Under the pieces are notes generated by a model. That model saw only the letters and a program-made list of their open reading frames with translations, was not told where the DNA came from and did not search any database. A DNA stretch of 57,818 bases. Source: a virus. Taxonomy: Duplodnaviria > Caudoviricetes. Position 1 is the stretch's first letter. Every line of letters begins with the position of its first letter. The translations under genes and the position numbers were made by a program. This document shows, piece after piece, positions 1 through 57,818 of this stretch. Location: the IMG/VR virus record IMGVR_UViG_3300032893_000051, positions 1 to 57,818 of that record; one strand, written 5' to 3'.

Positions 1-127
1 CGATCCGCTTAGATCCGTGAAGGTCGCGAAAAAACGATTGTTCACGGTGTTGTCGTTCAGCTTAACGACCGTGTACATGGAAACCGGCTGCGTAGAGGTA
101 AAGAAATGCGTCGGATTACCAGCAGTG
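1..127. repeat. 127-bp terminal direct repeat (copy 1); assembly overlap indicating a circular, complete genome
   Basis: 1-127 is identical to 57692-57818, and a minus-strand ORF reads in frame through the join. Confidence 0.95.
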
Positions 128-459
128 GTGAAATAAAATCCGGACACCGGCGACTTGAATCTGACTATTCCCTTGCCACCTAGTTGGTTCGAGAAATACG
201 ACGGATATAGCGAAGAATTTGACTGTGCTCCATTATTACCGCCCGGGGACTTGTCGTTCCAGAACGAGAAGGTAGACCCGCTCGACGGGTTGCCCATGGT
301 CGTTGGATCGTTTCCGTCCTCGTACAGGGATCCGGTTGATATCCCATTGCAGCTGGTGATTACCAGACTTGAAGGCGGTGGTGGTGTCTCTAGCACCAGG
401 CCGGCGAGCGCCAGAGCGCTGGCAATCGAGAACAAATAAACTAGGTACGCGTATCTCAT
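1..459 (-). CDS. 5' part of a junction-spanning LamG/ConA-like lectin-fold fibre-associated protein (~273 aa; continues at 57691-57329)
   Basis: ATG at 459 overlaps the upstream TGA. Reads MRYAYLVYLFSIASALALAG...WNDKSPGGNNGAQ...LGGKGIVRF...SMYTVVKL and joins ORF 57329..57769 in frame. Not in the ORF track. Confidence 0.8.
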   Translation of the reverse strand, partial: MRYAYLVYLFSIASALALAGLVLETPPPPSSLVITSCNGISTGSLYEDGNDPTTMGNPSSGSTFSFWNDKSPGGNNGAQSNSSLYPSYFSNQLGGKGIVRFKSPVSGFYFTTAGNPTHFFTSTQPVSMYTVVKLNDNTVNNRFFATFTDLSGS

Positions 460-2144
460 TCAGAGAACCCCTGCGATGCATAGCAATGAAAATTTGAAGA
501 TGTTGATTGCTGAACGAGCACGTGGATGTCGTCGTACAGCCCGGCGGCGGATAGCGTTGGTGCGCCGACCGAGCCCCAGTCGCACTTCGGTATCGACAGC
601 GTAGCGGAGCTGGCCACCTTCACCTTCACCACATATGCTCCTCCCGCCACCGCCCCGGAAAGTGTGAGCGTGCAAGCATCGGAGGCGGTCAGGTCGACCT
701 CGGCCGTGGCGGAGTTCAGGGAGTTAAAGTTCACCGTGCCTGACGTCGTGCAGGTCACTGCACTTCCAGGCCACGCAGGGGCCATGTTGTAAACGTTGGT
801 CCCGTCGTTGTAGTCCACCGGAGCAAAATAGAGTCCGGTAACCGGAATTGAAGAGGTGCCCCACTGAGCGGTGAATGCCGTGGAGCTGGTCGGGAACATG
901 TTGAACATGATCTCGGGGGTGGCCGAGCTCATCGGAGTCAGAGCGAACCAAATTCCAGTGGGAAGATTCCCAGAGCTCCAGTTCCCAGCTGCGTACCAGT
1001 CTAGGAACGCAGTGGATCCCGGATGCAAAATGCTGGTTCCGTCGTATCCCGATGCGGCTATTATTCCCAGATTGTCGAACTGCTGCGGATAGGCTGGACT
1101 AGCGAAGCTTCCCCTTGAGGCAGACAAGGCGATGTACGCGCCTCCGAACTGACCGTTTTGCTCGTTCGCGGCTTCGATGTTAAGTCCCACTACCGCAGTC
1201 GGACTGGAAGTGTCCGCTGCAATGTATAGGTTAGAGACCGGCACTCCGAAAATGCCTTTCTGCACCGCTAGCCCTGCGGCGATCTGATCCCCAAGGTTGA
1301 TTGTGGAGTTGACGTAGACGTTACCCGGTCCCTGAATGGAGGTGCCCGAGTTCGACGAGCCGATGTCCCCGGAGCTGTTCGTAGACCAAAGCAGATTCGC
1401 TCCGGACGCGCTCGAGAGAGTCACGGCTCCGGTAAAGGAAGGATTCGCCGTGGGGGCCTTGTTGTTGAAGGTCGTCCAATCGGCCGAACTCAAAAGACCC
1501 GGCTGTGATCCTGACGCCGTCTGAACGTTGACCGTGGTTCCGGATCCGACGACAGCCCCTGTTCCCCCTCCGATACTCACACCGGTAGTGGAGGTACTTA
1601 GGTTACCTAACGTTAGTGCGCTCTGCTTCGAGTTGAAAGTATTCCAGTCCGCCGAGGATAAATATCCGGCCTGAGATGCGCCGGCCTGCTTCACCTGAAT
1701 CGAGGTTCCTGATCCGATTACGGCGCCGGTCCCACCGGAAATAGTCAGAACTGAGCTGGTCGCCTCGGTTAGGTTTCCGGTAGTGATCGCCCCCTGTTTG
1801 TTATTGAACGTAGTCCAGTCCGCAGCGCTGAGAAGTCCTGGCTGAGATCCGGAGGCGGTTTGGATGTTTACCGCAGTTCCCGATCCTATTACCGCACCGG
1901 TGCCTCCGGTGACCGACACACCGGTTGTCCCGGAAGTGAGGTTCCCGAGCGTTAGAGCGGGCTCTTTATTATTGAAGGTGTTCCAATCCGTGGCGGACAG
2001 ATACCCGTTACTGGCGGTGGTCGCCAGGCCAATGGACATCACCCCATTCGACAGGTTTAGAGGGCTCTGGGCCGTGATCCTCTGGGTGTTCTGTGCGGCT
2101 ATGGCCAGCGCTGGAATCAGAATAGAAAGAAGAAATATCCTCAT
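456..2144 (-). CDS. Tail-fibre/adhesin-like protein with signal peptide and ~56-aa repeats
   Basis: Gly/Ser/Thr-rich; four G(Y/L)LSxxDW(N/T)TFNxK repeats; hydrophobic N-terminus ending ALAIAA; downstream of baseplate genes. Confidence 0.75.
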   Translation of the reverse strand: MRIFLLSILIPALAIAAQNTQRITAQSPLNLSNGVMSIGLATTASNGYLSATDWNTFNNKEPALTLGNLTSGTTGVSVTGGTGAVIGSGTAVNIQTASGSQPGLLSAADWTTFNNKQGAITTGNLTEATSSVLTISGGTGAVIGSGTSIQVKQAGASQAGYLSSADWNTFNSKQSALTLGNLSTSTTGVSIGGGTGAVVGSGTTVNVQTASGSQPGLLSSADWTTFNNKAPTANPSFTGAVTLSSASGANLLWSTNSSGDIGSSNSGTSIQGPGNVYVNSTINLGDQIAAGLAVQKGIFGVPVSNLYIAADTSSPTAVVGLNIEAANEQNGQFGGAYIALSASRGSFASPAYPQQFDNLGIIAASGYDGTSILHPGSTAFLDWYAAGNWSSGNLPTGIWFALTPMSSATPEIMFNMFPTSSTAFTAQWGTSSIPVTGLYFAPVDYNDGTNVYNMAPAWPGSAVTCTTSGTVNFNSLNSATAEVDLTASDACTLTLSGAVAGGAYVVKVKVASSATLSIPKCDWGSVGAPTLSAAGLYDDIHVLVQQSTSSNFHCYASQGFSE

Positions 2145-2152
2145 TTTATCTC

Positions 2153-3166
2153 CTAGTGACTAGAGCTCCTCTGTCCTTTGCATTCGAAGGTAAAAGCAAT
2201 ATCGGCCTGTCCAGGAACAGAGGTGTTCCACATATCAAATTCAACTGAGGCCGTCGGGGTTCCGGTTACGAATACCGAGCAAATAGTTGAAAGGTTGTCC
2301 ACGGCGTTGCACGTGCACTGAGCCTGATCCTGGTAGCTCGTATTGAAGGTGATGACAAACTGCCCGGTCGACACACGCGTGCAGCCGTATCCCTCTCCCT
2401 GAAGTCCCGTGTCCGGAGACGTGTAGCACGTAGTTCCGCTCGAGGCTGCGTGGTTAACGCCACCTCTGATTATCTGCAATCCGCTGGTGGAGGGAGTCGC
2501 CGAAACCACCGCCGGAAAGCAGGAGTTGCTGGAGGGCAGGCACACCTCCAGGGTGTTGTTTGAGAAGTCCTGCAAATCCGTACCCGTGTTGTTGTATCCG
2601 ATCTTTAACGGAGTATTCAGGACTAGGTCTACGATTGAATCGTCGGTGTTCTTGAAAAGCGCCGGCCTAAGCGCAGAAGAGTCATCTCCGATGACTATTG
2701 CTCCGTGGGAATAAGAGCTATCGTTGCAGATCAGAGCGGCTCGGCCATTGTTGTTTACGGTGCCTAGCTCTATGCAGTTGCTCGGAGACTGTATGTAGGC
2801 ATCTCCAGAGGAGGTGCCCCACGTCGGAAAAGTCGCGCCAACCGATCCTAGTATCACTCCGGAGGCTCCGCTTATGACTATGTCGCCGGAGTCCGCGCCG
2901 GGGTGTTGGTTCACCAGAATGGAGTTAGCCGCGCAGGTAATGTTCGTGGTGCTGTTTCCCACCAGCACGCAGTTGGTAGTGAAGCTGGCTTGGCCAGTTC
3001 CACCGTTGGCGACGTTCAGCACTCCAGTCACCGCAGCTGACTGGGACACATCTATGGCGCCCCATCCCGGAAGGGATCCGGAGCTGGGCATCCGGTAGAC
3101 ATTGTACGCAACCCTGCCAAAAGCGATCGAAGGAAGAAGTATAAGAAGTAGGAATAAATTTTTCAT
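2153..3166 (-). CDS. Tail-fibre-like protein with signal peptide
   Basis: VTGVLNVANGGTG fibre-shaft motif; C-terminal RVSTGQFVITF beta-domain typical of fibre tips; MKNLFLLLILLPSIAFG N-terminus. Confidence 0.7.
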   Translation of the reverse strand: MKNLFLLLILLPSIAFGRVAYNVYRMPSSGSLPGWGAIDVSQSAAVTGVLNVANGGTGQASFTTNCVLVGNSTTNITCAANSILVNQHPGADSGDIVISGASGVILGSVGATFPTWGTSSGDAYIQSPSNCIELGTVNNNGRAALICNDSSYSHGAIVIGDDSSALRPALFKNTDDSIVDLVLNTPLKIGYNNTGTDLQDFSNNTLEVCLPSSNSCFPAVVSATPSTSGLQIIRGGVNHAASSGTTCYTSPDTGLQGEGYGCTRVSTGQFVITFNTSYQDQAQCTCNAVDNLSTICSVFVTGTPTASVEFDMWNTSVPGQADIAFTFECKGQRSSSH

Positions 3167-3651
3167 GTGCTCACTTGCCAGTATACACCGGCTCCGTTTG
3201 AGTGAAGTCGAATCGTTTCTCCGTTGGCTCCCAAAGTAATAGAACTGCCGGCAGACTGGTTTTCTATCTTGTCGGATCCAGTAGTCAGGGCGATCGTGAC
3301 GGCGTTCGCGTTCGTGTAGTTGATGTTTTTTATGATGAAGTCCACATCCAGGTTGGAAGCTGAGTCCGGAAGTGTCACGGTCAGCGGCGCTCCAGATGGA
3401 TTCGCGAAGATGATCGGTACTCCGACCTGGGCCGTGTAGTTTCCCGTTACGGTGACCGAGGTCGGGTTTTGGTTAGACGCGAAGTCCAGCCACTGAATCC
3501 AACGATCCACAAGGTTGAAAAGGTAGTTCTCGTACTGCGAAGGGGGCATCTGCCCGACTTGCCATCCCGAGGTCGACTGGCCACCAGAGGGTTGTATGCA
3601 ATTCGACTGAGAGGGGTTCCAGTTAAGATAGTTTGATGGTTTTGAAGGCAT
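3163..3651 (-). CDS. Short proximal tail fibre / baseplate-attachment protein
   Basis: N-terminal 'GWxxGQMPPSQYENYLFN...WIQWL' baseplate-anchoring motif; VTLP...FIIKN domain; follows the DUF2612-like gene. Confidence 0.7.
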   Translation of the reverse strand: MPSKPSNYLNWNPSQSNCIQPSGGQSTSGWQVGQMPPSQYENYLFNLVDRWIQWLDFASNQNPTSVTVTGNYTAQVGVPIIFANPSGAPLTVTLPDSASNLDVDFIIKNINYTNANAVTIALTTGSDKIENQSAGSSITLGANGETIRLHSNGAGVYWQVST

Positions 3652-3660
3652 CCCTCTCTC

Positions 3661-4290
3661 CTACGCTGCTGCGTTATTAAATACTATACCAGCGAACACT
3701 CCACCCACGAACGACGGATTCGTCGCGTCAGAGAACCCGCCGCCGGTCCCATTTGGTAAATTCCCGTTTAGGTCCGACATCCTGAAAGCATTCGACGGAT
3801 CTCCCACCGCCACGAATCCCAATCCAATTCCCCCGCCCATGGATCCCTGAATCAGCGCCGAGGCCTGCTGGTACAGGCTTGGATCTAGCGTCGCTCCTCC
3901 TACCTCGAAGTCCATTTCCGCAGGGAACATCTCGAAGGCCAATAGAAGGGTGGGATTGAACAAATTCTGAACCAGGGTGACGAGCTCCTGGATCGTAGTC
4001 TGGGAAAAGTTCTCTGAAATCTGTGCTCTCAGAAAAACATAGTACTCCGCGTCCGAGAGGCCGTCGCGCGCGCGGCCGACGATTTGTCCGATGTTGTCCA
4101 GCTGCTGGCCGGAGGCGCCGTTGTTAAAAAGCTGGGTCAGCGCCACCATGTTGTAGGCGGCGTTCTCCAGGTCCTGAATCTGATCGACTAGGGCAGCCAG
4201 AAGTCCGTTGAAAAGAGGCAGGCCCTGGTACTGCTCCATGAGCTGGGCCTCGGCTTGCTCGACGTGATTTGGAATATAGGTGACGAGCAT
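3661..4290 (-). CDS. Baseplate wedge protein (DUF2612-like)
   Basis: GQQLDNIGQIVGRAR...SDAEY motif; position after baseplate J. Confidence 0.8.
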   Translation of the reverse strand: MLVTYIPNHVEQAEAQLMEQYQGLPLFNGLLAALVDQIQDLENAAYNMVALTQLFNNGASGQQLDNIGQIVGRARDGLSDAEYYVFLRAQISENFSQTTIQELVTLVQNLFNPTLLLAFEMFPAEMDFEVGGATLDPSLYQQASALIQGSMGGGIGLGFVAVGDPSNAFRMSDLNGNLPNGTGGGFSDATNPSFVGGVFAGIVFNNAAA

Positions 4291-7046
4291 TACACGTAAC
4301 TAATCTGGACGTTGAACGACTCGAACTGTGCCTGCTGCTCGGGGAGCAGAGGAACGTTCGTCGCGTATCCGGTCCAGAACTGTCCTCCTGTGGTGTTTTC
4401 CGTCGCTTCCTGGGACATTGTGATCGATCCGCCTCCGGCCGACACGACAACTGTGTTCGGTGGGATGCCCTGACCGACGATGAACATTCCGGGTACGACG
4501 CCCGCAGTGGAGACCACGCTCGACATCGTCGTGCTTCCCTCGGTCAGGTCTCCGTTGCTGGTGAAAAGAGCCGCCTCCGAGAAAATCATCGAATAGGCCA
4601 AAATTCCGGGAACTGAGTTAAAAGCTCCGATCAGTCCGTTCGTTCCAAGGGCGACCACGGTGCCGCCGATGGGCGTGGCGTTTCCTATTTCTACTATGTC
4701 GTTTTGTATGGTCTGCACACTACCCGGATTAAACATAGGATTTGGGTTCTGAATCCCATTCTTTATTAGGTCGGTGACCATGACCACTATCACGAAGAAA
4801 GCAACCGAGGTCGGTCGGCTGAACGAAATAATGTACTCGTTTCCGGCAGAGTCGGTGACGACTATCGCGTAGACGAAGGTGAAGGAGAATGTCCCTGAGC
4901 TGGTAGCCGCCTGGCTAAGAGTGACGCTGGATGCCGCCACGGATTTTACGGTGGTGCCAGGGGGAATGCCAGTTCCCGAAACCGACATCCCCACGAAGAT
5001 CCCCGCCGTGCTCGAAATCGACGTAATCGACTGGCCGCTGGAGACGATCGTCCCTGTTTGAATAACGCTGTTGCCGTAGGTCTGGATCCCACCCGGCTTC
5101 GAGTTGTAGATCGCCTGGGCAATCGCCGTCGGATCTCCACCCTCGACGACAATCTCCACAGAGTGCGGAGGGCGACCGTACGCGGGCGTGATCGTAATCG
5201 GGTTGGGGACGGAGTCCTCAAGCGAGTTCGAGGAGACTTGGATCAGCGCCTGGCTCTGGCCTCCGGTGCTTCCGTTGAAATCGATGTTAAATCCATTCGC
5301 GAAAGATCCGGTAACCAGTACGGTATACCCGGAAATCGCGTTGATCGCGGCCTGCACGGTGGCTGCGGTGGCCGTGTAGGGAATGGATCCGGTGGTGAAC
5401 GTGAATCCGTTAGATCCGAACTGTAAAGAGAAGGATCCTGACGCCGGCACCGCAGAAAAGTCCACAGTCTGCATAGCGGCGTTTGTCAGGTTCTGGAATC
5501 CAATTGCGGCGGTGACTCCCGGAACTTCCTCGACCTTGTCCACTATGGACTGGAGAGGGCCGTTGGCGTTTGCCTGAAGTAAATTGCTCCTTCGGACCAT
5601 GGCCTGGGTGTCGGTCTCTATGTTCGTACCTGGGATCACATCCAGAGAGTTGTTCACCGCAGTCCATCCCGAAACGGGCGTGTCGATCACGTTCAGGGTG
5701 TTCGCCGGAGCTATAATGGGCCCGGTCTGAGTGCAGGTTGCCGATCCCACGGCCTCCGCGGGAGCGCCAACCACCACATTCTGGGCAAGCACGTTGGTGA
5801 CGAGGCTTCCGTTCTGAAGCGTGTTCGCCACCAGCACCGGAAGGTTCTGCGGCTGATTTCCTGAAGAGGGGTTTTGACCGAATGGAGAGTTCGCTCCGTA
5901 CGAGATCTGAAACCTCAGCGTGAAGGCCACCGCCACAACGTCGGTATAAGGATACACGGAAAAGGTGATAGGCAAGCTGGGAGTCGTCGCCGTGGCGTTC
6001 GCGGACATCGTGACCGTGGTTCCTGAGATCGACAGAACGTAGGTGCCGGCCGGAATTCCCGTTCCCGTGATGTACTGGTTCGGGGCTATCCCGATAATGT
6101 CCTGGATGTTCGTCAGCAGCGGGGATCCGTTGGTGATGTTCCCGGTAGTGCCCCCACCAGCGAAGCTCGAGTCCGCGAGGTTGTTTAAAACGGCCTGTAA
6201 AGAGTTCGTGATGGTGATGACCGCGAGCGTGGTGTTGTTGGCAACTGTCACGATCGGGATGCAAGTGACCCCGACCCACTGGACCACGTAGTACCCGGCG
6301 GATCCGGTGACAACCACGCTGCCATATCCACTCAGGGCACGGATGGCCGACTGGATGGCACCTGCCGTGGGGTAAACCCCCGCGGTCGATATGTTCGCCG
6401 TCTGCAGCGGGATTCCTATCTGCGTGAGGACGAGTGCAAAGTGCGACCCTCCAGTTGGGGTCGTGCTGAACTGAATCTGGGTGTACTGAGAGAAGGTGTT
6501 GTAGGGGAGAGAAGGGATGTTCAGAACGGTCCCGAAACTATCCTCGATCGTGAAGGTGGCAGCACCCTGGTTTGCCTCGTTGCTGAACAGAAATTCCTGT
6601 ACGGCGCTCAGAGCGGCGGCGATCGTCACCTGGGAGTCCAGGGAAAACTGAGACGAGGGACTTCCCTGAACGGAAATCAATTTACCCGCGGGGATGACGG
6701 TTCCGGCAGTCCCAAGAAGAACGAGTCCCGGAACTCCGTTCGTCGTCGGAGCTGTAACCGACGCAGTGGCTGCGAGCCGGCGTAGGTTGTTTAAAGCGAG
6801 GATATTGTCTACGGAGGTGCCCTCTGCGCCGGAGGGAATTCCGGAGTCGTACACCCCCTCCAAAAGCTGCCAGATCAGGGCTTCCCGCGCGGAGAAGACC
6901 CCCGTCAGCTGTCCGAACACGGACTCGGGAAGCAGGTTGATGTTCACCCCGAAGACGTCCTGCAGCGCCGCGTTTATTTCCGTGATGATCTGGCTCTGCT
7001 GCTTCACCACGAAACCGGCTGGTGTTACTCCGAATTGCTGTGCCAC
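4290..7046 (-). CDS. Baseplate J-like wedge protein with large inserted beta-domains
   Basis: FGVTPAGF start, SVFGQL, AEGTSVD, GPIIAPANTL..IDTP, ETD..RR and PPHSVEIVVEGGD motifs; 918 aa because of insertions. Confidence 0.85.
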   Translation of the reverse strand: MAQQFGVTPAGFVVKQQSQIITEINAALQDVFGVNINLLPESVFGQLTGVFSAREALIWQLLEGVYDSGIPSGAEGTSVDNILALNNLRRLAATASVTAPTTNGVPGLVLLGTAGTVIPAGKLISVQGSPSSQFSLDSQVTIAAALSAVQEFLFSNEANQGAATFTIEDSFGTVLNIPSLPYNTFSQYTQIQFSTTPTGGSHFALVLTQIGIPLQTANISTAGVYPTAGAIQSAIRALSGYGSVVVTGSAGYYVVQWVGVTCIPIVTVANNTTLAVITITNSLQAVLNNLADSSFAGGGTTGNITNGSPLLTNIQDIIGIAPNQYITGTGIPAGTYVLSISGTTVTMSANATATTPSLPITFSVYPYTDVVAVAFTLRFQISYGANSPFGQNPSSGNQPQNLPVLVANTLQNGSLVTNVLAQNVVVGAPAEAVGSATCTQTGPIIAPANTLNVIDTPVSGWTAVNNSLDVIPGTNIETDTQAMVRRSNLLQANANGPLQSIVDKVEEVPGVTAAIGFQNLTNAAMQTVDFSAVPASGSFSLQFGSNGFTFTTGSIPYTATAATVQAAINAISGYTVLVTGSFANGFNIDFNGSTGGQSQALIQVSSNSLEDSVPNPITITPAYGRPPHSVEIVVEGGDPTAIAQAIYNSKPGGIQTYGNSVIQTGTIVSSGQSITSISSTAGIFVGMSVSGTGIPPGTTVKSVAASSVTLSQAATSSGTFSFTFVYAIVVTDSAGNEYIISFSRPTSVAFFVIVVMVTDLIKNGIQNPNPMFNPGSVQTIQNDIVEIGNATPIGGTVVALGTNGLIGAFNSVPGILAYSMIFSEAALFTSNGDLTEGSTTMSSVVSTAGVVPGMFIVGQGIPPNTVVVSAGGGSITMSQEATENTTGGQFWTGYATNVPLLPEQQAQFESFNVQISYV

Positions 7047-7430
7047 TTATCCTCCGGTGGAAATCAATCCCTGATAGTTTACCGTACCGCTTGTCGTAAG
7101 GGCCGAAAACGAAATGTTTAGCGTCCGGTTCACGAAGTCGACCCTGAAAGAATAGGAGTTCAGAAGAGTGACTCCAGGCGTCGAGAGAATCTGGCTCGCG
7201 AACAACGAGTCTATTACTGACTGATTGGGGTTCTTCACCAGGATCTGCTGAAAGTACGGAAGTCCGATCGTGTTGTCCAGAAACCACTCTCCGAGAAAAA
7301 TCCGAATCCTCTGCACGATGTGCTGCTGTATCGCGTCGAGCTGCGTCGGCGTGATTACTAGATCCCCGTTCTGCACAAGCAGATCGTTGAAAGTGGGACT
7401 AATAGGATTCAAATCGAGGGAGATGTCCAT
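7047..7430 (-). CDS. Baseplate wedge / sheath initiator (gp25-like)
   Basis: IQQHIVQRIRIFLGEWFLDNTIGLPY motif. Confidence 0.8.
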   Translation of the reverse strand: MDISLDLNPISPTFNDLLVQNGDLVITPTQLDAIQQHIVQRIRIFLGEWFLDNTIGLPYFQQILVKNPNQSVIDSLFASQILSTPGVTLLNSYSFRVDFVNRTLNISFSALTTSGTVNYQGLISTGG

Positions 7431-8221
7431 CAGCTTCCTTCTATGGTCTTTAGCTCAGTTTGAATTAATGTGGCCTCCACCGCAACTGCTGTCGCTTCGG
7501 CAATAATTGCAGGAAGCGCGGCGGCAAGCGTGGCGAAAGCTGCAGCCACCGTCGGATACGAGGTCAAGAAACTGATATCCGTGGAGGTGACCGTGGCCGC
7601 CGTCTCCACCAGAGTCGCAAACTCCGCCACCGTAGTTGCGAGGCTAGAGAGTTGACCCGCAGTCTGGTCCGCAAGGTTCACCAACTCCACTAGTCCGTTC
7701 GTAAATTTAAAGGTGCCCGGTTTCTGAAGGTAAATCTCCGCTTGGCCATTGTGCAGGACCATGTCGTCCGGGTTCGACGGGTTCGGCACCTGCTGGAGTG
7801 CGGTCCTGATTCCCGGAATAAATACCGGATCCGAAAGGTCGTGGTGTCGGGTGTCCTGCGGATCCAGGACGTTTGGACTTACTGGGTTCATGGTTGCTGC
7901 GAAGAACTGGTCTAGGGATTCCTCGCAGAACAAAGCGATTCCGACGTCACCAACCTGAATGGGCATCTTTATCCAGTAGTCGTTTCCAGAGGGGTATGCC
8001 ACCAGGACGTTTTGAATCTGCGGGTAGGCGACTACGGATCCGTCAACCACGCTTGTGTCCTTGATCAATGGTTGAAGATCCACTATCCCCGAGGATCGTA
8101 TTCTTGTTACCTGCGCGGGAATCCAGGTGTGCGTGTTTTGTAGGGCTATTTCTATCCCAAGCCGGATCACATCATCGAAGGGAAGCGTCTGGGCTCCGGG
8201 AGAAATAAATGGATTACTCAT
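7430..8221 (-). CDS. Baseplate central spike (Gp138/gpV-like)
   Basis: VDLQPL, PIQVGDVGIALF and RHHDLSDPVFIPG motifs. Confidence 0.8.
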   Translation of the reverse strand: MSNPFISPGAQTLPFDDVIRLGIEIALQNTHTWIPAQVTRIRSSGIVDLQPLIKDTSVVDGSVVAYPQIQNVLVAYPSGNDYWIKMPIQVGDVGIALFCEESLDQFFAATMNPVSPNVLDPQDTRHHDLSDPVFIPGIRTALQQVPNPSNPDDMVLHNGQAEIYLQKPGTFKFTNGLVELVNLADQTAGQLSSLATTVAEFATLVETAATVTSTDISFLTSYPTVAAAFATLAAALPAIIAEATAVAVEATLIQTELKTIEGS

Positions 8222-9297
8222 GCGATGGTGCTCCCAATGGACTGGTTGCCTATGACGGGAGTCAGAGCCTCAACCTGAATTCCCTCTCCGGCTACTTGCC
8301 ATTTTTCGCCATGGGTGTCCCCCTCGAAGTGAGCTCGCCTCACGCAGAAGGTACTGCCGTTGATCATCTCTGAGAATATCTGAACATAGGACTGCGGGAT
8401 GATATAAGGATTGAGTAGGCTAACAAAATTGCAGTTGTACAACGGCCCCACCGGTGGATCGGGCGGCTGCATCGTGATCACAGATGGTACTCCGATGAGT
8501 CCTGTATACCCCAAAGTCTGACCGCTGATTGACACCCCGTTTTGGTTCGAAAGCAAAATAGCCTGCGTGTTCACCGGCTGACTAATGGGGTTTATGTTCA
8601 GAACACCATTGGTAACGTTCCATTGCAGGCCAAAGGGAGTCGTGTATTTATTGAGGGAATTAAAGATTGATCCGTCGCAAACCTCTCCCTTATTAGAAGT
8701 TCTGCTTGGTACCCCTGAGATCGTTCCGATCTGAATGTCCCCGCTAGATGCTTTTACTAGAGCATTAGCGAGACTTAGAATAATGGAGAGCAGACTGGTT
8801 CCGGCCGGAAAGCTCTGGTTGAAGACCGCAAATGTGATTGGCACCTCCGCCTCACCACACTCTATTTTCGTAACGATGTCCGATTCTCTTCTCTCGAAGG
8901 TAATAGCATTCGCAATAGTACTGATATTCCCTATGAATATGGTCTGTACCAAAGGAGTCGATCCGGGAAGTCCCGTGTATCCAGCTCTAAATTTCACTTG
9001 CACCAAAGATGGAGATACTTGTGTTAGAGCCCGTCTTGATTCCTTGCTCTGATTGTAAATCTCGAACTTCGCCTTGTTCGCAGTCCCCGACGATACCTTG
9101 TCGATATCGAATACGATCCTGGCCCCCGACGGAGGCACGTCCGCCACCGGACCAGTGGTCTGCATGTTGTTTTTATTGACGACTCCGAGTGCCTGATCGG
9201 AGGAGGAATAGACGAGACCTTGCTGTCCAGGTACCCCAATCGTAAGGCTCCAGGACCGATTGAATAGGTATCGTCCCTGGCTGGTAGCGAGAGCCAT
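8218..9297 (-). CDS. Baseplate hub protein
   Basis: FDIDK...AKFEIYN...FRAGY...IFIG, TGLIGVP, LLNP and GDTHGEKW motifs of myophage hubs. Confidence 0.8.
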   Translation of the reverse strand: MALATSQGRYLFNRSWSLTIGVPGQQGLVYSSSDQALGVVNKNNMQTTGPVADVPPSGARIVFDIDKVSSGTANKAKFEIYNQSKESRRALTQVSPSLVQVKFRAGYTGLPGSTPLVQTIFIGNISTIANAITFERRESDIVTKIECGEAEVPITFAVFNQSFPAGTSLLSIILSLANALVKASSGDIQIGTISGVPSRTSNKGEVCDGSIFNSLNKYTTPFGLQWNVTNGVLNINPISQPVNTQAILLSNQNGVSISGQTLGYTGLIGVPSVITMQPPDPPVGPLYNCNFVSLLNPYIIPQSYVQIFSEMINGSTFCVRRAHFEGDTHGEKWQVAGEGIQVEALTPVIGNQSIGSTIA

Positions 9298-9623
9298 TAT
9301 GCACTCTCATCCAGATAGTAAAGGGTGTGATCTATTTGGAACGAGTTCAGAGTGGGCTGCTGGCCTTTTCCCGAGTTGTCCAAAGAATAGAAAAATCCGT
9401 TTGGAAGGCCCGTCACGACATACTGCCCGTTCACGTTCTGCTGTATCAGAATAGGGAGCCCTACCACCAGAGGGTTATTAGCCGAGTCCCCGATGTCCAA
9501 AATCCACCTGTTTGTCCGGGTGTTGAATCGCATCGTGAGCGTGTACAAATTTCCCGAGAGAGTGATCTGAAACTGATACCAGGGGAGGTTCGACTGAAGC
9601 GGTACCTGAAATAAAGTGGCCAC
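9297..9623 (-). CDS. Baseplate plug-like protein
   Basis: FQITLSG..Y.L..RFN....WILDI motif; synteny. Confidence 0.7.
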   Translation of the reverse strand: MATLFQVPLQSNLPWYQFQITLSGNLYTLTMRFNTRTNRWILDIGDSANNPLVVGLPILIQQNVNGQYVVTGLPNGFFYSLDNSGKGQQPTLNSFQIDHTLYYLDESA

Positions 9624-10319
9624 TTATCCTCCTCCCACTGCTTTTGCAACGGAATGGGCCTTTGTGGTTCCTGCAACGTCTCCACTTTGAAAAACTGATC
9701 CACTTGGCAAAAGAGACTGGCTCCCCGAATTCGCCTGCCCGGCCGACAGAGCTGGGTTTTGGAAAATGGACACGTTCACAGTTTGAGGGCTGACGAGAAG
9801 GAGCTGAACTAGCGATAGCTGAAAGTACAGAATCCCAGTCGTGTCTTTATCTCGGGGAACAGACAGGCTTTTGATCCACATGCTCTCGTAGGTCTGCAGA
9901 GACGTGTACACCGTGAACGGCTGCCGAGATGCCTGAAGCTCTAAAAGCTGTCCAAAGGCGGCCACAGACGGCTTTTTAGATCCCGACAGAGCGCCGATCA
10001 GCGCGGATCCCACTCCAGCTCCGACAATCCCCAATGGACCGGGAGCCGCAGACGCCAGGGTCGTCACCGCGAGGGCACCGAGCACCTGGGTCGAAAGGCC
10101 TATCGGAGTGTCGGAAATTATACCCACGAGCTCCAGTTCAAAGGGCTTCACGATGATGTGGTCAGTGATGCTCGATCCGTTCTCTAGTTCGAACAACGTC
10201 GGCGGAGAGTCTCGTTTGTGCGTTTGAGACACGCAGCAGTCGACGGAAATTACAGTCGAGCCCTGAATGAGCTGAACTCGTTGTGGCTGGGACAGGCCTG
10301 AAAAACTAAAGTCCGGCAT
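9624..10319 (-). CDS. Distal tail (Dit-like) / tube initiator
   Basis: ENGSSITDH and PFTVYTSLQTYESMWI motifs; directly after tape measure. Confidence 0.75.
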   Translation of the reverse strand: MPDFSFSGLSQPQRVQLIQGSTVISVDCCVSQTHKRDSPPTLFELENGSSITDHIIVKPFELELVGIISDTPIGLSTQVLGALAVTTLASAAPGPLGIVGAGVGSALIGALSGSKKPSVAAFGQLLELQASRQPFTVYTSLQTYESMWIKSLSVPRDKDTTGILYFQLSLVQLLLVSPQTVNVSIFQNPALSAGQANSGSQSLLPSGSVFQSGDVAGTTKAHSVAKAVGGG

Positions 10320-11710
10320 CAGTCAGACCCCTTTCCGCTGCCGGCAGAAAGAAGTCCGGCGGTCACCTTCCTGGAAAACACATCCATCGCTTGCTTCTGG
10401 ATTTTCTCGATGTGCTCCTTCAGCTCGTGGGCTGTTCCTGCAGGGGCGGTGATGTTGAAAATGGGGTTGTAGTTGTTGTTCACGCTCGCCGACTTATTGG
10501 TCTCCTGATTGATCGGGAAACCAGTGGGAGTCGGATAGAGCGGCACGCCGTTTAGCCCGGGGGTGGGTCCTCCGAAAAACTTCTTGTACGCCGCCGCTCC
10601 GAAAGCCAATGGACTGAAGCTGGTTAAGAATTTCTTCGGGAGAATCGTCTCCCCGCCCTGCAAAAGCTTGTAGGTGTCGTGGAGCACCAACAATCCCGAT
10701 GCGAGAGTGGCGATCGTAACCACCAGCGGAGACATCGCGGCATCGAGCGCGGCGAACACAGCGACTCCGGTCTTCGCAGTGCCTACTAATCCTGCTAGTA
10801 CAGTTCCTGCAAAGGCGATTTTTCCCAAGGAACCCTCTCCTAATCCGAAGATGTCGCCAAATCCAGAAAACTTCTTTTTAAGATCTGTAAAAAGAGTAGT
10901 GACGAATCCGTACACATACCCGAGGCCGTAGAGAAACTTATCCAGAAACGCCTTTATGTTCAGGTTAATAAGGTCCTTGTTGGCGTTGTAGAACTTCAGG
11001 AAGTCATTCACCATGTCGCGGATCGAAGGGCTGATGTCCGTGACGATGGTGGCGCCGATCTTCTGGAGGAATAGGATGATGTTTTGAAACGAGTGCTCGA
11101 CCACCTCGAGGGATTTGACCTCTTTCTCCGTAAGGATGAGTCCGAATCGCTGGGCTTGCTGGCCTCTATTTGTAATGGCCTTGGAGCCCTGCGCCAGAAA
11201 TCCCGCTAGCCGGACGCTTCCCCTACCCAAAAGCTCCTGGCTGACCGCCGCTCGTTGAATAGGATCCCGAATTCCCCTCAGCCTATCGGATAGGGCCAAT
11301 AATACGTCCTGTGAGGTCCTGAAGCTTTGGATCTGTCCGGGGGAGAACCCAGCTAGGGCAAATGCTTTCTGTGCCTCCTGGGAGCCAGTACGCGCCTGAA
11401 ACAGGGTCAGAGAAACGTGCTGGAGAGCCTTCGACATCTCCTCGGTCGAGACGCCGTTCTGTGACGCAGCGTAGTTAAGCTTTTGGAACTGGTCTACCGT
11501 CAGCCCTGCGGCCTCTGCGGCTATGGACAGCTGCTCCCCTACGTGGCCAAAACGCTCCGCGAGCTCGTACAGGCTGCGGGCGACCTCAATACCGGAGATG
11601 ACGTCGAGGCGTTTCTTTATCCCCTCAAGCTGCCCCTCCAGCCGCTCCAGCTTGTCGTGCTCGACGTTGAACCCGATCTTGGTAAGCAGTGTTCGAAAGG
11701 TTTCAGGCAC
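10319..11710 (-). CDS. Tape measure protein
   Basis: Helical and Ala/Leu-rich; LLTKIGF start; after tail chaperones. Confidence 0.8.
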   Translation of the reverse strand: MPETFRTLLTKIGFNVEHDKLERLEGQLEGIKKRLDVISGIEVARSLYELAERFGHVGEQLSIAAEAAGLTVDQFQKLNYAASQNGVSTEEMSKALQHVSLTLFQARTGSQEAQKAFALAGFSPGQIQSFRTSQDVLLALSDRLRGIRDPIQRAAVSQELLGRGSVRLAGFLAQGSKAITNRGQQAQRFGLILTEKEVKSLEVVEHSFQNIILFLQKIGATIVTDISPSIRDMVNDFLKFYNANKDLINLNIKAFLDKFLYGLGYVYGFVTTLFTDLKKKFSGFGDIFGLGEGSLGKIAFAGTVLAGLVGTAKTGVAVFAALDAAMSPLVVTIATLASGLLVLHDTYKLLQGGETILPKKFLTSFSPLAFGAAAYKKFFGGPTPGLNGVPLYPTPTGFPINQETNKSASVNNNYNPIFNITAPAGTAHELKEHIEKIQKQAMDVFSRKVTAGLLSAGSGKGSD

Positions 11711-11927
11711 CAGGTCTCCTTACTGCTTCGGCTTTTAGGTCCGCGTCGATGTCCAGAGCATCGTGCGCGTCAGCCAGGTCATCGATAGACCAATAATTCT
11801 CTACATTCACCAGTGTATCAAGGCCCGCGAGAACCGGCCTCCATATTCTCCAGTCTACTGAGGAGTCGAGGTTGACGGAGCTGGCGGGGTAGCTGGTGCG
11901 AGGGCGGTGAGTCCTTTGAAAAAATTT
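11703..11927 (-). CDS. Tail assembly chaperone C-terminal extension (gpT-like), made by -1 frameshift
   Basis: No credible start of its own; -1 frame from slippery A AAT TTT TTC at 11927-11918; WSIDDLADAHDALD motif. Confidence 0.7.
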   Translation of the reverse strand, partial: KFFQRTHRPRTSYPASSVNLDSSVDWRIWRPVLAGLDTLVNVENYWSIDDLADAHDALDIDADLKAEAVRRPGA

Positions 11928-12295
11928 CCGTACTGCACCTCCAGGGCAGCGTAGAGGACTTTGAACATGAGATCCAGTTTGCCTTCGTAGTGGGACAAAA
12001 AGTCCACTTTCTTCCCGTCGCAAAGCACCCTATCCCCAGACGTCAGCGACTCGATCAGCGAGATGGCTTCGTCGTCGAAATGCTGCCCTAAAATCCCTAC
12101 CGCCCGGCCTAGAATCGTGAGATCAATCTCCCGGCCTAGGAAATTACCTCCGCCCTTTACCCCTGACAGCCCCAGCGTGAGGGGCTCTCCAATTATTTTC
12201 GTTAGCTTGCCGAGAACCTTCAGCGATTCCCTGGCTCCGAACTGGCTGAACTCGTAGGTGTGCCCTTCTATTTCCCTAGTGACTTGCTGCCTCAT
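11855..12295 (-). CDS. Tail assembly chaperone (gpG-like)
   Basis: Between tube and tape measure; ends YGNFF at the slippery site. Confidence 0.8.
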   Translation of the reverse strand: MRQQVTREIEGHTYEFSQFGARESLKVLGKLTKIIGEPLTLGLSGVKGGGNFLGREIDLTILGRAVGILGQHFDDEAISLIESLTSGDRVLCDGKKVDFLSHYEGKLDLMFKVLYAALEVQYGNFFKGLTALAPATPPAPSTSTPQ

Positions 12296-12303
12296 TTTGA
12301 CTC

Positions 12304-12729
12304 CTAGTTACCGCCGATGTTGGCGATTAGGAGCTGGTCTGTCTCAATCACCCACTGTCGGCCGACTACTTCCTTCGCAAACTCCGTGTTCGCGAACTTT
12401 TGAATCCAGGCGGTGACGGCGGACATAAGGGTGCGGCCGGAGGCGTCTCGGAGAAGCAAGGGGAACTCCCCGGCCCCGGACAGTTCGTCGGCGTTGGCGA
12501 ATGCCGACAGATCATCGTTTGAGGGAGAAGTCTGCAAAAGAGTCAGAGTCACCTTTCCGGACTGATCGGCGGATTTCGCGCGGGCACCTTCTCCGTCGGA
12601 TCCCACCTTCAGGTGAAAGGCCTGGTCGTTTCTTTCCGCTAGGATGAAGGTGCCGTCCATGAAGCCGGTCATGGTCTTGGCTCCAAGGCTTAGGGTGACT
12701 TGCTTAGGATTATAAGTGAGTACGGACAT
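12304..12729 (-). CDS. Tail tube protein (DUF3277-like)
   Basis: TYNPKQV, VGSDGE and LLQTSPSNDDL motifs. Confidence 0.85.
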   Translation of the reverse strand: MSVLTYNPKQVTLSLGAKTMTGFMDGTFILAERNDQAFHLKVGSDGEGARAKSADQSGKVTLTLLQTSPSNDDLSAFANADELSGAGEFPLLLRDASGRTLMSAVTAWIQKFANTEFAKEVVGRQWVIETDQLLIANIGGN

Positions 12730-12739
12730 TTTTTTCTCC

Positions 12740-14281
12740 TTAGACGGTTACGACACCCACGATCTGAATGAAGTGAAACGCTCCAGCGAGACGGCAGCTA
12801 AAGCTAACGTCCGGTAGCAATCGCAAGGCCCGATCGTTCGGCGGAATCTGGTTTACCGTAGGCGCCGAGACCACGATCGGACTCTGGCCATCGATCAAGC
12901 CGTTCACCACACCCTGCTGGAGGGTCTGCCGAACTGCGTTCACGATAAGTGAAATACCCTGGTCCGTGTAGGGGACCTTGGGGGTGTTCACTAGGATCGA
13001 AAAAACATTCGCCTGCATCGTGCTCTGCAGCCAGTCGATTCCGACAGTGACGTCGATAAACTGTCCCCCAGAGGTGAATCCCTCCTCGGTGATGTTCACG
13101 CCGCCGACGGTCTCGTAGATGTTGCAGTTCTTTCCGGGCTCCCCAGGAATCCCAATGCACGTCGTTCGCTGCGTGGGAGTGAGGTTGTCCGGAGTTATGC
13201 CGACGAGGGTCTTGAATTTCCAGGTAGAGGCACCGGGGATCTGCGGGAGCTGCCCGCCCATCCATGCCGCCGCGGCTGCATCGTTCGGAGTGCCAGAGTA
13301 GAGCAGGAACGTCCGCTTGTAGGATTTCCCCTTCAGCACGGAGGCAACGTCCGTGTTCGAGGAAGTTAGAACGTCCTGGTCGTTCGTGTCCGCGCCGAAC
13401 AGCTTCACCTGCGTCTCGATGTACGCGGCGACCTGTTCGATGTCCCAGGCGTGCTGCGAGCAAAGCAGTACTCCGTACCACAAATCGTTCTGCAGCTGGC
13501 ACTGCTGGATGTCCGACACCATCGTGTGATTCGGGGTCACCAGTGCGTGGGTGAGATCCGTGTCCACGTTCGTGTAGACCTGGCCTTCACCGGGCTGCGC
13601 GGCCGTCAAAGTGAGCAGCGCGGATCCGCCGGTGCCGGTCACCAAGCCAGTTACTGGAGGAGTGGCGAACACCACGTCGATGTCGCTCAAAAGTCCGTTG
13701 AGGATGTCCTGCTGGGCGTTTCCAGAGGTCGCCTGATACGAAACCAACTCACCGTTCAGGGTGAACTCGTACAGGTGCGACGTGTTCAGAGTGTTCACCT
13801 GGAGCGTGTCGACCTGCGCGACGCTGGCAGAGACTCGTCCGACGTAGAAAATCGGTGGTTGGAGCGACTGCTCGAGCAGTTCGGAGGCCTCGATATACTC
13901 CTGGTCCGTCGTCTGGAAACCATCGCTCACCATGCCCAGAAGGCTCGTGTACGCGCGGATCCAGTCCGTGAAGGTCAGCGACACCGTGCCGGATCCGGTG
14001 GCGGGATTCGACAGGGTGAGTTTGTTCCCCTGGATCGCCAAAACCGTCGTGTCCGGAGGGATGTTCGTGCCGGTGATCTGCTGAAACTGTGAAATTCCCG
14101 TGGTGGAGACCAGCCCAGTAACGACGTTGCTGCCGTTCGTGGTCGTCCCCATGGTGGTTGCGGATGCAGCAAACCGGTTCGAGGTTCCGAAGATCGCCGG
14201 AATCGAAAAACTTGCCTGCTGTACGGCTTGGGTCTCCTGCGTGATTACTACCTGTACGATATCGCTAATGGGTGCTGACAT
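12740..14281 (-). CDS. Contractile tail sheath protein (DUF3383-like)
   Basis: TWKFKTLVG, G.FIDV..GIDWL and KVPYTDQG motifs. Confidence 0.88.
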   Translation of the reverse strand: MSAPISDIVQVVITQETQAVQQASFSIPAIFGTSNRFAASATTMGTTTNGSNVVTGLVSTTGISQFQQITGTNIPPDTTVLAIQGNKLTLSNPATGSGTVSLTFTDWIRAYTSLLGMVSDGFQTTDQEYIEASELLEQSLQPPIFYVGRVSASVAQVDTLQVNTLNTSHLYEFTLNGELVSYQATSGNAQQDILNGLLSDIDVVFATPPVTGLVTGTGGSALLTLTAAQPGEGQVYTNVDTDLTHALVTPNHTMVSDIQQCQLQNDLWYGVLLCSQHAWDIEQVAAYIETQVKLFGADTNDQDVLTSSNTDVASVLKGKSYKRTFLLYSGTPNDAAAAAWMGGQLPQIPGASTWKFKTLVGITPDNLTPTQRTTCIGIPGEPGKNCNIYETVGGVNITEEGFTSGGQFIDVTVGIDWLQSTMQANVFSILVNTPKVPYTDQGISLIVNAVRQTLQQGVVNGLIDGQSPIVVSAPTVNQIPPNDRALRLLPDVSFSCRLAGAFHFIQIVGVVTV

Positions 14282-14289
14282 TTACCCCC

Positions 14290-14838
14290 CTAGGGTGCCG
14301 TGAACTCATCGTTCACAATTCCGTTATTCGTATCAATCGTCCCGGAGATGTGGGCCGTGTCGATCTCGCCTTGGTCTTCGGTGATGAAGCTGCCGATGCC
14401 AAAGTCCGTATCCATGTGAGATCTGCCTTCATATCCAGTATTAAGCAATTGGCTTAAGTCCGCAACCGTTCCGATTAGCCACACGCTGATATTAGCATTG
14501 AGAAGCAGCTCCTGCGTGTCGAAAGTGTCGAGAGAGGCCTGCCACAGGGCCATGAAGTTGTAGGCCGTCTCCTGGTCCTGGGCGTAGCAGTGGAACGATA
14601 CGGTCATCTTTCTCGGGCCGGAGTGGTTCTGAATCTCTCCCCCGCCGGAGTAGAACGTCGCATCATCCGCGTACCTAGCTCCGGGAGTAATGATTTTGAA
14701 CGAGAAGTACGGCAGCGCGGGACGCGGCGCATTCTGATACGTCGGCTCCTCAAGCACGCAGACTAGACCTGTGACCTTCGTGATGATGTTCGCGAAGGCC
14801 TTTCGGACGGCGTTGTAGTCTATGGGGAACTGGGTCAC
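14290..14838 (-). CDS. Tail terminator / neck protein
   Basis: GTG at 14838 overlaps the upstream stop; PRPALPY and E.R...D..F motifs; precedes sheath. Confidence 0.7.
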   Translation of the reverse strand: MTQFPIDYNAVRKAFANIITKVTGLVCVLEEPTYQNAPRPALPYFSFKIITPGARYADDATFYSGGGEIQNHSGPRKMTVSFHCYAQDQETAYNFMALWQASLDTFDTQELLLNANISVWLIGTVADLSQLLNTGYEGRSHMDTDFGIGSFITEDQGEIDTAHISGTIDTNNGIVNDEFTAP

Positions 14839-15269
14839 TGGAGGTTCTCCGCGCTGACTCGAGAGTCGATGGAGTCCGGACCCACGTCGATTCGGACGAT
14901 GCGGCACTTGACGTACGAGCCCCACTGCTCCACGTCCTGCACCTGAAACTTTATCTGGTTGTAGTTCGCATCCGGACGAAGCACTACGTCGTTCGGGAGT
15001 AGCGTCATCGGGCCGCCGTACTCGAGACCATTTTGGGTCTTAAAATTCGCGTTGTTCAGGAACAGCCAATACTGCTCCTTGAACCGGTCGTGCTCGGGAA
15101 CCATCTCGAGCTGCCGGCCGTTTAGGGGCTGGACGTTGGCCTTTATTTCAAACTTGTGGATGTTAAAGTTCAGTGGTTTTCCGTCCTTGTACACGACGGC
15201 GCCTTTCCGGGACACGACCAGCGTCTCGTCCTTCTTCAAAATCTGCGAGCTGCCGAACAGCTTAATCAT
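14835..15269 (-). CDS. Head-closure / head-tail adaptor
   Basis: ANVQPL...L..VPE.DR motif; synteny. Confidence 0.7.
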   Translation of the reverse strand: MIKLFGSSQILKKDETLVVSRKGAVVYKDGKPLNFNIHKFEIKANVQPLNGRQLEMVPEHDRFKEQYWLFLNNANFKTQNGLEYGGPMTLLPNDVVLRPDANYNQIKFQVQDVEQWGSYVKCRIVRIDVGPDSIDSRVSAENLQ

Positions 15270-15739
15270 TTAGTCACCTTGAACGTGACCGATCGAAGAA
15301 GTAGCTCGGACGCCATCAGCGTTCGGTTAGCGTTGGCCGGGTATTCCCTCGCCTTCGCCTTTTTAGTGGATGGAGCATTCGGAGGAGGGATGTTCGACTT
15401 AATCTTGTTCTGAACCATCACCTGCGCGCGGAATCCTATTACTGACAGCGACTTGGTAACCGTGGACTTGCCGTCCATGATTTTTTTGAGCTCTTCCTTC
15501 TTTATCTTTTCGATGTCTGCGGCCTTCTGCGTGAAGGTCGATCGGAAAAACGATCGTTCGGGGATCTCGCTCGTCCCGAATTCGTTCCACCAAGCCACTT
15601 CGGAAACCAAAGGCGCGTCCGGGCCAGGGTAACGGCCAGCATCCTCGTGGATACCCACCGTCACGTAGGCCCGGTCTGCGTCAGCCAGACGCTTAGCCAG
15701 TGTGGCGAAGGCCTTGGGATTTGAGTCCTTCACACTCAT
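15266..15739 (-). CDS. Neck / tail completion protein
   Basis: VTVGI, NEFGT..IPERSFFR and PPNAPST motifs; ATG at 15739. Confidence 0.78.
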   Translation of the reverse strand: MSVKDSNPKAFATLAKRLADADRAYVTVGIHEDAGRYPGPDAPLVSEVAWWNEFGTSEIPERSFFRSTFTQKAADIEKIKKEELKKIMDGKSTVTKSLSVIGFRAQVMVQNKIKSNIPPPNAPSTKKAKAREYPANANRTLMASELLLRSVTFKVTK

Positions 15740-16218
15740 ATCACCTCGTCCGCGGCGTTGAACCACGGGCCCTGATCCCCCCACAGCGCCCAGATCGACG
15801 TCGTCCATGGCGCAATCAAATCGTTCTCCATCATGTGCTTCGTGAAGTCCGGCAGAATGATGTTCGGGTTGTTTAGGTTGTTGATCTCGTCCGACACGAA
15901 TATTCCGCCCGCGTACGGAGTAGCGGACTCGGTGGCGAGGCGCTGGATGATGGCGCGTTTCATCAAATCCATGTTCTTTATACGATCCGTGAAATCGATC
16001 CTGACTCCCCCGACGGCCTCGTTCACCATGCGGGAGAACTTGGCCATGATCGCCTCGAGGCAGCGGATGGCGGTGTTCAGCACGAAATTATTGTACTGGG
16101 CTAGAAAGTAGTTGATTTCCTCGTCCTGTAGAAGGGGATCGGTCTGGTCGGTGTCGCCAATCTCAAATCGGACGGCGTCCTTGGCGCTGTTCGCCGGGTT
16201 CCCGCTGTATGACCACAT
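15736..16218 (-). CDS. Head-tail connector protein
   Basis: DAVRFEIGDTD...LQDEEI motif. Confidence 0.75.
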   Translation of the reverse strand: MWSYSGNPANSAKDAVRFEIGDTDQTDPLLQDEEINYFLAQYNNFVLNTAIRCLEAIMAKFSRMVNEAVGGVRIDFTDRIKNMDLMKRAIIQRLATESATPYAGGIFVSDEINNLNNPNIILPDFTKHMMENDLIAPWTTSIWALWGDQGPWFNAADEVI

Positions 16219-16227
16219 CAGACCCTC

Positions 16228-16524
16228 CTATTCGTGGGAGCGTCGCTTGTGGACCGAGAGAGCGCGCTTGCTCCCGAATTTCTTTCCGCAGCAGGAAAAC
16301 GGTCCCGGCTTCAGCGGCTTGGGACCATCGTTAGGCTTCTCTTCGTAGGGAATTTCCTTCATCCAACCGATGTTAATGCAGGACTGAAGCGCCACTGGAT
16401 GCCACGGCGACACATCCCAGATCTTCGTACCGGCCCTGACGATCTGACCTTTTACGTTCAGATCGCGCAGGGCCAGGTAAAGTTTCTTATGGATGCTGGA
16501 GGACGTTGTAGCCGAATGCTCCAA
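16228..16524 (-). CDS. Small protein with C-terminal C2H2-like zinc finger
   Basis: CCGKKFGSKRALSVHKRRSH; TTG start with AGGAG 6 nt upstream. Confidence 0.6.
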   Translation of the reverse strand: MEHSATTSSSIHKKLYLALRDLNVKGQIVRAGTKIWDVSPWHPVALQSCINIGWMKEIPYEEKPNDGPKPLKPGPFSCCGKKFGSKRALSVHKRRSHE

Positions 16525-17488
16525 GGTTCGCTCCTACCAGCTTCATGTCGAAGGACATTTCGCCCTCTACGCGGTCCGCCTTCAGCTGCTCCATGCGGAA
16601 CACCATGATGCGGTTGCCCTGGGCGCCGGCTCCGAACAGACCCTGCCAGGAGAAGATATACCCTCCCGTGGGTTGCAAGATGCTGGGCGCGGGGTTCGCG
16701 TACACCAGAAGGAACGTATTCTGGGTCAGGTACGAGTACGTTCCCGTGTTGGGCGGAACGGTTTCCGGGGCCGTGTTGCTGATGACCGAGGAGACCAGGA
16801 ACTTCTCCACTCCGAAGAGCGAAGCCAAGAGCTCCTCCGACACCACGCCACGCTGGGTATACTTGATGCGGTCTAGCACGGTCGGGTTGTTCCGAAGTGC
16901 GAAGAACACATCATTGGATACCACCAGCGTGTTCGGCAGGAAGCCGGTCTGGCTTTTGATTTCCTGCTTCAGGAAGTCGATGTCGGCCATGGGATTCGAG
17001 GTCGTCGAGTCCCAGTATCCGTCACCGTTGACGTTCGGCTGGAAGTCCGTCGGGCTTCCCGACACCAGATACCCCTGCCAGATGCCCGTCTGCATGTACT
17101 TCTTCACGAACTGGATCTCGCGTCGAAGTAGCAGCTGCTGGGTCACGAATAACGTCGCATCCCGATCGAGATCGAGAGGCTGGTCGGCGTTCGCGCGGGT
17201 CTGATCGTCGACGTCCTTGTGGACCGCCCAGACGTCGGCGAAGTACGTCGGGGTGTTGTCCAGATCGAACCCTGAACCCGCGGACTCCGTTGCCGGAGCG
17301 CGGACCTGGGCTTGGGTCTGGAACCAGTACCCCTGATCGTAAATGAAGTACCGGTCGGACTGCTTCAAAACGGGCACGATCGGGAAGACCTTGTCCGCTA
17401 TGAAGTCCTGGGCCCGCTGGATATAAGCAATGGAGATGTTCGTCAGGGGCCGGTTGACGTGAACATCAGACCTAGTAGGTTGCGGCAT
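16487..17488 (-). CDS. Major capsid protein (lambda gpE-like, HK97 fold)
   Basis: HVNRPLTNISIAY...FIADKVFP.VPV, SNPMADI and RIKYTQ motifs; 333 aa; synteny. Confidence 0.88.
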   Translation of the reverse strand: MPQPTRSDVHVNRPLTNISIAYIQRAQDFIADKVFPIVPVLKQSDRYFIYDQGYWFQTQAQVRAPATESAGSGFDLDNTPTYFADVWAVHKDVDDQTRANADQPLDLDRDATLFVTQQLLLRREIQFVKKYMQTGIWQGYLVSGSPTDFQPNVNGDGYWDSTTSNPMADIDFLKQEIKSQTGFLPNTLVVSNDVFFALRNNPTVLDRIKYTQRGVVSEELLASLFGVEKFLVSSVISNTAPETVPPNTGTYSYLTQNTFLLVYANPAPSILQPTGGYIFSWQGLFGAGAQGNRIMVFRMEQLKADRVEGEMSFDMKLVGANLGAFGYNVLQHP

Positions 17489-17501
17489 TTAGGTTTCCCC
17501 C

Positions 17502-17900
17502 TTATTTCTTACCAAGGTTTACGAGCAGCACCGGGAGGATGTCCCCAGCGACGCCGGCGTCGAGTGCGATACCGACCTGGTAGTTACCAGTGGTCGCAGT
17601 GATCAGACCGCCGGACGGCGTCGACATCAGCGTGTCGCCGATGGCTACCGTTCCGTTGACCTTGCACTTCGACACGCCCTCGGTGAAAATCTGCCCTGCC
17701 TCAGCAAGCTGAGGATTGTTCTGCAGGATTCCGACGATCGGCTCGCCCGTCGATCCCGGAGGAGCGCAGGCCACTGGGGTATTAATCCCAGAGCCGGTCG
17801 CGGCTACGGCGATGACTGGCGTAAACAGGTACGTCGACTCGGACGACATGTCCTGGTTAGCCGGCAGAGACCACGAAAATACAGGAATTTCCCAAGCCAT
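17502..17900 (-). CDS. Capsid decoration/cement protein
   Basis: GILQN.P, GVSK and GIAL..G..GDI motifs; precedes capsid gene. Confidence 0.75.
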   Translation of the reverse strand: MAWEIPVFSWSLPANQDMSSESTYLFTPVIAVAATGSGINTPVACAPPGSTGEPIVGILQNNPQLAEAGQIFTEGVSKCKVNGTVAIGDTLMSTPSGGLITATTGNYQVGIALDAGVAGDILPVLLVNLGKK

Positions 17901-17902
17901 TG

Positions 17903-19273
17903 TTAGCCCCTCCTCTGAGACGGATGACCCGAGAGGTACTGATTGTACATCTGCTTACCTTCGGGAGTGTCTAGGAACCGCTCGACTGCGGCTTCCTTGC
18001 TCAACTTCTCGCCGCTCTTTTGGACCTGGGCCATCGCGGCACTTTCGATCTTCGCGTACCAGTCTCCGGCGACGCCCTCTCGATCGGAGCCGACCTCTGA
18101 GAACAGAGAGCCTTTCGCGATCTGCTCGTCGGCCGCGAGAATCATCTTCTCGACCTTCTCGAACTGATCGGGGGCTTTCTCGGACAAAACCTGCATTGTC
18201 TCCACAAGGTCCTCGACCTTCACTCCCAGACCTTTCAGGTGGGAGTACTTCTGGATGAGTTCCTTGCGGTACGCCGTTTTCTTCACCAGGGCCAGCTCGC
18301 GGGCTAGATTCTGGTTGCTCTTGAAGACTTCCTCCACGGCCGCACGCGTTTCCTTCGGCACGTTGGCCAGGAGAGACTTCATGACGCTAGACTTGCAAAC
18401 GTCATCTCCGTCCATATCGTCGGCCTCCTTCTTTTTCGAAACCATGTCTTCCGGCTCCGGGTTGTGCATGTTGCCGGACTGGATTTCGCCCTGTCCGGGT
18501 TCGTCACGCACGACCTTGCCTTTATCCCCGTAGTTGCCTTCCATGTCCTTCTGAGTCGGCTGCTGCGTGGGATACTTTCGGTAGCCAAGCTTGTGCATGT
18601 GCTCCTTGTACGCCCCGAAAGCTTTCCCGAGAGCCTCCATGTGGTGCTCTTCGGAGATAGGCTCCGGGGACTGGGTCGCAGACCCCATTTTTTTGTCCAT
18701 GTCTTCTCCTTGGTATTGTTCCGTAGCGTGCTGCATCTGCAAGCCCGCAGCACTCAGCACTTCGTGAAGAAGCACCGGCGAAAGAGAGTCTTTAAACGGG
18801 GTCAGAATCCGGACCACCGCCTTTAGGGCGGACTGGGCGCGCTCGTCGACCGGACCCACGTCATTCAAATCTTTTTCGACATCCATCTTGTCCGCCCTTT
18901 CCTTCAGGGCAGGGTATTTTCTGTATACCGCCGCCTGTACCTTTTTCTTTTCCTCGGGAGTTCCGTGCTGAGCGACACGGGCCAGCGCGTTTCTGGCGTG
19001 TGCCAGGTCGTGAATCGGATATTTCCTCTCAGCGGGCAGAGCGAAGTTGTGCTCGGCGATGTGCTTTCGGCCCTCGGCCGTCAGGTCATCCTTTCGGACG
19101 GTGGAGTACTTGCGAATCACTTCCTCCACTTTCGCGTCCACTGGCTTGAGCATCTCCTTGATGTCCTCTTCCCTCATTGCGGCGCCGGATTTGAGCACAA
19201 GGAATTTCCTTCGGTTGGCTCCCCGGGGAACCAAGCTAATTTCTCGTGCGTCGAGGTTGCTTAGTTTCTTCAC
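17903..19273 (-). CDS. Capsid scaffolding protein with an inserted small helical domain
   Basis: N-terminal EISLVPRGAN motif; FALPAERKYPIHDLAHARNALAR insert; charged coiled C-terminus with EVG motif. Confidence 0.7.
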   Translation of the reverse strand: MKKLSNLDAREISLVPRGANRRKFLVLKSGAAMREEDIKEMLKPVDAKVEEVIRKYSTVRKDDLTAEGRKHIAEHNFALPAERKYPIHDLAHARNALARVAQHGTPEEKKKVQAAVYRKYPALKERADKMDVEKDLNDVGPVDERAQSALKAVVRILTPFKDSLSPVLLHEVLSAAGLQMQHATEQYQGEDMDKKMGSATQSPEPISEEHHMEALGKAFGAYKEHMHKLGYRKYPTQQPTQKDMEGNYGDKGKVVRDEPGQGEIQSGNMHNPEPEDMVSKKKEADDMDGDDVCKSSVMKSLLANVPKETRAAVEEVFKSNQNLARELALVKKTAYRKELIQKYSHLKGLGVKVEDLVETMQVLSEKAPDQFEKVEKMILAADEQIAKGSLFSEVGSDREGVAGDWYAKIESAAMAQVQKSGEKLSKEAAVERFLDTPEGKQMYNQYLSGHPSQRRG

Positions 19274-19377
19274 CTTCGACCTCTAAAATTTTTTGAGATG
19301 TTTACGTCTTACCGACCGTAAGAATCATCAGATGCTTCTAGGTTGACAGAACTAAATGACCTGCACAACCGAAAAAT

Positions 19378-22188
19378 TTACGACCTGACACCAAGTCCCC
19401 CCACCGACACGCCCTGGTACTCCCCGTCCAACACTTTTCGCCACTCTTTCGGGTCCAGGATCTTGATCGCTATGACCCAGGAACCTTGCTTCACGGTTTG
19501 GGGTCCGTAGGGCCCCTCGTTCCACTCCAGGTCCTGCGGCACTATGTAGGATTCGACGGGCACCGCCTCTATTTCTTCCTCGTGGTTTTTCCCAACCATT
19601 CGGGAGCTTATCAGGTAGTTGTGCGCCGCTTCCTCGATATCCTCGGGGGTCATCCAATCGTCCTGTTCGTCGAGCTCCTCGGGGGCTAACACTACGCAGT
19701 AAATGATCTGCTTTTTTATGTCGGCCTTCTTGATCGGACAGATCTTCCGCACCCACTTCGTCAGCTCTGGGTATCGGTTGTAGATCGCGTTCTTTACGAT
19801 CTCCTCGTCGGTGGTTCCGGAGGATTGCCGAAGCGACTCCATGGCTTTTTCGAGGGTCTCCATCGGATAGGCCATTCGATCCGGCACAGCGTAGTTCTCG
19901 TTGCCGATGAGTTCAGCGGGTTTCGCATCCAGCATAGGCTGGGACTCCTGCGCTTCCTCTGAGAGAAACCGGTGGAAATCCCCCTGGAACTTCTCAAAGT
20001 CCGGCACCAGCTCCTCGGTCGACGGGTGCACGCCCTCGCCCTGTTCCTCGAGCAGAAATCGGATGAAGTTTTCTCCAAAGTTCGACAGCGCCTGGTCTAG
20101 ATCTCCGATCTCGTGCTTTTCTATTTCGCTGCCGGCCCCGGGCTGCTGTCCGGCGACTATCACTTTGTCATCGGAGTGCTCCTGCTGCCGAGAGACTAAA
20201 GAGCCCTGGCTCGGGTATCCGTGAACGCGATTACCCCGTCCGGAGCTCGTGGCGTCGCTCCAGGTGTAGCCGAGAGCGTCCATCGCCAGTAGTGCGTCTG
20301 CAGGGAGCATGTCATATTGGGCAATCCCGATTCTCGGCTCCGAATCGTTCGACGTGGAAGCATCGGGGACCGCCACTCCAGTGAACCGCTGGCGAAAGCT
20401 CGGCTGCCCCTCTATCTTCTGGACATCCTCGTTTGTTTCATGACCGGTGAGGACGAGCCGTGGGAACTCCTTCGTCCAGTCGGGGTAGTTGTAGATGTCG
20501 TTCGGGCCCTCATAGGTGAATTGCCCTCCTGGCATGAGCACGCGCTGAATCTCCGACAGTAGAGCCTTCTGGTCCTGTTTTTCCAGATCCTGTAGCCCAT
20601 CGCGGAGTCGCACATTTCGGACGCTCCTGTCTGGTAAAGGAATTCCGGTTGTAAGATCGTGAACCACGGTGCCGTAGTCGTAGGGGTAGACGTCAAATCC
20701 CACGTAGCCGGGCATCCGCGCCTGCCCGCTCATCAAATCTATATTCAGCCCCACCGGCCAGTTGGATGTGGATTCTTCTTCGTTTTCGAGAGTGTCCTTG
20801 TTAATTTCCGGGTTATGCTCGATCGCCAACGCATCGCTGGTGTCTACTGTTTCGATTCGCTTTTTCCGATAGTAGTCTGGGTCGTCCTCGAGGTGACTTA
20901 TGGCAAGCTCCTTCGCCTCCTCGCCAACGCTCGTCGTGTGCTCCATTTCCCAGTCGATTCCTGAGACGATTTGCTCCATGCCGTACAAATCCGACGCATC
21001 CTGGTTGTCGCCGGCCACGTAGTTCTTCAGACACTCGCCGTACTTTTCCGCCACGGAAAAAAGCCCCAGTCCCCCAAATTCCTTCAGCACTTCAGCTTCC
21101 AGATTGTTCACGCTCGGGGGCTCTACCTGAGAACTACGGCTCCGGTCAGTCGAGGTAGGCGGAGTCCCCTGCGGCTCGACCTTTCGCTGAAACGGCTGCT
21201 TTTTCTCGTCCTGTGGAGGGGAGGGAACGTGGACGTCCGAGCCCCCTGGCTGAGCTTTGGAGATCTCTGGAAAGTTCCTTCTGAGATGGTCCTTTAGGCC
21301 CGGGTGCGTTTCCATTATCGACATCGTCTCCTCCGGAGTAAAAACTCTCGCCGGCAGCTGCTTTTTCCCAGTCTTTATGGCTTTGTGCATGCGGTGGTGC
21401 CCGTCAATCAGTAGGTATCGAATCCCCTCCTGCGTGGGAATCGAGGCAATGAAAACGGGGTTTTTGGACTTCGATCCCATCGCCGCCTGCTCGTCGACGT
21501 GTATCTTGTCACTCCACGCGGGATCCACGGGGACCTTGGCGTTGTGCTTTTTGCCGGCAAGGTCTCGCGCCTTGTCGATGTCGAAAATCATCGACCCTAT
21601 GACGAACTTCTCCGCGTCCGAGCCGTCACGGACAGTCCCACCGAGGACGTCGGGCAGCGAGCGGTAGATGTTCTCTGGGGTGACGTCCGGGGCAACGCCC
21701 TCGACTGGCTCCGGATCGGATTTTCCGACTTCTCCTGTGGCTTCACCCGTATTCCTACCGACACGCACCGCACGGTCATCCCATAGCTCCTTCATGTGGT
21801 GATCCTTGACGTTGGTGACTTCCAGCCTGGGAAGCCCCTGCGCCTCGAGCCAGTCCTGGATTTTCTTTACGTTGCCTTTTTTCCCAGCGCGCGCGGTGAA
21901 AACCTTTACGTTCTCGCCCTTCGACAGCCAGTCCTTCACCCGGTTGACCATGGGTCCAACGGCTTGGCCGATGTGGTCGTCGCCTTTGTACCCATCGTAA
22001 TGGGCTAGCGTTCCGTCCAGATCGACTCCGATCCAGGAGTCCATTTTCTTCTTCTTGGTTTCTACCTTCTCTGGAAGGTCCATCCCGCGGCTCGCGCGGT
22101 CGTATTCCCGAACGGTCTTTTTGGGGATATCCCCGCGGGCCTCGGCTGCGTGAAAGAATCGACGCTGTGCTTCCGAAACGTACGGCAT
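19378..22188 (-). CDS. Multi-domain prohead protease (C-terminal XkdF-like) fused to HAD, ParB-like, DUF5661-like and SAM-methyltransferase-like domains
   Basis: ATG at 22188 with GGAGG; DLDGTL; LIDGHHR; EMEHT...HLEDDPDYY; SEIQRVLMPGG; C-terminal VLAP...IEEAAH...GSW...GVSVGG. Confidence 0.78.
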   Translation of the reverse strand: MPYVSEAQRRFFHAAEARGDIPKKTVREYDRASRGMDLPEKVETKKKKMDSWIGVDLDGTLAHYDGYKGDDHIGQAVGPMVNRVKDWLSKGENVKVFTARAGKKGNVKKIQDWLEAQGLPRLEVTNVKDHHMKELWDDRAVRVGRNTGEATGEVGKSDPEPVEGVAPDVTPENIYRSLPDVLGGTVRDGSDAEKFVIGSMIFDIDKARDLAGKKHNAKVPVDPAWSDKIHVDEQAAMGSKSKNPVFIASIPTQEGIRYLLIDGHHRMHKAIKTGKKQLPARVFTPEETMSIMETHPGLKDHLRRNFPEISKAQPGGSDVHVPSPPQDEKKQPFQRKVEPQGTPPTSTDRSRSSQVEPPSVNNLEAEVLKEFGGLGLFSVAEKYGECLKNYVAGDNQDASDLYGMEQIVSGIDWEMEHTTSVGEEAKELAISHLEDDPDYYRKKRIETVDTSDALAIEHNPEINKDTLENEEESTSNWPVGLNIDLMSGQARMPGYVGFDVYPYDYGTVVHDLTTGIPLPDRSVRNVRLRDGLQDLEKQDQKALLSEIQRVLMPGGQFTYEGPNDIYNYPDWTKEFPRLVLTGHETNEDVQKIEGQPSFRQRFTGVAVPDASTSNDSEPRIGIAQYDMLPADALLAMDALGYTWSDATSSGRGNRVHGYPSQGSLVSRQQEHSDDKVIVAGQQPGAGSEIEKHEIGDLDQALSNFGENFIRFLLEEQGEGVHPSTEELVPDFEKFQGDFHRFLSEEAQESQPMLDAKPAELIGNENYAVPDRMAYPMETLEKAMESLRQSSGTTDEEIVKNAIYNRYPELTKWVRKICPIKKADIKKQIIYCVVLAPEELDEQDDWMTPEDIEEAAHNYLISSRMVGKNHEEEIEAVPVESYIVPQDLEWNEGPYGPQTVKQGSWVIAIKILDPKEWRKVLDGEYQGVSVGGLGVRS

Positions 22189-23066
22189 TAAGCCTCCGAA
22201 ATCTCGATGGTCAGTATGCACTCGCAGTTAGGGTGAAGCGGAGGGCCATCCACTCCGGCCGAGAACTGGTCGTGCAGTCCGACGGATTCACCATCAAGCT
22301 CCGTGCACTCTGGGCACGGGTTGCCGTCCACCTGCCAGACCTTCTGAGAGCCTTGCCCAATCAGCCCCTCGGCTGCGGCAGCCTGCCAAACTAATTGCTG
22401 CCCCTGATTCTGAACGGCCTGCGTCTCGGTCTTCGCTATCATCTTAGCACGGTAGTCGAGCAGCCTGTCATGGTACTGGTCCACAAGCTTATCTATCCTA
22501 GTTCTGGGCAGCCCCTGCGACTCTAGGGTCGATTGGTAGTTGATCAGCGCTGTGGCCTGCTGTGGGTAGAGTCCGATCATGGGCTTGATCAGCCGAGCCA
22601 TCGTGGGCACTGGAATCGACTCACGGAGCTGTTTCTCCACAGCCTGCTGGATGACTTTCCGGGCATCGGTGCTGATGTCGGTGACGAGCCTTCCCGTTCT
22701 GCGGTCAACGTAGTCCTGTATTCTCCGGTTCTTTAGGTCAAATCTCAAATTCTTATCTGCCTGTGCCGGCAGCGGGGCTAGATCGGAAAACTCTCCCATG
22801 GACCTAGCCATATGCGCGCGGTATTGGTCCAACTCGTCGGGCAGCTCGCTCCAGGGAACGAGTGAGTAAATTGAGTTGTAGTTTCCCGACAACCACGCGT
22901 CCGACAAAGTTTTCTCGCTGATCTTTTTCTTGAAGGACTTTATCCCAGACAAAAAGTCCACGCGCGCGGCCTGGGACATCGTATTCGTCAGCGCCCGCAC
23001 CCGAGCGGTAGTCCTACGGTACGTTTTTCTGGGAGCCGCCTTCTGAACTGTGGAGAAGATGATCAC
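22188..23066 (-). CDS. Head morphogenesis protein (MuF / SPP1 gp7-like)
   Basis: RAKMIAKTE, CPEC..LDG and PPLHPNCEC motifs. Confidence 0.85.
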   Translation of the reverse strand: MIIFSTVQKAAPRKTYRRTTARVRALTNTMSQAARVDFLSGIKSFKKKISEKTLSDAWLSGNYNSIYSLVPWSELPDELDQYRAHMARSMGEFSDLAPLPAQADKNLRFDLKNRRIQDYVDRRTGRLVTDISTDARKVIQQAVEKQLRESIPVPTMARLIKPMIGLYPQQATALINYQSTLESQGLPRTRIDKLVDQYHDRLLDYRAKMIAKTETQAVQNQGQQLVWQAAAAEGLIGQGSQKVWQVDGNPCPECTELDGESVGLHDQFSAGVDGPPLHPNCECILTIEISEA

Positions 23067-23326
23067 GGCTTGAACTGCTCCATGTCCAGGAAGTCCTTAT
23101 GTATCCCGCACATGTCCGGATCCTCGCAGCAGGAGTTCAGTACGCGATCGCACCGCAGGCAGACCTTCACGATGTGGAAGCGGCACTCCGGCATGTCCGG
23201 CCTGTGCCACTTGGACTCCTTGCAGCCCTCTCGTACACATTGGGTAATCTGATGATGTTGCTCCATCAAAGTACGCATACGCCCTAGTAGTTGAAGTTGA
23301 TCCGCTTCCGGTCTCTTTCGGCCCAT
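23063..23326 (-). CDS. Small Cys/His-rich hypothetical protein
   Basis: Several Cys pairs; fills the gap between portal and MuF. Confidence 0.5.
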   Translation of the reverse strand: MGRKRPEADQLQLLGRMRTLMEQHHQITQCVREGCKESKWHRPDMPECRFHIVKVCLRCDRVLNSCCEDPDMCGIHKDFLDMEQFKP

Positions 23327-24960
23327 TCGGTTTCCCTTCCGTTGTTTCGGTAGGTATCCCGCTCTGTGTTGGCCTGCGGATTGGTTTTGAAGTTCGTGGA
23401 CGGGTTCTGAGGAGCCACGTCCGTCTGAGTAATCGGGTTATTGTTACCCAGGGCGTTCGCCTCTGTATAGACCGCAGACGTCGCAGGCTTTTGGTTCACC
23501 GGCGTGGTGTCCGCAGGGAGGGTTAGCCCCGTCGGCGTCTGCACGGGCACGCCTGGGATCTCCACCACTTTCTGCGGGATCTCGGGTTCTTTCAGCTCGA
23601 CCTGCATCGACTCCATGCTCATCGGATCCGAGGGCTCGGGCATGTTGCCAACCTTCATCAGGTACTTCTCTAGGTCGAGATTTGGGAACAGCGGGAATCC
23701 GGAGATCGCTAGGTTTTTGATGTACTCGCCGAGTTCCTTGAGATCCACGGACATCAGATCGCCGTGGGTAATTTTGGGGTAGTCGGAAATGGCAAAGTCG
23801 TTTAGGGCGAACAGTCTGGGAATCGCATAGTTGTTGAAAATGTCGGCGATGATGTCCAGCTGTCCGCCTATTGCGGTGGAGAACAGGTTCGTCTTCGACG
23901 AGGCGAGCGCGTAGCTTCCGACCTTGTCCTGTCCCATGAGCATAAAGTCCGCCACCATCGTCATCGCGATTCTCTGGTCGTAGCGGTTTATTATTTTGTC
24001 CGTGTCGAACTGGCGCTGGCCGCCGGTGGAGAGGAGTTTTAGTTCGAACAGTTCCTTTCCGACAGTGTCGTATGCCTTCGGAAAGATGACGCCTTCCTGT
24101 GCGTCTCGTCGGATGTTGATGACGATATCCCGAATGGACGCTAGCAAGTTCTTCTGCGACTGGCTGGCTCCCTCGGTCAGCAGCTCGGGCGGTACGAGTG
24201 CCACTGGAAGACCGGCGAGATCGCGCTCCACTCCGATCGCCTCGATGTTCTCTATGTTCTTCTTCATGTACCAGGGGCGGTACGCGTTTCTCAGAAGTGA
24301 TTTACCTTCGGGGTTATTCTTTTCGGTGGTGGTCCGAAAGAGGAGCATTTTTTCGATGGGGATGGTGACGTGGTAGTAGTGAGGCGGGGCGAGCTGCTCG
24401 ACGCCTTGGATACCGCCGTGATCGTCAAATTGCCATCGATAAATTGTATCTTGTGACCGAATCGGAAACTTGCGCCATCCGATCCTTCCGTCACTGTACT
24501 TCGATCGCATGGTCGGATCGAAAACGTCACCGCACCGCCTTTTGTAAATGATCTCGTGGACCGAGTATCCGTACCCCAGCATTGAGAGAATCGCGTCGAT
24601 GGTGTCCACCCAGGTGTCGGACATGTCGTTCATGCAGGTCTCGACGAACTCGGCCGCCTCCTCGTCATTGGGGTGGGCCGACGCCGGGGTAACCCGCCAC
24701 GGTACTCGACGACAGAGCATCTTGATCGCGAAGATGATGCCGCCGACCGTGGGGTCGTTGTTCAGCATCTCCTTGAAGACCTGAACGCCCTTCCATCCGG
24801 TCAGCTCGAGAAGGAATTCCTCGAAGATAAATCCGGAGAACCTGCGCAGACCGGTCGCCCCGACCTCGCGCATGTCGACAACTTTTGTCTCCGCTCCAGT
24901 AAGCATCTGGCCGATCGTGGCCTTGCGAACTGGCTCCTTGGGTCCGGATTTCTTAGCCAT
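23284..24960 (-). CDS. Portal protein (DUF935 / Mu gp29-like)
   Basis: GYSVHEI, NPEGKSLLRNAYRPW and GSYALA motifs. Confidence 0.85.
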   Translation of the reverse strand: MAKKSGPKEPVRKATIGQMLTGAETKVVDMREVGATGLRRFSGFIFEEFLLELTGWKGVQVFKEMLNNDPTVGGIIFAIKMLCRRVPWRVTPASAHPNDEEAAEFVETCMNDMSDTWVDTIDAILSMLGYGYSVHEIIYKRRCGDVFDPTMRSKYSDGRIGWRKFPIRSQDTIYRWQFDDHGGIQGVEQLAPPHYYHVTIPIEKMLLFRTTTEKNNPEGKSLLRNAYRPWYMKKNIENIEAIGVERDLAGLPVALVPPELLTEGASQSQKNLLASIRDIVINIRRDAQEGVIFPKAYDTVGKELFELKLLSTGGQRQFDTDKIINRYDQRIAMTMVADFMLMGQDKVGSYALASSKTNLFSTAIGGQLDIIADIFNNYAIPRLFALNDFAISDYPKITHGDLMSVDLKELGEYIKNLAISGFPLFPNLDLEKYLMKVGNMPEPSDPMSMESMQVELKEPEIPQKVVEIPGVPVQTPTGLTLPADTTPVNQKPATSAVYTEANALGNNNPITQTDVAPQNPSTNFKTNPQANTERDTYRNNGRETEWAERDRKRINFNY

Positions 24961-25256
24961 TACGCGCCTTCGGTCATGTAGAGAGTTCCGCCGCCTGAGG
25001 CCTGAATCACGGCCACCTTCTGTCCGCCGGCGATCCCGACGTAGGTGGGCACGTTAGCCGGAAGGTACATCGACGTGTTTGCGACCGCCGTCGGGCTTGC
25101 CCCCACCGCAATGAAGCACGCGACCGTGGCGGTGAGAAGAACCGCCGTCGTGGTATCAGCGACCGCACTGCTCTGAGTGCTGCTTCCGCCGATGGCAACC
25201 GATTGGCTGGTTCCGGGATATATTCCGGGAACTGCTTTCGAGATGGCTGAGCTCAT
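24960..25256 (-). CDS. Small beta-rich virion-associated protein
   Basis: Coupled to portal start; jelly-roll-like alternating pattern. Confidence 0.55.
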   Translation of the reverse strand: MSSAISKAVPGIYPGTSQSVAIGGSSTQSSAVADTTTAVLLTATVACFIAVGASPTAVANTSMYLPANVPTYVGIAGGQKVAVIQASGGGTLYMTEGA

Positions 25257-25264
25257 TTATCCCC

Positions 25265-25828
25265 CTAGTTCGAAATTGAAATCGCCCCAATTAAAGTGAC
25301 GGCAGGCGGCACCCCTATCTGGGTGAAGTCCCACTGCGAGTTCAGCGCAGTGGCCGCGTCGTTTATGGCCATGACTGTCGACGTATATGTTGCTGAGTAT
25401 GTTATCACATTCTGCACCCAAGTCAGGAGCGGTTGGATGTAGGCCACTCTGTTAGTAAGGCTATTCTGCTGGGCCAGGTAGTAAATAATAAAAAGTCGGA
25501 ACTGAGTTTCCAGAGAGTAAAACTCCTGGACGTACTGCTCTAGCGCTAGGCTGAAGTTCGTCAGGTTCTCTTTCTTGGCGTCGGCGAGCGACGGAACCGG
25601 AAGCCCGAAGGTGTCCGATCCGGCATTATACGCATCCCCGATGTTGAAGCTTTGTCCTCCCACTGTCGTGTCCACGCAATAGTCGTACTGCGGAGCGTAA
25701 ACACTCTGAACGTCGGTTAGACTGGCCATGATGCTTTGGACCACAAGTCCATTTAAAACCAGCGCCCACAGATCGACAGCCGTTGGATCGCTGTTCTGGT
25801 CCACTATGGTTCCCTTAGGTACTGCCAT
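25265..25828 (-). CDS. Fibre-associated / assembly protein (hypothetical)
   Basis: Real start is MAVPKG at 25828 (overlaps upstream TGA); follows the Gly-rich fibre gene. Confidence 0.55.
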   Translation of the reverse strand: MAVPKGTIVDQNSDPTAVDLWALVLNGLVVQSIMASLTDVQSVYAPQYDYCVDTTVGGQSFNIGDAYNAGSDTFGLPVPSLADAKKENLTNFSLALEQYVQEFYSLETQFRLFIIYYLAQQNSLTNRVAYIQPLLTWVQNVITYSATYTSTVMAINDAATALNSQWDFTQIGVPPAVTLIGAISISN

Positions 25829-26745
25829 CACTCCACCCACTTTATTAGAATTCTGCCTCCAGAGCCCTGCGCCCCGTTGGCTCCGTTGCCTCCTGTAGTC
25901 CCAGTCGTTGCCAAAGCCCCTCCACCACCGCCTCCGCCACCGCCGCCTCCGCCACATCCAGCATTTACCGTTGGTGTCGATCCAGCGTTTCCGCCTCCGT
26001 TTCCAGCAGTGCCTCCGAGTGCTCCTGGACCACCGTTCTGACAGTTCACGTCTCCGCCGGTGGGTGCGCCTCCACCTCCACCACCACCACCCGATGTTCC
26101 TGTGGGACTGTCGCCTCCAGCGCCTCCGCTTCCAGCCGTTCCGAAAGGGGATATTCCAGCTGGACTCATCCCATTAATTCCGTCGTTGTGCCTAGTTCCT
26201 CCAGTGCCACCGTCTCCGCCAAATACGCTGAATGTTCCTCCGCCGCACAGTGGCGTGCAGCTATTGTTTGTTCCGCCAGCTCCTGCCGTGGCAAGTGCCC
26301 CTCCGTTTCCCCCGTCTCCACCGTTCGCTCCAGGAAAGGAGAGTAATGCGTCAAAAGTAGATGTGCCTCCGTTGCCGCCATTGACGGCGTTAGCGCCAGT
26401 ACCAGACGGGGCTGTTCCACCTCCTCCACCAGTTCCTGCAGATCCTCCCCCGCCTATGGTGATTACATACGTAGTCCCTGGCGTTACCGATATGGTGTAC
26501 GTCCCAGTCACGGCAGATCCACCCGCGGATCCGCCACCACCGCCCGCTCCCTGGTTCGTAGTACTGCCGCCGGCTCCTCCGCCTCCTCCTCCACCACCTC
26601 CCGATCCGCCTCTGCCCTCAACCGTCACCGTGGTCACTCCTGCCGGAGCGGTCCAGTTCCCAGAGGCTACGAAGACTTGAGTGACAACCCTTGGCTCGCC
26701 TGCCAGGGCCGGTAGGGTAGCCAGTAAAATAAAAAGTCTCAGCAT
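25828..26745 (-). CDS. Glycine-rich fibre-like protein with signal peptide
   Basis: FVASGNWTAPAGVTTV...GG and GSGGRILIKW bound the phage Gly-rich domain; MLRLFILLATLPALA N-terminus. Confidence 0.75.
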   Translation of the reverse strand: MLRLFILLATLPALAGEPRVVTQVFVASGNWTAPAGVTTVTVEGRGGSGGGGGGGGGAGGSTTNQGAGGGGGSAGGSAVTGTYTISVTPGTTYVITIGGGGSAGTGGGGGTAPSGTGANAVNGGNGGTSTFDALLSFPGANGGDGGNGGALATAGAGGTNNSCTPLCGGGTFSVFGGDGGTGGTRHNDGINGMSPAGISPFGTAGSGGAGGDSPTGTSGGGGGGGGAPTGGDVNCQNGGPGALGGTAGNGGGNAGSTPTVNAGCGGGGGGGGGGGGALATTGTTGGNGANGAQGSGGRILIKWVE

Positions 26746-27191
26746 CAGTCCATCCACCAGTTAGTTCCGTCCGAGGACACCCAAGTAACGCTGCCGTACG
26801 GAGTCGTGTACTTTTTGCTCGCGGCCAAACCCTCCAGCGTCTCAGAAGCGTGCTGCACGAAAGTGATGTTGGGCGCTCCGGATATGTCCTTCACGATGAA
26901 GGTTCTGCCAGTAGTTGCCGCGGGCATGGTGATATTTATTGCGGACGTCGTGTTTACGAAAATAGCGTAGTCCGTGGTCGTGGTGTCGACAGTGAGGCTT
27001 CCGGTGATCGTTCTGGTTGTGACACTCCAACCGCCGTTCGCCTGGTTCACACCGGTTCCGCCGCTCACGCCGATGATCGCGGGCACGAAGATGTACGCTG
27101 CTGGGCCGGGATTCCAAATGATGGGCGGGTTAGGCGGAGTGAGTCCCGCGAGCGCCACGCTGGAGAGCAATGAGAGAAGAAGCATCCTCAT
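26745..27191 (-). CDS. Fibre-like protein with signal peptide
   Basis: ITMPAATTGRTFIVKD domain, related to 3163..3651; hydrophobic N-terminus ending VALA. Confidence 0.6.
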   Translation of the reverse strand: MRMLLLSLLSSVALAGLTPPNPPIIWNPGPAAYIFVPAIIGVSGGTGVNQANGGWSVTTRTITGSLTVDTTTTDYAIFVNTTSAINITMPAATTGRTFIVKDISGAPNITFVQHASETLEGLAASKKYTTPYGSVTWVSSDGTNWWMD

Positions 27192-28705
27192 TTGTAAAAC
27201 GTCATGTTGACGCTCCCGGTGGTGATGTTCGCGGTCTTCGCCTGGAACCCTAGGCAGTTGCCGGACGGGATCATGAAGTCCTTACCGCCGCCTCCGGCGC
27301 TGACGATGATCGCGTTGGATGAAGTGGACAGGGCTCCGCACGTGGCGGCGTAGGCAAGGTAATAGTCCGAACCGGAGGAATCGAAGATGTCTATCTCATT
27401 TATCGCGGCGCTGGTGGAGCTGATGATCGTGGTGAACGAGCTCGTCGACAGATTCGCCGAGGAATAGCTTTGAGTGAAAGTCGATAGAACTCCTCTCCCG
27501 CTTCCGGCGTTAGCCGTTACAGCTCCAGAAATCGGCTGCGTCACCCCGCTTCCATCCACCCGCAGGGCGCCAGCGGTCGTCAGGGACAGCGGATTCGTCT
27601 TCGCAGTGACGTACGTGGGCGCGGACGTAGTGACTGCGCCCTGAACAATCGGCCCCGACTGCCCTGAGGTCGTGCTCCCCTGCGCTAGTAGAATCCCGTT
27701 CACGCTCGTGTCCAGCGCCAGCGCCGACGTGTTGAGGTTCGTTCCAGCATTTGCCGTGACCGTCCATGATCCCCCCTGATTGGCAGTCACGGTCCCGGAG
27801 ACAACCCACGGGGAAGTCGACTGCGTCACTCCTATTGTCGATGGAAAATTTGAGACAGCTACGGAGTCGGTGCCGCTATTCAGGGTCCACGTGCGGCCCG
27901 TCGTCCATGCTCCCGATTGAACCGCAGCCACTGAATCCGTCGCATTGCTCAGAGTCCACGTCCTGCCCGTCGTCCACGAACCCCCCTGGAATGAGGTAAT
28001 TTGGTCCGATGTAGTCAGGGCACGGATTTGCGTCGGGTCCACATAGCTCGACCCATTGGAGATCTGCACCGCTAGTGGGTTCGTCGAGGATGGGGCCGAT
28101 CCCAAGACTTGGGTAATGTTTATCGATTGCGTGGCAGGAAAGTTGGATACCAAAGCAGAGACAGAATCCGAGCCACTTGAGAGAGTCCATGTTCTCCCCG
28201 TGCTTCCCGAGATTGGTTGAGTCGTCGTTCCGGTCGGGTCGATCCGGAGCGGATTCGAAGGAGTACCTAGTAATACTGTACCATCGGTCAACTCAACGGG
28301 CCATCCGTTGGCGAGCGTGTTCGGCGTTCCCTGATTGGCTGTGAAGGCCCCAGGGAAGGACGACACAGCCACCAGCAGGTTTCCGGAGCCGTCCAGACTC
28401 AGGCCGGTCAGAGTGCCAGATTGATTCCCTGCGATGTAGGTTCCGCTGTTCGGCACGGCGCTTCCGGTTGGTCCAACGCTGGCGTTGCTGCCACTACCAC
28501 CACCGGTCGTAATGAGCTCGCCGCTCGCGTCCACGGCCACGGGGAGGAAGGTGTCTCCGTACAGCCCCATCATCGGGTAGCCAAGGCTCTGGAGTAATTT
28601 CCCATCCCCGGGATCGATGCCTATCTGCCCCTGGTCCCCGCGGTAGACAGTGTAGGACCCAAAACACAGAGCCGGGAAAAGTAACGCGAGAATGATTCGC
28701 TTCAT
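27188..28705 (-). CDS. Ser/Thr/Gly-rich fibre-like repeat protein with signal peptide
   Basis: TGRTWTL..xDSV repeats; NPL and TQPISG motifs; MKRIILALLFPALCFG. Confidence 0.65.
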   Translation of the reverse strand: MKRIILALLFPALCFGSYTVYRGDQGQIGIDPGDGKLLQSLGYPMMGLYGDTFLPVAVDASGELITTGGGSGSNASVGPTGSAVPNSGTYIAGNQSGTLTGLSLDGSGNLLVAVSSFPGAFTANQGTPNTLANGWPVELTDGTVLLGTPSNPLRIDPTGTTTQPISGSTGRTWTLSSGSDSVSALVSNFPATQSINITQVLGSAPSSTNPLAVQISNGSSYVDPTQIRALTTSDQITSFQGGSWTTGRTWTLSNATDSVAAVQSGAWTTGRTWTLNSGTDSVAVSNFPSTIGVTQSTSPWVVSGTVTANQGGSWTVTANAGTNLNTSALALDTSVNGILLAQGSTTSGQSGPIVQGAVTTSAPTYVTAKTNPLSLTTAGALRVDGSGVTQPISGAVTANAGSGRGVLSTFTQSYSSANLSTSSFTTIISSTSAAINEIDIFDSSGSDYYLAYAATCGALSTSSNAIIVSAGGGGKDFMIPSGNCLGFQAKTANITTGSVNMTFYK

Positions 28706-30075
28706 CGTATCCACTTACTCGCTCCAGTGAGGCTGACGGGCTTCCAGTTAGTGGGCATTCCGGTTGACAGCTCGGAGATTGCCTGGGTCGATGCGTCCAC
28801 CTGATCGTCGTTCTTCCCGTTTGGAAATTCTGCCCATTCCTGTACGTAGTCTCCTATCCATGGTGCCAGGGATGGATCCGGAATCCAAACGTTTCCTGAC
28901 TCTATCTGCGGGGATACAGCCTGGGCGCGGAGTTCCTTTGACCCTTTGGGGCGTATGGGGACAATGCCGGCGATTTCGCGTTTGAGGGTGTCGATCAGGG
29001 CCGCGCCGTTTGCCGCTTCCTCCACGCACTTCTTACCGGCGTTCGGGTATCTGGCAGACAAAGTACGAAAGGCGCCTATGGTGTCCGTGAAAGAAAGACG
29101 CGCGCGTATCTGGTCGATCAGGTACTTATCGGCGCCAACCTTCCCCCACACCTGCCCCACGACGTAGTCGGTCGATGCGCCTTCCTTGAAGGTAAGGTCC
29201 CACGACGAAATCATCAGGTCCATTTGCGGGAGAGTCTTGTAGTACTTCCACCAGTGCCGCTTGACGATATTCCCTTCCTGCGGGCTCGGGCGTTGCTGGT
29301 AGAGAGCCTCGAAGTCCTGGCTTCCGATCGTCTTCTTGGTTTGCAGAAGAGTGTCGATGTCGAATCGCTCTGGCCACAGAGCCTTTCCCTCTTCGTCGAT
29401 CGCGGGCATCGAGAGGATTTCCCAGTCGTTCCCTTGCGTGTCGATCAAGTGCGCCGGCAGATCCTTGTCGGACCAGCGAGTTTGAATCAGCACGATCTTT
29501 CCGCCTGGCGCGAGTCGCGTGTAGAGCACAGAGCCGAACCAGTCTTTTATTTCCTTCAGAATCGGCTCGGAGTTCGCTTCCTGACGGTTCTTATGTATAT
29601 CGTCGATAATAATCAGATTCGCTCCGCGGGACGTAAGCGGACCTTTCGCTCCGACTGCGTAGTACGCGCCGCCTTGCTTGGTGTTGAATCGGTGAGCGGC
29701 GAGCGACTCGGGATTTAATTCTAGCTCTGGGAAGATCGCTTTGTAGTCCGGCGTGGTCATCAGCGCGCGGGTTTTCCGTCCAAAATCGGATGCTACTTCC
29801 TGCGAATACGTCGTGGATATCACTTCGTGGCTCGGGTGCCGGCCCATGTACCACGAGGGAAGTAGGGCATTCACCATTCTGGACTTCCCGTGCCGAGGAG
29901 GCGCGTAGATCATCAGCCGCATAATATCCCCGCGTTCTAGCGCCTCGATTCTGCGGACCATGCGGACGATATGGTTGGGAGTCTGGTAGTCGTCGTCCAT
30001 AACAGCAGCGTAGGAAAGTAAATCGTTCCGCGCCCATTGCTGTACGGCTATTTGTATTTCACTACGATGCTGCAT
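28702..30075 (-). CDS. terL: Terminase large subunit
   Basis: Walker A PPRHGKS, Walker B IIIDD, QTRW, ALYQQRP, SWD and NDDQVDA nuclease motif. Confidence 0.95.
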   Translation of the reverse strand: MQHRSEIQIAVQQWARNDLLSYAAVMDDDYQTPNHIVRMVRRIEALERGDIMRLMIYAPPRHGKSRMVNALLPSWYMGRHPSHEVISTTYSQEVASDFGRKTRALMTTPDYKAIFPELELNPESLAAHRFNTKQGGAYYAVGAKGPLTSRGANLIIIDDIHKNRQEANSEPILKEIKDWFGSVLYTRLAPGGKIVLIQTRWSDKDLPAHLIDTQGNDWEILSMPAIDEEGKALWPERFDIDTLLQTKKTIGSQDFEALYQQRPSPQEGNIVKRHWWKYYKTLPQMDLMISSWDLTFKEGASTDYVVGQVWGKVGADKYLIDQIRARLSFTDTIGAFRTLSARYPNAGKKCVEEAANGAALIDTLKREIAGIVPIRPKGSKELRAQAVSPQIESGNVWIPDPSLAPWIGDYVQEWAEFPNGKNDDQVDASTQAISELSTGMPTNWKPVSLTGASKWIR

Positions 30076-30141
30076 CGGCCGCAGATATAGCAGGAGATTT
30101 TCTCAACCAGTTTCGTGCACCCACACCGTGGGCACTTGCCT

Positions 30142-30537
30142 TTAGCCTTCGCCATCTTCCTTCCCCTTGATGAAGTTCTCGGCCGCGCGCCTGGCTTTGT
30201 CGGGCGTCCACTGCGGCAGAAGGTTCAGGCTCCCCGAGACATCCACTGCCTGCCTGGGTTTGCCCACAATTCGGTCGAGCAACGCGTTATAATGTTTCTC
30301 CGACCCCTGGAGACCCTTGATGGCCATCGAAGCAAGCATAACCCGAAGGACGCTGGATTTAGGGTCGTTCTGGATCGCCTTCAAGTCGTCGATGCTCCCC
30401 TCCAGCATCAGGGTAGCGATGTTCGAAAGTTCCTGTGTGGTGAGTATTCTTATTCTTTTAAATTCCTCGTCCACTTTCGGGCGGCCGCCGGGATTCCCGC
30501 TCTGGCCCGGCTTAAACTGCGTATCTTCCTTCGGCAT
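30142..30537 (-). CDS. terS: Terminase small subunit
   Basis: FKPGQSGNPGGRPK N-terminal motif; directly upstream of terL. Confidence 0.8.
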   Translation of the reverse strand: MPKEDTQFKPGQSGNPGGRPKVDEEFKRIRILTTQELSNIATLMLEGSIDDLKAIQNDPKSSVLRVMLASMAIKGLQGSEKHYNALLDRIVGKPRQAVDVSGSLNLLPQWTPDKARRAAENFIKGKEDGEG

Positions 30538-30668
30538 CCAGTATTGCCTCCTGTATTCAGGTTATGCACCATCTAGAAAAAAAGAAAGAAAGTTTACTAT
30601 GCGGCGCCTTCCACAACCCAAGGTTGTCATATCGAGTCTAAAATAAACCAGCTACCATGAGGGTAAGA

Positions 30669-30721
30669 AGTCGGCCGGCTGGGCGCAGAGGGTGCTAGGG
30701 AATTTGCCCGCCGGTCGGCTT
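30669..30721 (+). other. Strong GC-rich stem-loop in the divergent late/accessory intergenic region
   Basis: AAGTCGGCCGGC-TGGGC...GCCC-GCCGGTCGGCTT inverted repeat. Confidence 0.5.
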
Positions 30722-30737
30722 CGGGCAAGGAGGACTG

Positions 30738-31163
30738 ATGACCATCTACCAGGTGGAAGAAGGCCTCTACCGCGGCGGCCCGCCAACCGTCGAATCCTAC
30801 AGACTACTGTCCCAAATGAGCACCATACTGAATCTCCGATCCTGGCCCCCAGCGGTTCGGAAGGAGTACGATTTGTTCCGCCGGCCCCGCGTTCGCATTC
30901 TCACTGACCCCTGGATGCCGTTCATGCCGCCGTCCCATCGCTGCACGGACGCAGCAATCGCCCTTATTGAGAACAAGGATCTTCGGCCCATTTATGTGCA
31001 CTGCCTGAATGGTCTGGACCGCACCGGCTACATCATCGCGGCCTACAGGGTTAAGAAGTGCGGCTGGTCGATTCGCGAGGCGGTCACAGAAATGCGCAGC
31101 GTCGGATTCTCCTGGGCCTATGGATTCTGGATTTGGCAGCTTCAGGACTATTGTCTGAGATAA
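30738..31163 (+). CDS. Tyrosine/dual-specificity phosphatase
   Basis: LYRGG, ILNLR and P-loop VHCLNGLDRTG (CX5R). Confidence 0.9.
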   Translation: MTIYQVEEGLYRGGPPTVESYRLLSQMSTILNLRSWPPAVRKEYDLFRRPRVRILTDPWMPFMPPSHRCTDAAIALIENKDLRPIYVHCLNGLDRTGYIIAAYRVKKCGWSIREAVTEMRSVGFSWAYGFWIWQLQDYCLR

Positions 31164-31231
31164 AAACCCGGCGCGCGTTTGTCCTCGCCAGGCAACGGCG
31201 CCGGGCCTATCTCTGGAGGCAGCCAGAGAAT

Positions 31232-32158
31232 TCAGTCAACCATGAGTCCGAAGAATTCGAGGATTACAAATCCCGCGACTAGGCAGACCATCACTAGGAA
31301 GATGTAGAACGGCCAACTGTGGTCATCTCCGGTTGCGGAGATTTCTTCCTTGTCCACGTTGAAAATCAAAGCATCCGACGCAACACTGTTGCATTTCACA
31401 CCATTTTTGTCGGTGGCCTTGGTCCAGATGTAGCCTTTTTCTCCCCACTCCGTGCCCCAGGAGTTTTTCACGTGGAACAATCCCACGCCGTTCGGCAGGT
31501 TGCCCTCTGCGTTAAACTTGCATTGTCCCTCACAATCATATCCGGTCAGTAAAACCATGTGGTTCACCTGACCTGGAGTGCAGGCCTTGTACACTCCGCC
31601 CTGATACAGCTCCCAGTGCATGTCCGCATAAACGTCGACAGACACGGGGTGGTGCAGCACGCCGACGGAGTAGGCGATATCGCGGAAGCTGGGGCCGTTC
31701 ATTTCTCCCAGCATCGAATAACTCTCTGCGGAGGCGACGGGTTTGAGATGCCGGCAGGTCGAGGTCTGTCCAGTGTACGGCCACTGATTGTACGTCGGAG
31801 GTCCTTTCGGATTTATGAACCACTCCGCCGCGTCGAAATCCCCTCCACTGCATCCGTCCGCAGTTTCGTAGTCGCAGTCGATCAGATAGTTGAACGACAG
31901 CCGCCCCGGATCCCGTCCGGAGTTTAACAGCGTGTCTCGGAGGTTTCCGGTTAGTGAGAAGTCGTAGCAGTCCCCGCATTCCCCCTGGTTCTCCACGGGC
32001 GAGGCTTTCAGGTCGTACTTATTCGGGATGACGGAGGTTTCCGCGAGAAACGAAATGTGCGGCATCGCCTCGAGCATCTTGTGGGTTTTTCGCTTCAGGC
32101 CTTTGGGATGCAGCGCATAGGCGTTCGTCGCAATCAGAAGGATGAGAATCAGTCGCAT
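31232..32158 (-). CDS. Papain-family (C1A) cysteine protease, exported and membrane-anchored
   Basis: NQGECGDCY, NHMV and KNSWGTEWG catalytic motifs; signal peptide; C-terminal transmembrane helix. Confidence 0.9.
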   Translation of the reverse strand: MRLILILLIATNAYALHPKGLKRKTHKMLEAMPHISFLAETSVIPNKYDLKASPVENQGECGDCYDFSLTGNLRDTLLNSGRDPGRLSFNYLIDCDYETADGCSGGDFDAAEWFINPKGPPTYNQWPYTGQTSTCRHLKPVASAESYSMLGEMNGPSFRDIAYSVGVLHHPVSVDVYADMHWELYQGGVYKACTPGQVNHMVLLTGYDCEGQCKFNAEGNLPNGVGLFHVKNSWGTEWGEKGYIWTKATDKNGVKCNSVASDALIFNVDKEEISATGDDHSWPFYIFLVMVCLVAGFVILEFFGLMVD

Positions 32159-32167
32159 AGGAACTCC

Positions 32168-32311
32168 CTATTTCTTGAATGCCTTTACGTGGTCGATGAA
32201 GTCCTGGGCCGTCTGTGCGGGACTCGAGCTGCCGGTGATCAGTTTGATGATGTCCGGCAAAACCTTCCCCAGCTCCGCCAAAATGAACATAAGCCATTGT
32301 TCCCATGTCAT
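32168..32311 (-). CDS. Small amphipathic protein (47 aa, MTWEQWLMFILAELGKVLPDIIKLITG...)
   Basis: GGAGG upstream; ends 10 nt before the protease start; not in the ORF track. Confidence 0.55.
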   Translation of the reverse strand: MTWEQWLMFILAELGKVLPDIIKLITGSSSPAQTAQDFIDHVKAFKK

Positions 32312-32340
32312 AGCTCATCCTCCCCATGTAGAATAATAGC

Positions 32341-32556
32341 ATGGGTGACCTCGACTTTAAGCAGTTCGTGGAGTGGGCGTTCATGGCGATCCTTTCTGGA
32401 GCGATAGGACTCAGCGCCAGATCTCTAGATCGAATTACCAAAAGTGTGGAGCATCTGAACGAGAAAATGGCCGTGATTCTTGAACGCATCTCCTGGCACC
32501 AGAAGGAGATCGAGGACCACTCAAAGCGCATCTCCAAACTCGAATCTGACGACTAG
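32341..32556 (+). CDS. Single-transmembrane coiled-coil protein (holin-like)
   Basis: N-terminal hydrophobic helix followed by heptads ending RISKLE. Confidence 0.55.
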   Translation: MGDLDFKQFVEWAFMAILSGAIGLSARSLDRITKSVEHLNEKMAVILERISWHQKEIEDHSKRISKLESDD

Positions 32557-32611
32557 CCCTATCGACAAAGTCAAGACTTCTCCTGTATCCTGAACCTCTC
32601 AGGAGGAAAAC

Positions 32612-32884
32612 ATGCCAACGGAATCAGTGAACGTTTTGGTGAACCAGGACACGTACGCGGTGGGTTTGGCTTTGGCGAAGTTCGCCGCCGACGTGAAGGC
32701 GGCATTCAAGGCCGGCGGATCCGTCGCGGAAGTTACGGCCATTGCCACGGCGGCGGTGACGGATCTCCTTCCGCAAGTCCAGAACCTTTCTCAACTGGTG
32801 CCTGAAGCCCAGGCGAACCTTTCGGCCGAGGTGAATACGGCCGCATTAGTGGGTCAGGCGATTTACATGGCTCTGGCGTCGTAG
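32612..32884 (+). CDS. Hypothetical Ala-rich protein
   Basis: Strong RBS AGGAGG. Confidence 0.7.
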   Translation: MPTESVNVLVNQDTYAVGLALAKFAADVKAAFKAGGSVAEVTAIATAAVTDLLPQVQNLSQLVPEAQANLSAEVNTAALVGQAIYMALAS

Positions 32885-32977
32885 AGTCTCCCCGCGCAGG
32901 AGGGGCGTCGTGGCAGCGGTAACGCCGGTCATTGGTCCCGAAATGCTGCTAGGCGACCGGGACCCCAAAAGGAACAT

Positions 32978-33946
32978 ATGGAACGGCATTTAGTCGACCA
33001 AATACGGCACAAGGAACTTTCAGGGGACAACACCCTGCACGTCATCGGTGTGATCTCAAATCCCATTCGCTACCACTCTAGATACCGGTTGTTCCGGCAG
33101 TGGTACGAAGAGATGCAGAACACTCCAAACGTGAAGGTCTACGTAGTCGAGGTAGCCTACGGAGATCGGCAGTTCGAGTGCACGGACAGGGGGAACGTCT
33201 GCCACCTTCAGCTTCGGGCGACGCAGGAGATTTGGCTGAAGGAGGGAATGATCAATCTCGGTGTGGAAGAACTGCTTCCGAAAGATTGGAAGTACGTATC
33301 CTGGCAGGACGCCGACATCCACTTCTGCGATCCAAACTGGGCGCAGGAGGCTCTGCATCAGCTGCAGTTTTTCAAGGTGATCCAACCCTGGCGCGATTGT
33401 CTGGACCTAGGGTTTCACGGCACGGTTCTACAGCACTTCCAGAGTTTCTGCTATGTGCACAGACTTGGTGTGGAGAAACAAAAGCATCCCACCGATCCAT
33501 ATAAATACGCCCACTCCGGATTCGCGTGGTGCGCGCGCCGAGACTGGTGGGAGGCGATCGACAAGCTGATTGACTTCGCGATTTTGGGAAGTGCCGATCA
33601 CCACATGGCGTTTGGACTAGTCGGCGAGGAGAAGGACACCATACACGCCAAGGCCCACGAGAATTTCCACAAGCTGATCTACGAATGGTCGTTCCGGGCG
33701 TACCGCGCGTGCCAGGGACGAGTTGGATTCTGTCCCGGACGGATCGAACACCAGTTCCACGGACCGAAGGCCAAGCGCCGGTACCGCGAGCGGTGGCAGA
33801 TTCCGATTCGACATAACTACGATCCGGTGAAAGACTTAACCTACGATGCCCAGGGTCTCCCGAAACTCATCGGTAAGCCAGCACTGCTTCAGGATTGCCA
33901 CGAATACCTTGTGGCTCGTAACGAAGATAACCTCGAAGATTGGTAA
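32978..33946 (+). CDS. GT-A-fold glycosyltransferase-like protein
   Basis: WLKEGMINLG...YVSWQDADIHF (DxD), SGFAW and GSADH motifs. Confidence 0.65.
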   Translation: MERHLVDQIRHKELSGDNTLHVIGVISNPIRYHSRYRLFRQWYEEMQNTPNVKVYVVEVAYGDRQFECTDRGNVCHLQLRATQEIWLKEGMINLGVEELLPKDWKYVSWQDADIHFCDPNWAQEALHQLQFFKVIQPWRDCLDLGFHGTVLQHFQSFCYVHRLGVEKQKHPTDPYKYAHSGFAWCARRDWWEAIDKLIDFAILGSADHHMAFGLVGEEKDTIHAKAHENFHKLIYEWSFRAYRACQGRVGFCPGRIEHQFHGPKAKRRYRERWQIPIRHNYDPVKDLTYDAQGLPKLIGKPALLQDCHEYLVARNEDNLEDW

Positions 33947-33956
33947 GGAGAAAACG

Positions 33957-34157
33957 ATGCCCGAACCAGTAACCGAAATCCTCATGTACCGACACCGCGG
34001 ATACAAAAACTCCATGAACGGAGTTGTGGTCCAAGTTTTCGGTAACGACCCAGCGCCCACGGATCCGGATCCAACGATCAACTACACGCTCCTGTGGGAC
34101 CACGACGTTGTGACTACTACTACCGTGAAGCCGCACCAGGACCAGCCCGCGGCTTGA
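33957..34157 (+). CDS. Small hypothetical protein
   Basis: AAGGAG RBS; ATG at 33957. Confidence 0.6.
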   Translation: MPEPVTEILMYRHRGYKNSMNGVVVQVFGNDPAPTDPDPTINYTLLWDHDVVTTTTVKPHQDQPAA

Positions 34158-34158
34158 T

Positions 34159-34566
34159 ATGGTCAAGACGTACAAGAAGGGCTCCGGAACCCCGCTGTCT
34201 GAGCACTTCACTACTGCTAGCTTCGACTGCCACTGCACGCGAGCGAGCTGCGCAGAAACACTGGTGGACGAGAGCCTTCCGCCGGCTTTGGAACTTCTGT
34301 GGAAAATCGCAGGACCTTTCGAAGTTAATTCTGGATACCGATGCATGGAGCACAATGCGGAGGTTGGTGGAAAACAGGACTCCCAGCACATGTTCGGGAA
34401 AGCCGCCGACTGCCAATCTCTGAAGGGCTACTCCGGCCCGGCAATGGCCAGGTACGCGGAGCAGGTGCCTAGGTTTTCGGCCGGGGGAGTGGGGGTGTAC
34501 AAGGATTTCTGCCATGTTGACACTAGGGGTTATAGAGCCAGGTGGTCCGCCCCTCTAAGCTGCTGA
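34159..34566 (+). CDS. Peptidase M15A family endolysin
   Basis: SGYRC..HN..VGG...SQH..GKAAD and FCHVDTR Zn motifs. Confidence 0.9.
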   Translation: MVKTYKKGSGTPLSEHFTTASFDCHCTRASCAETLVDESLPPALELLWKIAGPFEVNSGYRCMEHNAEVGGKQDSQHMFGKAADCQSLKGYSGPAMARYAEQVPRFSAGGVGVYKDFCHVDTRGYRARWSAPLSC

Positions 34567-34623
34567 TTTTTATCTATAAATAGCCACGATATTTCTTTCA
34601 CAATCTTTCGCTAAAATCTAAGT

Positions 34624-35184
34624 ATGAAGTACGTTGCTTGGATTTTATTACTGACCGGCTGCGGGAAGTGGCTGCCCGTGGCCAATGTTTCCTCCCCCTC
34701 GCCGACTCCCTCGGCGGAGTTGGTATCGCCCAGCGAGTCCAGAGTCGTCCCGAAGTCGACGCCTACCCCGACTCCGAAACCTACAGCGACGCCGACGCCA
34801 AATCCCTGGCAGGACTGTCAGACCTACGGGACCCAGCAGAGCTACACGCCGAACAACCGGGACTTCCAAGTACAGATCATGCCCCTGAAGTGCAACTTTC
34901 CGCCGACAAACATTGGCTCGTCCTACTCAAAGATTTCCTCTGACGAGTACGACGTGGAGGTAGAGTCCTTACTCAGCGGTGTTCCGACCCAGTGTCAAAA
35001 TATATTGAACGTCGCTCCGGAGGGCGCGTCGGATCTGCTCTGCAAGCTCAATTTTTCTGGAGCCAGCGCAGACGTCGGGAACCTGGTTACCGTCTCATAC
35101 ACCATCTCTGCCTCGTATTCCCTGGCCGGCCAAACCACGCAAATATCTTCCTCGAGCTGGACGACGCTAACGCTTTCCTACTAG
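34624..35184 (+). CDS. Lipoprotein with Pro/Thr linker
   Basis: Lipobox LTGC; PTPTP repeats. Confidence 0.7.
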   Translation: MKYVAWILLLTGCGKWLPVANVSSPSPTPSAELVSPSESRVVPKSTPTPTPKPTATPTPNPWQDCQTYGTQQSYTPNNRDFQVQIMPLKCNFPPTNIGSSYSKISSDEYDVEVESLLSGVPTQCQNILNVAPEGASDLLCKLNFSGASADVGNLVTVSYTISASYSLAGQTTQISSSSWTTLTLSY

Positions 35185-35219
35185 GCCTTCTGGTATACTG
35201 AAAGTCCAGGAGGTCGAAA

Positions 35220-35975
35220 ATGAGGGTGCTAATCCTAATTCTAGTCCTCTTCTCGCTTTCGCTTCGTGCGGACGACACCTCCGATCCCATTGGCGACGAT
35301 TACTCGAAACCCACTCAGGACATCCATTTCCACATTCTCCCCCGGAAATACGCCACGGAAATCGAGTCGGAGATCCGTCAGGCTCCGAACCAGCAGCTGC
35401 GCACGGCCCAGTACACGGATCAAGCTCTCTCTCAGCTGATGAAAGTTGCCGTCGCCCGGCTGCGTGCGGAGAACTTCAAGGACGAAGCCTACCAAATCGA
35501 GAGCATCTACCGGATCCAGTACGATGGTTTTCTGACCAAGATGGTTGCCGGGAACATCGCTGCGGGTAGGGACATTGGCGACCACAAACCACTGATCGCC
35601 TGGCTCGCAAACGTAATGGCTACTCTGGAGCGAACGTTGGGATTTGGCACCTGCAAGGCCTTGCATCTCACGGACATAGACGTTTTTAATTACGCGATTC
35701 CGATCGTTTTCCACCCCTGTACCTTCCCGATGGACGCGGTGACCGTCGATCGGCAAACGGAGTACCGCGAGCATTTCGCGGATTCTCCCAGGTACGGCGG
35801 TGGATTGATTCCGGTTGTGGTTTTCTGGGTTGCCGACATCGTGTGTTCCGCCGCCACGTTCGGGGGCGGATGGTTCTTCATCTGCACTCCCATCTCGGAT
35901 CTTGCCGAGTGGGCTATGCAAAAGTGGATCGCACCTAAGCTTTCAGACGACATATTCACGAAATCCTGCGGTTGA
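35220..35975 (+). CDS. Exported Cys-containing hypothetical protein
   Basis: Signal peptide MRVLILILVLFSLSLRA; C-terminal hydrophobic hairpin with Cys. Confidence 0.7.
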   Translation: MRVLILILVLFSLSLRADDTSDPIGDDYSKPTQDIHFHILPRKYATEIESEIRQAPNQQLRTAQYTDQALSQLMKVAVARLRAENFKDEAYQIESIYRIQYDGFLTKMVAGNIAAGRDIGDHKPLIAWLANVMATLERTLGFGTCKALHLTDIDVFNYAIPIVFHPCTFPMDAVTVDRQTEYREHFADSPRYGGGLIPVVVFWVADIVCSAATFGGGWFFICTPISDLAEWAMQKWIAPKLSDDIFTKSCG

Positions 35976-35996
35976 TCTCCTAAGAAGGAGTGAAGC

Positions 35997-36722
35997 TTGA
36001 AGGGTGAAAACTACCTGATCGTGTCCGATCTACAGATTCCTTTCGAGGCCAGCGGTGCGCTTGAATTTTGCCGCTCTCTGAAGGAGCAGTACAAAATCCC
36101 CGACGAGAACTGCCTCTGCGTTGGGGATGAAGTGGATCAGTATTTCGGGTCGATGTACCTGCACGATCCGGACGCCACCCACACGCCGAGCTCCGAGATC
36201 TATCTGTCGATAAAAAGAATGCGGGAGTGGTACAAGGCCTTCCCCAAGATGAAGGTCTGCGAGTCGAACCACGGGCAAAGGTGGGCGAAGAAGGCCTCTG
36301 CTGCAGGAATACCATCGATCATGATGAGGCTGTACCAGGAGGTACTACAGGCTCCTTCCGGCTGGATGTGGGCGAGAAAGTGGCAGGTGAACGCTTCCGC
36401 ACAGCCGTTCATGGTAATGCACGGGATGGGGTATTCGGGGCAGAGCGCCTTCAGGCAAATGGCGGTGAACAACGGCATGTCCACCGTACACGGCCACCTT
36501 CACGCTAACGCAGGGATCGCGTACGTGAAAACAGAGGGAGCGGACCTCTGGGGTATGAATTGTGGGAGTCTAATTGATGTGAATGCATATGCCTTCCATT
36601 ACGCTAAAGACCATAAGTTCAAGCCTTTCGTTGGAACCGGTCTGGTTCTGGAGGGCGGTCGACTACCTGTGCTGATTCCGCTAACAGGGCGTCCATCACT
36701 ATCTTCGTCACCTCTCCCGTGA
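35997..36722 (+). CDS. Calcineurin-like metallophosphoesterase
   Basis: SDLQ, GDEVD, SNH, MHG and GHLH motifs. Confidence 0.85.
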   Translation: MKGENYLIVSDLQIPFEASGALEFCRSLKEQYKIPDENCLCVGDEVDQYFGSMYLHDPDATHTPSSEIYLSIKRMREWYKAFPKMKVCESNHGQRWAKKASAAGIPSIMMRLYQEVLQAPSGWMWARKWQVNASAQPFMVMHGMGYSGQSAFRQMAVNNGMSTVHGHLHANAGIAYVKTEGADLWGMNCGSLIDVNAYAFHYAKDHKFKPFVGTGLVLEGGRLPVLIPLTGRPSLSSSPLP

Positions 36723-36837
36723 TGTTCCTACAGTTTCGCTCGGCCCTCTGCCGTAGTTGGTTGGCCAGAGCCGCCGGCAGCCAAACTTCGGGCTTGTAGC
36801 ACTTTTTACCGCTCATTTTCTTGGGGTCTCTGGGCAT
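36619..36837 (-). CDS. Arc/ribbon-helix-helix DNA-binding protein
   Basis: VWLPAALANQLRQRAERNCRNITGEV. Confidence 0.7.
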   Translation of the reverse strand: MPRDPKKMSGKKCYKPEVWLPAALANQLRQRAERNCRNITGEVTKIVMDALLAESAQVVDRPPEPDRFQRKA

Positions 36838-36994
36838 CCAAGCTCCTTAACCTTTTTTTCGTCCAGCCGAGCACTCCAAGTATCAGCTTCGTGCTTAAGC
36901 CCCTGCGTCTCAACTCGGCCACAAGCGCTCTTTCGTAGAGTATCCTGTCCGATTTCGTGGGCAAGAGGAGTCGCGTCGCTTTCAGACTGGTCAT
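36806..36994 (-). CDS. Small HTH-like protein
   Basis: ELRRRGLSTKLILGVLGW; ATG at 36994 coupled to upstream stop. Confidence 0.5.
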   Translation of the reverse strand: MTSLKATRLLLPTKSDRILYERALVAELRRRGLSTKLILGVLGWTKKRLRSLDAQRPQENER

Positions 36995-37257
36995 CGGTTG
37001 CAGGTATAGTGCATTATTAAAGCCACCGCGATTCCGGAAAGGTATCCGAGCCAGTCCCTCATTCCGGATCCGGCCACCTCCGGAGTCTCCTCGCGAGGAT
37101 CGAGCAGCCACTCCTTCAGCCCCGACAGCACCGCCACGGACCCCGTGATCCAGTAGACGTGATGCGGGAAGCAGGAGAAGGCCATGAAAACCATCATCGC
37201 CCCGAAGCAGAAATGCGCGTTGTCCGCGAGATTGTAGAACGCTCTGTCGTCAATCAC
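36991..37257 (-). CDS. Small membrane protein
   Basis: Three hydrophobic helices with D..HF, KEW.D and D motifs. Confidence 0.6.
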   Translation of the reverse strand: MIDDRAFYNLADNAHFCFGAMMVFMAFSCFPHHVYWITGSVAVLSGLKEWLLDPREETPEVAGSGMRDWLGYLSGIAVALIMHYTCNR

Positions 37258-37447
37258 CGGTCGGCCCTCTGAACTTTCTTCCGTCGCCTATGGAGGCGGT
37301 GTACTGTCCCTGCCCATATCCCGCCCACTTTCTGCATTCATCGCACAGCCGAAAGGACGGGTTCCTAGGGATTTTCTTTTCGCACCGGAGACATGTTTGC
37401 TCGGGCGGCTTTGCGTCGGGCGAGACGCCTCTGATGGGAATTCCCAC
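37250..37447 (-). CDS. Small zinc-finger protein
   Basis: CLRC...RLCDEC. Confidence 0.5.
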   Translation of the reverse strand: MGIPIRGVSPDAKPPEQTCLRCEKKIPRNPSFRLCDECRKWAGYGQGQYTASIGDGRKFRGPTGD

Positions 37448-37531
37448 TGGGTCCTCCTGTCGGCGGATGTTTGATCAAATGATATTCTCTGGAAGTCATT
37501 TTTTCCCCAAACTCTCTCCGATATTTCGTCC

Positions 37532-37789
37532 TCACTTTTTAGACTCTTTCGGAGCTTTCGGTTTCTGACAGGCCTGCAGCTGCTGGTTCAGGTTCGCGAT
37601 TTGGTACACGAGGGCGGTGATTGCCTCCTCGGGAGTCGCGCCCTTCACGTATTCGATGGCTCCGGTCTGCGGGTCAAAGGTCGCCAGCTCGCGAAGACCC
37701 GTGATGTGAATCGGCTCGGGTTTTTTCGGCGCGTCAGCCGCCGATGCCAACGCTGCGGCCGTCATAATTACTACCAGTAGGTTTCTCAT
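37532..37789 (-). CDS. Small exported protein
   Basis: Signal peptide MRNLLVVIMTAAALASA; AGGAGG RBS. Confidence 0.65.
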   Translation of the reverse strand: MRNLLVVIMTAAALASAADAPKKPEPIHITGLRELATFDPQTGAIEYVKGATPEEAITALVYQIANLNQQLQACQKPKAPKESKK

Positions 37790-37925
37790 TTTTCCTCCTA
37801 AGTGCTTTGATGATTTTTTCGTAAACTAGAGTCGCATTAAGCAGGCTTCCGTTGTCGATCTCCTGCTTTACTTTCGACAAATCATCCCAGTTCACCACGA
37901 TCAGTTCCCACTTTATTTCGCTCAC
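37734..37925 (-). CDS. Hypothetical protein
   Basis: AGGAGG RBS; GTG start. Confidence 0.45.
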   Translation of the reverse strand: MSEIKWELIVVNWDDLSKVKQEIDNGSLLNATLVYEKIIKALRRKNEKPTGSNYDGRSVGIGG

Positions 37926-37935
37926 TTCTCCTCCT

Positions 37936-38430
37936 TTATTTAGGACTTAATCTTGAAAATCTATAATCTATCGGAGCGAAAAGCCTTACCGGATCTGGAC
38001 CGAAGTTTCTAAATCTAGCAGAAATCGTATTGAAATTAAGGTCTAGAAAGAGACACCAGTCGATAAGATGCCTTTTTTCTCCCAGATAAGTAATAAATCT
38101 TGCGTCTCTTCTTCCTCTAGCCTGTTCTCTCGCAGTCGCCCACCTGCAGTTTCGAGGAGAGTAATTTCCGTCGGCATTTATTCTATCAAGGGAATGCTTA
38201 GCAGACGGCGGTTGCCCCATATCGTCTCGGAAGTTTTCAAATCTCTCCCAACGTTTGCACACCTTAATTCCTCTACCACCATAATAACGGAAATGAACGT
38301 GCCCTTTTAGCCTGCATCTCTTGTGCATTCCAGACCAAATATTATAGAGTCTCGTTTTCGTCTCTCCGTGTGTTTTCTTACCGGGTCGTCTCAATCGTCC
38401 TCCGCTAAGTTCCAGAATAAATGCCCACAC
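37936..38430 (-). CDS. HNH homing endonuclease
   Basis: YGGRGIKVC.RW..FENF..DMG and SLDRI..DGNY.P.NCRWAT motifs; AT-richer than flanks; start uncertain. Confidence 0.88.
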   Translation of the reverse strand: MWAFILELSGGRLRRPGKKTHGETKTRLYNIWSGMHKRCRLKGHVHFRYYGGRGIKVCKRWERFENFRDDMGQPPSAKHSLDRINADGNYSPRNCRWATAREQARGRRDARFITYLGEKRHLIDWCLFLDLNFNTISARFRNFGPDPVRLFAPIDYRFSRLSPK

Positions 38431-38597
38431 ACGAATCCGGCCAAGAACAAAGTGAAGGGCAGCCTCACGGTGACCGCGTGGACCACGGAGCTAATCGTAG
38501 AATTAGCGCCCCACAATCCAATTGCCACAGCATCGTAGATGATCAGTCCGACTAGGCAGGCCGCTAAAATGAGTCCGGTTAGAAGCTGCTTGTTCAT
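38391..38597 (-). CDS. Small two-transmembrane protein (possible holin)
   Basis: Two hydrophobic helices; TISS...G..CGHLFW. Confidence 0.55.
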   Translation of the reverse strand: MNKQLLTGLILAACLVGLIIYDAVAIGLWGANSTISSVVHAVTVRLPFTLFLAGFVCGHLFWNLAEDD

Positions 38598-39796
38598 AAA
38601 TACTTGGAGTAAAACTCTATCGACGATAGATCATACCGGTTAGGCTCCCTCCAGTAGCGAAAACGCCTGGTACCAAGAGCCTGCTCGAAAGTGATCTCTC
38701 CCTTGTACCACTGCAGAAATACAGACTTATCAAATAAGAACTTCGTATATGGTTTCTTCGGCGGCCCATGGAGCGATATTGTATGCGTCTCTCCGTCTAT
38801 TATTATCCCGTTCACTACAAAGCGGTGATTCACACTGTGAGCTATTTTCTCTATCCTAGACTCGAGTCTGCTGATTGGAAGGCTTCTCGGTTCGTATTCT
38901 TCAAAGGGCATAGGTTTCACCCCAGCAAATGAATCCTTGACGATCTTTAGGTATTGCGACTCGAGGGTGACTTCCTGACCTCTGGAGTTCACCGTGCGCC
39001 GGATGGATCCGTCCTTCAGGTAGTATCCACCGGTGATGAGCCGAATCGCTCCCGACAGGTTCCAGGGCGTAGCGAGGCTCTTGTTCAGACGAGATGCCAT
39101 GCCGTCGACGTGGTAAATGTTTCCGCCGATCGGAATCGCCACGGTCGGGCGCATGATCTCCATGAACTCGCAGCTCTGCTTCAGAGTCTGGTGAGTCAAT
39201 CGGAGAGTCTCCTCATTTTTTTCCTTGTCCGTCAGAGAGTCCAAAAGGTGCGGGTAGTAGTGGACGAAGGCGTAGCCTAAGAGCGCAACGTCCACCCTAC
39301 CCACTTTCTCTTTAAGGGGTGCCAGTTGATCCTTATCGAGAAAACAATCATTTCCGAAATAAACCGTGAAATCCTTTCCCTTTATGAAGCACGCAGAGTC
39401 CACCGAGTTAAACGGATGCTTCACGAACAGAATCCGAAGTCCACTCGGCAGCCGCCTCCACTCCCCGGGCGCCATTTCCGTAAGCCCCTTGTACCGGGAA
39501 ATCCTCGACGACAGATCCGGGCGACCGGACATCACCGTCACCGAGCAGGGAACGCGTCTCAGGATTTGATCGCAGCAGTGGTCAGCATGCCAGTGTGAAA
39601 CGATACACTCCCGCACGCTCGGAAGGCACGGCTCCCCGTCCACCTGTGGGGGTATCACTTTCCACCAGGGAGCATAAGGCTCCACTCCCCACATTGGATC
39701 GAGAAGCACGTGCACTCCGTCCACTCGCGCGAGAACGGAAGAGTGTCCGAGGAGGAACACGCCGTCCTGTTTCTCGCGGAGAAAGTCAGTGAGCAT
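38594..39796 (-). CDS. Metallo-beta-lactamase-fold hydrolase (UlaG/CMAH-like)
   Basis: LGHSS, LLDP, SHWHADH, VDS and ND motifs. Confidence 0.8.
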   Translation of the reverse strand: MLTDFLREKQDGVFLLGHSSVLARVDGVHVLLDPMWGVEPYAPWWKVIPPQVDGEPCLPSVRECIVSHWHADHCCDQILRRVPCSVTVMSGRPDLSSRISRYKGLTEMAPGEWRRLPSGLRILFVKHPFNSVDSACFIKGKDFTVYFGNDCFLDKDQLAPLKEKVGRVDVALLGYAFVHYYPHLLDSLTDKEKNEETLRLTHQTLKQSCEFMEIMRPTVAIPIGGNIYHVDGMASRLNKSLATPWNLSGAIRLITGGYYLKDGSIRRTVNSRGQEVTLESQYLKIVKDSFAGVKPMPFEEYEPRSLPISRLESRIEKIAHSVNHRFVVNGIIIDGETHTISLHGPPKKPYTKFLFDKSVFLQWYKGEITFEQALGTRRFRYWREPNRYDLSSIEFYSKYL

Positions 39797-40430
39797 CGCA
39801 GACCTCGTGCAGCTTGCTCTCCCATCGCTCCATCTCCACTTCGAAATGTTTCTGGGTGACGTTCGCCCTTTGCAGCCCGATAGTGTTCTCCTTCACGTAC
39901 CTGGCCGGGTTCCCGTACCACATTTGCCCGGGCTTGACCTGGGCGGTTTTTGTGATAACCGCTCCCATTCCGACCATCGCGTAGGATCCGATCAGACTTC
40001 TCTGGTGCAGCACGCAGCCCAATCCGAGGTTCGCCCCTTTCATGATGAAGCTCTCTCCGCCGATGAGGCAGTTGCAGGAGACATTGCAACAGTCCTCAAG
40101 GACGGAGTCGTGCGAGAGGTGTGATCCCCTCAGCATTACGCAGTGGTCGCCCATGCGGGTGATGCCCTTGGTGCCACTCTGTATCGTCGTAAACTCTCTG
40201 ATTACGTTGTCGCTGCCGATCTGTACTCCGTGCATGGAATGGAAGAATCCATACTTCTCCCCCGGAAGTCCGATGCAGGAGTGCGCCTCGATTCTGTTTC
40301 TACTGCCTATAGTCACGTTCGCGCCGATGACTACGTTTGGCCCGATATAGTTGTCTGTTCCGATGTAGACGCTGTCTCTGTCGAGAAAAACTACTGAGTG
40401 GTGAATGTGGTTCACGTTACGTGCCTCCAA
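39786..40430 (-). CDS. LpxA-like hexapeptide acyltransferase
   Basis: Hexapeptide repeats; IREFTTIQSGT, SHLSHD and GNPAR. Confidence 0.85.
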   Translation of the reverse strand: MEARNVNHIHHSVVFLDRDSVYIGTDNYIGPNVVIGANVTIGSRNRIEAHSCIGLPGEKYGFFHSMHGVQIGSDNVIREFTTIQSGTKGITRMGDHCVMLRGSHLSHDSVLEDCCNVSCNCLIGGESFIMKGANLGLGCVLHQRSLIGSYAMVGMGAVITKTAQVKPGQMWYGNPARYVKENTIGLQRANVTQKHFEVEMERWESKLHEVCDAH

Positions 40431-40699
40431 ACTCTTTTTTTCAAATCTCTATCGTCGGCATTGGTCTTTGCCGTTCCGCAGAATAAGTGAGCTGGATTAA
40501 TACAGGGCGGATTATCGCCCTTATGCAGGACCCACTGCCCCTTGGGTATTTCTCCGAAAAAAAGCTCGTAGCTAAATCGGTGCGCACGACGCAATTTACC
40601 GCTGATATTAATAAGTCCGTAATCATCGCGGTCTCGATACGGAATCCATTCCCAACAACCAGACTTAGTGATTTCTATAGAGAGCACGTTCTTCCTCAT
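40412..40699 (-). CDS. HNH endonuclease (possibly degenerate)
   Basis: CWEW, RAHRFSY and VLHKGDNPPCINPAHL (the usual Cys in HxCDNP is Gly here). Confidence 0.8.
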   Translation of the reverse strand: MRKNVLSIEITKSGCWEWIPYRDRDDYGLINISGKLRRAHRFSYELFFGEIPKGQWVLHKGDNPPCINPAHLFCGTAKTNADDRDLKKRVWRHVT

Positions 40700-41418
40700 A
40701 TTGGATCCCGAGCAGGCGGTAGATCTGGCTTTGGAAATCCAGCTGCGGCATCTTGACCAAATACTTTGGCATTAAATTCCAATGCTTGATCCTTCATTTT
40801 TCGATATTCTTTATCTTCAGCATCGTGCCCGATGTGCTCTGACCTCACTCCCGGAATGTAGAAAGAATTGAAACCGGCGCGATTGACCCTCTCGTTTAGC
40901 GAGGAATCCTCTAGCCCATAAACTCCATAGTTCTCATTAAAGAAACCGACCACGTCTATTACCTTTCGTGGTAACAAAGTTACGCCGAATATTCTGTTCA
41001 GAGTTTCGTTCAGCCAGTGCGCCTTCAGTCCGAATCTCACCGTGATCGGTGGCGTGCCCGAGTGCCCCCAGTCGAATCCCGCCAGCCCGCAGTTCGGCAC
41101 TATTTTCATTAGCGCCAGCGCGTGCCCGAGCCAGCCTTCAGGTAGCAGGATGTCGTTCGGGAAAAGGCAGATCACCTCGCCAGTGCACCTAAGGTAGAGT
41201 TGGTTAAAGCTATGCCCAACCCCCTCGTTTCTGGAATTCAGTCGGTGGTAGAGAGGTTTGATCTTCGCGATGAAGTTCACTATCCGCTTGTCCTTCGATC
41301 CCTGATCTGCCACGAGTAGCTCCCAGTCGTCGTGGCCCGGATTTCTCAGGTTGTGCGCGACGGTCTTCGAGGTGATTTCGTAGCGGTTCATTGTGAGTAG
41401 TAAAAGGGAGACTTTCAT
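40696..41418 (-). CDS. Glycosyltransferase family 2
   Basis: VADQGS.D, NEGV, VGFFNE.YG.YG.ED motifs. Confidence 0.88.
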   Translation of the reverse strand: MKVSLLLLTMNRYEITSKTVAHNLRNPGHDDWELLVADQGSKDKRIVNFIAKIKPLYHRLNSRNEGVGHSFNQLYLRCTGEVICLFPNDILLPEGWLGHALALMKIVPNCGLAGFDWGHSGTPPITVRFGLKAHWLNETLNRIFGVTLLPRKVIDVVGFFNENYGVYGLEDSSLNERVNRAGFNSFYIPGVRSEHIGHDAEDKEYRKMKDQALEFNAKVFGQDAAAGFPKPDLPPARDPI

Positions 41419-42425
41419 CCGAGCATCTCCTGAATCAGACTAAATCTCTTTCCATTTACGTATCGGACGTCGTTCTTGGAGAACTCTTCCCACGCCGTCA
41501 TGGCGGCATGTTCTGCGGCTTTTGGATTCGACATAAAGAAGGACATCGTCTCCTGAAAGGAGCAGTTACTTGACGGATCGTAGTTATTATGTCCGATGTT
41601 TAGCCACTCCTCCCAGTTTGGACATACGCAGGGGGCTCCAGCGTAGGCGGCCTCGATCTGGGCGATGTTTGACTTCGAACGGTTGAAATCCGTGTCGGCG
41701 AGCGGAGTTACTACCACCTGTGGCTTCAGCGTAGCCAAAGCTACAAAGTACGCAATCGGATCACACGATGGCGCCTTGATTGCCCGGTCGCCGAGTTTGT
41801 CGGAGAGCTGCCAGGCACATGGATCCGCGCCCATGAACACCCACCTAAATTCCGGATATTTTTCTGCCAAGGACAGAATGTCCGGAACCACCGTCGATAC
41901 GTCCCGGTTGTGGGTGGCAGTGCCTCTCCATAGAACGAAACGATTTCGCGGGCCGTTCTGTCGTCTTTTGTTTAGCAGAGGGTCGTAGGCATTTCGCACG
42001 ACCTCCACTCTGCCTTTGGAAAGTTTCCGCAGCTCTTCGCCCAGGCGATTCGTAGAGGCCCACACCATGTCCGCCCTCTGGATCATGGACGTGAGGTTCT
42101 TTACCACTTGTGGATTTCGGTAGAAGTCATAGTTCGGATTATCGGAGGTAATGTTTAGAACGTCGTCGTCCCAGTCTATGATTGTCGGAATGCCGAGTGC
42201 CTTCGCCCAGGTCAGGGCTTGGTCCATTTGCCCGGTGACGGGACGAAGCATGTAGACGACGTCCGCGCAGGCGACGTTCTGCCAGGTGGGCTGATTTGGG
42301 TGAATGACGTACTTCACTTCCACGTCGGCGTCGCGCTCCAGCCAGCGGAACGGACCGATACTTCGATACCAGCTCACTCCGTCGTTAGAATTCGTCGAGA
42401 TAGAAAGTATCTTTATTTTTTTCAT
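41415..42425 (-). CDS. GT-B (GT4-like) glycosyltransferase
   Basis: WYR..P, IDWDDD, AD...ST..L, WRG..TH and PL....FNRSKSNI..E motifs. Confidence 0.85.
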   Translation of the reverse strand: MKKIKILSISTNSNDGVSWYRSIGPFRWLERDADVEVKYVIHPNQPTWQNVACADVVYMLRPVTGQMDQALTWAKALGIPTIIDWDDDVLNITSDNPNYDFYRNPQVVKNLTSMIQRADMVWASTNRLGEELRKLSKGRVEVVRNAYDPLLNKRRQNGPRNRFVLWRGTATHNRDVSTVVPDILSLAEKYPEFRWVFMGADPCAWQLSDKLGDRAIKAPSCDPIAYFVALATLKPQVVVTPLADTDFNRSKSNIAQIEAAYAGAPCVCPNWEEWLNIGHNNYDPSSNCSFQETMSFFMSNPKAAEHAAMTAWEEFSKNDVRYVNGKRFSLIQEMLG

Positions 42426-42607
42426 TGCGGCCCCTGCTTTGGTGGAGGGGTGGGAATTTTATTCGCGCATTCCTGAGTACAAGCAACTTGACTGCCTCCG
42501 TCGCGCGACAGGCGAATGAGCCATCCCTCCGGTTTTTTGTAGTTGAATCCCTTCTGGACTGCGGGCTGCTCCTTGTTGCAGAAGTCGCACCGAAAATATA
42601 TCCCCAT
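42422..42607 (-). CDS. Small zinc-binding protein
   Basis: CDFC...PEGW...CTQEC; GGAGG RBS. Confidence 0.6.
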   Translation of the reverse strand: MGIYFRCDFCNKEQPAVQKGFNYKKPEGWLIRLSRDGGSQVACTQECANKIPTPPPKQGPQ

Positions 42608-42623
42608 TTTCCCTCCCCATTTT

Positions 42624-42842
42624 GTCGGGCCCGGCGAACTCTGTGAGGTGTCCGCCGGACCCGTCGGCTCATCGCAGACCTACCCCGGGGGAAGTGGTTT
42701 TTATTCACTCCGGGGGATAGGTGGCTCTGCTCCCCGAATTCCGTGCGGGCCTTTTCTTTACGTATTAGCCCTGTCCACCGCACGAAAAGCAAAACCGAGC
42801 CGGGGGGTCCACGCCATGAACGTTACGGAATCCCCCGGCTGT
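42624..42842 (-). ncRNA. Candidate structured RNA: four consecutive long hairpins
   Basis: Stems at about 42798-42840, 42742-42784, 42674-42730 and 42626-42663 fill a ~250-nt intergenic gap. Confidence 0.45.
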
Positions 42843-42861
42843 CCTTGTCGTCGTCAGAGAA

Positions 42862-43194
42862 CTAATTTATTTTCGTCTCCCCATTCGTTCTTTCGTCGCC
42901 AAGCTGCGCCTTTATGTACTGAGTAAACTTCTGTCTCACCCCACAGATCACCGCCTCTTCCATCTTCGCTATGTCAGAGTCCTTAGCGAGATCGAGGATC
43001 GTTTTCACTGTGAGGCCAATCAGGGCATCGAAAAAAATGTTGTAGGCCACGATCTTATAGTCGTTAGAAGTCGACGGCAGACGAGGAATAATGCCCCTCA
43101 ATCTTCCCCGAAAAGTTTCCCCTAGATCTGCTGCGCACCGCAGGGCCTCGGCGTTCACGTGGTCCTGCCAACTGACTTCAATGTGTGACTTCAT
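42862..43194 (-). CDS. Hypothetical protein
   Basis: In operon with overlapping starts and stops. Confidence 0.6.
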   Translation of the reverse strand: MKSHIEVSWQDHVNAEALRCAADLGETFRGRLRGIIPRLPSTSNDYKIVAYNIFFDALIGLTVKTILDLAKDSDIAKMEEAVICGVRQKFTQYIKAQLGDERTNGETKIN

Positions 43195-43384
43195 CGACGC
43201 ACTCCATTCCGGGGTTTTTTATTCCAGCCGCCTCAATCCACTTCTTCGAGACAAAATCAAGAACGACAGCGAAGGCCTCGACGCTCAGCTTGTGTTTGAT
43301 GCCGACATCCGCCAAATCTTCGATAATTTCTCTCATCGTGTCCTCAGAAAGAAAAAACTCTTCGTGCTTAAACTCCTCGCTCAC
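43178..43384 (-). CDS. Hypothetical protein
   Basis: GTG at 43384 overlaps upstream TGA. Confidence 0.55.
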   Translation of the reverse strand: MSEEFKHEEFFLSEDTMREIIEDLADVGIKHKLSVEAFAVVLDFVSKKWIEAAGIKNPGMECVDEVTH

Positions 43385-43830
43385 TCGACTGCTCCGTCTG
43401 TGCAAAGTTTTCTGTACCGCTCTTCCCACGGGCCCTTGGAGTCGTTCTTTATCGACAGCGCCACCAGATCCTCGAACGTATATTTCGTCACGTCGTTAAC
43501 TCTGAAAGAGTCGTAGAAATATTTCCTCTGGCACTCCGCGAACCGCAGCTGAAATCGGAAGTTCACCGGGTGGTAAATGATCGTCTCCGCCGTCCGCTGC
43601 TCCTCGACCCAGGCGTGTGACCAGGTGAGATCGTTCAGATGGCAGATGCCGTGCACCACTCTCATGTACGGTAGCGCCTCGGGAGCCCACGCGAAAACCG
43701 TCGCTATGAACTGCGTCACGTCGTCAAACGCCGTTCCGGTTGGATTGTAGGCGAGGGGGGATGAGCCGACACTGGCCACCTCCTCCCAATTCAATACTCC
43801 AACCCTTTCTCTCCAAAGACTCCCGTACAT
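43381..43830 (-). CDS. Hypothetical protein with VVHG...HAWVE motif (transglutaminase/papain-like)
   Basis: HAWVE motif; start uncertain. Confidence 0.5.
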   Translation of the reverse strand: MYGSLWRERVGVLNWEEVASVGSSPLAYNPTGTAFDDVTQFIATVFAWAPEALPYMRVVHGICHLNDLTWSHAWVEEQRTAETIIYHPVNFRFQLRFAECQRKYFYDSFRVNDVTKYTFEDLVALSIKNDSKGPWEERYRKLCTDGAVE

Positions 43831-44029
43831 TCGGATACCTTCCTAGGAATTCTCGCCAGCCCCGGGCGTGCTGCTCGGTGTGGCAGCTGCGGCAGAGTCG
43901 GAGGAGGTTCCACTCGTCCCAGCTACCGCCGGCGCCGCGGGACTTGATGTGGGCGCGGTCCGTTTCTCCTGCTGCGCCACACGCGTCGCAATTCGGTTTT
44001 TCTTGATCACGTCCTTGATGTTTTCGCAT
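43724..44029 (-). CDS. HNH nuclease (DUF968-like)
   Basis: CDACG...AHIKSRGAGG...NLLRLCRSCH.EQH. Confidence 0.75.
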   Translation of the reverse strand: MRKHQGRDQEKPNCDACGAAGETDRAHIKSRGAGGSWDEWNLLRLCRSCHTEQHARGWREFLGRYPNVRESLERKGWSIELGGGGQCRLIPPRLQSNRNGV

Positions 44030-44289
44030 GCCTGAGCAAGTACCGGATTTAGCAATTCGTCAATCCTATTATCGTCGACAACGTGGGCCACCGCGATCCC
44101 GACTGAGGCTCCGAGGAAAGTCTCCGCCTGAGAAATTACCGTCGCCAGAATGTTGCTGAAGGGAATTTTTCGCTGGATTCCCAGCTGCACCGTGGACCAC
44201 GAGTATTTCCACATTTCGTCGATTCGGATCTTCAAAGCTCGCTCGAATGCCTCAAGAAATGCTATGTCTTCTTTCGAAAGCTCCCTCAT
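43843..44289 (-). CDS. Hypothetical protein
   Basis: GAGGGG RBS; low-complexity C-terminus overlaps the HNH gene. Confidence 0.55.
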   Translation of the reverse strand: MRELSKEDIAFLEAFERALKIRIDEMWKYSWSTVQLGIQRKIPFSNILATVISQAETFLGASVGIAVAHVVDDNRIDELLNPVLAQACENIKDVIKKNRIATRVAQQEKRTAPTSSPAAPAVAGTSGTSSDSAAAATPSSTPGAGENS

Positions 44290-44362
44290 ACTCCCCTCAT
44301 CGTTAAAGCCATGGCGACGAAAAATAAAAAGAAGGCCACCGCGATCGTGAAATCATGAAAGT

Positions 44363-45085
44363 TCACCCGGCCTCCTCCAGGTATTTGGAGTTCAGATCGT
44401 CCGCAACGGACTGAGCGGTGTTCTCTCCCTGGACTAGCTCGTTTCCGTTTTCCTGGACCAGGACGTTGTGATCGTACTCAGCTATTCCAATTCCCAGGAG
44501 CATGTCTGGGAACATATCTTTTAACGCCCAGCTCCGAGCCCTAAGCTGAAGCATGCGCTTCGTGTAAGTTTTCCATGGCCCAGATTTTCCCCATAAACCG
44601 GCCTGGGTTGCGTCGTCGACCGTAAATGACCTCACGGTATCCGTTTTCACTTTGACGCGGCGGAGAAGGCAAGCGGCGCCAAAAATGGGGGCTTTCAGGT
44701 TCTTGTTCTCAATCGAAATGCGGTTGTAATCCGGATCAAACCACCACTCGTCAAAGTCCTCGACCTGGCCGCTGCGCATCGCAAGTCCTTTTGGCGCGTC
44801 GCCCCACAAATTGAAAGAGCCATTGATGATGGCTAATAGCCGCAGGCACGCAACGTCGGGGAGGTTGAGCTGTCTGAGAATTTGCATCCCGACAATCACT
44901 TGCGGTACGGTCTTGTACTGCTGGGGTAGTGATCCAGACTTAAGCATAAGATCCGCAGTACGCCAGAGCTCGGTTGCGGTCTTGGGGACCATGAGCCCGT
45001 GGTCGAGGGCGATGTCGGTTTTCACGATGTCTGTTTTTTGTGTGTCGGACTTTGTTTCTTGGCTTGGAATCTCGGACATACCCAA
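44363..45085 (-). CDS. RecT-like single-strand annealing protein
   Basis: AGLWGK.GPW..Y..RML..RA...AL.D.FPD.L.G motif; paired with the exonuclease. Confidence 0.75.
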   Translation of the reverse strand: MGMSEIPSQETKSDTQKTDIVKTDIALDHGLMVPKTATELWRTADLMLKSGSLPQQYKTVPQVIVGMQILRQLNLPDVACLRLLAIINGSFNLWGDAPKGLAMRSGQVEDFDEWWFDPDYNRISIENKNLKAPIFGAACLLRRVKVKTDTVRSFTVDDATQAGLWGKSGPWKTYTKRMLQLRARSWALKDMFPDMLLGIGIAEYDHNVLVQENGNELVQGENTAQSVADDLNSKYLEEAG

Positions 45086-45160
45086 CCTTCCCCCACTTGC
45101 GAGTGAGACCGATTTACGCTCAACTGATTTCGTTTGTCGATAAAAATTTCTAGTTTTTTT

Positions 45161-45379
45161 TCAGTGGTAGGTGTTCTTACTGCGAAGAGCGTCCTGCACT
45201 TTCACCAGCTCGGGAAAGTCCATCAGGTATTTCAGTTCCCGCTTGGTGGGCTTTCGGGCGATTCCATCGGCGGTGACGATTCCGAACTGGGCGCAGTGCA
45301 CGCAGATGATTGTGTCGCGGTCTCGGAGATCGAGCTTGCTGGCTGCTGGGTTGTCCTCTGAGCAGTGGGGGCAGAGCAT
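45161..45379 (-). CDS. Small zinc-finger protein
   Basis: MLCPHC...ICVHC; ATG at 45379. Confidence 0.55.
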   Translation of the reverse strand: MLCPHCSEDNPAASKLDLRDRDTIICVHCAQFGIVTADGIARKPTKRELKYLMDFPELVKVQDALRSKNTYH

Positions 45380-46221
45380 ATTGGCTCCGGGTAGTCGGGG
45401 TACTGAACCCACCCCGGTATTTCCACTGGTACTGCTTTTACAGGGTAACACGGCCAGTCGTCCTCCCTCAGACATTTCGCATAGAGTTTCGTCAAAGGTC
45501 CGCGGTGACTTTCCCCGACATCCAAACAGCCAGAATCCATAGGGAAAACTGTGATTCCGTGCGGCGGCTCCTTCTCGATCGCCACGAAGAAGAATCGGTC
45601 GCTCCTGTAGGCCCCAGAAACTTTCCCGCAGTGAGCGTAGTGCGCGGCGGAGAGAATATAAAAATACCCGTGCTCGTCGAAAATATGCCGAATGAACTGC
45701 CGTGGCCGAGCGTCGATAGTGGTCTTGAAGTCGACGCAGTATCCGGTTTCGGAAATGAAATCCGGCCGGCATTTGAGTTTCAGTCCGGTCTCCGGATCGT
45801 CGACCTGAAGCGATGTCTCTCGCACTCCGTTCTTGATCAGGTTTTTCAGCAGTCGGTGCGCCTGCACGGCTCGCACCATGCCGATCAGTGTGTCCGCCTC
45901 CGCGTGAGTCATCACGATGCACTCCTTCGGCAGGTCTTTTTTCCATTGCTCTTTTTTCTCCTTGGCTTCCTTGCTGCGGCTCGATTCTTTTCCGTCCCGG
46001 GTGAATCCCACGAAGTCCGGCTCCACTCGGAGCAGGTCCATGAATCGCTCTCCGTTCTGCATGGCTAGGTGGAATAGGCGTCCAAACCTAAGCGCCGGCG
46101 TCTCTCGCTCGGCGTGCGATTTGAAATGGGCCGGAGACCGGTGCAGCAGTTTCAGGCCACTGGCGCGTAGGCCCTCGAGCTTTTCATATTCTTCAAAGCT
46201 AAGTCCGTGCTGCAGATTCAT
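45232..46221 (-). CDS. RecE / exonuclease VIII-like PD-(D/E)XK nuclease
   Basis: SPAHF, FG..FH, E, KCRPD, DFKT and FFFVAIEKEPP motifs. Confidence 0.88.
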   Translation of the reverse strand: MNLQHGLSFEEYEKLEGLRASGLKLLHRSPAHFKSHAERETPALRFGRLFHLAMQNGERFMDLLRVEPDFVGFTRDGKESSRSKEAKEKKEQWKKDLPKECIVMTHAEADTLIGMVRAVQAHRLLKNLIKNGVRETSLQVDDPETGLKLKCRPDFISETGYCVDFKTTIDARPRQFIRHIFDEHGYFYILSAAHYAHCGKVSGAYRSDRFFFVAIEKEPPHGITVFPMDSGCLDVGESHRGPLTKLYAKCLREDDWPCYPVKAVPVEIPGWVQYPDYPEPICSAPTAQRTTQQPASSISETATQSSACTAPSSESSPPMESPESPPSGN

Positions 46222-46573
46222 GTTGATCTTTCGTCCGCGCTAGTCCAATCCGCCGCTTCGGCAGCAGATCGTCGAGCATGCTCTTCGTGGCTCGATCCAC
46301 GTCGAACCGGCCCTTGTTGAAGCTCAGATACTGAATAATTCTGGGATCGATCCTTCCGTGTGGAGAGCGGTAGTACCCCATAAGTCCGAAGGTGTCCTCC
46401 TCGGGCAGAGGGGTCATGAGCACGATTTTGTCCATCTTCGCGTTTATGAAAACGACGACGTCCCCCGGCTTCGCTTCGTCCCACTTCAGTCCCTTCGTCT
46501 TCGCCTGCTTTATCAGCGACGGTTGTCTGCCGCGCATATCCGTGTCCGGAATCACATGCATCACTCTAGCCAC
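46199..46573 (-). CDS. IS66 TnpB (Orf2)-like accessory protein
   Basis: TDMRG...L...GDVVVFIN..MDKIVL matches the IS66 Orf2 pattern DMRxxxxxL...G.xFVFxN..xD.xK. Confidence 0.6.
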   Translation of the reverse strand: MARVMHVIPDTDMRGRQPSLIKQAKTKGLKWDEAKPGDVVVFINAKMDKIVLMTPLPEEDTFGLMGYYRSPHGRIDPRIIQYLSFNKGRFDVDRATKSMLDDLLPKRRIGLARTKDQHESAART

Positions 46574-46880
46574 GTAGCACCTCCGCGAGCTCCGAAATGA
46601 ATCTCGCCATTTCCCTGCCGCTTCCGCTGAAGCTGATTTGGCCTCGGTCCTCTGGAATCGGCAGTGAGAAAGCTGTCTTTACGATCGGCTTCGCAGGCTG
46701 TCTAGATTTTTTTATAGTTTTCTTTTTTCCGTGGGTCTGGTGGTGCTTCCAGCTGGAAAAGCTCCCTGAGCTGATCCCCTCGGCTCTGCACGCGGCTGCA
46801 GCGCTTTCGCCTTTCGCGATTCGGTCCACTACCGCTTGGTAATTATTTTTCTGCTTCGGCATACTACCTCCTTGGTTCAA
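46566..46880 (-). CDS. IS66 TnpA-like HTH protein
   Basis: GESAAAACRAEGISSGSFSSWK HTH; overlaps the TnpB-like gene. Confidence 0.6.
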   Translation of the reverse strand: MNQGGSMPKQKNNYQAVVDRIAKGESAAAACRAEGISSGSFSSWKHHQTHGKKKTIKKSRQPAKPIVKTAFSLPIPEDRGQISFSGSGREMARFISELAEVLRG

Positions 46881-46883
46881 AGT

Positions 46884-47897
46884 TCATAGACTACTCTCGT
46901 ATCGCTGGCTTTCCCGATATGTTTTCATGACGATCCGCTTTGCCCACTTCGGAACGCGCTCGGTGTCCATCGGCTCGCCGTAGGGGATGTGGCGCATGAC
47001 GTAGTACAGGTCCGAGTATTTTTTTCTTTCCATGTCGAAACTGTGCACGCCGACAAAACCTTTTGCGTCGGAAGCTGTCCTTGATTTGACGACGTGAAAA
47101 TAAGTTTCCCACTTGTCCATGTTGCTGTCGTCCTTCGGAATCCTCGGAGCCATTACGATTATGTTCTGCGGAAGGTAAATCAGCTGAGAAGATCCCGAGA
47201 ACTCGTCCATTTCCGGAATCGGCGCCTGACTGGTCGACGAGCGCTTTCGAAACTGTCCGAGGAGAAGAATCGGTCGCCCGGCGTTTTCCGCCGCTCTGGA
47301 AATCAAGGCAATCGCTTCGCTCTGCTGGTCCAAGCGATCCAGCCCGGGCATCGCGTGGAAATGATCGACGATAAACAGATTGAACTCTGAGCAGGACGGT
47401 CCCTCAATTATCTTCGATACATCGGCCGCGGAGAGTTTTCCTTTGCGGTACAGAAACCGGACATCGGCCAGCGCAAGGACGTGTCTCAGGTGACTGGCAC
47501 CGTCCATTTCAAATTCCCTGAGCTGGTCTCCGTAGCGCCCAGCGACCCACTCTGCGTATCGGAGCGGCCGACCTTTCAGCGGGTGCGATTCACACTTCCA
47601 CATCTGCTCGACGATTAATTTCCACTGAATTCGCTTTTCAATCTCTCCCTCGTCGTGGTCGAGAGCGAAGTAAAGAACCGACTTGGCCTTTCGAGTCTGC
47701 TCGAGCAGGATGTGGGTGGCGAATTCAGTTTTCCCTCCTCCGCTTCGCGCTCCGATGAGAGTTACGTCCCCCGGGCCCATTCCCAGAATTGCGTCGTCGA
47801 GGAAGCTGATTCCGAAATCACATCGAAGCTGCTCGGCGAGAATTCTCTGCGACTCCTCGAAAATCTCTCTGCCCGAAATTGGATGCGTCCCAATCAT
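46884..47897 (-). CDS. DnaB-like (SF4) replicative helicase
   Basis: Walker A GARSGGGKT, IVDH, LLGQ, SGS and VKSR motifs. Confidence 0.88.
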   Translation of the reverse strand: MIGTHPISGREIFEESQRILAEQLRCDFGISFLDDAILGMGPGDVTLIGARSGGGKTEFATHILLEQTRKAKSVLYFALDHDEGEIEKRIQWKLIVEQMWKCESHPLKGRPLRYAEWVAGRYGDQLREFEMDGASHLRHVLALADVRFLYRKGKLSAADVSKIIEGPSCSEFNLFIVDHFHAMPGLDRLDQQSEAIALISRAAENAGRPILLLGQFRKRSSTSQAPIPEMDEFSGSSQLIYLPQNIIVMAPRIPKDDSNMDKWETYFHVVKSRTASDAKGFVGVHSFDMERKKYSDLYYVMRHIPYGEPMDTERVPKWAKRIVMKTYRESQRYESSL

Positions 47898-48637
47898 GAT
47901 TCATTCGCCCAGAGAGCGTCGTGGTCGATGGGCACGCGACTTGCACCCGGTTTGTTTGAAGGCAAAGTTTTCCGGTAATCCTCCCAGCCCCTGCTAAGCC
48001 AGCTCATGATAAATCGCGTCCAGCCCGAATGGTTCTTCGGAGACTTCCGCCGGTTCGCATTTAGCCACACCGCCATTTTTGAAAGTTCTTTGTCGATCCA
48101 CTCCGCGTCCGGGTAGATCAATTTTGCCTCCTCCCAACCCCCGTTCAATTGGCTCCTGACCCAGTCCCGAGAAAAGATTTCAGGGAGGGTGGCCGGCGGA
48201 GCGCTGGCGCGACGCGCCTTGGTTTTGGGTGGGTCGGGAATTCTCACCTCGGTGCCTTCTCCTCTCTTCTCTTCTATTCTCTTCTCTTCTATTCTAAGGG
48301 GTTTTATCGTAACGCGGCAAAGCTGCAATTTCGCCAACTTAACGATCAAGTTGGCTAGTGCTTTCGCATGTATTCCACTCACTTTCGATAAAGTTGCGAT
48401 CGAGTTGCAACTAAGTTGCGATCTACTTCGTGAGTAGTTCGCTAAGATTACACACCACAAATAACCACCTTGCGGTCCCAATGATCGGATTCTTGGATCG
48501 ATGTACCAACAAGTATCCATCTTAAACCAGTGCCTCGGACGCCCTGTGTCAGGGTTCCATTTTTCGAAGCTCGGAATCTCAATATCGAAGGTCGAATTTT
48601 TCAGCATTTCGATCGTAACTTCCCCCACGGCTTCCAT
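47894..48637 (-). CDS. Replication initiator protein
   Basis: WFK N-terminal HTH-type region, IEEKRIEEKR linker, C-terminal W..F..W motif; upstream of helicase. Confidence 0.75.
   Translation of the reverse strand: MEAVGEVTIEMLKNSTFDIEIPSFEKWNPDTGRPRHWFKMDTCWYIDPRIRSLGPQGGYLWCVILANYSRSRSQLSCNSIATLSKVSGIHAKALANLIVKLAKLQLCRVTIKPLRIEEKRIEEKRGEGTEVRIPDPPKTKARRASAPPATLPEIFSRDWVRSQLNGGWEEAKLIYPDAEWIDKELSKMAVWLNANRRKSPKNHSGWTRFIMSWLSRGWEDYRKTLPSNKPGASRVPIDHDALWANES
48258..48296. repeat. 15-bp tandem repeat (CTCTTCTCTTCTATT) inside the initiator gene; probable origin iterons
   Basis: Lambda-O-type initiators carry their origin inside the gene. Confidence 0.5.
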
Positions 48638-48944
48638 TCAGTTTTCCTCATAAGATGTGGCCTAAAAGATGCGTAAACCGAGCGTCGGCCTAGGTGTTGG
48701 CCCGGGGAGCTGCAACCCCCCGGGCGATATCATTTTTCGGATTGGTGTAGGGTTAGGGCCCCTACAGGCAAGATCAAAAAAAACCAATGAGTGCCCTCAG
48801 GCATCACCTGTATTTTACCCATTCTCCCCATCTTCACCAATCCTTGGTCCTTGCAGGGACCGCTTAAATAATTAGCCTGACTCAAGAAAAAAAACTAGAT
48901 TTTTTTTCACCGTCATTAGATTGTACCACGAGGTTACTTTTTGT

Positions 48945-49679
48945 ATGAACATTTTGACTGGCAGTCGACAGCGTCTTTCTCTTCCTTTACTTCGATGGTG
49001 TCCGAGCCCGATCGTTTTCGTCGAGCCGCAGGAGATCAAATACTACCTTGAGGCACATCCCGGTATTTTTTTTCACGAGCTTTCAAAAAACGACGGTGGG
49101 TTCAGTTACCTAATGAATCAGATGATTAACTACACGCTTGACCGAGGAGAAAGATATTTTCTCTTTACCGACGATGACGTGACCGATCTGCGAATTCGAA
49201 AAGGACTTACCGAAAAATTCTCCCGCGTGCCGGATAGTCTCTGGACCGATCGGTTGAAAGACTTTGCCGAAGCCAATGACCTCGCGCAGCTCGCCGTGAG
49301 TTTCGCTGGTCAGAGCTGGGCAGCGAAGAAGGAAATTCAGTACGGAGTCGGGGCCTGGGGAGTGCACCTGACCGACGCCAAGGCAGTGCGAGCCGTCGGA
49401 GGATACGACGAGTCCCTACCTTGTTTCGGGGACTGGGATATTTCCGCGAGACTGCTCCAGGCCGGCTACCTAACAGCCAGGACCAATCTGGTGACCTTCG
49501 TGCATAAAATGAAAAGCCACGAGGGAGGCGCCTGCGACGTGTACAAAAAAAAGCGTCTCGTCGAGGAGGCAGCCCACCGGGTGGCCGCGAAGTTCCCCGG
49601 CTGCGCCACCGTGAAGTGGGTGGAGTCCCACGGCCTGCACGAGGTGCGTTTTAACTGGAAAAAGCTCTCTTCTAAGTAA
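48945..49679 (+). CDS. TET/JBP-associated glycosyltransferase (TAGT/GREB1-like)
   Basis: FVEPQE..YY, FTDDD, D.D.S and GG motifs; near the TET/JBP gene; GAGG RBS before ATG at 48945. Confidence 0.7.
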   Translation: MNILTGSRQRLSLPLLRWCPSPIVFVEPQEIKYYLEAHPGIFFHELSKNDGGFSYLMNQMINYTLDRGERYFLFTDDDVTDLRIRKGLTEKFSRVPDSLWTDRLKDFAEANDLAQLAVSFAGQSWAAKKEIQYGVGAWGVHLTDAKAVRAVGGYDESLPCFGDWDISARLLQAGYLTARTNLVTFVHKMKSHEGGACDVYKKKRLVEEAAHRVAAKFPGCATVKWVESHGLHEVRFNWKKLSSK

Positions 49680-49703
49680 GCGAATCCCCTAATCTCATTC
49701 AGC

Positions 49704-49732
49704 TAGATTATTGTCCGACAATGTCCTACAAT
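49704..49732 (+). promoter_or_regulatory. sigma70-like promoter with an operator-like repeat in the spacer
   Basis: TAGATT-N17-TACAAT; spacer holds ATTGTC-C-GACAAT palindrome; TGTCC(G/T)ACAAT occurs twice. Confidence 0.6.
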
Positions 49733-49753
49733 ATAGTCAGATGGAGGTTAGCT

Positions 49754-49909
49754 ATGACTCAGGAAGAAAAGGTCCAGAAACTGATTCACCTTACGAAGAA
49801 ACTGATCCTGGCCCTGGACGAGATGAAGCTCTACATCCGCAAGCCCGGCGCTCTGATTATCGACGCAATAGAGGAGGCCAAGCATCTTCAGAAGGAGCTG
49901 GAAAAATGA
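49754..49909 (+). CDS. Small hypothetical protein
   Basis: GGAGG RBS; MTQEEKVQKL. Confidence 0.6.
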   Translation: MTQEEKVQKLIHLTKKLILALDEMKLYIRKPGALIIDAIEEAKHLQKELEK

Positions 49910-50163
49910 CTAGGCTGGAGGCTTTTCAGTCCCTCTTCGATCACCCTATGTACCGGAATAAGTGCAAGCAGCTCTCGGAACTGGACCTGCAGTTCTGCCG
50001 GGACTATTTGAACCACCGAAAGGAAATGAACGTGGATCTGTTTGCTTTCGAAGTAAATCGGATGTGCCTAGACACAGATAAGTCTAAGAATCATTTTCTG
50101 ATTTGGGAGCTGCTGTCGTCGGCAAATTCTATTATTGTGATGAAAGAAAGAGGTAAGAGATGA
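49906..50163 (+). CDS. Hypothetical protein
   Basis: ATGA overlap; MTRLEAFQ. Confidence 0.6.
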   Translation: MTRLEAFQSLFDHPMYRNKCKQLSELDLQFCRDYLNHRKEMNVDLFAFEVNRMCLDTDKSKNHFLIWELLSSANSIIVMKERGKR

Positions 50164-50369
50164 AAAGAGGACGCCCAATAACCGGCTGTGCGCGCGTGAG
50201 ACTAGATGTACGTGTGGACTCCGATATCCGAGAAAAAATTGCCGGCCTCGCCGCGAGTCTGGGATTGGACGTATCGAACTGCGTGCGAATGCTCCTGGCC
50301 ACCCACCCTACACTCTCCGGCGCTCCCGCTCCATCTTCTCCTTCCGGCAGCGAGCGAGCTCCTCGGTAG
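50160..50369 (+). CDS. Ribbon-helix-helix DNA-binding protein (RelB/CopG-like)
   Basis: RLDVRVDSDIREKIAGLAASLGLDVSNCVRMLL. Confidence 0.7.
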   Translation: MKRGRPITGCARVRLDVRVDSDIREKIAGLAASLGLDVSNCVRMLLATHPTLSGAPAPSSPSGSERAPR

Positions 50370-51159
50370 GCGAGCCGCACTTTTGCATCGCACGCAGAGC
50401 GTAGTAGACGATCGAGTATCGGTATCCGTTCTTATTCATAGGCTTCACCGGAGTTACTCCGTGGATGAAGCTTTGTCCGTCGAATAAAAAGTACGTGTGA
50501 TCGTCCAGGAGCCACTTGGCGTTGAACTCCGGAATGCTGAGATTTCCACCCTCAACCAGGTTCTTAAAAACAGCCATGCAACTCATCACTCCGTGCAGGT
50601 TTCCACGATCGAGGTGATATTTCAGGGGATTGTTTTTATTGACGATACCTGAGGTAAATCTGGTGCCGGGAATGATCCATTCAGACCGAACTTTTCGAAG
50701 CGCCGCCCAGTGCGCTGCGGCTGTTTCAGGAGCCCACTTTTCGTAGTAGTGATCTAGCACCTGCCCGAACGCACAAATTTCTTCGTGCACTGCCGGCTGC
50801 TCCTCACAGCAGCTAGAAACTCCGCAGAAGTTCGCCGAGGGATTATACGGAACGCGCGGACGAAATCCAAAGGTCCTGCTTTCTCCTAGCTGCCTGGCTC
50901 GCGCTGCCTGACTCATTTTTCGATCACCTACGCGATCCATATCCGAACTGCGAACCTCCTGGTTGTAGTTGAGGTTTTGAACTGCGCGCAGAACTGAATA
51001 GAAATATGAAAGGAACCGTCCGTAGATGATCACCGGCTTTCCGTCGAGGCAATACACTCCCGGTTCCGAGTAAACTATTTCTGTATCTGACTCAGCTGGA
51101 GACTTCTTAAGCCACTCCTTGGGAGTTATTTCTCGTCGGACTAGATCAATTCTTTGCAT
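50308..51159 (-). CDS. TET/JBP-family 2-oxoglutarate Fe(II) dioxygenase
   Basis: FTSGIVNKN, HLD (HxD), GGNL.IPE, HGVTP and RYSIVYY motifs. Confidence 0.88.
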   Translation of the reverse strand: MQRIDLVRREITPKEWLKKSPAESDTEIVYSEPGVYCLDGKPVIIYGRFLSYFYSVLRAVQNLNYNQEVRSSDMDRVGDRKMSQAARARQLGESRTFGFRPRVPYNPSANFCGVSSCCEEQPAVHEEICAFGQVLDHYYEKWAPETAAAHWAALRKVRSEWIIPGTRFTSGIVNKNNPLKYHLDRGNLHGVMSCMAVFKNLVEGGNLSIPEFNAKWLLDDHTYFLFDGQSFIHGVTPVKPMNKNGYRYSIVYYALRAMQKCGSPTEELARCRKEKMERERRRV

Positions 51160-51811
51160 TCAGCTTTTTCCAAATCGCCTGGGAGTAATCCTCTACCTCG
51201 TATTTCTTCAGCAGCTCGTCGAGGATGGCTATTACCTTTTCGTACTGTTCCTTGGGATAATAGAGGACAATCTGCTTCACGGCGGCGTTCTTGTATGCCT
51301 CGAAGGAAACATTTTCCTTGGCTTCCCCGTCCTTCTTTTCTGGCTCGGGCGGCAGAAGAGCTAGCCTAATTTCGGGCATGTTGATCTCCGGAAAGTTGAA
51401 ACGATCCAGAGCATCCACTTTTAGTTTCGCTCGTTTCATAAAATCCAGGAGTCCGTCGTTGGTCATCGTCCCGTACTGGGAGGTCCCCTGGGCAACGCGC
51501 TCCAGAGCTTCCTCTTCATTTGCAGCTTCCACTGGTGTGCAGAGAAGTTTCGGGATGCCGATTCCTTCCTCCCGAAGTCGCTTCAGCATTTTCCCCCGCT
51601 GATGTCCGTCGCAGAAATACCACTTCTTGGACTTTGGGTGCTGCCAAACATGCGGGCTGAAGGCGAAGCCGGTCTCCATCACCTCTTTTTTCATTCTCTG
51701 GTAGTTTTCTTCGGTGAGTATTTTTAGCTTTCCCTGGAGATCACTAATCTCATCGACATCGAGAAGGACTTGTTTTCCATAGGCCAATCGGACTTCGGTT
51801 TGCTTTTTCAT
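51146..51811 (-). CDS. ParB/Srx-like N-terminal domain protein
   Basis: GF..P..W...DGHQR motif; coupled to the TET/JBP gene. Confidence 0.75.
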   Translation of the reverse strand: MKKQTEVRLAYGKQVLLDVDEISDLQGKLKILTEENYQRMKKEVMETGFAFSPHVWQHPKSKKWYFCDGHQRGKMLKRLREEGIGIPKLLCTPVEAANEEEALERVAQGTSQYGTMTNDGLLDFMKRAKLKVDALDRFNFPEINMPEIRLALLPPEPEKKDGEAKENVSFEAYKNAAVKQIVLYYPKEQYEKVIAILDELLKKYEVEDYSQAIWKKLNAKN

Positions 51812-51925
51812 GGTGGCAGAATACCCGAGCCTGACGGGAATTCAAGGCAAGGAAAAATCTAGACAAACATCTAGACTCGGACTAGACATGAGGCGCTGCG
51901 GCGATGAAAAATGGAGGGACTGCCA

Positions 51926-52177
51926 ATGCTAGATCCTATCTGCGAATTGGTGGGACACCAGGTGTCCAAACGTCTCCACTGGACCGGCAACTATAAAACG
52001 AACGGCCAGTGGTGGTCCATAAACGAGCGCCGATGCAAAAGATGCCGCCAGGCGATCGACAGGAGGAAAATACTCGGCCGATTCACGAACGCGACTCAGG
52101 AGCAAATTAGCGATGCGATGGAAGAGAGCGACGAAAAATCCAGGCGTTTAGGCGAAGACCACTTCGAACATATCTAG
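51926..52177 (+). CDS. Small Zn-binding protein (DUF1660-like)
   Basis: ICELVGH...CKRC; GGAGG RBS. Confidence 0.6.
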   Translation: MLDPICELVGHQVSKRLHWTGNYKTNGQWWSINERRCKRCRQAIDRRKILGRFTNATQEQISDAMEESDEKSRRLGEDHFEHI

Positions 52178-52186
52178 AAAAAAACC

Positions 52187-52215
52187 TAGACTTATTTACC
52201 ACACTCCACTATAAC
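52187..52215 (+). promoter_or_regulatory. sigma70-like promoter for the repeat array and RAMP operon
   Basis: TAGACT-N17-TATAAC immediately before the array. Confidence 0.65.
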
Positions 52216-52702
52216 GCAGCTCGACATGACGTGGACTGTAGGTAAGCGCAACGGCCCGAAGCGACATGGCAGCATCGGATGGTCTGGTAGTCGAGTGACA
52301 TAGAACGACCTAAAGAGGTTAGAAGTGGAAGGGCAGTAGGGGTAACGGAGTAAAGGGGAAGGAATGGGCATCGAGTGACCAGGCAGTAGGGGAGGGTAAA
52401 AGAACTGCACTGATAAGGTACTGACAAGAATTGGCCTGATAAGAATTGTTCTGGCAGGAAAGACTCGCAAAGTAGCGTAACGGAGTGATTGAAACTGGTT
52501 AGCATTGAAGCGAAGCGGTTTGTTTCGGCAGAAGGGGAGCGGCTAAAAGTGAATTGAAGTGGACTGTCTCGGCAGACTCGGATCGGATCGGCGAGAACAG
52601 AACCGAAGCGGACTAAACAGGATGGAAATGGAAGGATAGGGCAGTGACGGATAGGCGTGAAATGGACTGATGGAATGGAAGGGAATGGAATGCAAAAGGC
52701 AA
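52215..52702 (+). ncRNA. Non-coding array of 8 GGCAG-delimited units made of 5-nt periodic G-N-N-N-N steps (candidate guide-RNA array)
   Basis: GGCAG at 52268, 52332, 52382, 52453, 52527, 52571 and 52640 (CGCAG at 52215, GGCAA at 52698); 72 of 82 pentamers start with G in a manual parse. Confidence 0.8.
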
Positions 52703-52725
52703 CCTGTAAGGAATTCTTACAAGGT
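52702..52725 (+). other. Stem-loop closing the array
   Basis: ACC-TGTAAG-gaatt-CTTACA-A-GGT, just before the GAGGAG RBS of 52739. Confidence 0.55.
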
Positions 52726-52738
52726 CGAGGAGTGAAGT

Positions 52739-53221
52739 GTGACCAAGAATTATACCGCGCTACCTGGTAGCGCTTTTTCCGACGACGATGCGCAGATAAT
52801 TGGTAGGTTCTTAGATAGGAAATTTCCTGACGGGCAGTTCACCGCGAAGGATGTCCTCGAGGCAGCTCGACCGCGATCCAGCGAGATTCATCGATTTGTT
52901 TTTTCGACGTCACCTCAGGACGCGGCGGAACGCTACTATTTGCTTCGTGCACGCAAACTAATTTCATGCTTGGTGGTCCACGTAGACGATGTACCCACGA
53001 AGAAGTACGTCTCCAGAGTTTTCGTCGAATCGTCAGCCAAAAAAATGTTCATGGATGTAGATCGCGCGCGAAGATCCGAGGATATCTGGAGTCAAGTGAT
53101 GGACCAGGCGATGCGCGACGCAATCAGGTTTCGAGACAGGTACAGTCGGCTCAAAAAAATTGGGCCGATTATTAAGGCAATAAACCGGGTTGAGGCGAAA
53201 TTGAAGGAGAAAAGCAGATGA
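52739..53221 (+). CDS. Helical partner protein of the RAMP-like gene
   Basis: TAKDVLEAAR..S.IH.F...AAERY.L.RARKLI motif; between array and RAMP gene; ATGA-coupled to it. Confidence 0.75.
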   Translation: MTKNYTALPGSAFSDDDAQIIGRFLDRKFPDGQFTAKDVLEAARPRSSEIHRFVFSTSPQDAAERYYLLRARKLISCLVVHVDDVPTKKYVSRVFVESSAKKMFMDVDRARRSEDIWSQVMDQAMRDAIRFRDRYSRLKKIGPIIKAINRVEAKLKEKSR

Positions 53222-53841
53222 AGAAAGTGGAAAATGCCAAAACAAAAAAGGAAGTGGTGAGGATTCCACCAATAGAGCTGAAGACCGCGCGGATCACACT
53301 GGTGGGAGTAACCCCACTTCTGGTACATCGGAAGTCCGAGAAGATGGAGAAGTACCTCGCCGAGCGCGATCAGAACGCCCCGAAGAATAAGCCAGCGCCG
53401 AGAAGTCCACACCAGGAATATCTGGACTCTATGTATAAGATTCCAGGAAAGAAGAATGTCTATGGAATTCCTGCAAGCGGAGTGAAGCTCTGTGCAGTTT
53501 CAGCGTGCCGATTTATCGGCGGCATTAAAATGACCACTGCTTTAGGCGCCTTCCACGTCGTGGGAGACATCGGTGGACTAATCCCTATCGAGGGAGGAAA
53601 GCCGACCATGGACGAAAGAATCGTACAGATAGGTAAGTTCGGTAGCAAAACTCCTCAACTACGGTACAGAGGACGCTGGGACAAGTGGCACCTGAATGTG
53701 ACCATTCGATATAACAGCGCGGTTATTAGTCCGGAACAATTAGTTCACCTCTATGAAAATGCAGGATTTGGCGTCGGACTCTGCGAGCATCGCCCAGAGA
53801 AAAAAGGGAATCTAGGAATGTTCTCTGTCAAGCGAGGCTAG
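53218..53841 (+). CDS. Stand-alone Cas7/RAMP-like RNA-binding protein
   Basis: ITLVGVTPLLVH (first strand), YGIPASGVK (IPxSxxK) and C-terminal G-rich loop AGFGVGLCEHRPEKKGNLGMFSV. Confidence 0.75.
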   Translation: MKKVENAKTKKEVVRIPPIELKTARITLVGVTPLLVHRKSEKMEKYLAERDQNAPKNKPAPRSPHQEYLDSMYKIPGKKNVYGIPASGVKLCAVSACRFIGGIKMTTALGAFHVVGDIGGLIPIEGGKPTMDERIVQIGKFGSKTPQLRYRGRWDKWHLNVTIRYNSAVISPEQLVHLYENAGFGVGLCEHRPEKKGNLGMFSVKRG

Positions 53842-53916
53842 GCATCAGAGGATCGGAAGGGGTATTTATCGGCACCAATTTGCCAGAGTTGTAAGACCCA
53901 GGTATAGAAGAAAGTC

Positions 53917-54135
53917 ATGAAAAACATCGAGACAATATCTCTTCCGACCAAGCGTAAGAAGAAGGGCGTGCAATGCAATCTGGACCAGGAGCTGCTTTCG
54001 GCGGCTCGGGTAGAAATGCGGAAGGAGAAAATCTCCATCACCGCGTGTCTGGAGTGGGGGCTGAAGGTTTACCTGCTCAGGTGCAACCCGCGGAAGGCGA
54101 AGGAAATAGGGATTCGTCTAGAGGCTGGAGGATAA
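53917..54135 (+). CDS. Ribbon-helix-helix DNA-binding protein
   Basis: VQCNLDQELLSAAR...ISITACLEWGLKVYL. Confidence 0.6.
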   Translation: MKNIETISLPTKRKKKGVQCNLDQELLSAARVEMRKEKISITACLEWGLKVYLLRCNPRKAKEIGIRLEAGG

Positions 54136-54333
54136 GATATTTGGAGGTAAAAAGTGGACATAGAAAAACTAACAATTGGTGAAGCGAGAGAGTTAAGCGC
54201 GATGCTGGACGTGCGCGGAAAACGAAAAAAGAATTAATGGGATACCCCATAGAGTGGACCGCATTAGATGCTTGGGCAATGCAGTGGTTCCGCTCCAAGC
54301 GAGGGAAGCATTCAAAAGATTGATAGGGCTAAA

Positions 54334-54606
54334 ATGATTTCCAAGTCTGAAATGAAGCGCGTGGCGATGCAGAACCCCGAGCGAATGGCGGAGGAATATT
54401 GGAAGCTGAAAAAAGAGAATGAGAGGTTGAGGGAGGCTTTGAGTTTTTACGCCAAAGCGAAGATTCTCTTCGCTTCCTTTGACGGAGAAATGCCTTTAGC
54501 GAAAGATGCTGCTAAGGGACTAGCTTTCTCGGGCTTTGAAACAACCGAAACCCACGTGAAGGACGACGGAGCAATTGCCCGCGCCGCGCTGGAGGACGAG
54601 AAGTGA
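54334..54606 (+). CDS. Coiled-coil hypothetical protein
   Basis: MISKSEMKR...ENERLREALSFYA...IARAAL, a common phage pattern. Confidence 0.65.
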   Translation: MISKSEMKRVAMQNPERMAEEYWKLKKENERLREALSFYAKAKILFASFDGEMPLAKDAAKGLAFSGFETTETHVKDDGAIARAALEDEK

Positions 54607-54977
54607 AGGAGTTAAAGAAGGGGCAGAAAGTCGCTGTTTACGGCAGTTTCAAGAACGGTCGCATAGTAGTCACCGTCGAGTCAGAGACTCCCAACGAAGA
54701 CGGACTATGGAAAGTTCGCTTCGATAGTGGTTTTGATTCTGTTTCTGTTTTTGCCTCTGTGCATCCGAAGCAATGCCGACTGCTGAAAAAAAAGCCATCC
54801 ACGAAATATATAACCGGCTGGGTTTGTTATTACGTGGAAAGACCTCCGCAGGCTGCCGCCACAGGAGCCCTGCGTCCGTACGATGACCTGCGGCTGTCCC
54901 TGGCCGAGCCTCCCCAGGATCAGAAACATCGCTGGCAGGAAATACAGATTCGCAGACAAAACGGGAGCCCGATATGA
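54603..54977 (+). CDS. Hypothetical protein
   Basis: GTGA overlap; VHPKQCRLL. Confidence 0.6.
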   Translation: MKELKKGQKVAVYGSFKNGRIVVTVESETPNEDGLWKVRFDSGFDSVSVFASVHPKQCRLLKKKPSTKYITGWVCYYVERPPQAAATGALRPYDDLRLSLAEPPQDQKHRWQEIQIRRQNGSPI

Positions 54978-55225
54978 CCGATTTAGTAAATCATCCACCT
55001 CACTACAACACTGGCAAGATCGAGGTCATCGAATTCATTGAGGACCAGAAACTTAATTTCAACCGAGGAACGGCATGCAAATACATCGCGAGGGCGGGGA
55101 AGAAGGATCCGACGAAGGAAGTGCAGGATCTGGAGAAAGCTCGCTGGTACCTGAGCAGGGAGATCGAGCTGCTGAAGGCGAGCGAGGAACAAAGGACCCC
55201 TTGCCGTCCAAACGAAATGCGCTGA
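54974..55225 (+). CDS. DUF3310 family protein (T7 gp1.7-like nucleotide kinase)
   Basis: VNHPPHY..G.IE.I, F..G...KY..RAG.K and DL.KA.WYL motifs. Confidence 0.88.
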   Translation: MTDLVNHPPHYNTGKIEVIEFIEDQKLNFNRGTACKYIARAGKKDPTKEVQDLEKARWYLSREIELLKASEEQRTPCRPNEMR

Positions 55226-55695
55226 AGCCCCGGGACAACTGGATCCAGGGAAAGCAGTTCGAGGACACCTTCGAGAGGATCGCGCGGCACTCGGGGATTC
55301 TGCCCATCCGCAACCACCTCACCGGACGATATACCGGGCGCAGAGTGCAGCTATTCAGATCGAACCTCGACTTTACACTTCACACCCGGGACGGTCGGAC
55401 AGCCTATGTTGACTGCAAAACGTTTCAGTCCGGGTTCTTCACCAGCTCCGACATCAGCGAGGTGCAGCTGGAGCGCGCCGTGCTCTACAACGATTGGGGC
55501 GTGCCGGCCGGGTTCGTGGTCTATCTGGGAGACCAAACGCGCGACGTGGCTTTTTTCCCAGGGTACTTCCTCAAGAAAGCCGGGAAGCGGAAGCGATTCG
55601 ACGCCGAAAACTGCCCCTGCTACCTCGGAAAACTAGAGCGCATGGAGCTGAGATTTCTCTTCGAGAAGAAGTTTCTGGAACTGGAGGATTTGTGA
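55201..55695 (+). CDS. RecU-like Holliday junction resolvase
   Basis: G..FE, LDF, VDCKT and Q motifs; start uncertain (TTG at 55201 or CTG at 55222). Confidence 0.7.
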   Translation: MPSKRNALKPRDNWIQGKQFEDTFERIARHSGILPIRNHLTGRYTGRRVQLFRSNLDFTLHTRDGRTAYVDCKTFQSGFFTSSDISEVQLERAVLYNDWGVPAGFVVYLGDQTRDVAFFPGYFLKKAGKRKRFDAENCPCYLGKLERMELRFLFEKKFLELEDL

Positions 55696-55991
55696 TTTCG
55701 AAGTCTCAAATAAAAAGGATTCTCAGTACAAATCAGGCCACTCTGGGTAAGGCCTACGAGAAATTAAAAGAAGAGGTCGATAGACTGAAATGCTTTAATC
55801 GGGAGCTGAGGCGAAGTATGGATAATATCGAAGCGAAAAATAAGGCTCTTCATAGCGCACTTTGGGAGCTAATGAACGAGGCTAGAGGTTTCCTGTCACA
55901 AGCAAATCCGGTCGATCACGGGAATACGAACATGGCTGTTTTTCAGGGAAAAATTGATAAGGCGGCCCTTGTTTTAGGAGAGGATTTATGA
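55692..55991 (+). CDS. Coiled-coil hypothetical protein
   Basis: GGAGG plus GTG at 55692; MISKSQIKR N-terminus resembles 54334. Confidence 0.6.
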   Translation: MISKSQIKRILSTNQATLGKAYEKLKEEVDRLKCFNRELRRSMDNIEAKNKALHSALWELMNEARGFLSQANPVDHGNTNMAVFQGKIDKAALVLGEDL

Positions 55992-56299
55992 AGCTGCAAG
56001 TCTACCCAGCCATCGCCTGTCTACCCGCAGACTCCGACTTCGAGTCCGAGGAGCAGAGAAAGGGCTACCTATCCTTTCTCCAGTGGTGCAAGGAGAAAAA
56101 ACTGCCGAACGACGTCACGCCCATAGATCTGTGGTTTATCCAGAAGGACCATGAATCCGCCGAGTGGTTCATCAACATGGTCGGGAACATGATCTCCAAC
56201 CTGTCTCATCAGCTGGGGGAGCAGCAGTGCCTGCTGAGGAAGCTGCAGGCTGAAGTAGAGACTCTGAAAACACGGACAGTCTCTGAAACCACAGCTTAA
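55988..56299 (+). CDS. Hypothetical protein
   Basis: GGAGAGG RBS; last plus-strand gene before the convergence. Confidence 0.6.
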   Translation: MKLQVYPAIACLPADSDFESEEQRKGYLSFLQWCKEKKLPNDVTPIDLWFIQKDHESAEWFINMVGNMISNLSHQLGEQQCLLRKLQAEVETLKTRTVSETTA

Positions 56300-56327
56300 C
56301 GCGCTGCCCTTGTCCTAGGCGCGGCGC

Positions 56328-57320
56328 TCAGCTGAACGGCCCTACCGATGGCGGGGAAATCTGGAGCTGATACGGCATATTGCAGAGAACCAGCCCGCTG
56401 GGGAACGTCAGCGCAATTGAGAACGGCGCCGGGTTCCCCATCATGAGGTTTCCGGTCTGTGCCGCGGACAACGCGCAGGTGAACTTTCCCGCGGGGGCGG
56501 AGGTCACGTTTATCGGCACCGAGGGATCCGTGGTCTGAACCACGAGGACAGAGTTGTCCACGTTCAAAAAGCTCAGCGCGATGTTCGTTACGCCCGTCAG
56601 GTCGAACGGCTCCTGGTTTATCCCGTTCTGGATTCGGATGGCCAATACCCGATCTTCGCCGATAATGATCTCGTCCTGCACGTCGTTCGGGCCGGGGATA
56701 ATGTCCGCGTCGAGCTGTCCGACCAGCGGATAGAAGGTCGGGGCCGTTGCCGTCGCTCCGGATCCGGTGACGAACACCTGGGACTGAAAGGAGTAGTCCT
56801 CGTCCAGCACCGTGTGGCCTGAGTCCTGCCAGATTAAAAGCTGCGCGGTCACGAACTCGTTCGCGGGATACAGGAAAGTATTGTACCCATACAGCCCGTT
56901 CTGGATCTCCGCGAGGGGGATCGGAGACCCGATCGGCACATTGCTATCGTTGTACATCGTGGCCGTCGGGAACACGCTCGGGTTCGCATCGAAGGTCTGG
57001 ATATACAGCGGAATCGGAGTCCCCACCTGTGGCTGCGCTCCCACCGCGTACTGGTCAAGCGCGCATCCCTCCGTCGGATCGATCGTCGTGTAGCCAGAGT
57101 CCTCGTAGACGATGTACTGGATCGTGAGGAAGTAGGTGGGCGGCACGGAGAGAGATAGGTTGGAGTACAAACCGTTGGAGATGTGGGTGAGGTTGATCGG
57201 TGCACCGCCTACGAGGACGTTATTCGCGTCCCTGACCCAGGCGCGGACATATTTGTTCGTGGCTCCGTCGAATAGCTGAATCTGCGCGGGAACCTTATCC
57301 CCAATTTGAAGGCTCTGCAT
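56328..57320 (-). CDS. Virion protein with duplicated N-terminal domain and BppU-like C-terminal domain
   Basis: Two repeats (PxQxFD...PI.L..I.NGLY...DSGxT); PFDLTG...GKF...L.A.QT motif; end of the late operon. Confidence 0.6.
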   Translation of the reverse strand: MQSLQIGDKVPAQIQLFDGATNKYVRAWVRDANNVLVGGAPINLTHISNGLYSNLSLSVPPTYFLTIQYIVYEDSGYTTIDPTEGCALDQYAVGAQPQVGTPIPLYIQTFDANPSVFPTATMYNDSNVPIGSPIPLAEIQNGLYGYNTFLYPANEFVTAQLLIWQDSGHTVLDEDYSFQSQVFVTGSGATATAPTFYPLVGQLDADIIPGPNDVQDEIIIGEDRVLAIRIQNGINQEPFDLTGVTNIALSFLNVDNSVLVVQTTDPSVPINVTSAPAGKFTCALSAAQTGNLMMGNPAPFSIALTFPSGLVLCNMPYQLQISPPSVGPFS

Positions 57321-57328
57321 TTTTCCCC

Positions 57329-57691
57329 CTATGGCAGCCCGTAGAAGCTGCTAGTCCAGTTGTCCATCGCCGTCAATTCCATGGCCGAGAGCTTTTTATT
57401 CCAGACGCAGAAGAACGCCATGTCGAATGAGTTTCCGGTGTCTCCATTGTCTCCGTCGTATCCAATCGCGGTGAGCGTGTCCCCATGTCCTTGGTTCGCA
57501 TTGGTTGGGGATTGCAGGACTTTGTCGTAGTACAGCGCATAGTCAGAGAGCGACGTGCCAAGCCCGTCGAAAGTGAACGCGTATCGGTGGAAACTGACCG
57601 TCCCAGGCGTCACTGAGGACACAAATGGGTTTGCCGGAAACTGCGTGAGGTACCAGCCGTTCGTCGCGTTCACTCCGAAAACGGCGTTCGC
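57329..57691 (-). CDS. 3' part of the junction-spanning LamG-like protein
   Basis: ALYYD...IG...VWNKKLSAMEL LamG-type C-terminus. Confidence 0.75.
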   Translation of the reverse strand, partial: ANAVFGVNATNGWYLTQFPANPFVSSVTPGTVSFHRYAFTFDGLGTSLSDYALYYDKVLQSPTNANQGHGDTLTAIGYDGDNGDTGNSFDMAFFCVWNKKLSAMELTAMDNWTSSFYGLP

Positions 57692-57818
57692 CGATCCGCT
57701 TAGATCCGTGAAGGTCGCGAAAAAACGATTGTTCACGGTGTTGTCGTTCAGCTTAACGACCGTGTACATGGAAACCGGCTGCGTAGAGGTAAAGAAATGC
57801 GTCGGATTACCAGCAGTG
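57692..57818. repeat. 127-bp terminal direct repeat (copy 2)
   Basis: Identical to 1-127. Confidence 0.95.

Follow-up and report, generated by a model that had tools for sequence, protein, structure and literature searches.

A probable VIPR locus with a G-R-A/NN pentamer array in a myovirus-like phage

What kind of system is encoded by a tailed phage in which a long stretch of five-nucleotide repeats is followed, on the same strand, by two overlapping genes? This question was raised by a locus in the 57,818-nt stretch of DNA analysed here (the window), from an environmental, myovirus-like phage from wetland. A first-pass annotation had read the locus as a lone RAMP protein that occupies 5 nt of a pentamer-repeat RNA at a time, gripping a fixed triplet and recognising targets by the variable dinucleotides, and had likened it to the phage system VIPR (Viral Interference Programmable Repeat). 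VIPR was described in 2026 in a bioRxiv preprint (10.64898/2026.04.26.720920) and a structure paper (10.64898/2026.04.26.720927). Homology of the 207-aa protein to the Vipr of Escherichia phage SUSP1, and its Cas7/Csm3-like fold, supported this reading. The locus is considered to be a VIPR system of a tailed phage, with a probability of about 0.82; it adds a member to an already known kind of system, in print since April 2026.

The minimal layout of vipr and one vap, without cas genes and without a CRISPR array, was found at the locus (Table 1). No cas genes were detected among 51 proteins examined with PADLOC or 66 examined with PHROGs, and neither a CRISPR-like direct repeat nor a repeat-spacer array was found in the window, in agreement with the earlier statement that cas1/2/3/5/6/10 and a CRISPR array were missing. 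The locus DNA had no match among 50,697 phage records. Three DNA runs labelled as wetland metagenome contained the stretch or parts of it, with one contig, from the probable source sample, identical across 51000-54300 and otherwise short pieces; no RNA run was among the runs listed as containing the stretch.

Table 1. Coordinates of the features at the locus (positions in the window).
Feature	Position	Strand	Description or basis
Candidate promoter TAGACT-N17-TATAAC	52187..52215	+	Letters present
vrRNA array	52223..52700	+	About 8 units of 5-15 pentamers (G-R-A + NN), each closing with GGCAG
Array unit starts, approximate	52223, 52272, 52337, 52387, 52457, 52531, 52575, 52644	+	Pentamer parse
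Hairpin closing the array	52703..52723	+	8-bp stem, 5-nt loop, without U-run on the + strand; sequence scan
vap-like accessory gene	52739..53221	+	160 aa, GTG start; conserved partner of this Vipr clade
Terminator-like hairpin and T-run	52757..52773	+	Within vap codons 7-12; sequence scan
vipr	53218..53841	+	207 aa, minimal RAMP: RRM core, thumb hairpin, C-terminal G-loop (GFGVGLCEHRPEKKGNLG); profile, model
Possible vestige of a downstream array	53841..53875	+	Seven pentamers, 5/7 starting with G, bounded by GGCAT and GGCAC; weak

The pentamer array and its flanks

Same-base autocorrelation over positions 52230-52700 was 0.41, 0.39 and 0.40 at lags 5, 10 and 15, compared with 0.19-0.31 at the lags from 1 to 19 that are not multiples of 5. 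For 52223-52700 the on-minus-off-period statistic was 0.148 (z 11.3 against shuffles), and the maximum of the same statistic for period 5 was 0.062 in 1124 other genome windows and 0.043 in 1000 shuffles. This is the strongest period-5 stretch of the 57.8-kb genome. Other period-5 peaks in the window, for example at 32131-32300, were rejected as arrays, being coding sequence. GGCAG occurred seven times (at 52268, 52332, 52382, 52453, 52527, 52571 and 52640), with spacings of 64, 50, 71, 74, 44 and 69 nt and a density in the array of 14.6 per kb, as against 1.3 per kb in the remainder of the window. The ~490-nt period-5 array with GGCAG delimiters claimed in the first-pass annotation was thus recovered, with the z value given above.

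When 56 pentamers were framed from GGCAG, the first position was G in 84%, the second A in 43% and G in 39%, the third A in 70%, and the last two were variable. This logo agrees with the degenerate, GRA-biased G-R-A + NN repeat that had been described, and it does not show the canonical GGY triplet. As the preprint allows 'a related consensus' beside GGY (NNNGG, YNNNG, NNNNG; 10.64898/2026.04.26.720920), the missing GGY does not exclude membership of VIPR. Internal register slips were present in two units, at 52337-52457. The array RNA folded no better than shuffles (z +1.78). A search of Rfam with the array gave a chance match only (PYLIS_3, E 0.84), and hammerhead ribozymes are therefore absent between the units.

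Each unit closes with GGCAG, the final G of which is also the first base of the following unit, and this amounts to a 1-nt stagger. The spacing between GGCAG motifs was equal to 4 modulo 5 in 4 of 6 cases here and in 126 of 189 cases in the relatives, and a register shift of -1 was visible in a logo of 101 junctions across the family. Whole units were seen to swap places between two phages that are 95% identical (loci L027 and L028). The slip at GGCAG across the family and the shuffling of units support the earlier proposal that each GGCAG-delimited unit is a separate guide.

The sequence upstream of the array had been called a promoter. Its letters are present, and its status as a promoter found no support: a consensus promoter scan did not list 52187-52215, as the last base of the -10 hexamer is C, and the region held no more promoter-like sites than shuffles did. 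It remains a candidate by guesswork. The closing hairpin that had been noted is present with its 8 pairs. Six terminator-like sites were counted in the region, compared with 2.5 +/- 1.5 in shuffles, and the one within the early vap codons might, speculatively, be an attenuator. In the closest relatives the array begins directly after the vipr stop codon; the few pentamers found at this place could possibly, as a weak candidate, be the vestige of a downstream array.

The Vipr and Vap proteins

The family profile of the 207-aa protein (A1) matched PDB chain 36pp_D, 'SUSP1 Vipr protein' (E 4e-9), and hhalign against the SUSP1 gene product gave a probability of 97.2% (E 3.8e-11) over 69 columns of the C-terminal half only. 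With the single sequence, phmmer against the PDB returned only chance matches (E at least 0.3), so that the SUSP1 Vipr was reached by the profile alone. The protein was assigned to PHROG phrog_4652 (E 3e-14), and Pfam has no family for either the 207-aa or the 160-aa protein. As judged by profile homology, the 207-aa protein is a Vipr, homologous to the solved Vipr of SUSP1. Its AF2 model (pLDDT 87.7) had 50 Foldseek matches in the PDB at E<=1e-3, and all 32 of those listed were Csm3/Cmr4/Cas7-type chains, the best among those listed being 6xn3_F (E 5.7e-6), with a modest fold similarity to Csm3 (TM 0.35-0.55). The modelled structure indicates that Vipr has a Cas7/Csm3-like fold, and with these matches the RAMP hallmarks that had been recognised in this reading frame were upheld.

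The RNA-contact residues of SUSP1 Vipr, H17, R138, D177, W178 and R179 (10.64898/2026.04.26.720927), align to H, R151, E190, H191 and R192, the N-terminal half having been aligned by MAFFT only. Three of them are identical and the change of D to E is conservative; P193 was aligned too. R151, E190, R192 and P193 are invariant across 43 homologues. W178, which stacks on G2 in SUSP1, is replaced by His, and the pocket residue E71 by Ser.

The coupling of the two reading frames that had been described was present as a 4-nt ATGA overlap of vap and vipr. Vap was assigned to PHROG phrog_15946 (E 9.5e-6). In 44 of 54 loci one of its profile homologues adjoins vipr and shares its strand, and a Vap homologue stands beside vipr in 121 of 134 sequences; for the related loci the count was 120 of 133. 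The 160-aa protein had been described as helical; the AF2 model (pLDDT 88.3) retains the helices and adds a four-stranded sheet, so the protein is not purely helical. No Foldseek match to the Vap model was obtained at E<=1e-3, with winged-helix proteins among the weak matches, and the best result of a wide VIA-align search (Z 6.6) covered the C-terminal helical hairpin only; no fold was assigned. The Vap profile did not resemble the gene that follows vipr in SUSP1 (probability 0.1%), and no Vap homologue was found in the SUSP1 locus. Prediction of a Vap-Vipr complex returned 'no answer' (score 0.00). Vap is taken to be a co-inherited helper, possibly a DNA-binding one.

Relatives and comparison with known systems

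An array of period 5 was found no more than 2.2 kb from vipr in 111 of 123 non-duplicate related loci. The array was always on the strand of vipr, although gene order varied, and the order array-vap-vipr was rare (2/112 loci). The more distant relatives carry the canonical GG-C/T-NN repeat, and A was the top base at triplet position 3 in 16 of the 112 arrays parsed. The frequency of G at triplet position 2 reported above for the present array compares with 80% or more in two related loci (L002 and L003), and with 34-48% across the seven arrays, six others included, of Viprs with a GLCEHRP loop. A general rule that His at the W178 position relaxes G2 was rejected, since three GVGEHRP arrays keep G2 at 60-72%. 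A search of genome contigs with the single protein found none, and a profile search of these contigs found 4 MAG loci in four different lineages; no host was therefore inferred. A search for guide targets with the NN code and skips of 0-3 covered the genome of the phage itself and 301,751 bases from related loci, and nothing exceeded the shuffled-guide controls. The preprint likewise reports no self-target for its own systems (10.64898/2026.04.26.720920).

The SUSP1 VIPR (type II; PDB 36pp) and the present locus have homologous Vipr proteins, and both are phage-borne two-gene loci with a flanking 5-nt repeat RNA and no cas genes. In both, a fixed triplet is joined to a variable dinucleotide, the triplet being GGY in SUSP1 and G-R-A here, with 9-16 repeats per guide in SUSP1 and 5-15 here (10.64898/2026.04.26.720920). 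The SUSP1 vrRNA is described as having a conserved structured 3' tail and a pseudoknot, whereas the units here abut with a 1-nt overlap at GGCAG and have neither. In SUSP1 a single vrRNA lies upstream and three others lie downstream, whereas the array here lies upstream as an operon leader. The marks of VIPR type II (the SUSP1/P. fulva clade), vap1 and a tailed vrRNA, were not seen at this locus, and its own peculiarities are the G-R-A/NN rather than GGY/NN repeat, the array-vap-vipr order and an accessory protein that bears no relation to SUSP1 vap1. Other VIPR types include 'staggered vrRNA arrays', in which adjacent vrRNAs overlap by 1 nt, so that where one ends the next is marked to start (legend of fig. 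S18, 10.64898/2026.04.26.720920). As far as the wording of that legend goes, these match the GGCAG/G junction here and in the relatives; according to the preprint, sRNA-seq did not confirm this architecture (10.64898/2026.04.26.720920). Non-canonical VIPR arrays (GAC/NN, CAC/NN, WGT/NN and TGH/NN) likewise have period 5, a Vipr-like fold and a triplet other than GGY (10.64898/2026.10.21.760802), and neither GGA/NN nor G-R-A/NN is named as an example in the available text of that paper. The earlier idea of a distinct subtype was weakened, because the first preprint already distinguishes seven types and six families of vap and covers both 'staggered' arrays and consensus repeats other than GGY (10.64898/2026.04.26.720920) and the later one adds non-canonical triplets (10.64898/2026.10.21.760802).

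The class 1 backbones Cas7, Csm3 and Cmr4 have an RRM core, a thumb and a glycine-rich loop in common with Vipr, and like Vipr they form polymers along a guide RNA at a fixed step (10.64898/2026.04.26.720920, 10.64898/2026.04.26.720927). The step is 6 nt with one flipped base in Cas7 and 5 nt with three flipped bases in Vipr. Class 1 CRISPR systems have a repeat handle and Cas5, Cas6, Cas10 and Cas1-2 partners, none of which was found here, and sequence similarity between class 1 Cas7 and Vipr is nil, with no Pfam match.

Alternative readings and proposed mechanism

The low frequency of G at position 2 relative to L002 and L003, the internal slips in two units, the short pentamer vestige where relatives keep an array and the rare gene order might together indicate a decaying VIPR locus, in which the proteins are intact and the array has drifted and moved upstream, leaving no working guides. 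This is considered improbable, as G1 and A3 are conserved as in the relatives, no other stretch of the genome has so strong a period-5 signal, and both reading frames are intact with all invariant residues kept. In addition, the relaxed position 2 is shared by the six other arrays of GLCEHRP-loop Viprs, which suggests changed specificity rather than decay.

Action of the Vipr-RNA complex on RNA, or mere processing of RNA in the manner of Cas6 or Csm3, in place of DNA silencing, is regarded as very unlikely. The nearest solved folds outside VIPR, among the matches listed, are indeed RNA-targeting type III and type VII Cas7 subunits, but the fold resembles Csm3 only modestly, PADLOC and PHROGs revealed neither a nuclease nor a Cas10-like partner, and dsDNA is what is bound by the closest relative in sequence whose structure has been solved (10.64898/2026.04.26.720920, 10.64898/2026.04.26.720927). 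It is scarcely credible that the period-5 stretch is a DNA element (protein-binding iterons or bent DNA) or minus-strand coding sequence at 52192-52505. Two minus-strand reading frames of 92 and 98 aa do overlap the array, but they had no PADLOC match, and the pentamers change frame at intervals of 44-74 nt, a pattern that would not be tolerated in a reading frame. The arrays of the relatives, moreover, vary in order around vipr yet are always on its strand, and the same repeat class was shown to be RNA in SUSP1 (10.64898/2026.04.26.720920).

If the locus is a VIPR system, its + strand would be transcribed in the order array, vap, vipr. As the homologous SUSP1 structure suggests, each pentamer would be occupied by a single Vipr protomer, which would hold bases one to three (here G, G/A, A) and expose the last two. 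The 1-nt overlap at GGCAG would shift the 5-nt register so that filaments stop there, and cutting of the transcript would yield about 8 guides, each 44-74 nt long. By analogy with the SUSP1 experiments, the Vipr-RNA filament would bind dsDNA in which matches to the exposed dinucleotides alternate with single skipped bases (NNx code), and would block transcription of a competing phage, satellite or prophage.

In SUSP1, perturbations of the GGY motif, GGY>GGA guide mutants among them, abolished silencing (10.64898/2026.04.26.720920), and the Y pocket excludes purines (10.64898/2026.04.26.720927). This clade would then have to bind its triplet differently. A tentative explanation, to which rather little credence is given, is that the fixed triplet of the clade was re-coded from GGY to GGA, relaxed here to G-R-A, by a few substitutions in the pocket and the G-loop. 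The substitutions concerned may be Ser or Ala in place of the bulky residue at the position of SUSP1 E71, and Tyr, Phe or His in place of W178. If the re-coding were true, the 'fixed' part of the VIPR code would be evolvable and orthogonal Vipr/vrRNA pairs would exist in nature, and the ratio of guide to protein would be set by an operon that begins with the array and has a terminator-like hairpin in the early vap codons.

The recovery of this locus indicates that a VIPR system can be found by a model from raw sequence alone. VIPR is an RNA-guided silencing of DNA by a non-contiguous code, and a proposed ancestor of the CRISPR backbones. The present locus and its relatives form a natural series of Viprs whose arrays use A, and not a pyrimidine, at triplet position 3. 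Such Vipr/array pairs could serve as orthogonal programmable repressors, and they may show which residues set the specificity for the triplet.

The 207-aa protein and its locus

The locus at 52187-53875 (+) is a genuine VIPR (Viral Interference Programmable Repeat) locus. The analysis shows its homology and fold, the anatomy of its array and the family-wide linkage of its three parts. The first-pass annotation, which had likened it to VIPR-type RAMP plus repeat-RNA systems, was right in kind. VIPR was first described in bioRxiv 10.64898/2026.04.26.720920 as a lone RAMP protein (Vipr), an accessory vap gene and guide RNAs (vrRNAs) of 9-16 GGY/NN pentamers, the NN positions of which pair with dsDNA with one target base skipped. 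That preprint also describes seven types and six vap families, the non-GGY consensus repeats NNNGG, YNNNG and NNNNG, and arrays that are hammerhead-interspersed or 'staggered' with a 1-nt vrRNA overlap. In the structure, each pentamer takes one protomer and the Y3 pocket shuts out purines (bioRxiv 10.64898/2026.04.26.720927). Non-canonical triplets were reported in 21 of 99 period-5 clusters (bioRxiv 10.64898/2026.10.21.760802).

The 207-aa protein is Vipr. Pfam had no family for it, and its PHROG match (phrog_4652, E 3e-14) has no assigned function. None of its many relatives, which number 96 when clustered at 90% and 2805 as cluster representatives with E<=1e-3, carried a Pfam domain, and 'hypothetical protein' was the only name given to any of them. 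Further relatives occurred in 34 phage records, from Mycobacterium (27), Gordonia (5) and Pseudomonas (1) phages and one cyanophage. A profile (A1) of 43 homologues matched one solved structure in the PDB, 36pp chain D, 'SUSP1 Vipr protein' (E 4e-9), all later matches being at chance level (E >= 0.3). Alignment of A1 by hhalign with the gene product of Escherichia phage SUSP1 (NC_028808 28474-29061) gave a probability of 97.2% (E 3.8e-11) over 69 columns. Eight of the nine residues named in the structure preprint were as stated in the SUSP1 RefSeq translation, T175 being V instead. The equivalents of H17, R138, D177, W178 and R179 in the 207-aa protein are H, R151, E190, H191 and R192, and those of E71 and M72 are S and G. 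An AF2 model (pLDDT 87.7, pTM 0.79) gave 50 Foldseek matches at E<=1e-3, the best 32 of which were Csm3, Cmr4, type VII Cas7 or Cas7-11 chains throughout (TM 0.34-0.55). The protein had been described as having RAMP hallmarks, and the model has a Cas7/Csm3-like fold.

The window is a single contig (57,818 bases, GC 54.8%) encoding the tailed-phage proteins terminase, portal, major head, sheath, tape-measure and baseplate. A promoter role for the first element of the locus is a guess. The terminator-like hairpin directly 3' of the array could act as an attenuator on transcription that runs on from the array into vap-vipr. Elsewhere, a weak ParB-like match adjoins the DpdA-like gene; by their sequence matches, the DpdA-like, glycosyltransferase-like and glucosyltransferase-like genes together hint at phage DNA modification. 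The 947-aa ORF matches head-maturation protease and methyltransferase PHROGs in its C-terminal part and, weakly, kinase and isomerase families in its N-terminal part, and looks like an unusual fusion.

Features of the locus and of the surrounding phage genome
Feature	Position	Strand	Detail
Promoter-like TAGACT-N17-TATAAC	first element of 52187-53875	+	letters in sequence
About 480 nt without plausible gene	between promoter-like motif and hairpin	+	
Array	52223-52700	+	
Hairpin	52703-52723	+	
160-aa ORF (vap-like)	52739-53221	+	GTG start
Terminator-like hairpin and T-run	52757-52773	+	within vap codons 7-12
207-aa ORF (vipr)	53218-53841	+	ATG overlapping stop of 160-aa ORF
Possible pentamer-like vestige	53841-53875	+	35 nt
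947-aa ORF	19378-22221	-	within head module
Two glycosyltransferase-like genes	40696-42425		
Glucosyltransferase-like gene	48921-49679		
Queuine tRNA-ribosyltransferase-like (DpdA-like) gene	50308-51811	-	phrog_6059, E 2.8e-35

The period-5 array and its unit boundaries

The array had been read as pentamer-coded, and its period-5 signal was confirmed. Same-base autocorrelation had maxima of 0.41, 0.39 and 0.40 at lags 5, 10 and 15, with values of 0.19-0.31 at non-multiples of 5 among lags 1-19. The period-5 statistic was 0.148 (z 11.3), the control maxima being 0.062 (1124 other genome windows) and 0.043 (1000 shuffles), and a Fourier scan placed the period-5 maximum of the whole genome at the array. 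The 56 pentamers framed on GGCAG had G (84%), A (43%) or G (39%), and A (70%), followed by two variable positions. No Rfam family matched the array RNA. Its folding energy was -115.3 kcal/mol vs -123.9 +/- 4.8 kcal/mol for shuffled sequences, 97 of 100 shuffles folding equally well or better; such a lack of extra folding would be expected of a protein-coated single strand.

GGCAG, the proposed delimiter, occurs seven times in the array (14.6 per kb vs 1.3 per kb elsewhere). Spacings between copies were 4 mod 5 in 4/6 cases in the window and in 126 of 189 in relatives (0 mod 5 in 48, other in 15). In a logo of 101 junctions with GGCAG at 0-4, GG stood upstream at -10/-9 and -5/-4, so that GGCAG shares the frame of the preceding unit, and downstream at +4/+5, +9/+10 and +14/+15, so that the following unit begins on its last G. 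The delimiter claim is supported, and the junctions agree with the 1-nt-overlapping 'staggered' arrays in the legend of fig. S18 of bioRxiv 10.64898/2026.04.26.720920. Unit lengths were 44-74 nt in the window and peaked at 49-59 nt in relatives. Between two phages about 95% identical, the same GGCAG-bounded units were reordered and some were gained or lost (loci L027:3300-3900 and L028:3900-4520), a turnover which, judged from sequence comparison, is cassette-like. Another pair (L007 and L008) had 50 differences in flanking DNA and zero in vipr or the array.

Gene order and triplet in relatives

Relatives came from two IMG/VR scans (49 and 80 loci) and, as four MAG loci, from a profile search of genome contigs. 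The array census required a recognisable G-loop and, counting the window, took in 124 non-duplicate sequences; as the initial reading had implied for homologues, a period-5 segment lay <=2.2 kb from vipr in 112, window included, and was absent from 12. Profile A2, representing the 160-aa protein, detected a homologue on the strand of vipr in 44 of 54 loci and 121 of 134 sequences, and found none at the SUSP1 locus. Gene orders (n=112) were vipr-vap-array (67), vipr-array-vap (20), vipr-array (10), vap-vipr-array (9), array-vipr-vap (3), array-vap-vipr (2, the window and L130) and vap-array-vipr (1). In the closest relatives (50-57% identity) the order is vap-vipr-array, with the array beginning at the vipr stop. 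At that site, which carries the entire array in those relatives, the window has only a possible vestige, seven pentamer-like steps between GGCAT and GGCAC; it may be the remnant of a relocated array.

The clade of the window has a GG-A triplet (L002, G75/G80/A83), and more distant relatives have GG-C/T (L013, G100/G100/C90; L018, G97/G95/C68). At position 3, A was the most frequent base in 16 of 112 arrays: 10 of the 11 with Tyr/Phe aligned to W178, 5 of the 86 with Trp, and the window (His). C or T topped this position in 81 of the 86 Trp arrays. The W178-aligned residue appears to track the triplet, a lead only, as the sequences are related. The E71-aligned residue was Ser, Ala or Gly in six tabulated GGA-type loci of the window's clade; GGY loci mostly have Val or Ile there. 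An exception, L030, has Val yet A at position 3. Position 2 was relaxed (G 34-48%) in 7/7 arrays with a GLCEHRP loop and 0/3 with GVGEHRP. These associations are to be read as correlations among kin sequences, not independent events. Beside another Vipr homologue (L035:3601-3996), the array had G (87%) at position 1 and A (86%) at position 2, a non-canonical triplet resembling the GAC/NN class of bioRxiv 10.64898/2026.10.21.760802.

Targets and proposed mechanism

By analogy with SUSP1, one Vipr protomer would bind each pentamer, the Vipr-RNA complex would read dsDNA as a variable dinucleotide plus one skipped base, and the output would be silencing. Processing of the transcript at unit junctions, and the role proposed for Vap (the 160-aa protein), are guesses. 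In a target search of the phage's own genome (skips 0-3), no unit beat order-shuffled guides (one unit, U5, scored 20/30 vs a control maximum of 21), and nothing above such guides was found in 301,751 bases of related loci. Because the VIPR preprint dates from April 2026, the locus adds to an already described system; its non-canonical G-R-A triplet and rare gene order are of interest to those working on VIPR specificity.

What the first reader, a model, noticed from the sequence alone, without database searches (positions are those of the whole stretch)
52215..52702. Hidden 5-nt periodic code in the array
Manual parse (GGCAG plus ~4 nt, then pentamers). U2: ggatg gtctg gtagt cgagt gacat agaac gacct aaaga ggtta gaagt ggaag. 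U5: gactc gcaaa gtagc gtaac ggagt gattg aaact ggtta gcatt gaagc gaagc ggttt gtttc. U6: ggagc ggcta aaagt gaatt gaagt ggact gtctc. U7: ggatc ggatc ggcga gaaca gaacc gaagc ggact aaaca ggatg gaaat ggaag gatag. Unit lengths are 53, 64, 50, 71, 74, 44, 69 and 58; four are exactly 9+5n and the rest need 1-2 single-base indels. 72 of 82 pentamers start with G, position 2 is mostly a purine, position 3 is most often A, and positions 4-5 vary freely. Each unit has a different dinucleotide string (U5: tc aa gc ac gt tg ct ta tt gc gc tt tc), which looks like information rather than microsatellite slippage. Standard repeat and CRISPR finders would probably miss it.
Basis: seen in the sequence. Interest (0 to 1): 0.9.

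Follow-up and report, generated by a model that had tools for sequence, protein, structure and literature searches.

The report
VIPR guide-RNA array in a phage

Summary
Window 52219-52692 (+) is a 474-nt non-coding run of pentamers. Position 1 is G in 73 of 83, position 3 is never G, and positions 4-5 are near-random. Period-5 power exceeds dinucleotide shuffles (0-1 of 500). A pentamer HMM calls this one place in the whole 57.8-kb phage, on one strand, and calls nothing in 100 shuffles.

The gene two ORFs downstream (53218-53841) folds as a Cas7-like RAMP. Its profile's only PDB sequence hit is 'SUSP1 Vipr protein'. The same trio of RAMP, 160-aa partner and pentamer array recurs in 32 of 36 related viral loci, always on the RAMP's strand.

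This is a VIPR system (bioRxiv 10.64898/2026.04.26.720920): Vipr protein, vap gene and vrRNAs of GGY/NN pentamers whose NN dinucleotides specify a DNA target. So the 'information' reading is supported, but the system is already published.

This copy is tail-less and 'staggered', with GGCA|G junctions, and its scaffold is A-rich at position 3 rather than GGY. I found no target and no RNA data. Verdict: new member of a known kind.

The parts
52219..52692 (+). vrRNA array: about 96 pentamer-register units of form G-R/G-H-N-N, tail-less ('staggered') architecture
   Evidence: It is the only call of the cyclic pentamer HMM in the window, on either strand. As RNA it is no more structured than shuffles (z=+1.28; 92 of 100 shuffles fold at least as well).
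52219..52267 (+). leader or first partial unit (about 10 pentamers) before the first GGCA junction
   Evidence: Parse. Whether it is a real guide is not known.
52332..52381 (+). unit: GGCA + 9 pentamers with 1 inserted base
52382..52452 (+). unit: GGCA + 13 pentamers with 2 inserted bases
52640..52692 (+). last unit: GGCA + about 9 pentamers with a 3-nt indel, ending in GGAAT-type repeats
   Evidence: TRF row 52670-52692.
52187..52215 (+). possible array promoter (TAGACT, 17 nt, TATAAC) just before the array start
   Evidence: Read by eye. The scan did NOT report it, because its rule needs T at the last position of the second hexamer. This is inference only.
52703..52724 (.). 8-bp hairpin right after the array, before the vap ribosome-binding site
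   Evidence: Terminator-like row on the - strand. Its role as a cap or terminator is not tested.
52739..53221 (+). vap-like accessory gene (160 aa, phrog_15946)
   Evidence: PHROG hit. Homologues lie next to the RAMP gene in 28 of 36 related loci. AF2 model has pLDDT 92.5. It is not homologous to SUSP1 vap1 (hhalign probability 0.08%).
53218..53841 (+). vipr gene (207 aa, Cas7-like minimal RAMP, phrog_4652)
   Evidence: AF2 model has pLDDT 86.1. Foldseek gives 46 PDB matches at E<=1e-3, with Csm3, type VII Cas7, Cmr4 and Cas7-11 on top. hhalign against SUSP1 Vipr gives probability 96.5%, E=1e-9. The only PDB sequence hit of the family profile is 36pp_D 'SUSP1 Vipr protein', E=2.3e-7.

Best explanation
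The region is the guide-RNA (vrRNA) array of a phage-encoded VIPR system. It belongs with the vap-like gene (52739-53221) and the vipr gene (53218-53841) downstream.

By homology with the characterised SUSP1 and P. fulva systems, the mechanism would be as follows. The array is transcribed on the + strand. It is cut or measured into guides of about 8-14 pentamers at the GGCA|G junctions. One Vipr protomer binds each pentamer and sequesters the conserved first three bases. Positions 4-5 of every pentamer are then exposed to pair with double-stranded DNA that reads NN-x-NN-x..., with one skipped base per repeat. The resulting filament silences transcription of a competing phage, prophage or satellite.

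Shown here: the periodic array, its uniqueness in the genome, its strand, the Vipr homology, the conserved three-part synteny, and unit-wise turnover between close relatives.

Inferred from the papers only: transcription, processing at the junctions, protein binding in 5-nt register, the 1-nt-skip pairing rule, and silencing.
For: 1. The period-5 signal is above shuffles. The HMM makes a single call in 57.8 kb on both strands, and 0 of 100 shuffles are called.

2. The scaffold is conserved and the NN positions are free. Position 1 is G in 73 of 83 pentamers, position 3 is G in 0 of 83, and positions 4-5 have 1.95 and 1.94 bits.

3. The neighbouring 207-aa protein is a Cas7-like RAMP. It is homologous to the experimentally studied SUSP1 Vipr. 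The G-loop motif G-x-x-[D/E]-aromatic-R-P is shared by all 35 locus proteins found, by the window protein and by SUSP1. In SUSP1 these residues are D177, W178 and R179, which contact G1, G2 and Y3 (10.64898/2026.04.26.720927, Results part 1).

4. In 32 of 36 related viral loci a pentamer array of at least 100 nt lies next to the vipr/vap genes on the vipr strand. None of the 36 has one on the other strand. The order of the three parts varies: array-vap-vipr here, and elsewhere vap-vipr-array, vipr-vap-array and vipr-array-vap. That argues for functional rather than positional linkage.

5. Positive control: the same HMM picks out the SUSP1 intergenic vrRNA regions (29170-29230, 27890-27968, 27747-27820, - strand) and nothing else in the first 45 kb of SUSP1 (sequences).

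6. Unit sizes fit. In 22 arrays (21 of the related loci plus the window), 121 of 151 junction-to-junction intervals are 8-14 pentamers. The paper gives 9-16 repeats per vrRNA.

7. L022 and L023 have vipr 638/648 and vap 505/510 nt identical, but their arrays are only 315/451 identical. Whole units are swapped in order or replaced, while the first and last units are kept.

8. None of the 7 window units tested (at least 8 dinucleotides each) matches the window or the fetched loci at 80% NN or better. The best is 65-75%, equal to the shuffled-guide null. The paper also reports no self-targeting.
Against: - There is no expression evidence. No RNA run holds the region.
- No target was found for any unit.
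- The scaffold is not the canonical GGY. Position 2 is G in only 34 of 83 pentamers, and position 3 is a purine (A) in 56 of 83. In SUSP1 the Y3 pocket excludes purines. GGY>GGA is one of the GGY substitutions tested in the fig. S12 legend, and the main text says perturbing the GGY motifs abolished silencing.
- No conserved 3' tail separates the units, unlike type II vrRNAs.
- The window's Vap lacks the F-E-W-D-D motif that most of its 22 aligned relatives keep, and it is unrelated to vap1.
- The 'staggered' architecture that this array resembles was not among those the paper says it confirmed by sRNA-seq.
Confidence: 0.9

Rival explanations
1. It is a decayed or inactive VIPR array. The locus descends from a VIPR system, but this copy no longer makes working guides.
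For: Position 2 is G in only 34 of 83 pentamers, against 67-85% in the closest relatives L003-L010. Five units carry indels. The window's Vap has lost the F-E-W-D-D motif. No target was found.
Against: Position 1 (G in 73 of 83) and position 3 (G in 0 of 83) are still strongly constrained. All 7 GGCAG junctions are intact. The vipr ORF is full length, with the invariant G-loop residues. [quoted passage not shown] My target search could only find exact seeds.
Confidence: 0.12
2. It is a DNA-level protein-binding site acting as double-stranded DNA, such as iterons of a replication origin, a packaging site or a partition site. The nearby ParB-like protein or the replication/recombination module might read it.
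For: The region lies in the early/recombination part of the genome, beside a ParB-like gene. In L010 a terminase large subunit follows the array.
Against: - The array is always G-rich on the vipr coding strand: 32 of 36 loci on +, 0 of 36 on -.
- Its neighbours other than vipr/vap change from locus to locus: ERF, DUF932, portal, TerL, methylase, RNR.
- The variable positions are near-random instead of being conserved binding sites.
- Homologous SUSP1 regions are shown to be RNAs bound by Vipr.
Confidence: 0.03
3. It is a translated region, either a small protein or proteins on the - strand (ORFs 52192-52470, 52209-52505, 52543-52695) or part of the + strand operon.
For: ORFs of 92, 98 and 50 aa are open on the - strand across the array.
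Against: There is no period-3 signal (z=0.15). There is no Pfam hit for 4 of 4 overlapping ORFs at E<=0.1. A purine-rich + strand makes the - strand poor in stop codons by composition alone. Conservation across loci is in 5-nt register, not 3-nt register.
Confidence: 0.01
4. It is a simple satellite, slippage product or G-quadruplex-forming tract with no coded content.
For: The last 23 nt are a true (ATGGA) microsatellite. GG every 5 nt could form two-layer quadruplexes (my inference, not tested).
Against: Units differ in sequence, with near-maximal entropy at positions 4-5. Only fragmentary direct repeats exist. Close relatives exchange whole units rather than expanding one motif. In the window, only 34 of 83 pentamers have G at position 2, so GG runs are sparse.
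Confidence: 0.02

Closest known systems
VIPR systems, type II as in Escherichia phage SUSP1 and the Pseudomonas fulva prophage (bioRxiv 10.64898/2026.04.26.720920 and 10.64898/2026.04.26.720927)
   Same: Both have a small RAMP protein homologous to SUSP1 Vipr and are phage-borne. Both have a two-gene operon plus intergenic pentamer-repeat RNA genes on the same strand. Both have a conserved trinucleotide with two free bases. Guide lengths of 8-14 repeats compare with 9-16 in the paper.
   Different: - SUSP1 vrRNAs are separate genes of GGT/NN repeats, each followed by a roughly 40-nt structured tail. Here the units abut with only a GGCA|G junction.
- Position 3 is A in 56 of 83 pentamers here.
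- The accessory gene is unrelated to vap1.
- The array lies upstream of vap-vipr.
'Staggered' vrRNA arrays of other VIPR types (fig. S18 legend of 10.64898/2026.04.26.720920; I saw the legend only)
   Same: The legend says individual vrRNAs derive from 1-nt overlapping positions, so the end of one marks the start of the next. Here each junction is GGCAG, whose last G is also the first G of the next pentamer, giving a 4-nt step in a 5-nt register.
   Different: I could not see the figure or data S4. Whether the published staggered arrays use the same GGCA junction, the same Vipr clade or the same vap is unknown to me. The paper lists sRNA-seq confirmation for the ribozyme and single-vrRNA architectures, not for this one.
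Non-canonical VIPR arrays found by a genomic language model (bioRxiv 10.64898/2026.10.21.760802; passages only)
   Same: Period-5 arrays sit beside Vipr-like folds with trinucleotides other than GGY (GAC, CAC, WGT and TGH are named).
   Different: A G-R-A / GGA scaffold is not named in the passages I saw. Those clusters are said to repeat 10 times, whereas units here have 8-14 repeats.
CRISPR class 1 backbones (Cas7/Csm3/Cmr4 on crRNA)
   Same: The protein has the same fold. One protomer binds per fixed step of RNA, with a thumb that flips bases out.
   Different: The step is 5 nt, not 6. There are no 23-nt-or-longer direct repeats or spacers and no Rfam CRISPR-DR hit. Guide information is interleaved, not contiguous. 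No other cas genes were seen among the 10 neighbours scanned.

Membership tests
VIPR system | Vipr protein: small (~20 kDa) single-RRM RAMP with G-loop and thumb, homologous to published Vipr | tested here: met
   The protein is 207 aa. Foldseek gives 46 PDB matches at E<=1e-3, led by Csm3, type VII Cas7 and Cmr4. hhalign against SUSP1 Vipr gives probability 96.5%, E=1e-9, over 70 C-terminal columns including the G-loop. The profile's only PDB sequence hit is 'SUSP1 Vipr protein', E=2.3e-7. I did not inspect the thumb separately.
VIPR system | vrRNA made of tandem pentanucleotides: conserved trinucleotide (GGY 'or a related consensus') alternating with hypervariable NN | tested here: met
   83 clean pentamers. 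Position 1 is G in 73 of 83, position 3 is G in 0 of 83, and positions 4-5 have 1.95 and 1.94 bits. Signal is above shuffles. It is met as a related consensus (G-R-H, A-rich at position 3), not as strict GGY: position 3 is Y in only 27 of 83.
VIPR system | 9-16 repeats per vrRNA | tested here: met
   Window units have 12, 9, 13, 14, 8, 13 and about 9 pentamers between GGCA junctions. Two are at or just under the lower bound. The boundaries are inferred from sequence, not from RNA ends.
VIPR system | vipr flanked by a vap accessory gene in a minimal operon, without CRISPR array or other cas genes | tested here: met
   The 160-aa partner overlaps the vipr start and is conserved next to vipr in 28 of 36 loci. 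No Rfam family is found in the window. The 10 neighbouring ORFs show no cas domains. Which of vap1-6 it is could not be tested (the supplements and figures were not seen). It is not vap1.
VIPR system | Mostly viral or proviral location | tested here: met
   The window is a complete 57,818-bp IMG/VR virus record with direct terminal repeats.
VIPR system | vrRNAs are expressed and co-purify with Vipr | not testable with these tools
   No RNA run holds the region. The runs laid were DNA contigs only.
VIPR system | NN dinucleotides match a natural DNA target under the 1-nt-skip rule (>=80% NN) | tested here: inconclusive
   Only exact seeds of 8-10 dinucleotides could be scanned in the collections. 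Two seeds gave 0 hits and four gave 7-12 hits, with flank matches at chance (0-4 of 8-10). A mismatch-tolerant search was possible only on 0.7-1.0 Mb of local sequence, where results equalled the null.
VIPR system | No self-targeting at >=80% NN | tested here: met
   The best 1-nt-skip matches of 7 window units in the window plus fetched loci were 65-75% of NN bases. That is no better than order-shuffled guides.
VIPR type II (SUSP1 / P. fulva clade) | Each vrRNA ends in a conserved structured 3' tail (~40 nt, pseudoknot) and the operon carries vap1 | tested here: not met
   Units abut with a 4-nt GGCA junction and no tail. The array RNA is not more structured than shuffles. The Vap is unrelated to SUSP1 vap1. 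SUSP1 is not among the 34 phage records that tblastn finds with the window protein. So this is not type II.
CRISPR array | Direct repeats of roughly 23-50 nt separated by unique spacers of similar length | tested here: not met
   TRF and the repeat finder give no such repeats. The only recurring word is GGCAG. There is no Rfam CRISPR-DR match.

The most novel reading that the evidence does not exclude
The window's clade of Vipr proteins (50-62% identical, in viral loci L003-L010, L034 and L036) reads a purine-containing GGA/NN scaffold that the SUSP1 protein sterically rejects. It makes its guides from a tail-less array in which a conserved GGCA|G one-base register slip is the only unit boundary. 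If so, guide length is set by a processing or measuring mechanism not yet described (no ribozyme, no pseudoknot cap). The unrelated, conserved 160-aa Vap may take part in it.
Probability: 0.3. Interest if true: 0.5.

Novelty: new member of a known kind. Interest (0 to 1): 0.3.

Why it matters
VIPR is a recently described RNA-guided DNA-recognition system with an interleaved code, and it is proposed to be older than CRISPR. This locus adds a complete, uncultivated wetland phage to the family.

With its 36 related loci it documents three things:
- a GGCA|G junction conserved across very divergent Vipr proteins;
- a sub-clade whose scaffold has A, not a pyrimidine, at position 3;
- cassette-like exchange of whole guides between phages that are 98-99% identical in vipr and vap.

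These are useful for anyone studying how tail-less arrays are processed, and how scaffold specificity co-varies with the protein. It also shows that the signal can be seen in raw sequence by eye. It is not a new kind of system.

Tried and rejected
**Known RNA families and tRNAs.** There is no Rfam match in the window at gathering thresholds and no tRNA or tmRNA.

**Close DNA relatives.** blastn of 51100-54000 against 50,697 phage records found no match. Single-protein back-translation scans found 0 relatives for the RAMP and 1 for the ParB-like protein. The alignment A1 was needed to find relatives.

**Partner protein homologues.** The search for homologous proteins returned only the window's own protein for the 160-aa partner. 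I collected homologues from the loci by an iterated HMM search instead.

**Early ideas dropped once the RAMP fold and the papers were found.** These were a TRAP-like ring-protein site, a CsrA sponge, a rut site on the - strand, a G-quadruplex string, and an origin or pac site.

**Vap fold.** Foldseek against the PDB gave no hit at E<=1e-3. The weak rows repeat winged-helix proteins (MukE, RepE, SarA, forkhead). The VIA wide search gave best Z 6.6. Most rows cover only the C-terminal helical hairpin 112-160. The N-terminal domain matches YceH-like and other chains at Z 5.5-5.8, all below the tool's own caution line of 8. So 'winged-helix-like DNA binder' remains only a suggestion.

**Host.** The genome-contig scan with A1 gave 4 MAG loci of unrelated taxa at 25-40% identity. 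No host could be inferred.

**RNA evidence.** No RNA holder is listed. The laid runs were DNA contigs. Run X2 covers only fragments outside the array, and X3 has one 40-nt piece at 52585-52624 with 8 differences. That says nothing about array variation.

**Target search.**
- 7 window units against the window plus loci under skip rules 0-3 gave results equal to shuffled guides.
- 99 clean guides from all arrays against about 1 Mb of local sequence gave 22 of 99 at >=80% NN under skip 1, against 22 of 99 for shuffled guides. The 6 hits at >=90% under skip 3 are most likely the same units in duplicate or unmasked arrays; I did not check this.
- Six collection scans with exact seeds found nothing above chance (flanks checked).
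- These blanks do not bear on whether targets exist.

**G-loop residue and position-3 base.** I looked for covariation between the G-loop aromatic residue and the position-3 base across loci. There is no clean pattern: L036 is A-rich with W, and L037 is C-rich with Y.

**Not done or not seen.**
- VIPR type (I-VII) was not assigned. It needs Fig. 5A, fig. S16-S18 and data S4, and figures are not held and supplements are closed.

**Papers, and what I saw of each.**
- 10.64898/2026.04.26.720920: outline, Results (2 parts), Discussion, Methods parts 1-2 of 4, and found passages including the legends of figs S12 and S17-S22.
- 10.64898/2026.04.26.720927: outline and abstract, and Results part 1 of 2.
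- 10.64898/2026.10.15.759431: outline and abstract, and Methods section 17.
- 10.64898/2026.10.21.760802: found passages only.
- The first two literature searches did not name the system. One search did.
Full report
**What is at the coordinates.** The finding lies in a 561-nt gap (52178-52738) between a small ORF (51911-52177, +) and two overlapping + strand genes (52739-53221 and 53218-53841). The stretch 52215-52702 is 36% G and 32% A, against 27% and 21% for the window. The two most purine-rich 300-nt windows of the whole 57.8-kb sequence lie inside it. The window is a complete IMG/VR virus record with direct terminal repeats.

**Is the periodicity real.** Fourier power at period 5 stands out from 500 dinucleotide-preserving shuffles:
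- All bases: z=4.2, with 1 of 500 shuffles as high.
- G alone: z=5.0, with 0 of 500 as high.
- The other 17 periods tested, including period 3 (z=0.15), do not stand out.

I then trained a cyclic five-state HMM with insert, delete and background states on the window's right end plus 36 related loci.
- Run on the entire window on both strands, it calls one array, 52219-52692 on the + strand.
- It calls nothing in 100 dinucleotide shuffles of the gap.
- The HMM was trained on data that include this region, so the shuffle result is the control that counts.

The parse gives 83 clean pentamers:
- position 1 is G in 73;
- position 2 is A 34, G 34, T 11, C 4;
- position 3 is A 56, C 18, T 9, G 0;
- positions 4 and 5 have 1.95 and 1.94 bits of entropy.

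In register, each GGCAG is a four-base step, GGCA, followed by a G that starts the next pentamer. Ordinary tools see almost nothing here: TRF reports a 23-nt ATGGA run, and the repeat finder reports fragments.

**What the neighbours are.** Pfam is silent on both downstream genes. PHROGs places them in two families of unknown function.
- With 37 homologues from the 5.8-billion-protein set, the 207-aa protein folds with pLDDT 86.
- Foldseek then returns 46 PDB matches at E<=1e-3. Csm3 of type III-A, the Cas7 of type VII, Cmr4 and Cas7-11 are on top. So it is a solitary Cas7-like RAMP in a phage.
- Using the alignment to scan viral contigs gave 36 related loci at 24-57% identity.
- In 32 of these 36 the HMM calls an array of at least 100 nt beside the RAMP gene, always on its coding strand. 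None of the 36 has a call on the opposite strand.
- A homologue of the 160-aa partner lies next to the RAMP gene in 28 of 36 loci.
- The order of the three parts differs among loci, and the other neighbours vary: ERF, DUF932, portal, large terminase, methylase, ribonucleotide reductase. The trio is therefore the conserved unit.

**Identification.** A literature search on Cas7, phage-encoded, RAMP and filament surfaced the VIPR preprints. The discovery paper (10.64898/2026.04.26.720920; Results, Discussion and Methods read) describes:
- phage-borne two-gene loci (vipr, a minimal RAMP, plus a vap gene);
- intergenic vrRNAs of 9-16 YNNGG repeats;
- a Vipr protein that holds each GGY, while the NN dinucleotides pair with double-stranded DNA with one skipped base per repeat, silencing transcription of competing phages and satellites.

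The cryo-EM paper (10.64898/2026.04.26.720927) shows one protomer per repeat and names the G-loop residues that read G1, G2 and Y3.

I tested the link directly.
- I fetched phage SUSP1. Its 195-aa gene between two long intergenic regions aligns to my family profile with probability 96.5%, E=1e-9, across the G-loop.
- The profile's only hit among all PDB sequences is 'SUSP1 Vipr protein' (36pp_D, E=2.3e-7).
- The G-loop motif is shared by SUSP1, the window protein and all 35 locus proteins found.
- As a positive control, my HMM, trained without SUSP1, marks three places in the first 45 kb of SUSP1. All three are in those two intergenic regions, on the vipr strand, where GGTNN repeats are plain to see.

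**How this copy differs.**
- *No tails.* SUSP1 vrRNAs are separate genes, each ending in a structured tail. Here the units abut, separated only by the GGCA|G step. The array as RNA is no more structured than shuffles (z=+1.28).
- *A conserved junction.* The GGCA junction is found in most of the divergent loci. In 22 arrays (21 of the related loci plus the window), 121 of 151 junction-to-junction intervals are 8-14 pentamers. [quoted passage not shown] I could not see that figure, and the paper lists experimental confirmation only for other architectures.
- *A different scaffold.* Position 3 is A-rich in the window and in its closest relatives (61-80% A in L003-L010, L034 and L036). More distant loci use C/T. 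In SUSP1 the pocket excludes purines. GGY>GGA is among the scaffold substitutions tested there, and the text says perturbing GGY abolished silencing. The paper does allow 'a related consensus' and names NNNGG-type repeats.
- *A different Vap.* It is unrelated to SUSP1 vap1. It folds confidently (pLDDT 92.5), but has only weak, winged-helix-flavoured structural matches. The window's copy lacks the F-E-W-D-D motif that most of its relatives keep.

**Is the variable part information.** L022 and L023 are 638/648 identical in vipr and 505/510 in vap, but only 315/451 in the array. Their first unit and last two units are the same, two units have swapped order, and two are unique to each phage. That is cassette turnover of whole guides, not slippage.

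I could not find targets.
- No window unit matches the window or the fetched loci better than order-shuffled guides.
- 99 guides from all arrays do no better than shuffles on about 1 Mb of local sequence.
- The public collections can only be scanned for exact patterns. Six seeds of 8-10 dinucleotides gave either no hit or 7-12 hits whose flanking dinucleotides match at chance.
- No RNA run holds the region.

**Verdict.** The periodic array is real, is non-coding, and is the vrRNA array of a VIPR system. This locus is a new, uncharacterised member. It is not type II; it is tail-less and staggered, with an A-rich scaffold and a different vap.

Noticed in passing
window 51853-51876 and 52172-52192: TCTAGA-containing repeats (AAAAATCTAGAC x2, and ATCTAGA-N7-CTAGACT) bracket the small Cys-rich ORF 51911-52177 (88 aa, no Pfam or PHROG hit). 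They sit in the divergent control region. This looks like operator sites around a small regulator.
   Followed up: no
window 50308-51811 (- strand): A Tet_JBP 2OG-Fe dioxygenase (283 aa, Pfam E=2.3e-9) overlaps a weak ParB-like protein (221 aa, PHROG E=0.0018) and is transcribed away from the VIPR locus. This suggests DNA base hypermodification in this phage.
   Followed up: no
window 54252-54324: About 45-70 nt at the start of ORF 54268-54606 is shared by many different contigs in three wetland metagenome runs. Unrelated sequence lies on both sides, and one of the contigs is 19.6 kb. This is a short conserved module boundary or mosaic joint.
   Followed up: no
L021 4950-5650: This Vipr-linked array has strong period-5 signal but a T-rich scaffold (GTT/GGT-like pentamers) and GTCAG instead of GGCAG junctions. 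My GG-trained HMM missed it, so it is a non-canonical vrRNA array.
   Followed up: partly
window 52757-52773: A terminator-like hairpin with a T-run lies on the + strand inside codons 7-12 of the vap ORF. The N-terminus of that ORF is conserved in relatives. It may be an attenuator after the array, or chance.
   Followed up: no
L013 1030-2102: A single 332-aa ORF (1104-2102) hits the vap profile and overlaps the Vipr match (1030-1575). This may be a vipr-vap fusion, or a start-codon artefact of my ORF caller.
   Followed up: no
L027, L038, L011: Three of the 36 loci have vipr and vap but no HMM call of at least 100 nt. L011 has only 68 nt just upstream of vipr. I did not check whether they hold non-canonical arrays like L021 or none at all.
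   Followed up: no
phage records: tblastn with the window Vipr finds 34 isolate-phage records at 26-32% identity: 27 Mycobacterium, 5 Gordonia, 1 cyanophage and 1 Pseudomonas LESphi2. All are annotated 'hypothetical protein', so cultured actinophages probably carry unannotated VIPR loci.
   Followed up: no
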